Shown piece by piece: positions 1 to 64,000 of a DNA stretch of 64,000 nucleotides. The stretch's first letter is position 1, and each line of letters opens with the position of its first letter. The stretch comes from Methanomassiliicoccaceae archaeon. GTDB taxonomy: Archaea; Thermoplasmatota; Thermoplasmata; Methanomassiliicoccales; Methanomassiliicoccaceae. The position numbers were made by a program, and so were the translations under genes. The DNA lies in assembly GCA_040776945.1 (NCBI GenBank), contig JAXGZN010000002.1, forward strand, positions 160,001 through 224,000, written 5' to 3'. A model generated the notes under the pieces. It was not told the origin of the DNA, ran no database searches, and worked only from the letters and a program-made list of their open reading frames with translations.

Positions 1-1
1 G

Positions 2-661
2 GTCCTGGCGCTAACCAATCTCCACAACCCCTCAGGGGCCGTGCTCAGCGAGGACCGAACGGCAGGCCTGGTGGAGGGCGCGGACCGCAAGGGAGCCATG
101 GTCCTCAGCGACGAGGTGTATCGAGAGATGGCCTATGGACCGGTCCCCCGGGCAACGTTTCACTTCGGGGAGAACGCCGTTTCGGTCTCCAGCGTTACCA
201 AGCTCAACGGCCTGCGCGGGCTCCGGGCAGGATGGCTGATCGGAGCGCCGGACGTGGTCCGGAAGGTCGAGGCCGCCAGGATCTACACCTCCTACCGCCT
301 GCCGGCGATAACCTGCGAGTACGCCGCGGAGGCGGTCAAGCGGAGGGAATGGTTCAGGGAGAGGGCGCTTCGCACTGCGGAGAGGAACCTGCCCGAGCTC
401 AAAGGATGGCTTGAGAGCGAGCCTCGGATCGCATGCCGCCTTCCGGACGGGGCCTTGATGGCCCACCTTCGCCTTCCGCCGGGGATCGATGACCTGGACC
501 TAAGCGAGCGCCTGCTGGATTCCAAGGTGGCGGTCGGCCCTGGCCGCTACTGGGGGGCGCCCGGGACCATCAGAGTGACCTTCTCCTGCTCCCGGTCGGA
601 GCTGGCATCCGGACTGGGAGCGATATCCTCCATCCTGGACGCGATCGGCGCTCCAAGATGA
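2..661 (+). CDS. PLP-dependent aminotransferase class I/II, 5'-truncated by window edge
   Basis: Motifs NLHNPSG, LSDEVY and SSVTKLNGLRGLRAGW (PLP-lysine region). Confidence 0.85.
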   Translation, partial: VLALTNLHNPSGAVLSEDRTAGLVEGADRKGAMVLSDEVYREMAYGPVPRATFHFGENAVSVSSVTKLNGLRGLRAGWLIGAPDVVRKVEAARIYTSYRLPAITCEYAAEAVKRREWFRERALRTAERNLPELKGWLESEPRIACRLPDGALMAHLRLPPGIDDLDLSERLLDSKVAVGPGRYWGAPGTIRVTFSCSRSELASGLGAISSILDAIGAPR

Positions 662-671
662 GCGCAGCGGA

Positions 672-1499
672 TCAGGGGACCAGCGGCATGGCGCGGGGAT
701 AGGAGCCGAGCACCTTGACGAAAACGGCCCGCCTCACCAGGTCGGTGAGCGCGTCGGCCACCTTGGGATCGTTCACATGGCCGTCGATGTCCACGAAGAA
801 CACGTACTCCCATGCCCTTCCCTTCCGCGGTCGGGACTCCACCTTGGTCATATTGATGCCCCGCCCGGCGAAAGCGCCCATGGCCTCATAGAGAGCTCCC
901 GGAACGTTCCTGGTGGCAAAGGCCAGGGAGGTCTTGTCGCCGCGGTCGAGCAGATGCGAGGAGCGACGCAGCGCGAAGAACCTGGTGTAGTTCTCGTCGC
1001 TCCCCTGGATCCCTTCCCTCAGCACCTTCATCCCATACGCCTCGGCAGCCCGGCGGGAGGCGATGGCCGCCTCGTCCTTTATTCCGCGCTCCTTGATCAG
1101 CCGCACCGAACCAGCGGTGTCGAAGGCCGGGACCTTCTCCCATCCCGGATATCTGGCAAGAAAGCTTCGGCACTGTCCCAGAGCCTGAGGGTGCGAATAG
1201 ACGCGGACGATGTCCCCGATATCCGAACCGGGATGGGATATGAGGCAGTGGACCACTGGCACCAGCACCTCGCCGACGATCACCAGGTCGTTCTCCAGCA
1301 GCAGATCGTTCACGGCGGTGACGGAGCCCTCGATGGAGTTCTCCACCGGCACGATGCCGTGCTCCGCATCCCCCCGTTCCACAGCCCGGAACACCGACTC
1401 GAAGTCCGGGCAGGGCATGGTGTCCACTCCCGGGAAGAATGAGGCGGCGGCATCCTCGGAGAACGCTCCCTTCACTCCCTGGAACGCGACCTTGCTCAT
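672..1499 (-). CDS. pheA: prephenate dehydratase with ACT domain
   Basis: MSKVAFQGVKGAFSE, PVENSIEGSV, SHPQALGQC, NYTRF, TKVESRP; start taken at ATG 1499 rather than the longer ORF. Confidence 0.95.
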   Translation of the reverse strand: MSKVAFQGVKGAFSEDAAASFFPGVDTMPCPDFESVFRAVERGDAEHGIVPVENSIEGSVTAVNDLLLENDLVIVGEVLVPVVHCLISHPGSDIGDIVRVYSHPQALGQCRSFLARYPGWEKVPAFDTAGSVRLIKERGIKDEAAIASRRAAEAYGMKVLREGIQGSDENYTRFFALRRSSHLLDRGDKTSLAFATRNVPGALYEAMGAFAGRGINMTKVESRPRKGRAWEYVFFVDIDGHVNDPKVADALTDLVRRAVFVKVLGSYPRAMPLVP

Positions 1500-1501
1500 G
1501 G

Positions 1502-2869
1502 TCACCCGCCGAAGAACTCGCGGTGTATCGTCTTCGTGGTCTTCTCCAGGTCCTTGCGCTTCACCGTGAACGTCAAGGCCACGGTGGACGCTCCGGCGGA
1601 TATCAGGCTGATGTTGGTCCCGCTGCCGGCAACGATGCTGAACACCTTCCCTGCAATGCCCTCCTTCTGCCCCAGCCCTTCGCCCACCAGGCAAAGGAGC
1701 GCGACATCGCGGACCGTCTCCACGCGATCGACCACGCCCTTTTTCGCTTCGCTCATGACCTTCTCCGCCCTCTTCAGGTCCCGCTCCTCGATGAGCATGG
1801 ACACGCAGGTCTGGGACGTAGCCGCCGAGTAGACGTTGATGCCGGCCTCCGAGAGCAGGGTGGACATCTCGGACATCACTCCAGATTTCGAGCCGAGCCC
1901 CGCGCCGTAGACCTTGACCATGGCCATGTTGGGCATGCTAGATATGCTCTTTATGGTGCGGTTGCCCTCCACCCCCTTGGGGTTGATGGCAGTGCCCTCG
2001 TAGTCCGGCTTGAAGACGTTCTTCACCCGGATGGTGATTGCCTTGGCCCTCGCCGGTTCGACCGTCCGGGGATGCAGAACCTTGGCGCCGAAGTAGGAGA
2101 GCTCGGCCGCCTCCTCGTAGGACAGCTGGCCGATGGGCACCGCCTCGGGCACGACCTTGGGGTCGGCGGACATGAACCCGTCGACGTCCTTCCATATCTC
2201 CAGGCTGTCCGCGTCGATGGCATTGGCTATCACGCTGGCGCTGTAGTCCGTGCCGTTTCGCCCGAGGAGGGTGATGAAGCCCTCGTGGGTCTTTCCGAAG
2301 AAGCCGGTGACCACCGGGGTCTCCTGCCTCTTGAACATCTCATAGATGCGGGGAGCGATGTTGCTCCTCGTGGTCTCCATGTCCACGGTGGCCGAGCCGA
2401 ACGTGCCGTCAGTGACGATCCCCAGATCATCGGCCTCCACGGGAACGGCGTTGACCCCCATCTCCTGAAGCATGGCCGCCATGACGATGACGCTCATTCG
2501 CTCTCCGAAGGACTGCACCAGGTCCCTGGTCCTAGGGGTCAGCTCCTCGAGGTAGATGATGCCGTACAGGATGCGCTCCAGGCGGACCAGCCGCGCGGTG
2601 AGCTGGCTGACCGCGGTCTGTTTTACGTCCATGCTCCCGGCGACCTCGGTAAGCAGCTTGAGGTGGCGGTCCTTCAGCGTCCTCACGAACTGCTGCACCT
2701 CCTCTTCCCGGCGGACCCTGGACATGAAGTCCAGGAGCGAGTCGGTTATCCCCTGTATTGCCGACACCACTATGACCTTCTCCTCTTTGTCGGAGGCTAT
2801 GATCTCGCCCACGCTCATCATGCTGGCACCGTCCTTCAGCGAGGACCCTCCGAACTTCTGGACCTTCAT
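1502..2869 (-). CDS. lysC: aspartate kinase
   Basis: KFGGSS, LLGRNGTDYSA, WKDVDGFMSADP, FGAKVLHP, two C-terminal ACT domains. Confidence 0.95.
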   Translation of the reverse strand: MKVQKFGGSSLKDGASMMSVGEIIASDKEEKVIVVSAIQGITDSLLDFMSRVRREEEVQQFVRTLKDRHLKLLTEVAGSMDVKQTAVSQLTARLVRLERILYGIIYLEELTPRTRDLVQSFGERMSVIVMAAMLQEMGVNAVPVEADDLGIVTDGTFGSATVDMETTRSNIAPRIYEMFKRQETPVVTGFFGKTHEGFITLLGRNGTDYSASVIANAIDADSLEIWKDVDGFMSADPKVVPEAVPIGQLSYEEAAELSYFGAKVLHPRTVEPARAKAITIRVKNVFKPDYEGTAINPKGVEGNRTIKSISSMPNMAMVKVYGAGLGSKSGVMSEMSTLLSEAGINVYSAATSQTCVSMLIEERDLKRAEKVMSEAKKGVVDRVETVRDVALLCLVGEGLGQKEGIAGKVFSIVAGSGTNISLISAGASTVALTFTVKRKDLEKTTKTIHREFFGG

Positions 2870-3525
2870 CCTTTCCTGACCCTCCGTATGATGTCCTTTG
2901 GGATCCGATTCACGCAGATCTCCGCCTCATCGCGGGTCAGCCCGGCGCCCATGGCTATATGCACCGCGCGCTCCTCGGAGATAAGGTCGTCGGGCGAATG
3001 GGTATCGGTGTTCACGACCATCTTGGCATCGACCTTGCGGGCCATTCGGACCACATGCCCATTTGTCATAGCGTGCCACGGCCTCGAGGTGATCTCCAGC
3101 ACCACTCCGTTGTCGGAGGCGGCCTGGGCGTCCTCCATGGTGATGAAGCCGGGATGCGCAAGTATGTTCACGTCGGGATTGTTCACCGCCGCGCGGTTCG
3201 TTCCCTTCTCCACCGGTTCGGCGATCGTTTCCCCATGGACGACGATTATCTCCGCCCCGGCCTTCTTGGCCATCTTGATCACGGAATCCATCTTGGCGGC
3301 GGGGATGTGCGTGAGCTCGACCCCTACCAGCATGTCCAATCCCCATTCCGCCGCCAGGGGGATGGCCTTTTTAGTTTCCTTTATCAGGCGGTGGATGTTG
3401 GTGGTGTCCGCATGATCGGTCACCGCGATGGCCTCGTGCTTCATGACCGCGGCCCGTCTGGCAAGCTCGATGGGCAGCAGTTCGCCGTCGCTGTGGAGCG
3501 TGTGCATGTGAAGGTCTATCCTCAT
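2866..3525 (-). CDS. PHP-family phosphoesterase, probable histidinol-phosphate phosphatase
   Basis: [17 protein letters not shown] and NTDTH PHP motifs; lies inside the his operon. Confidence 0.8.
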
Positions 3526-4136
3526 CTCTTTGCCCCCTTGTGCCTTTCGGAAAGCTTCCTGAACACCTCGGACATGGGAAGGTCGAGGAACTCATAAAGG
3601 ACCATCTGGTGGTAGATCAGGTCGGCGGCCTCCCAGATCTCGCCGTTCCGGTCCTTGCCCTTCCCCGCGATGGCGAGCTCTCCGGCCTCCTCCACCACCT
3701 TCTTCAACACCTTGTCCTCGTCGGACAGCAGCTGGTTGGTGTAGCTGCCCGGCCGAGGGCTCTCCTTGCGGTCGCGGATGATCCTCCTCAGCTCCGGGAT
3801 GATGGAAGCGGTGCCGTCCAGGGAACCGTACAGCACCTCGTCGAAGCAGGACGGCCGGTCCAGGTGGCAGGCGTTGCCCGTCTGCTTCACTCTGATGAGC
3901 AAAGTGTCGTTATCACAGTCCGTCTGGATGCTCACGATGTCCTGAACATGGCCGGATTCCTCGCCCTTCATCCACAGCCTCTGCCGGGAGCGGGACCAGA
4001 AGTGGGTCCGGCCGGTGGACAGCATGAGGTTGTACGACTCGAGGTTGGCCCAGGCCATCATCAGGACCTCGTTGGTCTCCGCGTCCTGCACGATCGCGGG
4101 GATGAGCCCGTCATCATCGAACCTTAGGCCGGTCAC
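3522..4136 (-). CDS. hisIE: bifunctional phosphoribosyl-AMP cyclohydrolase/phosphoribosyl-ATP pyrophosphatase
   Basis: [30 protein letters not shown], then [20 protein letters not shown]. Confidence 0.95.
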
Positions 4137-4885
4137 CGCACCAGCACCCCCCGGTCCGCGAGGTATCTCTTAACATCGCCAACGGTGTAGGTGCCGTAGT
4201 GGAAGATAGAGGCCGCCAGGGCGGCCGAGGCATTGGTCTGCTCGAACACCTGATAGATGTGCTCCGGGCCCCCGCATCCGCCAGAGGCGATGACCGGGAT
4301 GTCCACGCTGTCCGCCACGAGCTGCGTGAGCTTGATGTCGTACCCTTTTGTCGTGCCGTCGGCGTCCATGCTGGTGAGCAGGATCTCTCCGGCCCCCCGG
4401 TCCTGCATCTCATAGGCCCAGTCGGCGGCGTCATGCTCGGTGCGCTGCCTTCCGCCGTGGGTGTACACCTTCCATCCACGCCCCTCGCGCTTTGCGTCGA
4501 TCGCCACAACCACGCACTGGCTGCCGAAGTCCTCGGCACATGCGGTGATAAGCACAGGATCATGGACCGCAGCAGTGTTCACCGAGACCTTGTCGGCCCC
4601 GGCGTTGAGCGCCAGCCTCATGTCCTCCTTGGTGCGTATGCCTCCGCCCACGGTCAGCGGGACGAACAGCCCCTCCGCGGTACGCTCCACGACTTCCAGG
4701 AGCGTCTTCCTGGCGTCAGAGGTGGCGGTGATGTCCAGGAACACTATCTCGTCAGCGCCTTGCCGCTCGTACTCCATGGCCAGGTCCGGAGGGTACCCTA
4801 CTCCCTCCAGGTTCTGGAACTTGACCCCTTTGACCACTCGGCCCTCGGTGACGTCCAGACAGGGAATGATCCTCTTGGTCAGCAT
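4133..4885 (-). CDS. hisF: imidazole glycerol phosphate synthase cyclase subunit
   Basis: [32 protein letters not shown]. Confidence 0.97.
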
Positions 4886-4886
4886 C

Positions 4887-5435
4887 CTAGCCGCTCCCGA
4901 ACCTCACAGTGTCCTTGGTGCTCAGTACGTTCTCCCGCGGGACGATGGCCTTCCTCAGCGCGGTGCCCAGGGCCTTGAAGGTGGCCTCGACGACATGGTG
5001 CTCGTCGATCCCACGCTCGATGATGGCGTGCAGGGTGATGCCGGAGGACATGGCGAACGAGCGGAGGAAGTGCGCGTAGAGCGCGTCCGGGCATTCGGCA
5101 TCGCAGTAAGGGCGGTCCACTATGTCCAGCGCCACGGTCACCAACGCATCGTCCATGGGCACCATGGCCGAGGCGATGCGGTCCACGGGAACATCCCCCA
5201 AGGCCTGCCGGAACGCCGTGCCCAGCGCGATGGCCACATCCTCCACCAAGTGATGGAGGTTGTCACCGCTCGCCTCCAGCGTCAGGTCGAACGACGCGTA
5301 CCGGGCGAGGGTCTCCAGCATGTGCCGGAGGAACTGCTCTTCCACGGTCACATCGGACCGTCCGGCGCCGTCCAGGCGCAGTGACAAGGAGATCGAGGTC
5401 TCCTTGGTCTTCCGCGTCAGCTTTGCCTCTCTCAT
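4887..5435 (-). CDS. hisB: imidazoleglycerol-phosphate dehydratase
   Basis: [28 protein letters not shown]; ATGA overlap with hisA stop. Confidence 0.93.
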
Positions 5436-6136
5436 CGCTTCCATACCTCCTCAGGCCTGATAGTGCCCTGATACAGCGCCAGGCCGACGACCGCTGACCT
5501 CACGCCGATGTCCTCGAGGGCGGCAAGGTCGTTCACAGTGGTGACGCCTCCGGAGGCGATCACGTCGTGGGGGCACATTTCCACGAACCGCCTCATCTCC
5601 TCGATATCGATCCCTTTGGCCTTGCCCTCAACGTTGACGTTGGTGTGGAGCACTCCTGCCAGTGGCAGCCCCTCCGTGCTCCGGAGCGTTTCGCGGAGCC
5701 TGCTCTCCGAGGACTCCTTCCAACCTTTGAGCTGGATCCTCCCGTCCTTTGTGTCGACCGCCAGCACCACCTTGTTCCGGTTGGTCCGGGCCAGGTCCTG
5801 GAACCATTCAGGGTCGGTGATGGCCCTGGTGCCCACCACAACCCTGGAGGCGCCAAGGGCGAGAAGGGTCTGGACAGCCTCGGTGGTGCGGATGCCCCCA
5901 CCGACCTGGAGGGGGACCTTGACCTTGGACATGATGGATGTGATGGCCCCGAAGTTATCGCCTCTCCCCATGGCCGCGTTCAGGTCGACCAAATGTATGG
6001 CTGGCGCGCCCTTGCCCTCCCAGTCGAGAGCGACCTCCCGAGGGTCGGGAAGGGAAACCTTCTCGGTGCCCGGCCTTCCGCCAACCAGCTGCACGGCCTT
6101 TCCGTCCAATATGTCCACTGCCGGTAATACCATCAT
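5432..6136 (-). CDS. hisA: ProFAR isomerase
   Basis: PAVDILDGKAVQL, HLVDL, QVGGGIR, IASGGV. Confidence 0.93.
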   Translation of the reverse strand: MMVLPAVDILDGKAVQLVGGRPGTEKVSLPDPREVALDWEGKGAPAIHLVDLNAAMGRGDNFGAITSIMSKVKVPLQVGGGIRTTEAVQTLLALGASRVVVGTRAITDPEWFQDLARTNRNKVVLAVDTKDGRIQLKGWKESSESRLRETLRSTEGLPLAGVLHTNVNVEGKAKGIDIEEMRRFVEMCPHDVIASGGVTTVNDLAALEDIGVRSAVVGLALYQGTIRPEEVWKR

Positions 6137-6777
6137 AGCTTGGCCTCGATGAATTTGACGAAGTTCCTCAGGAAGGTCGCCCCTGACGCGCTGCTTTTTT
6201 CCGGGTGGAATTGCACTCCGAGCACATTCTTTTTTCTGAACGCGGAGGGGAACTCCCCGAAATAATCGGTCCGAGCGATGGCCACATCCTCCTCCGGGCG
6301 GCCGTGGAAGGAATGCGCGAAGTAGAAGTACGGAGAGGTCACGCCGTCGAAGAAGCGATCATCGGAGCGGACCTTGTTCCATCCCATGTGCGGAACCCGC
6401 TCCGCCTTTAACTTGACCACCTGCCCCTTGATGAACCCAAGCCCCGGGCCTCTCCCCTCCTCGCTGCCCTCGAACAATATCTGGGCGCCGACGCAGATGC
6501 CCAGGCACGGGGTGCCGGATTCGAGCCGGTCGAGGATGATGTCACGATAGGGAAGCAGGCGCTCCATGGCGCTGTCGAACGCGCCGACCCCAGGGAGGAC
6601 GATGACCTCCGCGCTCAGCAGGTTGCGCATGTTCGACTCTACGACCGGCCTCGCTCCCGCCAGCTCCAGCGCCTTGCGGATGGAGTGGAGGTTGCCAACC
6701 CCATAGTCGGCCACCGATACCCGGACCTTAGGCCGCTGGCCGATGCGGTACGAGTCCGTCTCCTCCGGATACTTCAC
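6133..6777 (-). CDS. hisH: imidazole glycerol phosphate synthase glutamine amidotransferase subunit
   Basis: DYGVGNL, LPGVGAF, GICVGAQ, PHMGWN, QFHPEKS; GTG start overlapping the hisC stop is assumed. Confidence 0.93.
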   Translation of the reverse strand: MKYPEETDSYRIGQRPKVRVSVADYGVGNLHSIRKALELAGARPVVESNMRNLLSAEVIVLPGVGAFDSAMERLLPYRDIILDRLESGTPCLGICVGAQILFEGSEEGRGPGLGFIKGQVVKLKAERVPHMGWNKVRSDDRFFDGVTSPYFYFAHSFHGRPEEDVAIARTDYFGEFPSAFRKKNVLGVQFHPEKSSASGATFLRNFVKFIEAKL

Positions 6778-7838
6778 CGATCTCCTGATCCTTCCCAATC
6801 CTCGGTCACCTCCTTCAGCTTGAGGAGCAGCATATCGTTCAGCTCCCTGGTGCCGATGGTCGTCCGGACGCAATCCTCCAGCATCCGCAGGTGGCCGAAG
6901 TCCCGAATGAGCACGCCCTTTTCGGCCAGCCTCCTTACGAGGTCGGAAGAGGGTCTGGGGCTGCGGAACATGATGAAGTTGCTCTCTGACGGGAAGGTCT
7001 TGAAGCCCAGACCGGCCAGTCCGGAGGCTAGCCTGCTCCTCTCCTCGCGCACCAGGCCCACCGCCGCGTCCACGTAGGACGTGTTCTTCAGCGCGGCGAT
7101 GGCGGTCAGTTCGCTCACCCGGTCCAGCGAGTAGGGTATCTTCACCCGCTGCATGACCCCGGCCATCTTCAGGTTGGAGGCCATGTATCCGACCCGGAAG
7201 CCCGCGAGCCCGTACGCCTTGGAGAACGTTCGGGTGACGATGAGGTTCTCGAACTCATCCACCCGGGACATGAACGATTCACGGGCGAACTCCCCGTAGG
7301 CCTCGTCCACGATCACCGGGCCGTCGTGCTCCCGGACCACCCGCTCCACGTCCCGGTGGTGGAAGCAGTTGGCGGTGGGATTGTTTGGCGTGCACAGGAT
7401 GATCATCTTCCCCCTCGCGTCCAGGAGAGCATCGGGGTCCAGTTGGAACCCCTGCCCGAGATCGGCGGTGATGAAGCGGCCGCCATTTACCTTGACGAAG
7501 AAGCTGTGGAGGACATAGGATGGGTACGGGGCCACCACGGTCTCCCCCGGTTCCATGAAGGACTTGAAGGCGACATCCAAAGCCTCGTCCGATCCGTTGC
7601 CGACCACGAAGTTGTCCGCCTCCAGCCCATATTTCTCGGCCAGCGCCGCCCGCAGTTCGTCTGAGTACGGCGTCGGGTATTGGTTAAGGTCGAGGTCCAT
7701 GCACCTCGCGAGAACGTCCTTCACCACGGTGTTCGGGCCCAGAACGTTCACCGAGGTGTCCATGCGCACCGCCTTGACCTTTGGATTGTAGTAGAGCGGA
7801 ATGTCCCGCACGGTGGACCTGACCCACGATTCGTTCAT
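6774..7838 (-). CDS. hisC: histidinol-phosphate aminotransferase
   Basis: GNGSDE, PNNPT, VDEAYGEF, RTFSKAYGLAGFRVGY. Confidence 0.95.
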   Translation of the reverse strand: MNESWVRSTVRDIPLYYNPKVKAVRMDTSVNVLGPNTVVKDVLARCMDLDLNQYPTPYSDELRAALAEKYGLEADNFVVGNGSDEALDVAFKSFMEPGETVVAPYPSYVLHSFFVKVNGGRFITADLGQGFQLDPDALLDARGKMIILCTPNNPTANCFHHRDVERVVREHDGPVIVDEAYGEFARESFMSRVDEFENLIVTRTFSKAYGLAGFRVGYMASNLKMAGVMQRVKIPYSLDRVSELTAIAALKNTSYVDAAVGLVREERSRLASGLAGLGFKTFPSESNFIMFRSPRPSSDLVRRLAEKGVLIRDFGHLRMLEDCVRTTIGTRELNDMLLLKLKEVTEDWEGSGDR

Positions 7839-7847
7839 CCGCTCACC

Positions 7848-8711
7848 TCAAGGCACCATGCGATCTATGGGGACGATCAGTATGCCCGTGGCCCCCAGAC
7901 GCTTCAGCTTGTTCACCGACTGATAGATGGCGGTCTTGTCCACCACCACATGGATCGCGACCACGTCGTCCCTGCCCATCAGGCTCATGACCGTGGGACC
8001 GGCTATCCCAGGCAGGAAGTGGCGCACATCTTCCAGGGCGTCGACGGGCACGTCGGCCATGAGGTATCGCTTACCCTCGGCGTCCATGACGGAGCGGATC
8101 GCTGAGGCCAGCTCCTCCAGCTCGGCCCCTTTGGTCCTCATCGCCTCCCGGTTGGCTATCAGCACCGCCTGGGACTCGGCGATCACCGCGATCTCCTTCA
8201 GACGGTTGGTCTTCAGGGTGCTTCCGCTGGACACCAGGTCCACGATGAGGTTCGCAACGCCCAGGTGGGGGGTGACCTCCGCCGCTCCGGATATCACGGT
8301 GACGTCGACCTTCTTGCCCCGCGACTCAAAGTACTTCTGGGTCAGGTGGGGGAACGAGGTGGCGACCATCGAACCGTCGGGGACGTCCTCGACCCGGTCG
8401 ATGCCCTGCCCTTCGGGGACGGCGACCGAAAGGCGGCACCTCCCGAAGCCCATGTCCAAGAGCTTGTGCACCTCAAGGCCGGACTCCAGCACGAGGTCGT
8501 AACCGGTGATGCCCATGTCCACCGCTCCATTGTGGACGAACCTCACAATGTCCTGGGCCCTCAGGAACATGACCGAGAGGTCGCCGTTCTTAACGTTGGC
8601 ATATAGCTTCCTGTCCCCCCCGTCCTCGATCTCCAGGCCGGCCTGGTTCAGGATCTGGATGGACCGCTCGTTCAACCGCCCCTTGTTCGGCACGGCCAGT
8701 TTGATGGACAT
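7848..8711 (-). CDS. hisG: ATP phosphoribosyltransferase, long form
   Basis: AVPNKGRL, RAQDI, DLVSSGSTL, C-terminal regulatory domain; AGGTGA RBS before ATG 8711. Confidence 0.95.
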   Translation of the reverse strand: MSIKLAVPNKGRLNERSIQILNQAGLEIEDGGDRKLYANVKNGDLSVMFLRAQDIVRFVHNGAVDMGITGYDLVLESGLEVHKLLDMGFGRCRLSVAVPEGQGIDRVEDVPDGSMVATSFPHLTQKYFESRGKKVDVTVISGAAEVTPHLGVANLIVDLVSSGSTLKTNRLKEIAVIAESQAVLIANREAMRTKGAELEELASAIRSVMDAEGKRYLMADVPVDALEDVRHFLPGIAGPTVMSLMGRDDVVAIHVVVDKTAIYQSVNKLKRLGATGILIVPIDRMVP

Positions 8712-8857
8712 CACTTCACCTTTCAAAGCGTCAGAGGTGATATCCTATCCTCATTTATAACATATGGGATTTTTCCAGGCGGTCCAGCAGCCCTGTTCCC
8801 TTCTTTCCCGCCGGCGGCAACATATATCTCCGTTCAGCTTCATTTTATTATTCCGCA

Positions 8858-10273
8858 ATGAAGGTGATGCTCGCCACCCCGCCGTGGAGGTCGACCGAGC
8901 GTTGGCCGCCGCTGGGGCTGCTGTACCTTGCCGGAAGCGTGAAGAGGGAGCGAGGGGACGATGTAGTGGTGGAGGACGCCTTCTGCCGCAACCTGTCCGT
9001 GGATCAGTTGGTGGAACGCGTTGCGGCCGAGCGCCCGGACGTGCTGGGGATGAGCTGCTCCACCCACACCTTCAACGTCACGATGGACGTGCTTAGAGGA
9101 GTGAGAGAGACCCTTCCGGACACGGTCATCGTTCTGGGCGGGTACCATGCTACCTTCGCCGCCCCGTGGATCCTTGAGGGGTACAAGTTCATCGAATACA
9201 TATTGAAGGGGGAGGCGGAACGCTCTCTGCCTCGGCTGCTGGACCATATCGAGGCGGGCACCGAGCCGGTGGACGTGGAGGGCATATCCTTCATCCGTGC
9301 TGACGGAGGGCTGTTCGAACGGCCGCTGGCCCTCATCGAGGACCTTGACGCCCTCGACTTCCCGGACCGATCGCTGCTGGGAGACTTCGAGTATGGGTAC
9401 GTGTTCCGCGGCGTGCCCCTGACCTTCGGGAAGTTCACTACGATGTCCACGTCCCGGGGGTGTCCGTTCTCATGCGCATACTGCTCGTGCGCCGCCTTCT
9501 CCGAGCGGCGGTGGAGGCCGCGCTCCGCGGAGAGCGTGGTGGACGAACTGGAGGTTCTCTACCGCCAGGGCTACCGCGAGTGCGTGATGGTCGACGACAA
9601 CTTCACCCAGGCGATACGCCGTGTCGAGGACATCTGCCGCCTTGTACGGGAGCGCGGCATACGCATGAGGCTGTTCTGCGAGGGCCGCGCTGGCCATGCT
9701 CAGCTATCGCTGCTGAGGAAGATGAGGTCCGCGGGCTTCGAGGTCATCTACTTCGGCGCGGAATCGTCCTCCCCCAAGGTCCTTGATTATTACAACAAGA
9801 GGCAGACCCCAGAGCGGACGGCCGAGGCGGTGGACAACGCCAAGCGGGCGGGCATGCTGGTGATCACCTCGTACATCCTGGGGGCCCCGATCGAGACCCG
9901 GGAGGAGATGCTATCGACGATAGACTTTGCGTGCTCCCTCCGCCCCCACGGGGTGCAGTACAACATCCTGGACCTTTTGGTCGGCACTCCGCTGTGGGAA
10001 CGGCTGGCGGAGGCCGGCACGATCGGAGCCGAGGACTGGAGGACCAATCATCGGGTTTACGAGATGTTTCCAGAGAACGCATCCCGGGAGGAACTGGAGG
10101 CACTGATCGACAAGGGATACAGCTCATACATCGGAGCCTGGAGAAGTGCCTCGGGCATCATGGAGCTGCTGCGCACATTGTTGATCAACTCGACCGCCCG
10201 CAGGATCGTGGCCGGGAATCTCGCCAATCCTGCAGCGAGGAAGCTGATAGCTAGCGGCCTCAGGGACCGCTGA
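8858..10273 (+). CDS. cobalamin-binding radical SAM protein (class B type)
   Basis: N-terminal PPLGLLYLA and LGGYHAT B12-binding domain; TSRGCPFSCAYC (CxxxCxxC); DDNFT; GAES. Confidence 0.9.
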   Translation: MKVMLATPPWRSTERWPPLGLLYLAGSVKRERGDDVVVEDAFCRNLSVDQLVERVAAERPDVLGMSCSTHTFNVTMDVLRGVRETLPDTVIVLGGYHATFAAPWILEGYKFIEYILKGEAERSLPRLLDHIEAGTEPVDVEGISFIRADGGLFERPLALIEDLDALDFPDRSLLGDFEYGYVFRGVPLTFGKFTTMSTSRGCPFSCAYCSCAAFSERRWRPRSAESVVDELEVLYRQGYRECVMVDDNFTQAIRRVEDICRLVRERGIRMRLFCEGRAGHAQLSLLRKMRSAGFEVIYFGAESSSPKVLDYYNKRQTPERTAEAVDNAKRAGMLVITSYILGAPIETREEMLSTIDFACSLRPHGVQYNILDLLVGTPLWERLAEAGTIGAEDWRTNHRVYEMFPENASREELEALIDKGYSSYIGAWRSASGIMELLRTLLINSTARRIVAGNLANPAARKLIASGLRDR

Positions 10274-10283
10274 TCCTCGGTGC

Positions 10284-19330: not shown

Positions 19331-20781
19331 CCAGTCCTCGCGCCTTCGGCCATGGCCTCGTAGGGAGGCCGCTGTCCGGTCCAGGCCTCGAAAGCATCCA
19401 TGGCTTGATAGATTAACATTTCCATCCCCGAGAGGGTCCTCGCTCCCCGGTTGCCCGCCTCGACCAGGAACCTCGTGGCCTCGGGATTGTACACCAGGTC
19501 CACTGCCCATTGGCCCGCCCGGAACGCAGATGGATCGACCGGGAGCTCGTCCGGGAAGCCTTTCATGCCGAGGGGGGTGCAGTTCACCAGCATGTCGAAG
19601 CCTACGGAGGCGACGTCCCCGTGGCCGGCCACCCGGCCGGAGAACCGCTTGGCCAGCTCCTGGGCTCTTGAGGCCGTGCGGTCGGTGACCCAGATCCGCG
19701 CCCCCCTCCGCTCGAGGACGACGCAGCATGCCTTGGCCGCGCCCCCCGCCCCGATCACCAGCACGTCCTTCCCCCGGGGGTCCGCCCCGGCGGCGAGCAT
19801 GGCCTTCTCCAGCCCGGTGACATCGGTGTTCCTGCCCTCCAACTTACCTCCGCGGTTCGTGATCACGTTCACTGCTCCCGCCCTTTCGGCCAGGGGCTCG
19901 ATCGTATCCAGCAGGGGCATGACCGCGGACTTGTGAGGTATCGTCACGTTCAACCCCCTTATCTGGAGGGCCCTCATAAGGTCTACAAGGCCCCCGAGCT
20001 CCTCCTCCCGCGCCGGGAACAGCAGGTACTTGCCTGGGAGCCCCAACGAGCGGAACGCGTGGTCGTGCATGGCCGGGGACCGCGAATGCGAGAGGGGCAT
20101 CCCGGTGAGGCCGGTGATGACGGGCCGGTCCCCAAGCGCCTTCAGCGTAGCCACGTCGAGCTGCCCCGGGGCGACCTCCCTCCCCTTCTCCAGGGAGGCA
20201 TAGGTGAACGCGCTGCCGAAGCAGGCCGGAAGGACCCTGGTAACCTCCCCCAGCGCTCCCATGCCTATCACCACGAAATGATTTCCGGTCGCGGAGAACA
20301 ATCTGGCCGCCTCATGGAGGCGCGCGAGGTCAGAAACGCTGTTCACCTGGAAGGCGACCTTGGCCACGTCCCCACGGGACGCCGTCGTGACCAACGCCTC
20401 CAATATGCCGGACAGTTCGGGGGTGCCGTTGAAGTCGTGGTACGAGGAGATTATCCCGGCGTTCTTCAGCTCCCGTCCAAGGCGCCGCACGATAGGCGAG
20501 TCGGCCTCGATGTCCACATATTCGAACCCTATGCGCAGGGCCCGTCGGAAGAACCGCAGCCGGTCATCGTCTCCCAGATCGCACATGCCGCCTTGTCCGG
20601 TCGTCCTCAGCGTGGCGATGCGCGGCAAGGTCAGCTTACGGAAGAGGGACAGGTCCTCGGGCAGCTTGGCCATGAGATCGAAGCGGACCTCCAGTAGGTC
20701 CGCTCCCCGCTCCTGCGCCGCCAGTCCCGCGGCCACCGCCTCCTTTATGCCCTGCTCTGCCAGAGATACGCAGACCTTCAT
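19327..20781 (-). CDS. type I 3-dehydroquinate dehydratase/shikimate dehydrogenase fusion (AroD-AroE)
   Basis: LEVRFD, ISSYHDF, MGALG, APGQ, then HSRSP.MH, NVTIPHK, NTD, GAGGAA, DLVYNP. Confidence 0.93.
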   Translation of the reverse strand: MKVCVSLAEQGIKEAVAAGLAAQERGADLLEVRFDLMAKLPEDLSLFRKLTLPRIATLRTTGQGGMCDLGDDDRLRFFRRALRIGFEYVDIEADSPIVRRLGRELKNAGIISSYHDFNGTPELSGILEALVTTASRGDVAKVAFQVNSVSDLARLHEAARLFSATGNHFVVIGMGALGEVTRVLPACFGSAFTYASLEKGREVAPGQLDVATLKALGDRPVITGLTGMPLSHSRSPAMHDHAFRSLGLPGKYLLFPAREEELGGLVDLMRALQIRGLNVTIPHKSAVMPLLDTIEPLAERAGAVNVITNRGGKLEGRNTDVTGLEKAMLAAGADPRGKDVLVIGAGGAAKACCVVLERRGARIWVTDRTASRAQELAKRFSGRVAGHGDVASVGFDMLVNCTPLGMKGFPDELPVDPSAFRAGQWAVDLVYNPEATRFLVEAGNRGARTLSGMEMLIYQAMDAFEAWTGQRPPYEAMAEGARTG

Positions 20782-21812
20782 CAGATCTCCATGATCGTCT
20801 CTTTGATGCTGTGCCCGAAGTGCCTGCCGCCCTCCTCCAGGCGAACCAGCACCCTCTGCCCGACCTGGAGGTCGGAGACCGATACCGGCCCGTCCGGCGT
20901 GCACAGCTTGATGGTCTCCGCGTTCTGTAGAATGGTGCTGAACCTTTTTCCATTTTCCCCCGCTTCGATCAGGACCAGCGGCCGGCGTTCGATCTTGTTC
21001 CTCCCGACCACAACCTTCCTGGACGCTCCGTCCGAGCTAACGGCCAATACCTCCTCGCCGCCCTTAAGCTCTGACAGGTACTTCGTGCGGCCGTTGGCCA
21101 TGAGCACATAGGAGTGCACCGCCCCCGCGTTGACCCTGAACGGCCTTGATGCCACGTACTCGGAGTCCGCGGCCTCGGAGCCGATGAGAAAGAGACAGGA
21201 GGACTGGGAGCCGACCAGCATCCCCTCCCCTATGCGCAGCAGGGAGCAGGTGTCCACGCAGGCTCGGTCACCCATCGTGAGGGGGACAATGCTCGTGATG
21301 GGGATCGATCCCAGCTCGATCCTCGGCGGGCCTTGGAGGTCCAGCGAGGTGAACGCCTGCAGCTCGGAGGGGCTCCCGGCCTCTATTACCACTCCGTCGG
21401 CGCCCTTCTCCATCGTTTCCATGAACAGCTTCGCTTCCGAGGGAGAGGAGGCGGACGCCAGCAGCTTGGTGTGCGAGCCCTGGAACTCGGCTATGAGGTT
21501 CTCCAGCGGGATGACCTTCCAGTCCTGTGAGCGGATTACCAAGAACCTGGTCCGGTCGCGGAAGGCCGAGGCCTTCTCCATGTCGTCCGGCCCGGATATC
21601 GTGACGATCGCTCCCACCCTCTCCCCGCCGGACATGATGTCGTCGCCGGCGACCACCAAGGGCTCGAAACGACCGAGGCGGGCCAGCGCCCGGTCGGTGT
21701 CCCGTATCATGATATTGGTGAGCCCGGCCTCCAGGGCCGATGACACCATGCTCTTCCGCTCCTCGTAGTCTCCGGGAAGGTCGGCCCGGACCCATATCAT
21801 CTTGGGGGACAT
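20781..21812 (-). CDS. 3-dehydroquinate synthase II (archaeal AroB')
   Basis: WKVIPLENLIA, GDRACVDT, RPFRVNAGAVHSY, LQNAETI, GRHFG. Confidence 0.94.
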   Translation of the reverse strand: MSPKMIWVRADLPGDYEERKSMVSSALEAGLTNIMIRDTDRALARLGRFEPLVVAGDDIMSGGERVGAIVTISGPDDMEKASAFRDRTRFLVIRSQDWKVIPLENLIAEFQGSHTKLLASASSPSEAKLFMETMEKGADGVVIEAGSPSELQAFTSLDLQGPPRIELGSIPITSIVPLTMGDRACVDTCSLLRIGEGMLVGSQSSCLFLIGSEAADSEYVASRPFRVNAGAVHSYVLMANGRTKYLSELKGGEEVLAVSSDGASRKVVVGRNKIERRPLVLIEAGENGKRFSTILQNAETIKLCTPDGPVSVSDLQVGQRVLVRLEEGGRHFGHSIKETIMEI

Positions 21813-21816
21813 AAGC

Positions 21817-22608
21817 TTACTCCAGCTGCTTCAACGCCTCGTCGACCTCGGCGTCGTGGAGGACGATATCCGCCACCGCCTTGGTGATACCCGTAACATT
21901 ACGGTGCTGAAAGATGTTGCGTCCGATGCTCACTCCCATGCCTCCCGCCTCCAGCGAGTCCTTAACCATCTGGAGGAGATCGCGGTCGGACGACATCTTG
22001 GGGCCGCCGGCTATCACCACCGGGATGATGGCCCCCCGGACCACCTCCCTGAAGGAGTCGATGTCCCCGGTGTACGAGGTCTTGATCACGTCCGCTCCCA
22101 ACTCCATCCCGGCGCGGGCGCACTGCTTGATAAGGTCCACGTCGTAGCCGTTCTTAATCTCCTTCCCCCGAGGGTAGATCATCACCAGAAGGGGCACGCC
22201 CCACTCATTGCACTCCCTGGCGATCTGGCCGAAGTCCCTCAGCATGTACGGCTCGGTGCTGGCGCCGATGTTGACGTGGATGGACACGGCGTCCGCCCCC
22301 ATCTTGATCGCTTCCTCCACCGTGGTGACCAGCACCTTGGAGTTGGGGTCCGGGGAGAGGGAGGTGGAGGCCGAAAGATGAACGATGAGGCCGATGTCCC
22401 GGCCGAAGCAACGATGGCCATAAGGCACCACGCCCTTGTGCATGACGACAGCGGTGGCCCCTCCCTGGGATACCTTGTCGATGGTCGCCTTCATGTCCAC
22501 GAGCCCTGCGATCGGCCCCATGGTGATGCCATGGTCCACGGGCACGATCACGGCCCGGCCAGTGTTCCTGTCGATGATCCGCTCCATGCGGATGCTCTTG
22601 CCTGACAT
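21817..22608 (-). CDS. 2-amino-3,7-dideoxy-D-threo-hept-6-ulosonate (ADH) synthase (archaeal AroA', DhnA-type aldolase)
   Basis: [30 protein letters not shown]; adjacent to DHQ synthase II. Confidence 0.92.
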
Positions 22609-22800
22609 TGGTCTACGCCTCGCTTGCTAGACAATGTCTAGCACGTATATACTACTTATCACGAGCGCGGTCCTTTCGACCGGCGCTGACCGCACCGTTC
22701 TGAATGAGATAGGGGGAGAAAAAGATGTCCGCCGAGATGTTACAGAACCTCGGTGCGGTGACGATAACCCTTTTATCGCCTCGGTCAATCCTCAGACCGT

Positions 22801-23301
22801 ATGTGGTACTCCCTGTCCAAGTTCTTCGGCCGATATCCCTCGCAGGGCAAGGTTGCCAAGCTGCTGATGACCAGCGGCCTGCGGGTCAAGGACGGCCGGG
22901 TCTACTGCGGGGACGTGGAGATCGGCGACGTCGCCATCGCGAGGGCGGCCAAGGTCGATCGCAGGATCGTGCGAGCCGCGGTGGAGACCATAGAGGCCGA
23001 GGTGGAGCTACGCCAGGTGTTCTCGCTCCTCCGGCCGACGGCGATGCTGAAGGACGTAGCGTCGGTCATGGGATGGAGCTGCATCGAGGTCATACCGACC
23101 GACGCTCATGTGCCTGGCATAATCGCCGAGGTCACCAGCGTGATCGCCGAGGCCGGCATAAGCGTCAGGCAGGCCCTTGTAGACGATCCCGAGCTCAGCG
23201 AGGAGCCTAGGCTGTACATCATCACCGGAAGCGAGGTACCCCCGGAGATGATACCCCGGATAAAGGCCTGCCGGGGAGTGAAGAGCATAATCCTGCATTG
23301 A
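22801..23301 (+). CDS. ACT-domain predicted regulator of amino-acid metabolism (COG2150-like)
   Basis: IARAAKVDRRIV HTH-like segment plus ACT (PGIIAEVT..IAEAGISVRQ); divergent from the aro operon. Confidence 0.82.
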   Translation: MWYSLSKFFGRYPSQGKVAKLLMTSGLRVKDGRVYCGDVEIGDVAIARAAKVDRRIVRAAVETIEAEVELRQVFSLLRPTAMLKDVASVMGWSCIEVIPTDAHVPGIIAEVTSVIAEAGISVRQALVDDPELSEEPRLYIITGSEVPPEMIPRIKACRGVKSIILH

Positions 23302-23347
23302 GAGTGGTCCACTGGCCGCCCAACCAAGGGACCTGAGCTACGCGGGA

Positions 23348-24202
23348 GTGGCGTTCGCCATAGTCTCAATCTCCTTCGCCAGCATATTCATCCGGTGGAG
23401 CGAGGCGCCGGCGGTGATAATCGCCGCCTACCGCATGTTGTTCGCCGCGCTTATCCTCATGCCCTTCGCATTGAGGGAACAGCATCGCGAGGAGCTGCGG
23501 TGGCTGGAGAGGAGACAATGGTGGGCGGTTGCGGCCATCGGCACGGTCCTCGCGGTCCACTTCGTCGCCTTCAACGCCGCGTTGAAGGAAACGTCGGTGG
23601 CCGCGGCCACGGTGCTGGTGACCTGCCATCCCATAGTTGTCGGCATACTGGGATATATTTACCTAAGGGAAAGGCCCCGGCGCTCCGGAGCGGGCATCGC
23701 CCTGGGGATGGCGGGCGTGGTGGTCATATCCTCCGCCGACCTGTCCGCCGGCGCGCTATATGGCAACATCCTAGCGCTCGTCGGCATGCTCGCCGCAGCG
23801 TTCTATCTGCTGGGCGGGCGGGTACTGAGGCAGAGGATGTCGGTCATACCGTACGCGTTCCTGATCTATCTCGTCGCCGCCGCGGTCCTGTTCCTGGCGG
23901 CCATCGTGTCCGGCACCCCGCTCCGGCCGTACCCCGCAGACGAGTTCCTGCTCTTCCTGGCCCTGGCGGCGGTGTCGACCATCTTCGGCCACACGGTGCT
24001 CAACTGGTCGCTCCGGCACCTCCCGGCGGCGTTCGTCAGCCTCTCCATGCTCGGCGAGCCGGTCGGGGCCAGCATACTGGCCTGCCTGCTGCTGTCGGAG
24101 GCTCCCGGCCCGGGGACGCTCGCCGGCGGGGCCATGGTAATGGCCGGCATCCTGCTCACCGCCGGAGGCGCGCCTAGCGGTGATAGGACCCCAGATCGGT
24201 AA
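23348..24202 (+). CDS. DMT/EamA family transporter
   Basis: Two EamA repeats, AAYRM, GHTVLNW, LGEPVGA; start uncertain; 3' end overlaps carB. Confidence 0.88.
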   Translation: MAFAIVSISFASIFIRWSEAPAVIIAAYRMLFAALILMPFALREQHREELRWLERRQWWAVAAIGTVLAVHFVAFNAALKETSVAAATVLVTCHPIVVGILGYIYLRERPRRSGAGIALGMAGVVVISSADLSAGALYGNILALVGMLAAAFYLLGGRVLRQRMSVIPYAFLIYLVAAAVLFLAAIVSGTPLRPYPADEFLLFLALAAVSTIFGHTVLNWSLRHLPAAFVSLSMLGEPVGASILACLLLSEAPGPGTLAGGAMVMAGILLTAGGAPSGDRTPDR

Positions 24203-27200
24203 CGTCCATGGGCCCGGCGCGGGCGCGCTTCATGGCCGCCACGGTGGCCCGAGCCGCTTGCACCGTCGTGAGGAAAGGGATCTCCAGCTCCACCGCCAAG
24301 CGGCGCATCATGTATCCATCGCGCCTCGCTCCGGACGCCTCGCTCGGGGTATTGATGATGAGGTTGATGTCCCCCCCGCGCATGAGCCCCAGGGCGTCGG
24401 GGGCCATCTTCTGGGATATGGTGTAAACCGTGGTGGTCTGAAGCCCCCTCTCCCTCAGGAAGGTGGAGGTCCCCTTGGTGGCGTAGATGCAGAACCCCAT
24501 GTCCTGCAGTTCCCTGGCGATGTCCAGGATCTGCGGCTTGTCCGCATCGCTGACCGTGATGTAGACCCCGCCGCAGGAAGGCAGCTTAAGGCCCGCGGAT
24601 ATCAGCGCCTTGTAGCAGGCGGCGTCAAAGGTCTCGGCGATGCCCATGACCTCCCCGGTGGAGCGCATCTCCGGCCCGAGGATGGAGTCCACTCCCGGCA
24701 GCTTAAGGAACGGGAAGACGGACGCTTTCACGGCAACGTGGTCGTACCGGGCCACCCCGACGCACCCCAACTCTTTGAGCGAGCGGCCGAGCATCACCTT
24801 GGTGGCGATCTTGGCCAGCGGAACGCCGATGGCCTTGGACACGAAGGGCACGGTCCTCGAGGCCCGAGGATTGGCCTCGATCATATACACATCGCCGTCC
24901 TTTACCGCCAGCTGGAGGTTCAGCAGCCCCCGGATGTTCAGCCCCTTGGCCACCTTGTTGGATATGTCCACGATCTTGGAGACCATCAACGGCGAGAGCG
25001 TCTGCGGCGGCATGCTCATGGTGGCGTCCCCCGAGTGTACGCCGGCCTCCTCGATGTGCTCGAGCATGCCCCCTATGAACGAGTCCACCCCATCGGAGAC
25101 GACGTCGACATCGATCTCTATGGCATGGGAGAGGTACTTATCAACGAGGATCGGATGGGCCTTGGAGACCTTGACCGCTGTGGCGACATAGGTCCGCAGT
25201 TCCTCCTCGCAATACACGATCTCCATCGCCCGGCCGCCGATGACGTACGACGGGCGGACCAGGACGGGATACCCGATCTCGCTGGCGATGGCCCTCACCT
25301 CCTCGAAGGAATGCCCCGTGCCGGAGCGGGGCTGGAGGATGCCCAGCTTGTCCATCAGCGCGGAGAACAGCTTGCGGTCCTCCGCGGCGTCAACGTCCAT
25401 GGGGGAGGTGCCCAGCACCTTGGTCTTGGAACCCTCCAAGGCATTCATCAGAGGCATGGCCAGATTGATCGCGGTCTGCCCTCCGAACTGCAGGATCACG
25501 CCGTCAGCCCTCTCGTTCTCGATGACATTGAGGACATCCTCGAGCGTGAGCGGCTCGAAGTAAAGACGGTCGGAGATGTCGTAATCGGTGGACACGGTCT
25601 CCGGGTTGTTGTTGATGATGATCGCTTCCACGCCCTCCTCCTGGAGGGCCATGACCCCGTGCACGCACGCATAGTCGAACTCGATCCCCTGACCGATCCG
25701 TATGGGCCCTCCGCCGACTATGACCACCCTCTTCCTCTCCGATGGCCGGGCCTCGTTCTCTCTCTCATAGGTAGAGTAGAAATAGGGGGTCTCGGCCTCG
25801 AACTCGGCGGCGCAGGTGTCCACCATCTTATAGGTCGGCAGTATCCCCGCCTCCTTGCGCTCCCTGCGAACATCTTCTTCCGAACGTCCGGTCAGCTCAG
25901 CGATGACCCTGTCCGAGAAGCCCAGGCGCTTCGCGGCGCGCAGTACCTCCATGGCAAGCTCCCCGCCGTCCTTGAGCAAGACCTCCATATCCAGTATGTT
26001 CTTTATCTTGAACAGGAAGAAGGGGTCCCAGTTGGTGATGCGTGCGATCTCCTCAAGGTCCATCCCCCGGCGCAGGGCCTCGGCGATCACGAACAGCCTC
26101 TGGTCGGTGGCGACGGCCAGCTCCCTTCTCATCTGCTCCTCGGTCAGGCCCACCCTGTCGAGGTACTCCTGGTCGATCTCCAGGGAGCGCAGCGCCTTCA
26201 GCAGCCCCTCCTCGATGGTCCTCCCAATGGCCATTATCTCCCCGGTGCTCTTCATCTGCGTGCCCAGGGTGCGGTCCACGGTGCGGAACTTGTCGAACGG
26301 CCAGCGGGGGATCTTCAACACGACATAGTCGATGGTCGGCTCCAGCGCGGCAAAGGTCTTGCCGGTTATGCGGTTCGGTATCTCGTCCAAGGTATACCCC
26401 ACGGCTATCTTCGCGGCGACCCTCGCGATCGGGTAACCGGTCGCCTTGGAGGCGAGCGCGGAGGACCTCGATACACGGGGGTTGACCTCGATCACCCGGT
26501 ACTCCCTGGTCTTGGGGTCGAAGGCGAACTGGACATTGCAGCCCCCCTCGATCCCGAGTGCGCGGATGGTGTTGATGCTGGCGTTGCGAAGGCGCTGATG
26601 GTCCTCGTCGCTGAGGGTCACGGCCGGGGCGATGACGATGGACTCGCCGGTGTGGATGCCCATGGGGTCGAGGTTCTCCATGCTGCATATGATGATGCAG
26701 TTGTCCTTGGAGTCCCTCATCACCTCGTACTCGAACTCTTTCCAGCCGAGGACGCTCTCCTCGATCAGCACCTGGTGGATGCGCGAGTAGATCAGCCCGC
26801 GGCCGGCGATGACCTGCAGTTCCTCCTCGTTGTGGGCGATGCCCCCGCCGGTGCCGCCCAGAGTATACGCCGGACGGACCAGGACAGGGAACGAGCCGAT
26901 CTCACGGGCGGCCTGCATGGCCTCCTCGATGGAGTGCACCGTCTTGCTCTTGGGTATCGGCTCACCGATGCGGAGCATCATCTCCCGGAACAGCTCGCGG
27001 TCCTCGGACAGCGCTATGGCCTTCGGCTGGGTGCCCAGCAGGGCGATGCCCAGGCGCTCCAAGGTGCCGTTCTCCGCAAGCTCGGAGCATATGTTGAGCG
27101 CGGTCTGGCCGCCCATGCCTGACAGTATCCCGTCCACCTTCTCCTTCTCGGCGATGCGCGCCACCGTCTCCACGGTGAGCGGCTCCACGTACACCACGTC

Positions 27201-27380
27201 GGCGGTTTCCACGTCCGTCTGGATCGTTGCCGGGTTGGAGTTCACCAGTACGGTGGTGTAACCCTCCTCCCGCAGGGAGCGGCAGGCCTGGGTGCCGGAG
27301 AAGTCGAACTCCGCCGCTTGTCCGATGACTATTGGCCCGGAGCCGATGACCATGATCTTTCTCAGGTCGTCGCGCCTCAA
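24174..27380 (-). CDS. carB: carbamoyl-phosphate synthase large subunit
   Basis: IGSGPIVIGQAAEFDFSG, duplicated ATP-grasp domains, MGS domain. Confidence 0.98.
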   Translation of the reverse strand: MRRDDLRKIMVIGSGPIVIGQAAEFDFSGTQACRSLREEGYTTVLVNSNPATIQTDVETADVVYVEPLTVETVARIAEKEKVDGILSGMGGQTALNICSELAENGTLERLGIALLGTQPKAIALSEDRELFREMMLRIGEPIPKSKTVHSIEEAMQAAREIGSFPVLVRPAYTLGGTGGGIAHNEEELQVIAGRGLIYSRIHQVLIEESVLGWKEFEYEVMRDSKDNCIIICSMENLDPMGIHTGESIVIAPAVTLSDEDHQRLRNASINTIRALGIEGGCNVQFAFDPKTREYRVIEVNPRVSRSSALASKATGYPIARVAAKIAVGYTLDEIPNRITGKTFAALEPTIDYVVLKIPRWPFDKFRTVDRTLGTQMKSTGEIMAIGRTIEEGLLKALRSLEIDQEYLDRVGLTEEQMRRELAVATDQRLFVIAEALRRGMDLEEIARITNWDPFFLFKIKNILDMEVLLKDGGELAMEVLRAAKRLGFSDRVIAELTGRSEEDVRRERKEAGILPTYKMVDTCAAEFEAETPYFYSTYERENEARPSERKRVVIVGGGPIRIGQGIEFDYACVHGVMALQEEGVEAIIINNNPETVSTDYDISDRLYFEPLTLEDVLNVIENERADGVILQFGGQTAINLAMPLMNALEGSKTKVLGTSPMDVDAAEDRKLFSALMDKLGILQPRSGTGHSFEEVRAIASEIGYPVLVRPSYVIGGRAMEIVYCEEELRTYVATAVKVSKAHPILVDKYLSHAIEIDVDVVSDGVDSFIGGMLEHIEEAGVHSGDATMSMPPQTLSPLMVSKIVDISNKVAKGLNIRGLLNLQLAVKDGDVYMIEANPRASRTVPFVSKAIGVPLAKIATKVMLGRSLKELGCVGVARYDHVAVKASVFPFLKLPGVDSILGPEMRSTGEVMGIAETFDAACYKALISAGLKLPSCGGVYITVSDADKPQILDIARELQDMGFCIYATKGTSTFLRERGLQTTTVYTISQKMAPDALGLMRGGDINLIINTPSEASGARRDGYMMRRLAVELEIPFLTTVQAARATVAAMKRARAGPMDVTDLGSYHR

Positions 27381-28459
27381 TGCTTACCCTCCAAGGTGTC
27401 CATGAACTCGTCGAACAGATAGGTGGTGTCCTGGGGGCCCGACCTCGCTTCTGGATGGTACTGCACGGACATTATCGGAAGCTCAGTGTGTCTCATGCCG
27501 TCCACCGTGCCGTCGTTGACGTTGATGTGGTCAGCGATGAACCCGGTGCCGCTCAAGGACTCCATGTCCACCGCGTACCCGTGGTTCTGAGCAGTGATGA
27601 ACACCTGGCCGTTGTGCTTGACCGGCTGGTTCACTCCCCGGTGGCCGAACTTCATCTTATAGGTACGCCCGCCGAACGCGAGGGCCAGCAGTTGGTTCCC
27701 CAGGCAGATGCCCATGAGCGGGTAGTCGTCCTTTAGTTCGCGGAGCGTCCTGACGGTGTTCGTGATCATCTCCGGGTGGGCCGGGTCCCCCGGCCCATTG
27801 GATATGAATATGCCGTCCAGCTCCTCACCCCGGAACCATGATGCCGGGGTGTTCCACGGCACCTGCACCACGCTGAACCTCCGCGTAAGCTCGTTCACGA
27901 TGCTCCTCTTCACCCCGCAGTCGATGAGGGCGACGCGCTTCTTTCCCTCGTTCTCATAGCGCAGCACCTCGGGGGTGGAGACCTCTGCCACCAGGTTGCT
28001 GTCCGAAGGATATCTCATCTTCCTAACCTTCTCCAGCACCTCTTGGGGGTCGTCATGGAAAGAGATGGCGCCCCGGAGGGTCCCGCGCTCGCGTATGCCG
28101 ATGATGATCGACCGGGTGTCCAGCTCTGAGATCCCAGGCGCTTCGCTGGCCCTCATATAATCGTCGAGTTCCCGCCCGCCGTACATCCGGGAGGCCTTCC
28201 GGCAGAGCTGCCTTACCGCGAAGCCGGTCACCTGCACCCGGGACGACTCCGTGTATCGATCGTCGACGCCGTAGTTCCCGATGACAGGGTGGGACATGAT
28301 AAGAATCTGGCCTTTGTAAGAAGGATCGGTAAGGCTCTCCTGATAGCCGGCCATGCCAGTATTGAACACGACCTCGCCGTATACGGTCTTCCCAAAACCA
28401 AAGCCAGTGCCCTCAGCGATTGTCCCGTTCTCAAGGATGAGGTGGCACTGTTTTACCAT
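27377..28459 (-). CDS. carA: carbamoyl-phosphate synthase small subunit
   Basis: GEVVFNTGM.GYQE.LTDPSY, SNGPGDP, GICLG, QYHPE. Confidence 0.97.
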   Translation of the reverse strand: MVKQCHLILENGTIAEGTGFGFGKTVYGEVVFNTGMAGYQESLTDPSYKGQILIMSHPVIGNYGVDDRYTESSRVQVTGFAVRQLCRKASRMYGGRELDDYMRASEAPGISELDTRSIIIGIRERGTLRGAISFHDDPQEVLEKVRKMRYPSDSNLVAEVSTPEVLRYENEGKKRVALIDCGVKRSIVNELTRRFSVVQVPWNTPASWFRGEELDGIFISNGPGDPAHPEMITNTVRTLRELKDDYPLMGICLGNQLLALAFGGRTYKMKFGHRGVNQPVKHNGQVFITAQNHGYAVDMESLSGTGFIADHINVNDGTVDGMRHTELPIMSVQYHPEARSGPQDTTYLFDEFMDTLEGKH

Positions 28460-28618
28460 CGAGATTTTGAAGAATAGGAGTGTTGTACTTAAGGTTTGGC
28501 ATCTCTCGGCGGACACGCCGGGGGGCGGAGGTCGGGGTCCGGCGATGCTCTCGATCGGCCAGCCCCTCGCTCCCCCCTTCCCGCAGTTCTAATATAATGA
28601 TAGCCCAATGAACGGCCC

Positions 28619-29659
28619 ATGCGCGTGCTCCACCAAGATCGCCAGGCCGGGGAGATCAAAGTGCAAGTGGAGACGCTGGACGACCTATGGCATCTCTATA
28701 ACATCATCGTCCCCGGCGACGTCATCATCTCCGTCACCTACCGCCGGGACGAGTCCAAGACCGACAAGCTGAGGGCGGAGAGGGGGGAGAAGAAGCGCAT
28801 GGTCTTGGGCATCAGGGCCGAGAACATCGAGTTCCAGGAGTCCGAGAACAGGCTGCGCGTCCACGGGATCATCGCCGAGGGGCCGCAGGACGTGGGCTCC
28901 TACCACACTCTGAACCTCGGCGAGGCGGATGTCCTCACCATCCGCAAGGAGCACTGGGAGGCGGCGGTGCTCGACAGGGTCAGGAGGGCGGTGGAGGATT
29001 CCAAGAAGCCTAAGATACTGTTCGTGGCGCTGGAGAACGATGAGGCGGTCATCGCCATCGCCCGCCAGTTCGGGATACAGGAGATCGCCCGCATCTACGC
29101 CCCGTCCTCGGGAAAGATGTACGAGCAGAAGGACGGGGGCAACTTCTACGACGACATAGTGGAGAAGGTCAAGCAGTCCGCGGAGCCCGGCGTGCCGCTG
29201 GTGATCCTCGGGCCCGGCTTCGCCAAGGAGGCGCTGCTGAACCGGGGCAAGGAGCGCGAGCCCGAGCTGTTCAGGGGCGCGCACATCTATCACACCGGGC
29301 AGGCGGGAATGGCCGGGGTGCACGAGCTGATGAAGGCCGGCCTTGGCACTGAGGTCGTGCAGAGCTCGAGGGCGGCCCTGGAGACCAAGCTGGTTGAGGA
29401 CGTGCTGACGGAGATCGCGCGGAACGGCCCGGTGGCCTATGGGCCGGAGGAGGTCCAGTGGGCGGTCTCCCTGGGCGCGGTGGACACGCTGATCGTCCTG
29501 GACAGCGCGGTCCGCAAGAACCTATATGGGCCGTTGATGTCGTCGGTGGAGAACGCCCGAGGCAAGGTCGTGGTGGTGAGCGAGCGCTTCGAGGCCGGGG
29601 TAAAGCTCGAGGCCCTGGGGGGCGTCGCCGCCCTGCTGAGGTTCAAGCTCCCGGAATGA
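28619..29659 (+). CDS. pelA: pelota (Dom34) ribosome-rescue factor
   Basis: ETLDDLWHL, RLRVHG.I, YHTL, GPGFAK, LGGVAALLRF. Confidence 0.95.
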   Translation: MRVLHQDRQAGEIKVQVETLDDLWHLYNIIVPGDVIISVTYRRDESKTDKLRAERGEKKRMVLGIRAENIEFQESENRLRVHGIIAEGPQDVGSYHTLNLGEADVLTIRKEHWEAAVLDRVRRAVEDSKKPKILFVALENDEAVIAIARQFGIQEIARIYAPSSGKMYEQKDGGNFYDDIVEKVKQSAEPGVPLVILGPGFAKEALLNRGKEREPELFRGAHIYHTGQAGMAGVHELMKAGLGTEVVQSSRAALETKLVEDVLTEIARNGPVAYGPEEVQWAVSLGAVDTLIVLDSAVRKNLYGPLMSSVENARGKVVVVSERFEAGVKLEALGGVAALLRFKLPE

Positions 29660-29726
29660 GCGCGCTAGGACGTCTCGCGCGCGCAGCCCCACCGCAGCGC
29701 GGCCGTGGACGAAGGCGGACTGCGAA

Positions 29727-29742
29727 AAAGTTATTTATATAA
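29727..29742 (+). promoter_or_regulatory. putative BRE/TATA promoter of the synthase-isomerase operon
   Basis: AT-rich AAAGTTATTTATATAA in GC-rich DNA, about 215 nt upstream of ATG 29955. Confidence 0.55.
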
Positions 29743-29954
29743 CCAATATTAGGTTGTCGTCCGGACCCGTGCCCGACATAACGTAGGGGGAGCACCCCTG
29801 ACGATTAGACAAATGAACTTGTTCCGTGGGGGACACTGGACGGCGGTCCTTGTCTTGGAGAGCGACGATTCAGCTAAATAGCGGGTCGAGGCTCGCAGCG
29901 ACACATCACCGCTCCAGCTCCGCGAGGGCGGGGGAAGGCAGGAAAAGTGAACGT

Positions 29955-31136
29955 ATGATGGACAAGCAGGATGTCTTGACCAAGCTGGCAAAGAACAAGC
30001 TGCTGGTGTGCGATACCACCCTCAGGGATGGAGAGCAGGCCGCGGGCATCGTCTTCGCCAACCTGGAGAAGGTTCGCATCGCCAAGCTGCTGGACGAGAT
30101 AGGGGTCCAGCAGATCGAGGCAGGGATCCCGGCGATGGGGGGCGACGAGAAAGCCTCCATCAAGCGCATCGCTCACTTGGGGCTCAATGCCTCCATCCTT
30201 GGATGGAACCGCGCCTCGACGGAGGATATCCAGCACAGCATCGACTGCGACGTCGACTCGGTCGCCATCTCCATGTCATCATCGGACATCCACATCGAGC
30301 ATAAGCTGATGAAGTCCCGCCAATGGGTCCTGGACCGCATCGTCGAGGCGGTGGAGTACGCCAAGGCCCACGGGCTATACATCTCGGTCAACGCGGAGGA
30401 CGCCTCCCGGGCTGACCCCGCCTTCATGGTCCAGTTCGCCAGGACGGCGAAGGAGGCCGGCGCTGACAGGGTACGCTACTGCGACACCCTTGGCATCATG
30501 ACCCCTTCGGGCATGTACAACGCCATCAAGCGCCTGATCGACGAGGTCCGCATCCCTATAGAGATGCATACCCACAACGACTTCGGGATGGCCACGGCGA
30601 ACGCGATCGCCGGGGTGCAGGCCGGAGCGACCTTCCTGAGCACCACGGTCATGGGCATCGGGGAGCGCACCGGCAACTCGCCGCTGGAAGAGGTGGTCAT
30701 GGCCTCCAAGCACCTGCTGAAGATCGATACCGGCATCGAAACCAAGAGGCTGCGCGAGATCGCCGAGTACGTGGCCAGGGCGAGCAGCCGGGAGATACCG
30801 GCGTGGAAGCCGATCGTGGGCCAGAACTGCTTCGCCCATGAGGCCGGAATCCACACCGACGGAGTGATCAAGTTCCTCTCCAACTACGAGCCGTACTCCC
30901 CGGAGGAGGTCGGCATGTCCCGCAAGATAATCATCGGGAAGCACTCCGGGCGCAGCACCATAAAGCAGGCACTGGGGGCCAGGGGCATCGATCTGGACGA
31001 CGCCTCGGCGGCGGCGGTCCTGGAGATCGTCAGGGCCACCTCGGTCTCGCTCAAGCGCTCGCTCTCGGAGAACGAGCTGCTGTACATATATCAAGATTAC
31101 CAGGAGGGGACGGGCCCCGCCCGGTCAACAAGGTGA
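29955..31136 (+). CDS. DRE-TIM acyltransferase, homocitrate synthase (NifV/AksA)-like
   Basis: DTTLRDGEQ, HTHNDFGMATAN, GERTGN, HEAGIH, GKHSG; lacks the LeuA regulatory domain. Confidence 0.85.
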   Translation: MMDKQDVLTKLAKNKLLVCDTTLRDGEQAAGIVFANLEKVRIAKLLDEIGVQQIEAGIPAMGGDEKASIKRIAHLGLNASILGWNRASTEDIQHSIDCDVDSVAISMSSSDIHIEHKLMKSRQWVLDRIVEAVEYAKAHGLYISVNAEDASRADPAFMVQFARTAKEAGADRVRYCDTLGIMTPSGMYNAIKRLIDEVRIPIEMHTHNDFGMATANAIAGVQAGATFLSTTVMGIGERTGNSPLEEVVMASKHLLKIDTGIETKRLREIAEYVARASSREIPAWKPIVGQNCFAHEAGIHTDGVIKFLSNYEPYSPEEVGMSRKIIIGKHSGRSTIKQALGARGIDLDDASAAAVLEIVRATSVSLKRSLSENELLYIYQDYQEGTGPARSTR

Positions 31137-31142
31137 ACTAGA

Positions 31143-32396
31143 ATGGGAACAATCTCTGAAAAGATACTATCAGCACATGCTGGGAAAGAGGTCCATGCCG
31201 GGGACATCTGCGTGGTCCCGGTGGACTTCATGATGTCCCAGGATGGGACCACCGGCCTGACCATCAAGGCGTTCAAGCAGATGGAGGCGCAGCGCATCGC
31301 CAACCCCAAGAAGTACGCCATCGTTATCGACCACAACTCGCCGTCGCCCATGGAGTCGGTGTCCAATATCCACAAGGAGATGAGGGAGTTCGCCGATTCG
31401 CAGGGCTCGCTGATCTACGACGTCGGCGAGGGCGTATGCCATCAGCTGCTCCCCGAGCACGGACACGTGCTGCCGGGGAACGTGGTGATCGGCGGGGACT
31501 CTCACACCTGCACCTACGGCGCGCTCAACGTGTTCGCCACCGGTGTCGGTTCCACGGACCTCGCCGCCGCCCTGGTCACCGGCAAGATATGGTTCCGGGT
31601 GCCCAGCACCATCAAGTTCGTGTACGACGGCACCCTGCCGTCCGGCACCTACTCGAAGGACGTCATACTGCATATGTGCAGGACGCTTACCGCGAGCGGC
31701 GCGACGTACAAGGCCCTGGAGATCTACGGAACGGTCATCGACGCGATGTCCGTGGACGCCAGGATGACCATCTCCAACATGGTGGTCGAGGTCGGCGCCA
31801 AGGTCGGGCTGATGGCCTGCGACGGCCGGGTGCGCGACTACGTGAGGCAGAGGACCAACGCCCCGTTCAAGGGCGTGGAGGCCTCCGGCTCCGCCATCTA
31901 TGACCGCGTCATCAGGGAGGACCTCACCGACCTCGCGCCCCAGATCGCGAAGCCCCACCAGGTGGACAACGTCGTGGACGTGGACGAGGTCGCCGGCATC
32001 GAGCTGGACCAAGTGTTCATCGGCACCTGCACCAACGGGCGCCTGGAGGACCTTAAGGTCGCGTCCGAGATCCTAGCCGGCAAAAGCATCGCCCGCAATC
32101 TGCGTCTCATCGTCGCTCCCGCCTCCAGGAACGTTCTCCTGGACGCGATGAAGGAGGGCTACATCGACAAGCTCGTTCGCGCGGGAGCGACGGTCATCGC
32201 GCCGTCCTGCGGGCCGTGCGTGGGCACCTGCAACGGGGTGCCGTCCAACGACGAGACGGTGCTGTCGACCGCCAACCGCAACTTCAAGGGCCGCATGGGC
32301 AACACCAGGGCCGAGATCTACCTGAGCAGCCCGGCCACCGCGGCGTACTCGGCCATGCTCGGACACATCGCCGACGTCAGGGAGGTGCAGAAATGA
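31143..32396 (+). CDS. LeuC/HacA/AksD-family aconitase-type isomerase, large subunit
   Basis: DHNSP, GVCHQ, DSHTCTYGA, IGTCTNGR, SCGPCVG, NRNFKGRMG. Confidence 0.92.
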   Translation: MGTISEKILSAHAGKEVHAGDICVVPVDFMMSQDGTTGLTIKAFKQMEAQRIANPKKYAIVIDHNSPSPMESVSNIHKEMREFADSQGSLIYDVGEGVCHQLLPEHGHVLPGNVVIGGDSHTCTYGALNVFATGVGSTDLAAALVTGKIWFRVPSTIKFVYDGTLPSGTYSKDVILHMCRTLTASGATYKALEIYGTVIDAMSVDARMTISNMVVEVGAKVGLMACDGRVRDYVRQRTNAPFKGVEASGSAIYDRVIREDLTDLAPQIAKPHQVDNVVDVDEVAGIELDQVFIGTCTNGRLEDLKVASEILAGKSIARNLRLIVAPASRNVLLDAMKEGYIDKLVRAGATVIAPSCGPCVGTCNGVPSNDETVLSTANRNFKGRMGNTRAEIYLSSPATAAYSAMLGHIADVREVQK

Positions 32397-32902
32397 GCGC
32401 AATGAAGGGCAAGGCCCACACCTTCGGGGACAACCTGAATACCGATTACGTCATATCCGGCAAGTACAAGTTCAAGACCCTGGACATGAACGAGCTGGCC
32501 AAGCACGTGATGGAGGACATCCGGCCAGGGTTCTACGACGAGATCAAGAAGGGCGACTTCGTGGTGGCGGGGGAGAACCTCGGCGCCGGGTCATCGCGCG
32601 AGCAGGCCCCCCTGGTCCTCAAGGCCGCGGGCATCGGGGCGGTGGTGGCGAGATCGTTCGCCCGCATCTTCTACCGCAACTGCATCAATGTCGGCCTCCC
32701 GGTCGTGGAGGTCGATACTTCAGGCATCGAGGAGGGGGACGAACTCCAAGTGGACATCGCCGCCGGAGTGGTTAAGAACATCACCAAGGGCGTGACGCTG
32801 GAGGCCAGACCGCTGCCGCCGGTGATGATGAAGATCCTCTCCGATGGCGGCCTCGCCGAGCACCTGAAGAAGCACGGCGGGTTCGCCCTGGAAGAAGAGT
32901 GA
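32393..32902 (+). CDS. LeuD/HacB/AksE-family small subunit
   Basis: GDNLNTD, GSSREQA, SFARIFYRN..N.GLP; ATG 32393 overlaps the large-subunit stop. Confidence 0.92.
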   Translation: MSAMKGKAHTFGDNLNTDYVISGKYKFKTLDMNELAKHVMEDIRPGFYDEIKKGDFVVAGENLGAGSSREQAPLVLKAAGIGAVVARSFARIFYRNCINVGLPVVEVDTSGIEEGDELQVDIAAGVVKNITKGVTLEARPLPPVMMKILSDGGLAEHLKKHGGFALEEE

Positions 32903-32904
32903 GC

Positions 32905-32930
32905 AAACGCCTTCCCTTCTTCTTTTATTC
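32905..32930 (+). terminator. pyrimidine-rich archaeal terminator candidate
   Basis: AAACGCCTTCCCTTCTTCTTTTATTC right after the stop; similar tracts follow stops at 44060, 54149 and 63944. Confidence 0.5.
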
Positions 32931-32941
32931 GCCGACCCGGA

Positions 32942-33892
32942 TCACGCGGCCCACCGGCCGTCCACGCGGATGTTGCCGAGGGTCTGGTTCACCTGCACGC
33001 GGAAGCTCGAACCCCCCGGGTAGTTATCGGACAGGAAGTTCTCCGGGGTGCCGCTGAACCCTCCCAGGTCCGTGACCTCCGGCGTCCCGAGGTTCCAGCC
33101 GCAGGTTATCCGGGCCGACGCCTGGCCGGCGAGGTCGAAGCCGAGGCGGACCTCGCCCACGGCATCAACCACCCTCATCCTCACGCTGCCGCCCATGGGC
33201 GAGGACTGCGAGAACATGGCAGTGATCGGTCCCGACGATTCCAGCAGGGCAATGTTCCTTGCCCCCAGGACCGTGACGTTGTCCCAGCTGAGGTTCGAGC
33301 CTCCGGTGGCGGTCTGGATGCGCACATCGCCGGCGAGCACCGTGCCGTTGGCGAACGACACCGCCGCTCCCTTGGCCGTGGAGTTGAGCTCTAGACCCTC
33401 GATCACCACGCCCGCGGCGGTGGCCAGCGATATGCCGCCGGTGCGGACGCTGAGGTTAAGGCCGGTCCTCAGGCCCTCGTCGATCGTGATCGTGTAGTTG
33501 ACCTTGCGTATCGAGTAGTGAGGCCAGGGGGCGTAGGTGTTCAGGGTCACGTTCACGGCCTGGACGCTGCCCATGGCGTCGGCGGCGGAGCTCGAGGTGA
33601 CGTTGACCTTCAGCGGCGACCCGTCCCCAAAGACGTTGGCCTTGCCCTCCACCATGGACCTGACCATGACCGCCTCGTTGCCCAGAGGCCGGAAGATGAC
33701 CTCCAGTTCACCCACCGTCGCTTCGACCCTGAGGTCAAGACGCCCGGAGCCGTCGGGCCCGACGGACATAACGTCATCGATCGCCACCGTCCGCAGGTCG
33801 ATGAAGATGAGGGGCAGCGAGATGCCCGCCACGATGAGAACGATGATGACGGCCAAGACCTTAGCGGATAGCGTCAGCTTCCCGAGGCGCAT
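32942..33892 (-). CDS. hypothetical membrane-anchored beta-rich protein (DUF4097/adhesin-like)
   Basis: Single N-terminal TM, then repeated short beta strands with GGI/GEV/GPI turns. Confidence 0.6.
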   Translation of the reverse strand: MRLGKLTLSAKVLAVIIVLIVAGISLPLIFIDLRTVAIDDVMSVGPDGSGRLDLRVEATVGELEVIFRPLGNEAVMVRSMVEGKANVFGDGSPLKVNVTSSSAADAMGSVQAVNVTLNTYAPWPHYSIRKVNYTITIDEGLRTGLNLSVRTGGISLATAAGVVIEGLELNSTAKGAAVSFANGTVLAGDVRIQTATGGSNLSWDNVTVLGARNIALLESSGPITAMFSQSSPMGGSVRMRVVDAVGEVRLGFDLAGQASARITCGWNLGTPEVTDLGGFSGTPENFLSDNYPGGSSFRVQVNQTLGNIRVDGRWAA

Positions 33893-33953
33893 CTATGCCC
33901 AGCTCCGCCCCGGTCATCGCCCCAGGGCCTAGATAAAGGTGACCACGATGGCC

Positions 33954-34292
33954 TCATGCCCTCCGGGCGTAGAGGACCGAGAGCGCCGCGGGAACGAGCA
34001 CCAGGAGAGGGGCGAGGAGGAACAGGAACAGCAGCTCCATGCGCTCTCCCATGTCGATGAACATCCCGACCGCGCCGATGGCCGCGATGATCGCGCCCCA
34101 TATCATCAGCTGACGTCCGCCGTAGCGGTTGATAATATACCATTTCTCCTCGGACTCGAAGGACTGGCGGACCCTGACCCCGTACCAGTGGTTCATGCCC
34201 ACCTTTCCTTGGGCCAGGGGCAGGGCCACGGCGAATACCAATGCGCCCATCAGCACGTTGAACAGGCCGGCGGCCAGCCCGGTGACGTCCAT
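33954..34292 (-). CDS. SdpI/YfhL family membrane protein
   Basis: MNHWYGVRVRQSFESEEKWYIINRYGG matches the SdpI pattern; 3 TM segments. Confidence 0.8.
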   Translation of the reverse strand: MDVTGLAAGLFNVLMGALVFAVALPLAQGKVGMNHWYGVRVRQSFESEEKWYIINRYGGRQLMIWGAIIAAIGAVGMFIDMGERMELLFLFLLAPLLVLVPAALSVLYARRA

Positions 34293-34296
34293 GGCC

Positions 34297-35502
34297 TCAG
34301 GCCGGCCTCTGGTAGCCCTGCCATTTCCTCTCCAGCCCGGGGTCGTTGACGGTGTCGAGGACGTACTGAGCGAACTCCTGTCCGGTGGCACCGTTGGACC
34401 GTCCGGTCATGACCTTGGCCTTCTCGTACTGGGTGCAGACCTCCAGGGCCATCTCCAGCCTGCGGGCCTTATCCGTGAAGCCGATGTGGTTTAGCAGCAT
34501 GGCCGCGGCCTTGATCATAGAGGACGGGTCTGCGTATTGAGCGCGTCCCTCGTCCACCATCCTCGGCGCGGAGCCGTGGATGGCCTCGAACATCGCGTAC
34601 CTCTTCCCTATGTTGGCGCTGCCCGCCGTTCCGACGCCGCCCTGGATCTGGGCAGCCTCGTCGGTGAGGATATCGCCGTACAGGTTCGGCAGCACGATCA
34701 CCCTGAACTCCTTGCGGCGGTAGGGATCGATGAGCTTGGCGGTCATGATGTCGATGAACCAGTCGTCCCACTTCACCTGAGGGTAGTCCTTTGCCACCTG
34801 CTCGGCCACCGACAGGAACTTGCCGTCGGTGGTCTTGACCACGTTGGCCTTGGTGACCACGCTCACCTTGTTGATGCCGTTCTTCGCGGCGTAGTCAAAG
34901 CCCAGCCTCAGTATCCTCTCGCTGCCCTGGGTGGTGGCGACGCAGAAGTCGATGCCCAGGTCATCGGTGACGTTTACTCCCTTGCTGCCGAGGACATAGC
35001 TGCCCTCGGTGTTCTCCCTGAAGAACATCCAGTCCACTCCGATCTCGGGCACCTTGACCGGCCGTACGTTGGCGAAGAGGTCCAGCTCCCGCCTCATGGC
35101 CACATTGGCGCTCTCGATGTTGGGCCAGGGGTCCCCCTTCTTCGGAGTGGTGGTCGGCCCCTTGAGGATGACATGGCAGTCCTTGATCTCCTTGAGCACG
35201 TCGTCGGGAATGGCCTTCATGACCTTGACGCGGTTCTCGATGGTGAGGCCCTCGATGGTCCGGATCTCGACCTTGCCGCTCTTGATCTCGTCCTCGAGCA
35301 TGGCCTCCAGGACGGTGCGGGAGGACTCGGAGATGTACGGGCCGATGCCGTCGCCGCCGCACACGCCGATCTTGATGACCTTCAACCGACCGTAATCGAT
35401 CCAATCCTGGGCCGACCTCATCTCTTCGACCCTCCTGAGCTGCTCCTCCAAGATCCTGCCGAAGTGCTCCTTGGCCCTCTCGATAGCCTTCACATCAACC
35501 AT
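34297..35502 (-). CDS. isocitrate/homoisocitrate/isopropylmalate dehydrogenase family protein
   Basis: GDGIGP, LKGPTTTP, LDLFANVRP, RENTEG, NLYGDILTD, EAIHGSAP. Confidence 0.9.
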   Translation of the reverse strand: MVDVKAIERAKEHFGRILEEQLRRVEEMRSAQDWIDYGRLKVIKIGVCGGDGIGPYISESSRTVLEAMLEDEIKSGKVEIRTIEGLTIENRVKVMKAIPDDVLKEIKDCHVILKGPTTTPKKGDPWPNIESANVAMRRELDLFANVRPVKVPEIGVDWMFFRENTEGSYVLGSKGVNVTDDLGIDFCVATTQGSERILRLGFDYAAKNGINKVSVVTKANVVKTTDGKFLSVAEQVAKDYPQVKWDDWFIDIMTAKLIDPYRRKEFRVIVLPNLYGDILTDEAAQIQGGVGTAGSANIGKRYAMFEAIHGSAPRMVDEGRAQYADPSSMIKAAAMLLNHIGFTDKARRLEMALEVCTQYEKAKVMTGRSNGATGQEFAQYVLDTVNDPGLERKWQGYQRPA

Positions 35503-36281
35503 GAACAATCGCCGTCGTTATCAAGGAACAGATATTTGAGCGATTCCCCAAGCGTCTGGACGCTTGCTAGCCGCTGGAAAACGACCTAGGCAGGACAGCG
35601 CTCCTCCCGAAGGGACACGCACGGCTGAACACTAAGGTCCACAAGCAGTTCCAGAGGTAGAAGGCCATGGCGCCATGCGTATCTCGCGGCAGCGGCGAGC
35701 GAGGGGACGGCTATGCGTCGAACACTTTCCTCTCACAATGGAGAATATGGGACGTGCGCAAGATAAGAGGCAGATGAAGTTAGCACGGTAAGGTAAAAGT
35801 GCCTTCATGAAAGAGGACAGGCCGGATTGTTTGCGTTATAGCATCAGAGAAGATGGACGGCATGCAGAGGGTAGCATGCCGGCCCTTCCCGCCCAGAGAA
35901 CGCTTGGAGTCCTGTCTTTCAACCGACCGACGGCCCCACAGGGTTAGGGATCAAACGGCCTGAGATATTGCAAGATCACCTGGCTATGAGCTTGTGACTC
36001 GTGCGCGCTCACGCTGAGGCCAACGCTTTATGAAAGTAGGGTTCTCCTGCTATAACGAAGGCACGCCGACCTTTTCTGTAACGGCAGATGGTCCTCACCT
36101 CACTGCCTCCGTCTGCATGGGGCACCGAGCAGGCCGGACCTATCTGGATAGGGAACGGAGCAAACCCTCATCGGCACGGCCACGAAGGCATTGGTCGCAC
36201 ACTTACGGACCGTTGCCCCCATGGCTGGAACTGCAGCAGGATTAACGAAACGATTATTCATCTGCGAACGAATCTCCCTCC

Positions 36282-37565
36282 GTGGAAGCTGAAGCAAGGT
36301 TCATGATCGCTGACCCGGGTGGAAAGGGTACGCAGGGCGAGGGCAAGGTACTGGTGGAAGAGGAAGTGCTGACGATCAAGCCGCTGCAGGGGGGCGCGGT
36401 CAACTTCTCGCTTCGAGACGTGGCCGCGATCGATCCCGCTCCGCATAGGATCCCCATAACGCTTATCAACGGCTCCAAGGTGGAACTGTCGATGATGGGG
36501 CACCGCTATGATGACGTTCTCCGCGAATTGCACCGTGCCCGCAACGAGCTGATAATGAAGGACCTCCTCATGGGCGAGAAGCTCCGCAAGCAAGGCGTCC
36601 GCGGAGAGCTCCGCGGACCGTTCCGCGGAGCGGAGGGCACCTGCGAGGTGCGCCTCTATGACACCGCGCTGGTCCTGATGCCGACCAAGGGCACGCTGGC
36701 CAGGGTGCGATACAGCGATATCCGGGGCATCGAGGCCCGAGACTACGTCTTGAGGATCGAGCTGGAGAACGGGGAGCAGCTGGGCATCGGGATGCTGGGA
36801 CGGGAGCTGGACCCCCTGTGGAAGGGCATATCGGACGCCATGGCCGAACTCGAGTCCAACGTCCAGGCGCTGGTCAGAGACATCTATCCAAGCATATCGT
36901 CATCCAACCTGGCCGAGGCCTCCCGCCTTCTGAAAGAGGGCCGAGCAGCCCGTCGTTTCGACCTTGAGAGCGTGGATCCCATGCTGTTCGCTGCCCTTGA
37001 GGCAAGGCTCCGGGCCTCTGGCATGGGGGGTGAGTATGACCATCTGACCTCGCTGGGCAAGAAGAACATGGTCCGCATCGGCATCAAGCGCTCCCTGCTC
37101 GCCTCGGAAGGAGAGTACATCTGGTTCATGGTCCCCCTGCTGGACAACGAGGGGAACGCAGTGGCCATGGAGGCGACCTCCGGCCCCACCGGGGGAAGGG
37201 CCACCTATTTCTTCCGCGTCGCTCCCCGCGAGCGCTATCCGGGAATGGATACCGGAACGCGGAGGGAGGAGGCGGAGGAATGCATGGACATCTTGACGGC
37301 GGGGCTTCAGGAGATCAACTTCCGCCGCAAGCCCATCTACCTCAAGGACGAGGATCTCCTTGCGCCGGAGAACGCGAGGTACCGCTTCTCCATCACGCTC
37401 ATCCCCGCCCTGAGGGACCTGAGGGGCCGCTTCATCGGAAGGGTCGCTCACACCTCCCCGGAGGATTGGACGGTCAAGGTGAACGAGCTGCTGACCTTCA
37501 ACGCCAATGCAAAGGGTGGCGAGAGGTGGCGCACCGAGTCGTCGGGGGATGAAGTCGAGGAATAA
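36282..37565 (+). CDS. hypothetical protein with two tandem PH-like repeats
   Basis: 427-aa ORF with host-like codon usage and a visible internal duplication of about 60 aa. Confidence 0.75.
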   Translation: MEAEARFMIADPGGKGTQGEGKVLVEEEVLTIKPLQGGAVNFSLRDVAAIDPAPHRIPITLINGSKVELSMMGHRYDDVLRELHRARNELIMKDLLMGEKLRKQGVRGELRGPFRGAEGTCEVRLYDTALVLMPTKGTLARVRYSDIRGIEARDYVLRIELENGEQLGIGMLGRELDPLWKGISDAMAELESNVQALVRDIYPSISSSNLAEASRLLKEGRAARRFDLESVDPMLFAALEARLRASGMGGEYDHLTSLGKKNMVRIGIKRSLLASEGEYIWFMVPLLDNEGNAVAMEATSGPTGGRATYFFRVAPRERYPGMDTGTRREEAEECMDILTAGLQEINFRRKPIYLKDEDLLAPENARYRFSITLIPALRDLRGRFIGRVAHTSPEDWTVKVNELLTFNANAKGGERWRTESSGDEVEE

Positions 37566-37617
37566 TGACAACCTTAATTTATCCAATCCGTACATATCGC
37601 CAGGAGGGAGGAGGAGC

Positions 37618-37959
37618 TTGCCAGGCTACATGAGGCCATGCCGATACTGCGGTGAACTGGTCCCGCCTGATTCCAACGCCTGTCCGATTTGCGGGAAGTG
37701 GAACCCGGTGGACGAACTTAGGTGCCCCAAATGCAGGTCGCCGATCAAGGAGAGCTGGAAGTCGTGCTCGCACTGCGGACAGGGACTGAGCGTGGCCTGC
37801 CCCGCCTGCGGCAAGACCACGTTCTTCGGGGACCACTGCCAGCAATGCGGCGCGAGGCTGATGGTCAAGTGTCAGCAAAAGAAATGCGGCTTCGAGCAGC
37901 CTCCTCTGGGACCGATCTGCTCAAAATGCGGGAAACCGATAGCGGGGGGTAAAAAATGA
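37618..37959 (+). CDS. multi-zinc-ribbon protein (8 Cys pairs)
   Basis: CRYC, CPIC, CPKC, CSHC, CPAC, CQQC, CQQKKC, CSKC; TTG start after GGAGGAG. Confidence 0.8.
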   Translation: MPGYMRPCRYCGELVPPDSNACPICGKWNPVDELRCPKCRSPIKESWKSCSHCGQGLSVACPACGKTTFFGDHCQQCGARLMVKCQQKKCGFEQPPLGPICSKCGKPIAGGKK

Positions 37960-38621
37960 GCAAGATGATAGCGTTCAATGACAACTACTCGGACGAGAGC
38001 ACGGATGCGGGATTCACCTTCACCTTCTTCTGCGACAAGTGCAATGAGGGCTACAAGACGCGGTTCATCGCGTCCAAGACCTACAAGAAGAGGGGCTTCT
38101 TCGACAACATCGGAAAGATCGCCAGCGCCGCCGGGTCGCTCGCAGGGAGTTCCGGCCTCTCCACCGTCGGCCACACCGGCGGGGACATCATGAGGTCGAA
38201 GTTCGAGGGCCAGTCCCCAGCCTGGCACAAGGAGCACGAGGCCGCCTTCGAGGAGGCCCAGAACGAGGCCCGCGGACACTTCCACCGCTGCCCCCGCTGC
38301 CAGAGATGGGTGTGCGACAACGACTGGAACGAGGAAGCCTCGCTGTGCGTGGACGACGCGCCCCTGGAGTCGGTGGAGGTCGCCGCCGCCCGGGCGGGCA
38401 AGATGAAGGAGGACATAATCAAGAAGGCGTCCGAGACCCAGGTGTTCACCGGCGAGATCGAACAGCGTCAGGCCATCTGTCCAAAGTGCGGGAAGCCTGC
38501 CGGCCAGGGAAAGTTCTGCAACAATTGTGGCGCCCCCATGGGTATGCCCAAGTGTCCCCAGTGCGGGGCGCAGAACCCTCCCGGAGCAAGGTTCTGCTCG
38601 GAGTGCGGCGGAAAGGTCTGA
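37956..38621 (+). CDS. zinc-ribbon domain protein with C-terminal double zinc ribbon
   Basis: CDKC, CPRC..VC, then CPKC/CNNC/CPQC/CSEC; ATGA overlap with the upstream gene. Confidence 0.82.
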   Translation: MSKMIAFNDNYSDESTDAGFTFTFFCDKCNEGYKTRFIASKTYKKRGFFDNIGKIASAAGSLAGSSGLSTVGHTGGDIMRSKFEGQSPAWHKEHEAAFEEAQNEARGHFHRCPRCQRWVCDNDWNEEASLCVDDAPLESVEVAAARAGKMKEDIIKKASETQVFTGEIEQRQAICPKCGKPAGQGKFCNNCGAPMGMPKCPQCGAQNPPGARFCSECGGKV

Positions 38622-38632
38622 ACAGGTCCGCA

Positions 38633-38653
38633 CCCCGCGCCGTTTGCGCGGGG
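38633..38653. other. 8-bp perfect GC hairpin
   Basis: CCCCGCGC-CGTTT-GCGCGGGG between the zinc-ribbon gene and the MFS gene. Confidence 0.6.
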
Positions 38654-38692
38654 AAAGCGGGACCTCGGCAGTCAGATACAGGAGCGGAGGCG

Positions 38693-39943
38693 GTGAGCGC
38701 TCGGCCCCACTGGACCAGGAAGTTCTTTACCATATGGACGGGCCAGGCGTTCTCCCTTGTCGGCAGCAACCTGGTGCAGTTCGCCCTGATATGGTGGCTT
38801 ACCATAGAGACAGGCTCGGCCATCGTGCTGACCTTGGCGATGGTCATGGGCGTCCTTCCACAGGTCTTCCTCACACCGCTCGCCGGGGCCTACGTTGACC
38901 GGTGGAACCGCAAGCGCACTATGATCGCTGCCGATGGCCTCACCGCCCTTGTCACCCTGTTCCTGATGGTCTCCTTCGCCCTTGGAACAGTGGACATCGT
39001 GCAGATCATGCTCGTCCTCTTGCTCCGCTCCTTCTTCTCCGGATTCCACTGGCCGGCGATGCAGGCGTCCACCACCCTCATGGTCCCGGATGCCCACCTT
39101 GCACGGATCAGCGGCCTCAACGAGGCGATTCGCGGCCTGGCATCCATTGCCGCTCCTCCCCTGGGCGCGGTGCTGATGGCCCTCCTGCCGATGTACATGG
39201 TGCTCTCAGTGGACCTGATAACCGCGGCCATCGCCATCCTCGCGCTGGTGGCGGTGGCCATCCCCGAGGTGCGCAGGTCGGAGGGCCGCATCGCCAAGTC
39301 GGTTATCGCCGACCTGAAGGACGCGTTCCATTACATCCGCTCGTGGAAGGGGGCGCTGTGGATGACCATCATATTCATGCTCATCAACTTCCTCATCAAT
39401 CCGGCCTTCGCCCTGCTGCCCCTCCTCACGCTGGAGCACTTCGGCGGCGGGGCCATGGAGTATGCCGCCCTGGAATCGTTGGCCGGCGCAGGCATGATCA
39501 CCGGGGGGCTCGCTCTCGGCGTCTGGGGAGGGACCTCGAGGAAGATCGTGACCTGCATGGCCGCGACCGGTATGTGCGGCCTGGGTGTCGGTCTGATCGG
39601 CCTGCTGCCGCCTAGCGGTTACATATGGGCGGCCTTCGGATGCCTGCTCATCGGTCTCTCGCTGCCGATCATCAACGGCACGATCGTGGCCATAATGCAG
39701 AGGGGCGTGCGGGCGGACTACCAGGGCCGGGTGCTCGCCATCCTGGGCTCGGGAGTGGCGGCCATGACCCCGGTGGGCCTCGTTCTCGCCGGCCCCATCT
39801 CAGAGCTTATCGGCATCCAGGCATGGTTCCTCCTGGGGGGCTCGGCGATGGTGTTCACCGCCCTGGGATCGATGTTCATGCCGGCCATCATGCGCATGGA
39901 GGACCATCGACCCGAGGCCGTGCCCGTGGAAACAACCCCGTGA
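38693..39943 (+). CDS. MFS efflux transporter (DHA3/MefA-like)
   Basis: FFTIWTGQAFSLVGS..VQFALIWWLT, GAYVDRWNRKR.MI.AD; GTG after GGAGG. Confidence 0.88.
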   Translation: MSARPHWTRKFFTIWTGQAFSLVGSNLVQFALIWWLTIETGSAIVLTLAMVMGVLPQVFLTPLAGAYVDRWNRKRTMIAADGLTALVTLFLMVSFALGTVDIVQIMLVLLLRSFFSGFHWPAMQASTTLMVPDAHLARISGLNEAIRGLASIAAPPLGAVLMALLPMYMVLSVDLITAAIAILALVAVAIPEVRRSEGRIAKSVIADLKDAFHYIRSWKGALWMTIIFMLINFLINPAFALLPLLTLEHFGGGAMEYAALESLAGAGMITGGLALGVWGGTSRKIVTCMAATGMCGLGVGLIGLLPPSGYIWAAFGCLLIGLSLPIINGTIVAIMQRGVRADYQGRVLAILGSGVAAMTPVGLVLAGPISELIGIQAWFLLGGSAMVFTALGSMFMPAIMRMEDHRPEAVPVETTP

Positions 39944-39984
39944 TGAGGGCAGGTTGAACTCCCGATAGCTCCCATCAATGATGC

Positions 39985-42000
39985 ATGGAGAACCACGAGG
40001 ACCATTCCCAGGCCGGTCACGACCTTCCGATGGAGCACGGCATAGGTGAGCAGGACAGGCATCGGAGCATAGGCCATGGAGATATGGCAAAGGACATGCT
40101 GCGCCGTTTCATCGTTTGCGTCATCCTTACAGCGCCCATCCTTGCTCTCACGCCCGAGGTCCAGCAGCTGTTCGGCGTATCATTGGAGGTGCCGTTCGCC
40201 GACCTTTCGCTTCTGGCGCTTTCCACCATTGTTTACGCCTATGGCGGCTGGCCGTTCCTTACGGGTCTTGTCCGAGAGCTGAGGGAGCGTCTCCCGGGCA
40301 TGATGACGCTCATCGGCCTGGCCATCACCGTGGCCTATGTGTACAGCGCCGCCTCGGTGCTGCTCATCCAGGGTACGGTCTTCTTCTGGGAGCTGGCCAC
40401 CCTGATCGACGTGATGCTGCTGGGCCACTACCTGGAGATGCGCTCGATGCGGGGCGCGTCGAGGGCGCTGGAGGAGCTCGCTCGAATGCTGCCGGCGGAG
40501 GCCGAGGTCGTCCGGGGCGGAGAGGTCGTGAAGGTCCCCTCCCGGGAGCTTATGCTTGGGGACATCGTGCTCGTCCGTCCCGGCTCCAAGGTGCCCACTG
40601 ACGGCGAGGTGGTGAGCGGGGAGAGCGACGTCAACGAGTCGCTGCTGACCGGTGAGTCCCGTCCGGTGGGCAAGCGGCCGGGCGATCAGGCCATCGGCGG
40701 CTCCGTCAACGGCGAGGGCTCGCTGACCATCAAGGTCACGCGCACCGGCCGTGATACCTACCTCAGCCAGGTCATCGACCTGGTCCGCCGGGCCCAGGAG
40801 AGCCGGTCCCGCAGCCAGGACATCGCCGATCGCGCGGCCTTGCTGCTGACCGTCATCGCTCTGGCCAGCGGGGCGCTGACCTTCGCGGCCTGGCTGCTGG
40901 CCGGCGAGAGCGCCGGCTTCGCGGTGGAGCGGGCGGTGACGGTCATGGTGATCTGCTGCCCTCATGCCCTGGGCCTCGCCATCCCCCTGGTGGTGGCGAT
41001 ATCCACCGTCCTCGCGGCCCGCTCCGGCTTCCTGGTCCGGGAAAGGAACGCCTTCGAGCGGGCGAGGAACGTGGACACCGTGGTGTTCGACAAGACCGGC
41101 ACCCTAACCGAGGGAGACTTCCGGGTGGTAGGCATCACGCCGTACGGCGGCATGAGCGAGGATGAAGCGCTCCGCGCCGCTGCGGCCGTGGAGTCCTACT
41201 CGGAGCACTCCATCGCCCGGGGCATCGTGGCGTCGGCCAGGGAGCGCGGCCTCGAGCCCATGGAGGCCATCGAGTTCCGCGCCCTGCCGGGCAAGGGGGC
41301 GCGAGCGATGGTGAGCGGCCGAGAGGCGCTGATGCTCTCTCCCTCCGCTGCGGCGGAGATGGGCATCGAGGGGGTGCCGGACCTCGCCCCTCTTTCCGCG
41401 GGAGGCCGCACGGTGGTGCTCCTGGCCTGCCAGGGCAGGGCGCAGGCGGCCTTCGCTCTCGCCGACAGGGTCCGGCCGGTGTCGAAGGAGGCCATCGACG
41501 AGCTGAGATCGAGGGGCATCCGCTCGGTGATGATCACTGGGGACAGCCCTGAGGTCGCGGAGGACGTGGCCAGGGAGTTGGGGATGGATGAGTTCCGAGC
41601 CTCGGTGAGGCCGGAGGAGAAGGCTGCAGCGGTTGCCTGTATGCAGAGCGGGCACGTCGTGGCCATGGTGGGCGACGGGGTGAACGACGCGCCGGCGCTG
41701 GTGCAGGCCGACATCGGCATCGCCATCGGCGCCGGCACGGACGTCGCGGTCAGTTCGGCGGACATAATCCTGGTGCGCAACGATCCCCGTGACGTCCCAA
41801 AGGTCATCGACCTGTCGAAGAGGACATACTCCAAGATGGTGCAGAACCTGATCTACGCGACCGGGTACAACGCCGTTGCCATCCCTATGGCCGCCGGCGT
41901 CCTGGCATCGCAGGGCGTGGTGCTGACCCCGGCGGCGGGCGCGGCCCTGATGAGCATCTCCACCATCGTGGTGGCGGTCAACGCCCGGCTGCTGCGGTGA
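39985..42000 (+). CDS. copB: copper-translocating P1B-type ATPase (CPH type)
   Basis: His-rich N-terminus, TGES, CCPHALG, DKTGT, GDGVNDAPA, YN and MxxS transmembrane motifs. Confidence 0.9.
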   Translation: MENHEDHSQAGHDLPMEHGIGEQDRHRSIGHGDMAKDMLRRFIVCVILTAPILALTPEVQQLFGVSLEVPFADLSLLALSTIVYAYGGWPFLTGLVRELRERLPGMMTLIGLAITVAYVYSAASVLLIQGTVFFWELATLIDVMLLGHYLEMRSMRGASRALEELARMLPAEAEVVRGGEVVKVPSRELMLGDIVLVRPGSKVPTDGEVVSGESDVNESLLTGESRPVGKRPGDQAIGGSVNGEGSLTIKVTRTGRDTYLSQVIDLVRRAQESRSRSQDIADRAALLLTVIALASGALTFAAWLLAGESAGFAVERAVTVMVICCPHALGLAIPLVVAISTVLAARSGFLVRERNAFERARNVDTVVFDKTGTLTEGDFRVVGITPYGGMSEDEALRAAAAVESYSEHSIARGIVASARERGLEPMEAIEFRALPGKGARAMVSGREALMLSPSAAAEMGIEGVPDLAPLSAGGRTVVLLACQGRAQAAFALADRVRPVSKEAIDELRSRGIRSVMITGDSPEVAEDVARELGMDEFRASVRPEEKAAAVACMQSGHVVAMVGDGVNDAPALVQADIGIAIGAGTDVAVSSADIILVRNDPRDVPKVIDLSKRTYSKMVQNLIYATGYNAVAIPMAAGVLASQGVVLTPAAGAALMSISTIVVAVNARLLR

Positions 42001-42413
42001 AAATTAAGTACAGGGGCGCCGTAGGGATGGCCATGCGCTGCTCCCACTGCCAGAAATGCTGCAGGGATACCATGATGGAGCTCAGCGAGGCGGACATCGC
42101 TAGGCTGGAGCGGCGCGGATACAGAAGGTCAGAGTTCTCTTACATCGGCGTGGACAAGATCCCGCGGTTGAGGAACGTAGGGACCTGGTGCTACTTCTAC
42201 GATCCGGAGAGGAAGCGGTGCCGGGAATACCGCTCGCGCCCCTTGGGCTGCGCGCTGTACCCGGTGAACGTGGACGAGGACGGCAGGACAATCATAGACG
42301 CGATCTGCCCTGAAGCGCAGAGCCTTGACGGCAGGGAGCTGCAGCTCAAGGGCCGGAGGCTCAGGATGCTTCTTGCGACCATCGACGCGGAGGCGAAGCG
42401 CCGTCAACCGTAG
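41997..42413 (+). CDS. YkgJ/UPF0153 family Cys-cluster protein
   Basis: CSHCQKCC, CYFYD..C..Y..RP.GC..YP; start may be ATG 42028 region. Confidence 0.85.
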   Translation: MKIKYRGAVGMAMRCSHCQKCCRDTMMELSEADIARLERRGYRRSEFSYIGVDKIPRLRNVGTWCYFYDPERKRCREYRSRPLGCALYPVNVDEDGRTIIDAICPEAQSLDGRELQLKGRRLRMLLATIDAEAKRRQP

Positions 42414-43381
42414 CGCTCCAACGCCATGGTGGCCGCCCCGATGGCCCCGGCGATGTCTCCCAGCGCGGACGGCACGATGCTGAGGCCGGCTTTCGCCGGG
42501 ACCAGGCACTGCTCCACGGCACCCCGCATAACCATGCCCAGGAGATCAGGGAAGCCGAAGAGCACCGCTCCTCCCAAGACGACCCGCTCGGGATTCAGCG
42601 AGTTGATGACGCTGGCCACCGCCGATGAAAGCGCCGCGGCCATATCATCCCGTATGCGAAGGGAGAGGGGATCACCGGACGACGCGGCCTCCGAGATCAT
42701 GCGGCCGTTCAGCCTGTCCAGGTCCTCGCGGCACGCTGCCGCCAGCGCCGGGCTGGCGCCGGGGTCCTCGAGCAGAAGGGAGCGCGCCCGGGCCTCCACG
42801 TTCCTGCCTCCGGCATACGCTTCCACGCAGCCCCGGCGCCCGCAGGAGCACAGCGGGCCGTCCATGCATACCGATATGTGGCCGAAATGGCCGCCGCAGC
42901 CGGTGGCACCCTCCAGCAGCCTGCCGCCGACGATGGCGCCTCCGCCGATGCCGGTGCCCACGAACAGGCAGGCCAGGTCATCGACGTCCTTGCCGGCGCC
43001 CTGCCTCCACTCTCCGAACGTGGCCATGACCACGTCGTTGCGCAGGACCACCTTCGCCCGGACCCGCGCGGAGAGCAGGTCCCGGAAGGGGACGTCCGGC
43101 CAGAACAGGTTCGGCCCGCACCTTACCACTCCGAGGCAGCTGTCGCATTGGCCGGCGATCCCGACGCCGACAGGGCAGCCGGACCCGTGGTCCAGAGCTA
43201 TCACCATTCTAGAGACCTGCTCCAGCACCCCTTCCGGCCCGCCCGGCACGTCGGTGCGTTCCCGCAGCACCTCTACCACCGTGCCGTTCTCGACCCTGGC
43301 CGCACGGATGTTGGTATGGCCGATGTCGATGCCGATCGATCGCCGCTTCCCCATGAGCCCCACAACGACCGTAAGGTTCAT
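42404..43381 (-). CDS. ROK family sugar kinase
   Basis: GIDIGHT, GTGIGGG, CSCGRRGCVEAY, SALGD.AG.IGA; start may be 43354. Confidence 0.88.
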   Translation of the reverse strand: MNLTVVVGLMGKRRSIGIDIGHTNIRAARVENGTVVEVLRERTDVPGGPEGVLEQVSRMVIALDHGSGCPVGVGIAGQCDSCLGVVRCGPNLFWPDVPFRDLLSARVRAKVVLRNDVVMATFGEWRQGAGKDVDDLACLFVGTGIGGGAIVGGRLLEGATGCGGHFGHISVCMDGPLCSCGRRGCVEAYAGGRNVEARARSLLLEDPGASPALAAACREDLDRLNGRMISEAASSGDPLSLRIRDDMAAALSSAVASVINSLNPERVVLGGAVLFGFPDLLGMVMRGAVEQCLVPAKAGLSIVPSALGDIAGAIGAATMALERYG

Positions 43382-43493
43382 GAGCCTATTGTCCCCCGGA
43401 CTCGGCCTTCAGGCGGCCCAAGGCTCATTATGGATGCCGGCAGATTTTAGGCCAAGTTATATAACCAGGCCAGTGAAGTAGCGAGAAAGAAGG

Positions 43494-44060
43494 ATGCAGC
43501 AGATGAGATGCAACAATTGTGGTAACGAGAACGCTGTGGGAGCGGCGTTCTGCATGGAATGCGGCTCTCCGTTAGGGGTTGAACCTTTGGCGTCCCATCC
43601 GGCCCCTCCGCCCGTTCAGCAGCCGGCCGCCCAGCCGCCCCCTCCGCCGGCGCCTGTCCCGCCGCTGCCAGTCCAGCTGATCCAGCCGCCTAGGGTACCT
43701 ACGGTAAGGAGCGTACACTTGGGCGATGTGCTCTTCCTCATAGCATCGGCGCTGCTTCTAGCGGCCGGGTTCGACAACTTCGCCTCGCTTTCCCAGTTCG
43801 TGCAGGGCCAGTTCGTACTTTTGGGCATGTTTGGCATAGTAGGCGGCCTTTTATTCGCTGGAATGGTCATAATGCCCTATCTGATGAGGCCTATCGCGAG
43901 ATACATGGATGCCATCGTGTTCGGCCTCTCGGCCATCTTCCTGTTCTGGGGAGTGGCGGCCATGTTCGGCAACAACATCGGTCTCGACGGCGGCCTGGTG
44001 TTCATAGGCGGCCTGTTCGGCCTCGCGGGAATGGGCCTTAAGATGGGCATCATCCGGTGA
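43494..44060 (+). CDS. zinc-ribbon plus Pro-rich linker plus 4-TM membrane protein
   Basis: CNNCG..N...AAFCMECG, PAPPPVQQPAAQPPPPP, hydrophobic C-terminus. Confidence 0.8.
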   Translation: MQQMRCNNCGNENAVGAAFCMECGSPLGVEPLASHPAPPPVQQPAAQPPPPPAPVPPLPVQLIQPPRVPTVRSVHLGDVLFLIASALLLAAGFDNFASLSQFVQGQFVLLGMFGIVGGLLFAGMVIMPYLMRPIARYMDAIVFGLSAIFLFWGVAAMFGNNIGLDGGLVFIGGLFGLAGMGLKMGIIR

Positions 44061-44371
44061 AAAGCGCCAGCCCATCCCTCATCTTTTTTTACGCTCCATC
44101 ACCTTTTAGCTCCTCGCACAATAAGGCAAGGCCGTTCCGGACCCTCCTGCCACGGCCGCTGGCCGCGTAGGGCGGACTCTTGGTGGACGTTCTCATCCCA
44201 GCTGCTGGTTAAGGGATTGTCCTCTCTTCTGACCTTAAAGCGTAGTTGCTTGATCTGCCCCGCGGCTCATTGCCGTCGATCGGCGACCGCAATAGAAAAG
44301 TATGGCCAAGAGATACATCATCGTTCATCTGGTCAGCGACCTCCCCCCCCCGCTTGGACCAAGAGGGCATC

Positions 44372-45010
44372 ATGAGGATCGGCATCATCGCTTGCGAGAC
44401 CTTCGAAAGGGCCCTCGAGGCCCTTCTCGAGGATGAAAAGGACATCGTCCACAAGGAGTACTTGGAGTTCGGCCTCCACATCCATCCAGAGGAGCTGAAG
44501 AGAGTGGTCCTTGAAAGGATCGGCCTGCTCGAGGGAAAGGTCGACGCGGTGCTCCTCGGCTACGGCATATGCAGTTCGCTGAAGGACATCGCCGGCCAGG
44601 TGCGTGTACCGACCGTCCAATTGAACGGTGACGACTGCATAGGGGTGCTCCTCACCTCCGAGGAGTACGACAGGGAGCGTAAGATATGTGCCGGCACGAT
44701 GTACCACACCCCGTACTTCTCCAAGATGGGTCGGGAATGGTTCGAGCGCCGGCTTAGGGAGCAGATGCCCGATCACGAGGAGGCGGGCATCGACGTGGAC
44801 TGGTACCTGAGGACAATGTTCAACGGCTACCAGCGCGTGCTGTTCATCGACGATGGCCTTGGCAACATGGAGGAGTTCGAGGCCCTATCTCAGCAGTTCG
44901 CACGGGAGCTGGACCTGAGGTACGAGCGTCGATGCGGAACGCTAGAGACGCTCAAGGACGGCATCGCTCGGACCAAGGAGCTGGCGCGTGCCATCGAAGT
45001 CACGCGTTAG
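44372..45010 (+). CDS. DUF1638 domain protein
   Basis: IIAC, FGLHIHPEEL, LGYGICS, DDCI.VLL, Y.RVLFIDDG. Confidence 0.82.
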   Translation: MRIGIIACETFERALEALLEDEKDIVHKEYLEFGLHIHPEELKRVVLERIGLLEGKVDAVLLGYGICSSLKDIAGQVRVPTVQLNGDDCIGVLLTSEEYDRERKICAGTMYHTPYFSKMGREWFERRLREQMPDHEEAGIDVDWYLRTMFNGYQRVLFIDDGLGNMEEFEALSQQFARELDLRYERRCGTLETLKDGIARTKELARAIEVTR

Positions 45011-45019
45011 ACGCGAGAA

Positions 45020-45877
45020 TCACACGTGGGCCCGCATCAGCGAGCGGTCTACGACCTCCGGCCCCTCGTTCACGAACTTCTCCAGCTCATCGTTCAGGCG
45101 GTCCCTTTCCTCGTAGCAGAACCCGTGGCCGCCGTTCTCGAACCTCACGATCGAAGAACCTCTTATGAGCTCTCTCTGCCGCTCGGCAAGGGCGAACGGG
45201 ACGATCCTATCGTTCACCGCGTGGAAGATCCTGGTGTGGATATCGATGTTCCCGATCTCATCGCGCAGATCGCGGTCCCTGAGCTCCTCGAACCCGCGGA
45301 CGGTGGACCTGTTCGGTGCCATCAGTCCCATCTGGTCGTACCATCGCAGGAGCTCGTCGCTCACCTTGGTGCTGAAGAACTTCCGATTGAACTCGCTCTT
45401 GGCCCTGGCGAAGTCTCCGCGCTCGGCATCGATGATGTCCGTGATGGTCTCGGCTGGGACACCGTCGGGGAAGTCGTCCTCGGCCTGCAGCTTGGGGACC
45501 GGCGCTGCCAACAATGCCAATCTGACGACGCGGGGGTCCCGGGAGGTCGCCGCATAATGGGCGGCGATGGCCCCGCCCATGGAGAACCCTGCCAGGGTAA
45601 CGTCGTTCAGCCCTAGCACGGAGATGACACGGCCGACATCGCTGGCCCAGGTATCGTAATCGAGACCGTCCCAGGTCTTGGTGGAGTGGCCGAACCCTCT
45701 GAGGTCCAGGGCCACGACGCGTATGCCTCTCGCAGGGAGTTCCATGGACTGCGCGTCGAACATCCTAAGGCAGTGCGGCCAGCCATGGACAAGGACCAGC
45801 GGCCGGCCCTCCCCCCAGTCCTGAACGTGGAGCTCCACGCCAGGTTCCACCTCTATGTAACCGGTAACGTTCGCCAT
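45020..45877 (-). CDS. alpha/beta hydrolase (non-heme haloperoxidase/arylesterase-like)
   Basis: HGWP, DLRGFGHS, GFSMGG nucleophile, D-x-I-V-P and GH triad residues. Confidence 0.9.
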   Translation of the reverse strand: MANVTGYIEVEPGVELHVQDWGEGRPLVLVHGWPHCLRMFDAQSMELPARGIRVVALDLRGFGHSTKTWDGLDYDTWASDVGRVISVLGLNDVTLAGFSMGGAIAAHYAATSRDPRVVRLALLAAPVPKLQAEDDFPDGVPAETITDIIDAERGDFARAKSEFNRKFFSTKVSDELLRWYDQMGLMAPNRSTVRGFEELRDRDLRDEIGNIDIHTRIFHAVNDRIVPFALAERQRELIRGSSIVRFENGGHGFCYEERDRLNDELEKFVNEGPEVVDRSLMRAHV

Positions 45878-45927
45878 AGTTATCGCTTACTTGTGCCGGT
45901 CTTTGATTAATAAGCATTATCCGTTCC

Positions 45928-46503
45928 CTAATCAGAATATGGGAGGTTTTGCGACCTTACGTCGTCAGCATAGGGGGCGGCGGTCCAAGGGTCTGTCGAG
46001 CCATTCCTAACCAGGGGCGGGGAGGCCGGGAGATCCATCACCATGTACCATCCTCTTTCTCCTGCCCCATAGCCGATCTCGCACACCGGCCGGAAACTCA
46101 GCCGCTCCCAGAAGGGCCTGGCGTCCAGCACCGCCACCAGGGCACACCTCGATAATCGATGTGCGGCGGCCATGGCCACAGCCTCTCGGACCAACAGGGA
46201 GGCGATGCCCACCCCGCGGCGTTCAGGACGCACCGCCAGGTCGTGGATGAACAGATCGGCCTTGGCGGTCGGAATGACGATCCGCTTCGAACCGAACGGC
46301 GCGACCGTTCCAGTGGGCCATGGGTGGCAGAACAGGTAGCCGGCGAGGACGTCTCCATCGAACGCTCCCCGGGCGCCTTCGGGCCAGATCTCGAGCTTGC
46401 GCGCGAAGGAGGCCGCGGGCTCGATCAGCCCATCAGGATAGGCGCTCCGTTGGACCTCCATCACCCCGGGGAGATCGCACAAGCTCAGCGTTCGGATCAG
46501 CAC
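45928..46503 (-). CDS. GNAT acetyltransferase
   Basis: IHDLAVRPERRGVGIA (motif A), FWERLSF; start uncertain. Confidence 0.78.
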   Translation of the reverse strand: MLIRTLSLCDLPGVMEVQRSAYPDGLIEPAASFARKLEIWPEGARGAFDGDVLAGYLFCHPWPTGTVAPFGSKRIVIPTAKADLFIHDLAVRPERRGVGIASLLVREAVAMAAAHRLSRCALVAVLDARPFWERLSFRPVCEIGYGAGERGWYMVMDLPASPPLVRNGSTDPWTAAPYADDVRSQNLPYSD

Positions 46504-47513
46504 TTCTTCCGCCAACCCGTGGGAGGTGATAAGCCTGGCGCCCGCTCCTTGGGCACGATGTCCCGCGGCCCGAGCCATTGGGGATGCCTCGAAGTGCCAT
46601 CGTACGCGTCCGTGGTCTTGTAGGCCTCCAGCCTTCCGTCCCTGGCGGCCCCAGCGGCTCGAAGCCGCAGTGACCGCATCTCCTCGCCGGTAAGCTGCCG
46701 AAAGCTCCGCCCGGCGGCGGCCGCTTGCTCAACCAAGGCCATCGACCCGCAGCCGGTGATGACCACGCTGGTGGGCAGGCTCATCGCGTAATGCAAGCAC
46801 TCGATGGGGCCCAGGACCCCGGTCTCCGGAAGCCTTCCCGCGGCCATTGGCTTCATGCCCAGCACCGCGATCCCCTGCTCCACCAGCCTTGGGAGCACTC
46901 TCTGCTCGAAACTGTCGTAACTGGCGTCGAGCACGTTCAGCGGCATCTGGACGGCGTCGAAGCGGAACCCCAGGGACTCGGCCATGTCCAGCATCAGGTT
47001 GTGAATGTCCGGGCTCTTGTGGCCGGTGAAGCCTACGAACCGCACCCTTCCGGCGTCCCTCGCCTCCAGGGCTGCCTCCAGCGCCCCGCCGGCTTCCAGC
47101 ACGCGCTCCGGGTCTTCATGACGAACGATCTCGTGGAACTGCAGAAGGTCGATACGATCGGTACGCAGTCGCTCCATCGATCGCTCCAGCTGCATAGCCG
47201 CCGTCCACCGGTCCCGGCCGTCGATCTTGGTCATGAGGAACACGCGTTCGCGATATCCGTCCTGGAGCGCTCTTCCCATAAGCTCCTCGCTTCTCCCCCC
47301 ATGGTAGTCCCAACAGTTGTCCATAAAATCGATACCAGCGTCGATCGCGGCGCGTATCAGTCGAACGCTCTCCGAGTCCGACAGCTCGGGAACGCCTATA
47401 TGATAGCCGCCCAGGCCTATGGCCGAGACAATGGCCCCCGTCCGTCCGAGGGGGCGTCGTGGCACCGAGGCATTGGACGGTTCGCCCTTGTCAAAACACT
47501 TGACGCTTTCCAT
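46497..47513 (-). CDS. aldo/keto reductase
   Basis: RRPLGRTG..VSAIGLGG, DNCWDYHGG.SE, LMTK, IDLLQFH, GFTGHK. Confidence 0.9.
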   Translation of the reverse strand: MESVKCFDKGEPSNASVPRRPLGRTGAIVSAIGLGGYHIGVPELSDSESVRLIRAAIDAGIDFMDNCWDYHGGRSEELMGRALQDGYRERVFLMTKIDGRDRWTAAMQLERSMERLRTDRIDLLQFHEIVRHEDPERVLEAGGALEAALEARDAGRVRFVGFTGHKSPDIHNLMLDMAESLGFRFDAVQMPLNVLDASYDSFEQRVLPRLVEQGIAVLGMKPMAAGRLPETGVLGPIECLHYAMSLPTSVVITGCGSMALVEQAAAAGRSFRQLTGEEMRSLRLRAAGAARDGRLEAYKTTDAYDGTSRHPQWLGPRDIVPKERAPGLSPPTGWRKKC

Positions 47514-47620
47514 GCTTATGAGCTATCCCTAGACCGCGGTGAAGTACATTTTCCCCAGGGCGCATCTCATGGCCCCAGCGAGGGCGATGCACGAACCGCA
47601 GGCACCTAGGCTAGGCTGGA

Positions 47621-48322
47621 TCAAAGCCGGACCTCGAAGATCTCCCCAGCTGCACCGATGCGGACCCTGCGCGGCATCGCCGCCAGCGCCTCAGCCTTGC
47701 ATCGCGTGCAATGGCAGAGGACCGCGCTCATCTCCGGATTCTCGCCGAGTGAGCGTTCCAGCTCCGCGAGGCCGCAGTCGTGCAGTCCTCCGATCAGATG
47801 CCTCACATGACCGTGCATAGAGCCGCCCGCGAGGACCGCATCCAGTCCCGGGTGGCCGCAGCCGGTCAGGACCGCCGCTCCGCTCTCCCCCCGCAGCACC
47901 AGCGCCTGCTCCGCGATCTCGCCGCCAAGAGGGCCGGTGGCCCATATGCCTGGCTGGACCTCACGTGCCGAACTGACCTCGATGACCGATGACCAGCGGC
48001 CCAGTTCATTCTGCAGGTTCCGGGAGAATCCGGCGGGCACGATGACCTCCAGGGACCTCTTGATCTCAGGGTCCCGGACGATGGCCGGCAGCCCTCCGAT
48101 GTGGTCCCAGTGAGAGTGGGAGATCACCACCCGGTCGATCTCGGATACGGCGGACCCCAGGCGGGAGAGGTTGTCCTTGAGCAAGCGGCCGTCCCATCCG
48201 CAGTCGAAGAGCACGATGCCCTCCTCCGAGCGAACGAGGGCCGAAAAGCCCCATCCCTCTTCGAACCCCGGGAGAGCTGGGGAATCATATGCAATGGATA
48301 TCAGCCACTTTTTTCCGGTCAT
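47621..48322 (-). CDS. metallo-beta-lactamase fold hydrolase (COG1237-like)
   Basis: WGFSAL, LFDCG, SHSHWDHIGG, TGCGHPG, GGLH, HCT. Confidence 0.87.
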   Translation of the reverse strand: MTGKKWLISIAYDSPALPGFEEGWGFSALVRSEEGIVLFDCGWDGRLLKDNLSRLGSAVSEIDRVVISHSHWDHIGGLPAIVRDPEIKRSLEVIVPAGFSRNLQNELGRWSSVIEVSSAREVQPGIWATGPLGGEIAEQALVLRGESGAAVLTGCGHPGLDAVLAGGSMHGHVRHLIGGLHDCGLAELERSLGENPEMSAVLCHCTRCKAEALAAMPRRVRIGAAGEIFEVRL

Positions 48323-48405
48323 CGATCATCAACGTCCGTGAAGCTCATCGCGCAGCCTGGATATAGATTGTGCCGGCCTCCGCGATCAGGCGCATAAACG
48401 CCCTT

Positions 48406-49146
48406 CTACCTAACCCGGACATCCTTGCGGATGTGCTCCAGGATGTAGGCCTTCACTCGAGGAAGGTCCTCGGCCTCGGCGTACACCTGGTTCTGGGCCA
48501 GGGCCTCACCGAGATAGATGACGTTCCTCCTCTCCCGGATCTTGACGGAGGTGACGTCCTTGAACGCGGTGTACATGCTCTGCCTGGACGCGGCCAGCAT
48601 GCCTGCCCCAACCGCGGTCAAGCTGCCCCCGGCAAGGCCTGCCAGGGCGGTCAGGAGGCCCAGGGCCGCGGCGCGGTCGTATTGCTTCTTCAGCTGGATG
48701 TGATGTACGCCCCGGCGGTCCATCTTGAACAGGACATGGTACCGGCCGCCGTACAGCAGGCCGATGATGACGTACGCCGCCAGCGTCAGGGCGGTCAGGA
48801 CCGCAGCACCAATGCCGAACATCGTCAGGGCGAACATCGCCGCATCCTCGACGCCGTCGGCCAGGGCCAGGACGAAGGCCAGCAGGGTGACGATGCCCAG
48901 GGAGAGGAACATGACCTTGAGCACGGTGATGAGGATGGTGGGATTGCGCCAGAAAGAGAGCTCGTAGGCCCAGGACAATGAGCCATCAGGGCTCTCGATG
49001 ATGTTGGGGGCCTTCAGATGTGGGGCGAAGCTCCCGCCGCCTCCGGCGGTCGAAACATCGCCGGGCCTCACGCTCTTTCCATCAGGAAGATCGTCGCGGA
49101 AGGCCGCGACATCACCTATTGAGGGACCCCATCGCTCACAGAACAT
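48406..49146 (-). CDS. hypothetical membrane protein with degenerate N-terminal zinc ribbon
   Basis: Two TM helices, beta-rich C-terminus, N-terminus MFCERWG..I.D.A.FR. Confidence 0.7.
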   Translation of the reverse strand: MFCERWGPSIGDVAAFRDDLPDGKSVRPGDVSTAGGGGSFAPHLKAPNIIESPDGSLSWAYELSFWRNPTILITVLKVMFLSLGIVTLLAFVLALADGVEDAAMFALTMFGIGAAVLTALTLAAYVIIGLLYGGRYHVLFKMDRRGVHHIQLKKQYDRAAALGLLTALAGLAGGSLTAVGAGMLAASRQSMYTAFKDVTSVKIRERRNVIYLGEALAQNQVYAEAEDLPRVKAYILEHIRKDVRVR

Positions 49147-49278
49147 GTAATCCGGTCACCATCTCATCTAGAATCCTTAATCTTTTATCGAAATTTAAAG
49201 AAATGTTAATGCGGGATGGTCGTTAGAAAGGTAAAATAAATTGAATCATTATGTATCTCAATGGATGAAATTGAGAGC

Positions 49279-49355
49279 TGGTGGGGCAGCCCAGATTTGA
49301 ACTGGAGTCTAATGGTCCCGAACCATCAAGGATGGCCAAGCTACCCCACTGCCCC
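49279..49355 (-). tRNA. tRNA-Pro(CGG), intronless, CCA encoded
   Basis: Minus strand reads GGGGCAGTGGGGTAGCTTGGCCATCCTTGATGGTTCGGGACCATTAGACTCCAGTTCAAATCTGGGCTGCCCCACCA; acceptor stem, anticodon loop TTCGGGA and T loop TTCAAAT all fit. Confidence 0.96.
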
Positions 49356-49401
49356 ATGGGTAGGATGGGCTAATATGGACGGGCATTAAATATCTTTTGC
49401 T

Positions 49402-49720
49402 GGCCTTGTTCAACTGAGCTCACCCACGTTGGTCCCCTCTCTTGACCGTTGTATGATATCGCCCGCGATCGAATCTCGCAGCATCACATAGCGCCCGAGC
49501 AAACTAGCATGTGACCTCGCATCGCTCTCTTGAGCACTGAATGCGCCGTTTCGACTAGCGGCCGGCGGCGATAGCGGGCGAGGTCGAATCCCCCCTCTGC
49601 TTCACCCGTCAGATCCCCCTCGGTCCGCTGCCATGCTTGTTCTGTTCCCTGGGCCGCATTTGCGCTTGAGCGTCCGGATCCCGCCGCTGAATTCCCGGCC
49701 GGGGTCTTCCATATGTGCAC
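49402..49720 (-). mobile_element. IS5-family transposase remnant (C-terminal fragment with candidate terminal repeat)
   Basis: YRRRPLVETAHSVLKR (YREK motif); after an in-frame TGA at 49484-49486 the frame continues CCEIRSRAISYN; end sequence GGCCTTGTTCAA. Confidence 0.7.
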
Positions 49721-49799
49721 TGAAGTTAAGCTTTGGAGCTGATAGATTAATCAACGAGGAGCAATCCATAATATATCCCTGTTCTATCCCCCCGGGTCC

Positions 49800-50339
49800 A
49801 TGAAGCGTTGGCATGTCATATCGGTCGTGGTGCTGTTGCTGGCGGTTTCCATCACCGGCTGGTTCATCCAAGGCATGCTCAACGGCCGCTCGCACTCCGG
49901 CAACCTGGGCGTGTCGGCCGGCCGAGGGATCGATATGTATTCCTTTCCTCTGAGCCCGGACCTCGGCGGCTACGTCCATTTTGAGGTGGCCTCCGTCGAT
50001 AGCAGGACCATGGACGTCTACCTCACCGATCAAGCGGGGTTCGAGGCGGCTAGGAGCGGCCTGCCGTTCGAGCGCGACCCCGATTTCTCGGAGCTGAACA
50101 CGACCCGGGTCGTTGGGGACATAAGGATAATGGAATCAAGCCGACTGGTGGTGATGAGCCACGATCCGGATGGCCAGATCAGGGTGGCCTCGTCGATCGA
50201 CCAGGCCCGCTATCCATTGGAGCTCGGGCCGGCGCTCTACGCCTCCAGCATCATCTGTTGGATTGCCATCCTCGCGCTCTTCGCTCTGCTGCTGCAGGCA
50301 TGGCTCAGCCACCGCAAGAAGCGCGCCAGACATCACTAG
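49800..50339 (+). CDS. hypothetical membrane protein (N- and C-terminal TM)
   Basis: 179-aa ORF, hydrophobic ends, TATA-like ATAATATAT upstream. Confidence 0.68.
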   Translation: MKRWHVISVVVLLLAVSITGWFIQGMLNGRSHSGNLGVSAGRGIDMYSFPLSPDLGGYVHFEVASVDSRTMDVYLTDQAGFEAARSGLPFERDPDFSELNTTRVVGDIRIMESSRLVVMSHDPDGQIRVASSIDQARYPLELGPALYASSIICWIAILALFALLLQAWLSHRKKRARHH

Positions 50340-50614
50340 GTCCGGGGGCCCGCGATAACGTCGTTGATCCACCGCACCAGGACGCGATAGGCTTCCGAGC
50401 CCGTGCCGGTCAGCGGCACGCCCCCTCGGCCGGCCCCATCGTCCCTCATCTCCGCCAGGCCCTTCCCCTGCATCCAATCCAGGTACCTGGTGAACACGTC
50501 GTGGTTCACGCGGGATGCGAGCTGGAGCCGGGTGCGCAGCATCGGACGCTCCTCCTTCCACAGGCGCTCGAGGATGCGCGCGACCACGTACAGGTCCGAG
50601 CGGTCAATGGTCAT
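50336..50614 (-). CDS. small winged-helix DNA-binding protein (archaeal HTH_45-like)
   Basis: LYVVARILE, RTRLQLASRVNHDVF.RYLDWM..KGL, LT..G.EAY. Confidence 0.75.
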   Translation of the reverse strand: MTIDRSDLYVVARILERLWKEERPMLRTRLQLASRVNHDVFTRYLDWMQGKGLAEMRDDGAGRGGVPLTGTGSEAYRVLVRWINDVIAGPRT

Positions 50615-50733
50615 CTCAGCTCCTCAAGCGCCTTCTCCGCCGCCAGCCTCTACCTCTCGGCGCGTTCTTGCCATCGAGCCAGGACCACGTCCCTCTCCCG
50701 GCGGTCAGCGGCGGTGCATCTCTCCCAGGACAC
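50611..50733 (-). CDS. putative 40-aa peptide with in-frame amber codon (Pyl candidate) or pseudogene
   Basis: GTG start after AAGGA; TAG at codon 28; final TGA overlaps the wHTH ATG (ATGA). Confidence 0.35.
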
Positions 50734-50802
50734 CGTCCTTTCAGATATTGTCGAACCTGCTCTACGACAAATATAAATACACATCCAGATGGTCCCGTTG
50801 CG

Positions 50803-51486
50803 ATGAGGGAGCAGCTGCGCGAGAAGATCGCCGGAGAGATCACTCTATCGATCGACGCCGGCAAGACGATACGCAAGTGGCGCGAGGAGTTCGGCATCTC
50901 CCAGCAAGAACTGGCCAAGCATCTTGAGATATCGCCTTCGGTCATAAGCGACTACGAGTCCGGCCGAAGGCGTTCTCCGGGGATAGCCATCATCCGCCGC
51001 ATGGTCGACGGGTTGATCGATCTTGATGAGGCCTCCGGCTCCAACGTGCTGAAGCGCTACGACCTGGGCGAGAAACATGACTGCATAATCAGCATCAACG
51101 AGTTCCGCACCAGCATATCGGCCCAGGAGCTGATGGACATGATCGACGCCCAGCCGCTGAACCAAGGCGTCGATCTCGGCAGGCATATACATGGCTACAC
51201 GGTCATCGATTCCATAAAGGCCATAACGTCTCTTTCCTCGTTCGATTACCTCAAGATCTACGGCTGGTCATCGGAGCGCATACTCATCTTCACCGGCGTG
51301 AAGTTCGGGCGCTCCCCCATGATCGCCATCCGCGCCCACCCTCTCAAGCCGAGCGTGGTAGGCTACCACCGCCCGGAGCACGTTGATCAGCTGGCCATCA
51401 AGCTGGCCTCGCTGGAGAACATTCCGCTCATTAAGATCGACATGCCGGTCGCGGCCATGGTCGAACGGTTGAAGAAGCTCACCTAG
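50803..51486 (+). CDS. XRE-HTH transcriptional regulator (COG1709-like)
   Basis: [46 protein letters not shown]. Confidence 0.88.
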
Positions 51487-51496
51487 GAGGAAGTTA

Positions 51497-52555
51497 ATGG
51501 AAGTAGGAATAGTCAGCTACGGGGCCTACCTGCCCCGGTACAGGATAGCGCCGCAGGAGATCGGCCGGGTATGGGGGACGGACGGGGACGCGATGAGCCG
51601 CAACCTGCTGATCTTTTCCAAGTCGGTGCCCTCGCCGGACGAGGACGTCATCACGATTTCCATCGAGGCGGCCAGGAACATGATGCGCCGCTGCGATGTC
51701 GATCCCTGCGACATCGGCGCCATATACGTAGGTTCGGAATCGCATCCCTACGCGGTGAAGCCGACCGGGACGGTCGTGGCCGAGGCCATCGGGGCCTCTC
51801 CGAACCTTACCGTAGCTGATTACGAGTTCGCGTGCAAGGCCGGGACCGCGGCCATCCAGACGTGCATGGGGCTGGTAGGCTCGGGGATGATCGAATACGG
51901 CGTGGCCATCGGGGCGGACACCTCCCAGGGCGCACCTGGGGACGCCCTCGAGTACTCGGCGTCGGCGGGAGGCGCCGCATACCTCATAGGCTCGAAGAAC
52001 ATCGTGGCCCGCATCGATCGGACGTGCTCCTTCACCACCGACACCCCGGACTTCTGGAGGCGAGAGGGACAGTGCTATCCGTCGCATGGAGGGCGGTTCA
52101 CCGGCGAACCGGCGTACTTCAAGCATATCATGGCCGCCTCGCAGAGCCTAATGGAGAAGATGTCCTCGAAGCCAGCCGACTATGCGCACGCGGTGTTCCA
52201 CCAGCCCAACGGCAAGTTCCCGGTGAGGGTCGCCAAGCAGCTGGGTTTCAGCGAGAAGCAGATAGAGGCCGGGCTTCTGACGCCGTTCATAGGGAACACC
52301 TACTCCGGCGCGGTGCCCCTCGGCCTCGCGTCGGTTCTGGACATAGCGAAGCCAGGCGACCGCATCTTCGCCGTCGCCTACGGCTCCGGCGCGGGATCGG
52401 ACGCCTTCGACATCACCGTGACGAACGAGATCCTCGAACTGAGGAGGGACGCCGCGCCGACCGTGAAGGACCTGGTCGAGCACAAGAAGTTCCTCGACTA
52501 CGCCACCTACGCGAAGTTCCGAGGCAAGATAAGGATGAAGGGGGGAGCGGAATGA
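51497..52555 (+). CDS. archaeal hydroxymethylglutaryl-CoA synthase
   Basis: [19 protein letters not shown] (catalytic Cys), [23 protein letters not shown]. Confidence 0.95.
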
Positions 52556-53721
52556 GAGAGGTAGCCATCATAGGCATCGGCGACACCAAGTTCGGCGAGC
52601 TGTGGGACATGTCCTTCCGTCAGCTGGGCATCCAGGCGGGCCTGGCGGCGGTCGCCGACGCGAACCTGACCAGCGAGGAGATCGACGCGCTGTACGTCGG
52701 GAACATGTCGGCCGGGAAGTACATCGAGCAGGAACATATCGGAGCGCTCATAGCCGACTACTCGGGAATGGCGAGGGACCACATACCGGCCACGAGGGTG
52801 GAGGCGGCAGGCGCCTCCGGGGGACTGGCGTTCCGCCAGGGCTACATCGCCGTGGCCTCCGGCATGCACGACATCGTGGTGGTCGGGGGAGCGGAGAAGA
52901 TGACCGACGTCGGCGATGTCCTGTCGGGAGAGATCCAGGCCACCGCGGCGGACCAGCAGTGGGAGACGACCTTCGGCGCCACCTTCCCGGCGCTGCACGC
53001 CATGATCGCCCGGCGGCACATGTTCAAGTACGGAACGACCAGGGAGCAGCTGGCCTCCGTGGCGGTGAAGAACCACAAGCACGGCTCCTTGAACCCCAAG
53101 GCCCAGTTCCAGAAGGAGATCAAGTTGGACGCGGTGATCAAGGCCGCCCCGGTGGCCGAGCCGCTGGGGATGTTCGACTGCGCTCCGGTGTCCGACGGCG
53201 CCGCCGCCGTGGTCCTTTGCCCGCTGGAGAGGGCAAGGAAGTACACCGATACGCCGGTTAAGGTCCTGGGCTCAGGGCAGGCATCGGACACGCTCGCTCT
53301 CGCACATCGCAAGAGCATAACCCAGTTCGACGCCACCTCCATCGCGGCGCGGCAGGCCTTCAAGCAGGCCGGGATCGCCGCATCGGACGTCCAGATCGCC
53401 GAGGTGCACGACAACTTCACCATCTCCGAGATCCTGGCCATCGAGGACCTGGGCTTCTTCCCCAAAGGGACCGGTGGAAAGGCAACGCAGGACGGGCTGA
53501 CCTCGCTGGGAGCGAAGCTGGCGGTCAACACCTCCGGCGGGCTCAAGGCCCGCGGCGATCCCATGGGGGCGACCGGCATCGCCCAGGTAGTGGAGCTGGT
53601 GACGCAGCTCAGGGGAGAGGCGGGTAAGCGACAGGTCTCCGGGGCGGAGAGGGCGCTCGCTCAGAACGTCGGAGGGACCGGGGCGACGGTCGTCGTCAAC
53701 ATATTGGGGAGGGTGAACTGA
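52552..53721 (+). CDS. thiolase-fold protein (archaeal acetoacetyl-CoA thiolase homologue) with substituted catalytic residues
   Basis: Thiolase fold ([43 protein letters not shown]) but EAAGASG, HDNF and GDP at the catalytic positions. Confidence 0.9.
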
Positions 53722-54149
53722 TGGCCGTGGCGAGGTTCTGGAGGGAGAACGAGCCAAGATACAATCTCACGGGGGCCAAGTGCGGCAACTGCGGTCGCCT
53801 CTATTTCCCGCCGAGGACGGTGTGCCCGGTCTGCCACCGCAAGAGCATTGGGAAGATGGGGCCGTTCAAGCTCCAGGGGACCGGAGAGGTGATAACCTTC
53901 TCGGTGGTCCATGATGCCCCGTCGCAGTTCGAGCTGCAGAAGCCATATGTCATCGCCATCATCCAGATGGATGAGGGCATCCGAGTGACCGGCCAGGTGA
54001 TCGATTGCGATCCGGCGGAGGTCAACATAGGCATGAAGGTGCAGGCGGTGATCAGGAGGCTCGGCGAAGAGGGGGCGTCAGGGATCATTTACTATGGGTA
54101 CAAGTTCATGCCTTTGACGCCTCCCGCGGCTCCCCGGCCTCCGGAGTGA
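53721..54149 (+). CDS. DUF35 Zn-ribbon/OB-fold scaffold protein
   Basis: RFWRE..RYNL.G.KC..CG..YFPPR..CP.C, G.I.YGYKF. Confidence 0.93.
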   Translation: MAVARFWRENEPRYNLTGAKCGNCGRLYFPPRTVCPVCHRKSIGKMGPFKLQGTGEVITFSVVHDAPSQFELQKPYVIAIIQMDEGIRVTGQVIDCDPAEVNIGMKVQAVIRRLGEEGASGIIYYGYKFMPLTPPAAPRPPE

Positions 54150-54234
54150 AACCCTTTTCCTTCTATATTATCTGTATATCATAGGGGCATAGGCGCTTGG
54201 ACGAGATGGACCACCTTCTCGTCCCCAAGATCCC

Positions 54235-57200
54235 TCAGGACGTGCCGTCCTTCGCCAGCTCTTTGACCATAGGGCGGGGCACGAACATCGCACGGAAGAC
54301 GACCGTCACTTTGTCCTCCGTGCCTGGTGACGGCAGCTGGGCCGTCCTCGATGGCCACAGGACAGGAGATATGCTCGCCCCCCTGCCGCTCAGCCCGCCC
54401 ACCATGACCGAGATCGCCGGCGCCGCCCCTTCGTTCACCAACGTGCCGCTTCGCAGCCGCAGGCTCGGCAGGCAGGATGAGTTCGAATTCTCCGCTTCAT
54501 CGACAGCCTGGCGAAGGTGCCGGACCGCCTGCGTCACACTGCCGGATGCCATAGCCTTTCTGTACTCCTCGATGCCCGCGTTTCCCATGCCCAGGGTCCG
54601 CGAGAGCGCCGCCTGCTCATGGTAACGGCGGGTGAGGTCTCGAAGGTCGAGAACCTCGGCCACGGTGGCCCCTACAGCCGCCTCGGCCTCCGCTAGTTGG
54701 TCCACGGCGGCCTCCAGCTTGTTCTCGGCCAGGGACCTCTGGGCCGTTCCCAGGATCGAGCGCGCCGCGCTGGTCTCGCCCCTGCCGCGCTCGACCCTGG
54801 ACCTTACCTGGGCCGCGCGATCTTCCAAGGCCTCTCTGACCCTAGAGCGGACCTGGGCAGTAATGTCGCGCAGGTTCCTTTCCTCCAGCAGCTCGGACAT
54901 CGGTCTGTCAAGGAGGCCTCTGGCATCGGCCGGGAGGTCATCGAGCGCGGGTCCCGCTCTGGACAGCAGCACGGCCGCGTTGACCAGATCGGCCACCGCT
55001 CGTCCGCTCGCTATCGAACTCTCGATGGCATGCAGCCTCCTAGCCCTCAGAAGGAGAGCGTCCATGCTCTCATACCTGCCGTTCGACAGGGCCTTACCGG
55101 CAGAGGCCAGCAGATCGGCCACCTCCGGCACCATGGCCTTGCGCCCCTCGCCCTCCAAGAGCGATGACCGAACCTCTTCCAGACGGGCCGCGGCCATCTC
55201 GTGGCGCTTCAGGCCGGAGTTGCCGGCGGAGCGGCATTCCTCGCTCAGGGCCAGCGCCTCTCGGAACGATCCGGACCCGAAGGCCTTCTGGGCCCGGGTC
55301 ATCAGCTCCTCAACATCCGCACGGTAGGGCGATGCGGGAAGGCGGACCATGCCCTCGGTCAGCTTGGACAGCGAGGAGACGCAGGCGTTCCTGATATCGC
55401 TCAGCTCTTCGAGGTTCTCGCGGTAAAGGTCAAGCCCCTTCTTGGCACTGCTGTAGCGATGGGCCTTAAGGTCATCCAGCAACGCGTCACGAGCGGCCTT
55501 GGGGCCGCCGGAGAGGTCCTTGCCCTTGAGGTCTTGGGCGCCCAGCTCCCGCTCGATGCGCGAAAGCTCGGATCGGATGCTCTCCCCGGCCTTGGCCCGA
55601 GCCCCGTGAAGCGCGTTCCTGGCGATCTCCGCCACGAGGTTGCAGCGGCCTCCCACGCGATGCTTCCTCGCCTGCTCCAATATCTCCCTGGCCTCCCCGA
55701 CGTCGACGCCGATGGCCTCGATGGCCGCTATGCCGGCCGCCGCGGCGCCCAGCTCCCTGCTCGCTGAGTTACGGGCCGCGATATACTGGCTCGCTTCTCT
55801 CCGGGCGAACCTGGCGGCCTGGAGCGCGTCGGAGTGCCGCTGGTCCGCGAGCATGTTCTCCGCCTTCTCCACGATGTCCATCACCATGCCTTCCGCGCCT
55901 CCCCCGCCGTTCCCATGCAGCATGCCTCGCACCTGCGCTATCTCGGAACGAATGCGCTCATTGGCCAGGTCCACTAGCTTTCGGCGCTCTTCCTTTGCCG
56001 CGGACAGCGCCGATGCCGCCTCGCCCTTCCGCAGACTTGCCGCAGCCGCCTCCAGCACCGCCTCGTTAGGTGCACTGTCGACCCCCAGCTGCCTCATCAC
56101 CGGAAGCATGCCTCTCGCTTCCTCCAGCGCGCGGGGTGCGAGCAGAGCCGCCCCGACCGCTTCCACCTCCCGATAGCAGGCGCGGGCGGAGGTCCTGGCC
56201 CCATCATAGAGGCCGGCCTCGAACAGCCTCTTGGTCTCCTTCAGCTGCTGGGCAACCTTGCCGTCGGCTGGCAGGCGAAGTTCCCCGGACAAGCGCGATA
56301 GCAGCACGATGAGGTCGTACACCTCGCTGTGCAGGGCAGCGGTCTTCTCCAGTTCCCTCTTTGCCCCGCTGTAAGCGATGTATCCTCTCTCCAGATCATC
56401 GTCCATCAGGGCGCGGGACGACTCCTCGGTCAGCCTGTCGACATGGGAGGTGGAAACACCTTTCTTGCGGGCCGCCGCGGAAGCACGGACCACATGGGCC
56501 AAGGATCGGGACATCTCATCACGGGCCAGGGACTTGGCGAACATGATGACCTCATCCACCCGGCGGAACGCCTCGTCCACGGTGGAGCGGTCCTGGTCTA
56601 TCTCCGCCATCTTCTCGTTCAACGTCTGCGACTCGATGCCGACCTCTCGGCATATGTTCAGCAGCGTCCGGGCCTGCGCCTTTCGGGCCTCCAGGCACGC
56701 CTCTCTTGCCCTCTCCACCTCGTCCATCACTCCCTCGGCCAGAGAGTGTGCGCCGTACCAGTCCTTCTTCTCCAGTAGCTCTTGGGCGCGCCGCCTCATG
56801 TCCAGCGCCTTGGCCAGATCGGTCCCCGGGGGAACGGAGTCCAAGGCCTTGGCGGCCTTCCGGAACTCGGCCCAGGTGCCAGCGATCAGCGCCGCCTCAA
56901 GCTCCAGGTTCAGCGTGGCCAGCCTCGATGATATGCTATCCAGCACGCCCTCCTTGAGGTCCTCTACAAGGTCGTCCAGCTCCTCGGCCTTCTCCTCCAC
57001 CTCTGCCCCGATGGATATTCCCGCGGAGACCATAAGCTGGCCGTTGAACACCTGTCTGGCGCACCGCTCCTGGACGATGCGGACCATCAGCCTCCTCGCC
57101 TTGGCCAAGGTATCGAAGCTATCCCCGAGCCTGCCGGCCAGGGCATCCTCACGGGCCTTGGCGACCAGGCGGCTGGCCTCGGAGGAGACCACGCGCATGC

Positions 57201-58452
57201 GTCTTGCCTGGAGGAAGGCCTTTCGGGTCTCATTGAGCTCCCTCTCCACCCGGCGGAAGGGAGCGAGGGCGTCGTCCAGCTCGGCCGATGCGTCATCGAC
57301 CATCTCGACGGCCTCTCTCGCCCGGCCGTAGACCGTTGCCGTTCGGGCCTCCTCTAGCCTGGACACCACCCGCTCCAGATCGAGGGAGGCACGCTTCGCT
57401 AGCACCATGCGGGGCCGGAGACCCTCTATTCGCTCGAGGACCACCTCCATCTCGCTCTCCCGCAGTGATTTCTCAGTTCGCCTGAGAAGCTCCAGCGCCT
57501 CCTCGCTGTCCCCGCCGGCGTTCGCCTCGGAGACCTTCTTGATGGCCGGGGCGAACCTCGCCACGTTCACTCCGTTCTTTTGGAGCCATGCGTTCCTCTC
57601 CTCCTGGGCCGCCACCAGGGCATTGACCGCCTCAGCGAGGATCGGACGAAGGGCCTCCTGCGCCTGGACCAGTGTGCGAAGGGCCTCCTCGATCTTGCCG
57701 CGCCCCATCTGGTCCCTGCTGGCGTCCACCAGGACGGTGACGGCGGACATGTCCGCTCCCGGGGCCCCGCTCTCCACCAGCTCCATTATGGATCCCGCCC
57801 GGGCCTCGACTATCTTGGAGAACGCCTCCTGCAGGCTCTTGAAGCAGCTTACCGCCTTGGACAGGGAGCCTTCGCGGTCGCCCTCCTCGTGAAGCTTGAT
57901 GGCCCTGTTCAGAGCCTGTCTGCGAGCCGCCACCGCGATCTTCTCTTTCTCTCCCAGCGCGATAAGGTTGCCGAGCTGCACGAACATCTCGGACATCCGG
58001 CGGTCCGCGTACTGCTCCGCGGCCTTCTTGGACTCGACGGCCGCGCTCATGGCCTCCTCCATGCGGCCTTCTCCGAGCTTCTGCCGGGAGCGTTCCACAA
58101 GCACCTCTATGGCCTGGTGGTCCTCGCCCTGGTCATCGATCATCGCGGCCACTCCATGGGCGGAGGACAGAACCTCCTCCACCTTTCCGGCCAACAGCTT
58201 GCTGGCCGTGCCGATGACCTTCTCGGCGGAGCTCTTTGCCGCGACGAAGTCACGCCTGCCGAAGGCCGCCCTTCCCGAAGAGAGCTCCTTTTCCAAGGCC
58301 TCGGTTTCGGCCCCCATTCTGCGGGACAGCTCGACCGCCTGCGCCGCCTCGACTAGCTTGTCCTCTGCCAGCTTGCGGTTCCTGGCGGCCTCTTTGGCCT
58401 TCTGTTCTAGCTGCTTGGTGAGCTGAAGCTGTTTTAGGTATTCGCTGCTCAA
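54235..58452 (-). CDS. 1405-aa Ala/Glu/Arg-rich alpha-helical repeat protein
   Basis: Long ORF with recurring helical units, no TM segment, short beta-rich C-terminus; TTG start. Confidence 0.8.
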   Translation of the reverse strand: MSSEYLKQLQLTKQLEQKAKEAARNRKLAEDKLVEAAQAVELSRRMGAETEALEKELSSGRAAFGRRDFVAAKSSAEKVIGTASKLLAGKVEEVLSSAHGVAAMIDDQGEDHQAIEVLVERSRQKLGEGRMEEAMSAAVESKKAAEQYADRRMSEMFVQLGNLIALGEKEKIAVAARRQALNRAIKLHEEGDREGSLSKAVSCFKSLQEAFSKIVEARAGSIMELVESGAPGADMSAVTVLVDASRDQMGRGKIEEALRTLVQAQEALRPILAEAVNALVAAQEERNAWLQKNGVNVARFAPAIKKVSEANAGGDSEEALELLRRTEKSLRESEMEVVLERIEGLRPRMVLAKRASLDLERVVSRLEEARTATVYGRAREAVEMVDDASAELDDALAPFRRVERELNETRKAFLQARRMRVVSSEASRLVAKAREDALAGRLGDSFDTLAKARRLMVRIVQERCARQVFNGQLMVSAGISIGAEVEEKAEELDDLVEDLKEGVLDSISSRLATLNLELEAALIAGTWAEFRKAAKALDSVPPGTDLAKALDMRRRAQELLEKKDWYGAHSLAEGVMDEVERAREACLEARKAQARTLLNICREVGIESQTLNEKMAEIDQDRSTVDEAFRRVDEVIMFAKSLARDEMSRSLAHVVRASAAARKKGVSTSHVDRLTEESSRALMDDDLERGYIAYSGAKRELEKTAALHSEVYDLIVLLSRLSGELRLPADGKVAQQLKETKRLFEAGLYDGARTSARACYREVEAVGAALLAPRALEEARGMLPVMRQLGVDSAPNEAVLEAAAASLRKGEAASALSAAKEERRKLVDLANERIRSEIAQVRGMLHGNGGGGAEGMVMDIVEKAENMLADQRHSDALQAARFARREASQYIAARNSASRELGAAAAGIAAIEAIGVDVGEAREILEQARKHRVGGRCNLVAEIARNALHGARAKAGESIRSELSRIERELGAQDLKGKDLSGGPKAARDALLDDLKAHRYSSAKKGLDLYRENLEELSDIRNACVSSLSKLTEGMVRLPASPYRADVEELMTRAQKAFGSGSFREALALSEECRSAGNSGLKRHEMAAARLEEVRSSLLEGEGRKAMVPEVADLLASAGKALSNGRYESMDALLLRARRLHAIESSIASGRAVADLVNAAVLLSRAGPALDDLPADARGLLDRPMSELLEERNLRDITAQVRSRVREALEDRAAQVRSRVERGRGETSAARSILGTAQRSLAENKLEAAVDQLAEAEAAVGATVAEVLDLRDLTRRYHEQAALSRTLGMGNAGIEEYRKAMASGSVTQAVRHLRQAVDEAENSNSSCLPSLRLRSGTLVNEGAAPAISVMVGGLSGRGASISPVLWPSRTAQLPSPGTEDKVTVVFRAMFVPRPMVKELAKDGTS

Positions 58453-58540
58453 TCCTGGTCCCCGCTGGTCGACGGCGTGCGCCGTCTGTTGCCATTTGCC
58501 CGTCGATTCTTAAGCGTTTGGTCCTGAGAATCGGTCTGGA

Positions 58541-59029
58541 TTATTTAGAGAGGTCCACAAAGGCCACCCGCTCCAGGACAAGCTCCTGATACTTGTCATG
58601 GGTCACCGCACGAAGCTCCTGCTCGGTGATGCCGAACCGTCTGGCCTTCTCCAACGAAGGCTCCAGGACAGCATCGTCCCTCCTCAGCTCGAGAGCGCAC
58701 AGAACGGCCCCCACGTCCTCCACATCGAACAGCACCAGCGCCACCCGCTCCGCCCCCGGGCGGAGGCCTACCTTTTTCATCGCCTTTGTTATCTGGCGTT
58801 CCCCTGAGGCGTAGAGCAAGGTCTCCATGGCGAGCGTGGAGGAAGCATTGTCTCCCCGTCCGAAGGCCCGAAGGGCGTGCATGGCCGCCGAGCGCAGATG
58901 GTCAGCTCCGCATACCATGTCCGCGTCCAGCACCGCACCCTCCCCTCCATCCAAGGAGCGCAGCGCATCGATCAGGCTCTCCGGCTTGGCCACCGGTCCC
59001 CTGGCCCCCACGATCTCCACCTTGACCAT
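58541..59029 (-). CDS. cgi121: KEOPS complex subunit Cgi121
   Basis: DADMVCG.DHL.SA..HA.RAF, METLLYASGERQI.KA, LVLERVA. Confidence 0.88.
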   Translation of the reverse strand: MVKVEIVGARGPVAKPESLIDALRSLDGGEGAVLDADMVCGADHLRSAAMHALRAFGRGDNASSTLAMETLLYASGERQITKAMKKVGLRPGAERVALVLFDVEDVGAVLCALELRRDDAVLEPSLEKARRFGITEQELRAVTHDKYQELVLERVAFVDLSK

Positions 59030-59172
59030 CCTCGCGTGGATTCCTGCCCGGAGATATGATGTTTGCGTTCTCCGCTCTGGACGACCGGGGCTCGCAGGCA
59101 GGTCAGAAATGTTCTAATATAGTGGCCCCGATGGCACGAAGGCGGCGTCCAGCGGGCGCCGCGACGGATGGA

Positions 59173-60108
59173 ATGGTCATGGACAAGGTGGCGGTGAGGT
59201 CCCCGGCGACCCTTTCGAACCTAGGCTCGGGATTCGACGTCTTCGGCCTGGCTCTCCGGGAGCCATACGACGTGGTGGAAGCGAGGAGGATATCAGACCG
59301 CAAGGTCGTTATCGAGGACATCGAAGGTCCGGGAGCGTCGAGCATCACCACCGACCCTACAAGGAACTCCGCCGGCATCGCCGCCCGAGCGGTCCTGGAG
59401 CTCGCCGGTGCCGGGTTCGGGGTGGCACTGAGGATAAAGAAGGGCATCAGGCCCTGCTCCGGCATAGGTTCCTCGGGAGCGTCCGCGGCGGGAGGCGCGT
59501 GCGCCGCGAACCTTCTACTGGACAGACCCCTGCGCTCCGAGGAGCTCGTGGTGTGCGCAGCCAGGGCCGAGCAGGCAACCTCCGGCAGCTTCCACGCTGA
59601 CAATGTCGGACCGGCGGTGCTCGGAGGGTTCACGGTCATCCGCTCCTACGAGCCGTTCGAGATCCACCGCATGGACCCCCCGGTCGAGCTGGGCGTGGTG
59701 GTCACCATGCCGGACTTCCTGGTGAACACGCGGGAGGCGCGGAACGTGCTGCCTTCCAGCGTGCCTCTTAAGAGCATGATATTCGAGGTCGGCAACGCTG
59801 CCTCGCTGGTGCTCGGAATGGCCCGCGGGGACATCGCGCTGGTCGGCCGGAGCATGTCCGACCAGGTGATCGAGCCGGCACGAGCGCCTCTCAACCCCGG
59901 CCTCAGAGAGGCGGAGGCTGCCGCGCTGGGGGCGGGCGCTGCCGGGTCGTTCCTCGGTGGTTCCGGCCCGTGCGTCATCGCTGTCTACGACCGGAAGAGG
60001 GCCGATGGAGAGGCGATAGCGGAGGCAGTGAGGAACGTATACGCCGCGAACGGCGTGGACAGCGATACCTGGGTCACTACATGGGGCGAGGGATGCAGGA
60101 GGATATGA
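59173..60108 (+). CDS. thrB: homoserine kinase
   Basis: PATLSNLGSGFDVFG, GIGSSGAS, HADNV.P, GSGP. Confidence 0.93.
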   Translation: MVMDKVAVRSPATLSNLGSGFDVFGLALREPYDVVEARRISDRKVVIEDIEGPGASSITTDPTRNSAGIAARAVLELAGAGFGVALRIKKGIRPCSGIGSSGASAAGGACAANLLLDRPLRSEELVVCAARAEQATSGSFHADNVGPAVLGGFTVIRSYEPFEIHRMDPPVELGVVVTMPDFLVNTREARNVLPSSVPLKSMIFEVGNAASLVLGMARGDIALVGRSMSDQVIEPARAPLNPGLREAEAAALGAGAAGSFLGGSGPCVIAVYDRKRADGEAIAEAVRNVYAANGVDSDTWVTTWGEGCRRI

Positions 60109-60109
60109 G

Positions 60110-61318
60110 ATGCACAGGGTGAAGTGCTTTGAATGCGGCGGCGTGGTCGAAGACCCCTACGTCGACACCTGCCCTAGATGCGGCGGCCTCCTCATCGTCG
60201 AGGTGGACATGGACGAGGCCTCAGGTCTGCGTCCGTATGACCTCCGCAAGCGGCCGCTGGGAGTGTGGCGCTACGCGCCGTTCCTGCCAGTGGACGCCTC
60301 TAAGGCCGTGACCCTTCAGGAGGGGGGCACCCCCCTGTATGACTGCTCGAGCCTACGAGCGAAACTGGGCGTAAAAAAGGTACACGTCAAGTACGAAGGA
60401 GCGAACCCCACTGGATCGTTCAAGGACCGCGGCATGACCGTCGGCGTCACCCGAGCGGTGGAGCTGGGCTGCCGCACTGTGGGCTGCGCATCGACGGGGA
60501 ACACCTCGGCCTCGCTGTCGGCGTACGCGGCGAAGGCTGGACTGACGTGCATAGTGCTGCTGCCCTCCGGGAAGGTGGCCGCCGGCAAGCTGGCCCAGGC
60601 CATGTTCTACGGCGCCAAGGTGGTCATGGTGGACGGCAACTTCGATGACGCGCTCCGCGTCACCAGGGAGCTGGCCAGAGAAGGCGTGCTGTACCTGCTA
60701 AACTCCATCAACCCCTTCCGCCCGGAGGGGCAGAAGACCGTGGCCTTCGAGATAATGGACCAGTTGGACCTAGACCTGCCGGACCGCATCATCCTTCCGG
60801 TCGGCAACGCGGGCAACATCAGCGCCGTGCACAAGGCGTTCCAGGAATGGAAGGCGATGGGCTGGATCGACCGCATCCCCATGCTCACGGGCATCCAAGC
60901 CGCCGGCAGCGCGCCCATCGTCAGGGCATTCCGCGCCGGCTCCCGCGACTTCGTGCCGGAGGCGAGCCCGGAGACGGTGGCCACGGCCATACGCATCGGG
61001 AACCCGGTCAGCGGAAGGAAGGCACTGAAGGCCATCTACGACACCGGCGGGTATGCCACGGACGTCACGGACCAGCAGATACTCGACGCCCAGAAGCTCC
61101 TCGGCCGCACTGAGGGCATCGGCGTGGAGCCGGCGTCCGCGGCATCCGTCGCCGGGCTCATCAAGCTGGTGGACGAGGGCGTGGTCTCCAGGGACGAGAA
61201 GGTGGTATGCATCTGCACCGGCAACGTGCTCAAGGACCCCGACACGGTGATGCGCTCCTGCGCCGAGGTCTTGAAGGCCAATCCTACCGCAGAGGACGTG
61301 AGGCGGGTCATCGCCTAA
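60110..61318 (+). CDS. thrC: threonine synthase
   Basis: EGANPTGSFKDRG, ASTGNTSAS, EGQKT, PVGNAGN, EPASAA. Confidence 0.95.
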   Translation: MHRVKCFECGGVVEDPYVDTCPRCGGLLIVEVDMDEASGLRPYDLRKRPLGVWRYAPFLPVDASKAVTLQEGGTPLYDCSSLRAKLGVKKVHVKYEGANPTGSFKDRGMTVGVTRAVELGCRTVGCASTGNTSASLSAYAAKAGLTCIVLLPSGKVAAGKLAQAMFYGAKVVMVDGNFDDALRVTRELAREGVLYLLNSINPFRPEGQKTVAFEIMDQLDLDLPDRIILPVGNAGNISAVHKAFQEWKAMGWIDRIPMLTGIQAAGSAPIVRAFRAGSRDFVPEASPETVATAIRIGNPVSGRKALKAIYDTGGYATDVTDQQILDAQKLLGRTEGIGVEPASAASVAGLIKLVDEGVVSRDEKVVCICTGNVLKDPDTVMRSCAEVLKANPTAEDVRRVIA

Positions 61319-61567
61319 CTGCTCGTCGATCGGTGACAATGCGTTCGGATCATAAAGGGGGCGGTCATCTTAGCGCCTTACGTTACCGGACCTTCTAGAT
61401 TTCCGTTCCTCAGATCCCTAGGGGCCGAAATAGTTCGATCCACATCTGTTCAGGCAGGTGCTCGACGCCGCGCATTCACCTTTCTCCTATGGCGCCTCTT
61501 GCCTCCTCCATTTTTCGACCGATGCAACCCCAGATAGAGGAGAGCATGAAGACGACGTGTCCGTGTC

Positions 61568-61680
61568 CATTACCGAAAGCGTCGGACCATCGACGTTGAG
61601 AACGTTCTCTCCGCTGCGGTCTCAAAGACGGATACGGTCCAGGTCCAAGGCATTGCAGATCGATGAGCATGCATCATAAA
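61568..61680 (+). pseudogene. possible highly degenerate IS5-type transposase fragment
   Basis: YRKRRTIDVENVLSA in one frame followed by IRSRSKALQIDE in another. Confidence 0.4.
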
Positions 61681-61935
61681 GGCCGCAGGACCTTTTTGCG
61701 GGGACCAACGAGAGATCATTGGAACAGGGGGGTCTCGTTGAGACCAGGGCAACGGCACCGCTCAATATTGGAAACGCTCCCGGTCCTGCGGAGGGAAGCG
61801 ATCTCCCTCAGCGATAGATCGTTCGGCAAGCGCATCGCTCAAGAACCAAGGCCATAATAACGGCCAACGGGAACCTTAACCTCACGGGACATGGCACCGG
61901 GCCGACACGTGTTCAAGCCCTTCCCACCTTTCTCA

Positions 61936-61979
61936 GTAGCACGAAATAATAAATCGTAATAAGATTGATATCTTATCAA
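61936..61979 (+). promoter_or_regulatory. NikR-like operator and adjacent palindrome upstream of cooC
   Basis: GTAGCAC-N13-GTAATAA (61936-61962) and TTGATA-TCT-TATCAA (61965-61979). Confidence 0.5.
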
Positions 61980-62023
61980 GCGATAGTAGTGTCAACTCCC
62001 GAGCGGAGGATTGGATAAGAGGA

Positions 62024-62806
62024 ATGAGCATGAAAATCGTGATTTCTGGAAAGGGAGGCAGCGGGAAGAGCACGATAACCTCCCTTCTGGCCATGGACCT
62101 CATAGATAGAGGCTACAGAGTTCTGGTAATCGACACCGACGAATCCAACTATGGTCTGGAGGCCCTACTTGGAATCGCGTATTCTCAAGAGCTGATGGAC
62201 CATCTCGGCGGCAAGAAGGCGGTCGGGGAGAAGATGAAGGCGGCGTTCTCCAAAGGCGCCAATGAACCGGCCATCCCCATCTTCGACAAATCCTGGAGCA
62301 TCGACGAGATACCGAAGGAGTGCTTGTCCACGAAAGGTTCCCTGGGCCTGCTGCAGATTGGGAAGGTCAAGCATTTCGGGGAAGGTTGCGCCTGCCCGAT
62401 GGGAGGCCTGTCCCGGGATTTCCTTAAGAACCTGAGGTTAGGTCCTAAGGACATCGCCATTATCGACACCGAGGCAGGAGTGGAGCATTTAGGCAGGGGA
62501 GTGGCCAAGGGAGCCGACCTAGTAATGGCCGTACTGGACCCATCCTTTGAATCGATAAGGCTGTCTGGTAAGATCAGGGAGATGGCGGAAGAGGCCGGTA
62601 AATCGGCGTATTTCATATTAAACAAGGTCGAGGACGACGCCGCCGAACGCATGATGAAGGCCCTCGATCCCAAAGAGATAATCGCGGTGATACCGCGGAA
62701 CAAGGAGATCGAACGACTCGGTCTTGACGGAAAGCCCCTCGGCCCTAACGTGGACGGGGTTTCGGACATAACCACGTTCGTCCTAAGGTCGATGCCAGGG
62801 GCGTGA
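62024..62806 (+). CDS. cooC: CooC/AcsF-like nickel-insertion ATPase
   Basis: SGKGGSGKST deviant Walker A, IDTDES, GEGCACP (CxC), DTEAGVEHLGRG. Confidence 0.88.
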   Translation: MSMKIVISGKGGSGKSTITSLLAMDLIDRGYRVLVIDTDESNYGLEALLGIAYSQELMDHLGGKKAVGEKMKAAFSKGANEPAIPIFDKSWSIDEIPKECLSTKGSLGLLQIGKVKHFGEGCACPMGGLSRDFLKNLRLGPKDIAIIDTEAGVEHLGRGVAKGADLVMAVLDPSFESIRLSGKIREMAEEAGKSAYFILNKVEDDAAERMMKALDPKEIIAVIPRNKEIERLGLDGKPLGPNVDGVSDITTFVLRSMPGA

Positions 62807-62810
62807 TGGG

Positions 62811-63944
62811 GTGAAGCGTGCTTATCTAGCTGTGGGCGCGGTAGCTATCGCGGCAATGGTGGTGATCACCGGCCTTTATGTGGTCATGAACAGCGGCGGA
62901 AAGAGCGATGATACCGCACCGGAGAGGATAACCGTGACTGACATGTTCGGAAGGTTGGTGGAGGTTCCCAAGGGGGCCGATAGGGTCATCGCCGCGGGCA
63001 CGGCCGCGCTGCGCTTCGTTACATACCTGAACGGGTCGTCGATGGTCATAGGGGTGGAGGAGTTCGAGAGGGACATGTCTCCTTCAGCTCTCGGAGGCCG
63101 GGCATATGCCATCGCCCACCCTGAGTTCTCCACGCTGCCAAGCGTGGGACCTCAGTTCGGCGGCGACGCAGAGCTGATGGCCAGCCTGAACCCTGAGGTG
63201 ATATTCTATTCCCCGCGAAACCAGCAGGGAGCCGATTGCGACACTCTGCAGAACAACGTCGGCATACCGGTGGTCGGCCTAAGCACCACTGTGGACCTGA
63301 CCCGAAACATCGACCAGTTCTTCAAGCAGGTCGATCTGGTAGGCGAAGTGCTGGGGACCAAGGAGCGCGCTACCGAGCTGAAGGCGTACGTCAGCTCATT
63401 GATCGACGACATCGGCACTAGGGTCAAGAACATACCTCAAGAGGAGCGACCCACCGTTTACATCGGAGGACTGTCCTACGGTAGCAGCCACGGCCTGGAC
63501 TGGACGACCATCAATTATGTCCCGTTCCATTACCTGGGGGCCAACAATGTCATCACCACCGATCTGCTGACCACCGGTACCGGTCAGATCAGTATCGAGG
63601 AGGTGTGGAAAAAGGACCCGGAGTACGTGTTCGTGGACCTAGCCGGACTGTCACTGGCCAAACAGCAGTACGCTCAGTACAAGGACTCTCTTGATGAGGT
63701 CACCGCCTTCCGCAACGGGGACGTCTACGGCGTTCTGCAGACGAACTGGTATGCCAGCAACTGGGACACCGTTCTCCTTTCCTGCTATTATGTGGGAAAG
63801 GTACTCTATCCTGAGAAGTTCGCCGACGTGGACATCGCGAACAAGGCCGACGAGATCTATACTGTGATGGTAGGCTCCGCGATATACGACAGGTTGGTAG
63901 ACTACACTGGAGGTACCTTCGGAAAAGTATCCCTGGCCTATTAA
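62811..63944 (+). CDS. ABC transporter substrate-binding protein (Fe/B12/metal, class III), membrane-anchored
   Basis: N-terminal TM, ITVTDMFGR.VEVP..ADRVI, LPSVG, YYVGKVLYPEKF.D; next ORF starts at 63992. Confidence 0.88.
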   Translation: MKRAYLAVGAVAIAAMVVITGLYVVMNSGGKSDDTAPERITVTDMFGRLVEVPKGADRVIAAGTAALRFVTYLNGSSMVIGVEEFERDMSPSALGGRAYAIAHPEFSTLPSVGPQFGGDAELMASLNPEVIFYSPRNQQGADCDTLQNNVGIPVVGLSTTVDLTRNIDQFFKQVDLVGEVLGTKERATELKAYVSSLIDDIGTRVKNIPQEERPTVYIGGLSYGSSHGLDWTTINYVPFHYLGANNVITTDLLTTGTGQISIEEVWKKDPEYVFVDLAGLSLAKQQYAQYKDSLDEVTAFRNGDVYGVLQTNWYASNWDTVLLSCYYVGKVLYPEKFADVDIANKADEIYTVMVGSAIYDRLVDYTGGTFGKVSLAY

Positions 63945-64000
63945 AACCTCTTCCTTCCCTTTATTTCAAAACAAAGCTAAGTGGTGCTGATATGGCCTTC

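Follow-up and report, generated by a model that had tools for sequence, protein, structure and literature searches.

How the mevalonate pathway is entered when the thiolase of the entry complex carries none of its catalytic residues is the question raised by three genes in a 64,000-nucleotide stretch of DNA from a Methanomassiliicoccaceae archaeon (the window). To our knowledge, the complex of thiolase, HMG-CoA synthase (HMGS) and DUF35 protein is regarded as the near-universal archaeal entry to this pathway. Its rationale is that channelling into HMGS pulls the unfavourable thiolase step. The genes are placed head to tail on one strand in the order HMGS, thiolase, DUF35 (Table 1), with an overlap of ATGA at the first junction and of TGATG at the second. 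The middle frame is translated over 389 aa without a stop, so that it is intact and coupled to both neighbours, as a preliminary description of this DNA had stated.

Table 1. Genes of the operon, replaced catalytic codons and the second thiolase (positions in the window unless stated otherwise)
Feature	Position	Strand	Description
HMGS, archaeal-type	51497..52555	+	352 aa, catalytic residues intact; 518 bits to 6esq_I
Thiolase-like subunit (SCP2/archaeal type)	52552..53721	+	389 aa; three catalytic residues replaced
DUF35 protein	53721..54149	+	142 aa; rubredoxin-like zinc ribbon and OB fold
Codon 87, GGC (Gly)	52810..52812	+	replaces nucleophilic Cys of VEAACASG
Codon 288, AAC (Asn)	53413..53415	+	replaces acid/base Cys of HDCF
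Codon 336, GAT (Asp)	53557..53559	+	replaces His of Gly-His motif
Classical class II (bacterial-type) acetyl-CoA acetyltransferase	G000:C1:756569-757789, outside the window		all catalytic motifs present

The three replacements were confirmed by translation and by alignment with the solved thiolase of M. thermolithotrophicus (6esq_A; HMMER, E 1.3e-109), in which the same positions are Cys, Cys and His. The background used in the preliminary description, namely the EAACASG, HDCF and GH motifs of the archaeal enzyme and its complex with HMGS through DUF35, is upheld by the 6esq alignment and by the accessible text of PMC12960953. The protein scores over the cut-off with both thiolase profiles (Thiolase_C_1 155.5 bits, Thiolase_N 95.7 bits). 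Because Gly, Asn and Asp replace Cys, Cys and His it should be unable to supply acetoacetyl-CoA, and the formation of HMG-CoA from acetyl-CoA alone by channelling is predicted to be absent, the triad being missing. Cys87, Cys288 and His336 are absent from all 29 orthologue loci found in the same genus, family and order. At position 87 these loci have Gly (28) or Asp (1), at position 288 Asn (23), Ser (5) or Asp (1), and at position 336 always Asp, which in more distant relatives is Phe, Gln, Asn or Tyr. Moreover, the His of the HDxF motif (H286) is Asn in six of the 29.

The two partners are well preserved. Residues E81, C113, H235 and N267 of HMGS, named as its catalytic tetrad in the accessible part of PMC12960953, are invariant in 31/31 aligned sequences, in agreement with the earlier claim that this enzyme keeps its catalytic residues. 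The DUF35 protein (145 bits to 6esq_E) has the domains OB_ChsH2_C (77.4 bits) and zf-ChsH2 (44 bits) and no further domains, and the zinc-ribbon cysteines C21, C24, C35 and C38 are invariant in 30/30 sequences. It is single-copy in its own genome (one match in a PF01796 search), where PF01154 and PF08541 match the operon HMGS only and thus no second HMGS or KAS III-like gene. The AF2 model of the thiolase-like subunit (pLDDT 91.8) superposes on 6esq_A with TM 0.96 and rmsd 1.2 A, and on the structures 6esq/6et9 with rmsd 1.2-1.4 A; its identity to 6esq is 48% in the Foldseek alignment. From the retention of the operon and the homology to 6esq, the three proteins presumably assemble here as well. 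A complex prediction in which the thiolase served as partner was run on the alignments of the three proteins; it gave 0.92, but 0.86 for the control in which HMGS was replaced, and carries no weight either way on binding.

A second, Cys-containing thiolase was looked for and a class II enzyme with complete catalytic motifs was found on another contig, flanked by tiaS and an M20 peptidase gene. It scores 316 bits with PF00108 in the profile search of this genome and 433 bits against the Clostridium thiolase 4n44 (4n44_A). The motifs VCGSG, NEAF, GHP and CLGGG are kept in 14/14 loci checked, and the enzyme is present in 41/41 genomes of the order. HMGS is the obvious consumer of its acetoacetyl-CoA: ECH_1 (crotonase) is unmatched in the genome, the 3HCDH_N profile gives two weak, partial matches (28.8 and 23.9 bits against a cut-off of 22, over 86 and 43 of its 180 positions) and hence no clear 3-hydroxyacyl-CoA dehydrogenase, HMG-CoA reductase is present, and a search for a further HMGS or KAS III-like gene gave none.

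The distribution of both thiolases was compared in 114 genomes, all from the Thermoplasmatota, one per species and each with one HMGS-linked thiolase; a classical thiolase was scored uniformly by PF00108 at E <= 1e-40. Cys87 is lost in 68 genomes that have a classical thiolase and in none of those lacking one; it is kept in 18 genomes with a classical thiolase and in 28 without. The presence alone of a classical thiolase does not show its use, because those 18 genomes pair one with an intact archaeal thiolase. Of the 39 family codes examined across the phylum, 30 include the Cys-less state; that it is not peculiar to this genome had gone unseen in the preliminary description.

Since relatives share states, the 68:0 association is not independent evidence. 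On a tree of HMGS and DUF35 there are five independent contrasts in the presence of a classical thiolase, which gave two for, none against and three without difference with FastTree (sign test, p 0.5), and about three for, none against and two without difference with an IQ-TREE quick search (p 0.25). A first, stricter criterion for class II, P0002 at E <= 1e-80, gave eight contrasts, about three of them for. These tests are all non-significant and the 68:0 table is therefore descriptive; phylogenetically independent support for the link is thin. The stricter criterion also left two apparent exceptions, which were discarded after a relaxed search: in G225 the class II gene is split in two next to the operon, and in G122 a class II fragment lies at a contig end. 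In family f42 the three positions are GCH in the sole genome with a classical thiolase and CCH in the five lacking one.

HMGS, thiolase and DUF35 are adjacent and in the same order in 110/110 tabulated loci, dead or alive, and keeping the three-gene operon looks obligatory. In f16, the only family devoid of an archaeal-type thiolase (0/16 genomes), the archaeal-type HMGS was found in 0/5 tested; these five have only a HMGS of another type, of ~540 aa and about 30% identical. Family f31 was excluded from the 114; in 5/5 of its genomes examined the best thiolase match is of CCH type with no HMGS or DUF35 within 1.5 kb. Neither thiolase type was matched in G169 (family f9, 99% complete, 200 contigs), and within the order the thiolase-like protein (P0001) was unmatched in G006 (67% complete) and G034 (99% complete) and partially matched at a contig start in G025; all four cases are read as assembly gaps. 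Apparent in-frame stops in three thiolase matches of family f10 proved not to be breaks, tblastn having overrun the true stop by one residue.

The middle gene is thus probably a catalytically dead thiolase kept as a structural subunit of the archaeal HMGS complex, with thiolase II as the source of acetoacetyl-CoA. The thiolase reaction would have passed to thiolase II by non-orthologous displacement. The class II enzyme would release free acetoacetyl-CoA, and HMGS, which the dead thiolase and DUF35 would still accompany in the complex, would bind acetyl-CoA and acetoacetyl-CoA at the joint CoA site of HMGS and thiolase and form HMG-CoA for isoprenoid lipids. We propose that archaeal-type HMGS relies on both partners for assembly and CoA binding, and that for this reason the old subunit could not be discarded. 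The nucleophile would have been lost first, after which the remaining catalytic positions drifted. A retained pseudoenzyme with acetoacetyl-CoA coming from elsewhere was one of two possibilities offered in the preliminary description, and the class II thiolase, the purifying selection and the 68:0 pattern favour it. Purifying selection had been suggested there as a check and is evident in the median dN/dS of genus pairs (thiolase 0.110 in 45 pairs, HMGS 0.093 in 36, DUF35 0.159 in 45); fixation of Gly, Asn and Asp had been suggested as a check too, and positions 87 and 288 vary within the order and 336 across the phylum. A dN/dS as low as that of HMGS is much constraint for a mere spacer and speaks against this reading.

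The pattern of sites is best read as decay rather than new design, with the nucleophile apparently lost first and the His last. Among the 68 Cys-less forms Cys288 is kept in three and His336 in 40, and the replacements are diverse (G/D/S/T/E at 87; S/A/N/D/V/G/T at 288; D/Q/Y/N/F/R at 336). While 61 thiolase sites are conserved in both groups, seven that are invariant in active forms are relaxed in Cys-less ones (C87, T126, L129, A130, N177, S211 and C288), and one site in HMGS and two in DUF35 are relaxed. Set against that of HMGS, the divergence of the thiolase amounts to 1.03 in active lineages, compared with 1.27 in Cys-less ones. S211 has become Ala in 58 of the 68; its place next to the conserved SDG loop allows the guess that it lines the pantetheine tunnel. 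Around the former active site H286 (in most), D287, N326, S328, G329, G330 and K332 are still conserved, an observation equally compatible with a pocket in which a ligand can still bind.

Known systems provide several points of comparison. The solved archaeal complex (6esq) has the same three genes and close homologues of all three products, the thiolase model superposes on it, and here, as there, HMGS has its catalytic residues and DUF35 its zinc ribbon. Its CoA site is reportedly shared by HMGS and thiolase, a point attributed to Vogeli and colleagues in 2018. It differs in its Cys/Cys/His thiolase, and its defining property, that an intermediate formed within the complex is channelled, would be lost with Gly/Asn/Asp; in addition, the present genome has a separate class II thiolase. 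The bacterial complexes PhlABC (5m3k), MucABC (9vbo) and PfACAT/HMGS-DUF35, as far as the accessible text of PMC12960953 describes them, are the same tripartite module, in which one thiolase-fold subunit is catalytically dead yet retained and the interfacial CoA chamber is reported as retained. They are the mirror image of the present case, with a dead HMGS-like and a Cys-bearing ACAT-like subunit, whereas here the ACAT is dead and HMGS intact. Moreover, they have left primary metabolism, whereas the complex in the window still appears to serve the mevalonate pathway.

Elsewhere in the fold family the nucleophile is missing from 36 of the 132 full-length representatives of 50% clusters. Catalytic positions are likewise altered in TbSLP of Trypanosoma brucei (5ab4) and in ST0096 of Sulfolobus tokodaii (4yzo), which in the alignment has Ser for the nucleophile and Met for the HDCF Cys. 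However, they are paralogues, whereas the protein in the window is by synteny and by its identity to 6esq an orthologue of the mevalonate-pathway thiolase. In type II polyketide synthases an active thiolase-fold enzyme, the ketosynthase, is obligatorily paired with a homologue without active-site Cys, the CLF. That pair belongs to another branch of the superfamily, its partners are paralogues of the same enzyme, and the CLF has its own role in chain-length control.

The dead subunit may do more than hold HMGS together. Its remodelled pocket or surface could receive or sense free acetoacetyl-CoA or further acyl-CoAs, or could recruit the class II thiolase by offering it a platform to dock on, whereby channelling would be kept. 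This is improbable for the present complex, despite a constraint as strong as that on HMGS, the conserved pocket motifs, the CoA site common to HMGS and thiolase in the solved complex (according to the accessible text of PMC12960953) and, in family f11, a divergently transcribed class II gene directly beside the HMGS operon; in the window's own genome the class II gene and the operon are on separate contigs, and the relaxation of S211 to Ala argues in the same direction. In its broadest form the proposal would make the dead thiolase of most Thermoplasmatota a dedicated acyl-CoA receiving or sensing subunit or class II docking site, a substrate-delivery pseudoenzyme evolved repeatedly after the arrival of thiolase II. 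We consider this unlikely; if true, HMGS would use acetoacetyl-CoA made externally and the hand-over inside the complex would be retained.

The other possibility in the preliminary description was new chemistry in the complex, for instance an aldolase, decarboxylase or hydrolase acting on a CoA ester through residues outside the lost triad. The strong purifying selection (dN/dS 0.11), the many pocket-lining motif residues still conserved and the fixation of D336 in the 29 loci of the order are in its favour. So are the steroid aldolases Ltp2-ChsH2(DUF35) and Sal-Shy(DUF35), which are among the fold matches (6ok1, 9myr; E 4.4e-39 to 6ok1_A) and which likewise pair an SCP2-type fold lacking the nucleophilic Cys with DUF35, yet are true aldolases according to the accessible text of PMC12329534. 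These enzymes use, in the same account, the Tyr of YDHF/YDCY together with a second Tyr or a motif Cys, whereas the motif here is HDNF and the place of the Tyr is taken by His or Asn. In them DUF35 forms the C-terminal domain in a MaoC-type hydratase; here it is a free-standing protein of 142 aa beside HMGS, with no hydratase tail and no steroid or hydratase context. Furthermore, not one site is conserved in Cys-less forms that is not so in active forms, close lineages differ (D/F/Q/N/Y at 336, N/S/D at 288, H286 to Asn in 6/29), HMGS is unchanged and the genome has no obvious pathway for a new substrate. A new activity is therefore disfavoured and seems to us a doubtful prospect.

It is very unlikely that another nucleophile and base keep the subunit active as an acetoacetyl-CoA thiolase. 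It has only two cysteines, C223 and C210, the latter nearly invariant and part of the conserved DCAPVSDG loop; each is aligned with a Cys of the active 6esq_A and so does not qualify as a new nucleophile. None of the three catalytic positions is left, and six loci of the order lack even the His of HDxF. In the accessible text of PMC12960953, H284A in that motif alone abolishes the formation of HMG-CoA from acetyl-CoA by the archaeal complex; in addition, 28/28 examined genomes without a classical thiolase keep Cys87.

That the substitutions are sequencing or assembly errors, or mark a decaying pseudogene, is hardly credible, because contigs from X9 and X10, two independent DNA runs without a flag as possible source, span all three codons with zero differing letters, the frame is intact under the selection given above, and the dead state recurs in the 29 orthologue loci from other assemblies and in 80/80 loci of named public records, a set that leans to the dead form since two of its six scanning patterns came from dead motifs. 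The 80 loci partly overlap the order genomes surveyed and were left out of the frequencies. Across codons 87 and 288 the window is also matched letter for letter by contigs of two RNA libraries, which is weak evidence because such libraries can contain DNA. As the preliminary description had argued, sequencing error is excluded, and chance with it, because no read contig and no close orthologue carries Cys/Cys/His.

The literature searched contained no description of an HMGS-linked thiolase of Thermoplasmatota that is catalytically dead. Hoshino and Gaucher 2018 (PMC6107057) state, in the accessible text, that many archaeal AACT homologues outside early-branching clades are without the catalytic CH motif and that some archaea possess thiolase II; the first statement concerns 'other AACT homologs', with the detail in the supplement, and may bear on novelty. 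Annotation as acetyl-CoA acetyltransferase is probably widespread for the Cys-less genes, which would then figure in metabolic reconstructions as the first mevalonate step; for these lineages that is probably wrong. If a dead thiolase kept as a structural subunit is the correct reading, a large part of one archaeal phylum (68/114 genomes, 30/39 family codes), including the order of this gut- and digester-associated methanogen, would have given up channelling. The series of states, with the nucleophile lost first and the His last, would be natural material for studying how pseudoenzymes arise. In these lineages acetoacetyl-CoA would come from a bacterial-type enzyme; that every one of them nonetheless retains the old subunit would be comparative evidence for a structural dependence of archaeal HMGS on its partners.

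The HMG-CoA synthase (HMGS), the thiolase-like protein (P0001) and the DUF35 protein are encoded by one operon in the window. Pfam assigned Thiolase_C_1 (155.5 bits) and Thiolase_N (95.7 bits) to the second gene and both DUF35 domains to the third. When searched against solved structures the products matched the thiolase/HMGS/DUF35 complex of Methanothermococcus thermolithotrophicus (6esq), with E 1.3e-109 for the thiolase-like protein (6esq_A), 518 bits for HMGS (6esq_I) and 145 bits for DUF35 (6esq_E). This complex is the closest system and the window locus has the same architecture, but the window protein lacks three of the catalytic features that define the thiolase of that complex. The HMGS retains its catalytic residues E81, C113, H235 and N267, and the DUF35 protein all four zinc-ribbon cysteines. 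An ORF whose product carries a DNA-binding domain of the HTH_3 (XRE) type stops ten bases upstream of the HMGS start codon; it probably starts at an internal Met and could be a candidate regulator of the operon. Convergent with the operon is a 1405-aa ORF in which Ala, Glu, Arg and Leu are abundant; by eye it resembles a coiled coil, and no Pfam family matched it at E <= 0.001.

Coordinates of the HMGS operon, the altered codons and the class II thiolase genes
Feature	Position	Strand	Remarks
ORF with HTH_3 domain	50515-51486	+	
HMG-CoA synthase	51497-52555	+	first of three head-to-tail overlapping genes
Thiolase-like gene	52552-53721	+	389 codons open; start in ATGA overlap with HMGS stop
Codon 87	52810	+	GGC, Gly for nucleophilic Cys
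Codon 288	53413	+	AAC, Asn for Cys of HDCF
Codon 336	53557	+	GAT, Asp for His
DUF35 gene	53721-54149	+	TGATG overlap with thiolase-like gene
ORF convergent with operon	54235-58452	-	
Class II thiolase, own genome	C1:756569-757789		full ORF; VCGSG, HNEAF, GHP and CLGGG all present
Class II gene, family f11	G105:C20:4305-5456		L245
Class II gene, family f11	G225:C13:10654-11904		L246
Class II match, family f7	G195:C59:1665-2852		one in-frame TAG
Class II match, family f7	G157:C2:85245-86432		one in-frame TAG
Class II match, family f7	G077:C169:1365-2552		one in-frame TAG

Aligned to 6esq_A, the window protein shows RGDP opposite AGHA and its two other motifs opposite VEAACASG and EVHDCF, and the three substituted codons read in the preliminary description are exact. 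Each of the two cysteines of P0001 lies opposite a Cys in this alignment. According to PMC12960953, H284A alone was enough to stop the archaeal complex from making HMG-CoA out of acetyl-CoA, which supports the view that the window protein is probably inactive as a thiolase. Many 'Thermoplasmata archaeon' relatives (L075, L077, L083-L093 and others; ~65% identity; G/N/Q at positions 87, 288 and 336) carry RVEGGGACGA, with a Cys two residues past the lost nucleophile.

A sequencing error can be dismissed, as two DNA runs, neither of them flagged as the possible source, gave contigs that cover all three codons without a differing letter. Contigs of two RNA libraries were identical to the window at codons 87 and 288, a weak hint of expression since DNA can occur in such libraries. 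At 52210-52385 high-depth metagenome contigs of the DNA runs X9 and X10 matched only short flanks, 23 bases on either side of a diverged 174-base HMGS stretch; these are probably HMGS genes of other organisms with common conserved words. A pseudogene was rejected on the basis of selection and fold. The median dN/dS over genus pairs was 0.110 for the thiolase (HMGS 0.093, DUF35 0.159), a sign of purifying selection, and the AlphaFold model (pLDDT 91.8) is intact, with TM 0.96 and rmsd 1.2-1.4 A to 6esq/6et9. Cys87, Cys288 and His336 are each missing from all 29 orthologue loci, which come from further genomes within the genus, family and order and share 73-92% identity. Position 336 is Asp in 29/29, position 87 is Gly in 28 and Asp in one, and position 288 is Asn in 23, Ser in five and Asp in one; in six of these loci the His of HDxF is itself replaced by Asn.

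The genome containing the window (2.17 Mb, two contigs, 99.8% complete) has exactly one further Thiolase_N match (C1:756626-757396, 316 bits). The second Cys-containing thiolase that the preliminary description proposed to look for was thus found, as a catalytically complete class II enzyme scoring 433 bits against the Clostridium biosynthetic thiolase 4n44, its gene flanked by tiaS on one side and an M20 peptidase gene on the other. It is present in 41/41 genomes of the order, with all four motifs in the 14/14 loci checked. In the same genome ECH_1 had no match and 3HCDH_N only two weak partial ones, which reach the 22-bit cut-off and cover less than half of the profile. As no beta-oxidation or butyrate partners of the class II thiolase are visible in this genome, its product would most obviously be used by HMGS. 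The genome has one HMG-CoA reductase, a single DUF35 copy, no HMGS or KAS III-like genes besides the window HMGS, and no further acetoacetyl-CoA enzymes visible beyond the class II thiolase. The in-frame TAG in the matches of three f7 genomes may be upstream of the true start, the matches beginning at query residue 12, or may be read as a residue, as this order uses pyrrolysine.

The best P0001 match with its flanks was sought in 201 Thermoplasmatota genomes at least 85% complete, and classical thiolases were defined by PF00108 at E <= 1e-40, a cut-off of which the archaeal type falls short. In 114 genomes (a first set of 110 and four added later; 39 family codes) Cys87 was lost together with the presence of a classical thiolase in 68 (30 families) and in none without one, and was kept in 18 with a classical thiolase (6 families) and in 28 without (6 families); two seeming exceptions, which had arisen with a stricter criterion used before, were resolved. 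Family f42 is GCH (residues at 87, 288 and 336) in its sole genome with a classical thiolase and CCH in the five without. The class II gene of family f11 directly adjoins the HMGS-thiolase-DUF35 operon with divergent transcription, the G225 match being two pieces inside one 436-aa open frame. HMGS, thiolase and DUF35 were adjacent in 110/110 genomes of the first set. Family f16 has an archaeal-type thiolase in 0/16 genomes, an archaeal-type HMGS in none of the five tested (G116, G044, G182, G052, G187; L230-L234), where the sole HMGS homologue is of another type (~540 aa, ~30% identical to the window HMGS), and a classical thiolase in 16/16; the entire archaeal module looks replaced. Wherever an archaeal-type HMGS was seen, it therefore had thiolase and DUF35 as neighbours, irrespective of whether that thiolase was active or dead. 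In family f31 (L235-L239), with a classical thiolase in all 29 genomes, the best match is CCH-type and HMGS and DUF35 are absent within 1.5 kb in 5/5 genomes. Neither thiolase type was found in G169 (f9, 99% complete, 200 contigs), which may reflect a gap in the assembly or else a third solution.

The 68:0 table overstates the association because relatives share states. On a tree of HMGS and DUF35, with the thiolase left out, at least 7 changes were counted for Cys87, 6 for Cys288 and 10-11 for His336, and classical-thiolase presence gave only 5 independent contrasts, 2-3 as predicted and none against (sign test p 0.25-0.5). The FastTree topology places at least four losses on well-supported branches: G114 within the f42/f13 CCH clade; f43 and f45 beside CCH f26; f10 and f11 beside CAH f9; and all remaining Cys-less lineages. 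Replacement residues vary from one loss to the next: G; S; T or S; D or G.

Cys288 persists in 3/68 of the Cys-less proteins and His336 in 40/68, and only one protein (CCN) lost the His with both cysteines kept, which suggests that the nucleophile went first and the other positions drifted afterwards. Comparison of 38 CCH with the 68 Cys-less proteins showed seven sites invariant in the former and relaxed in the latter (C87, T126, L129, A130, N177, S211, C288), 61 that are conserved in the two sets alike and no site that gained conservation among the Cys-less proteins; relaxed sites numbered one in HMGS and two in DUF35. Divergence of the thiolase relative to HMGS was 1.03 in active, 1.27 in Cys-less and 1.33 in triple-dead lineages. 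The relaxation is modest and not a release from constraint.

The mirror case is found in bacteria, where the PhlABC, MucABC and PfACAT/HMGS-DUF35 complexes retain an HMGS-like subunit that is dead, next to an ACAT that is active. The Ltp2 and Sal aldolases share with the window a Cys-less thiolase fold and DUF35, but their catalytic Tyr motif, as given in an excerpt of PMC12329534, is absent from the window protein. Loss of the Cys is common in the wider family, where 36/132 full-length representatives are Cys-less (18/150 omitted for length), and ST0096 (4yzo) is a solved Cys-less member. Excerpts of Hoshino and Gaucher 2018 (PMC6107057) mention many 'other' archaeal AACT homologues without the catalytic motif, and thiolase II in some archaea; no description of the HMGS-linked orthologue as dead was found in the literature searched.

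We consider it likely that the thiolase-like subunit is a pseudoenzyme, with thiolase II supplying acetoacetyl-CoA. The observation made in the preliminary description is confirmed, and its first alternative, a retained scaffold with acetoacetyl-CoA from elsewhere, is supported by the lost residues, the retained fold, frame, synteny and selection, and the complete class II thiolase. The class II enzyme would release free acetoacetyl-CoA, and HMGS would operate inside the old assembly, where the dead subunit and DUF35 may provide the quaternary structure and contribute to the CoA site, which is common to HMGS and thiolase in the solved complex (PMC12960953). Loss of the dead subunit would then cost HMGS function. 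The system is a variant of a known complex and not a new kind of system, and the dead HMGS-linked thiolase is a pattern over much of a phylum, not peculiar to the window genome.
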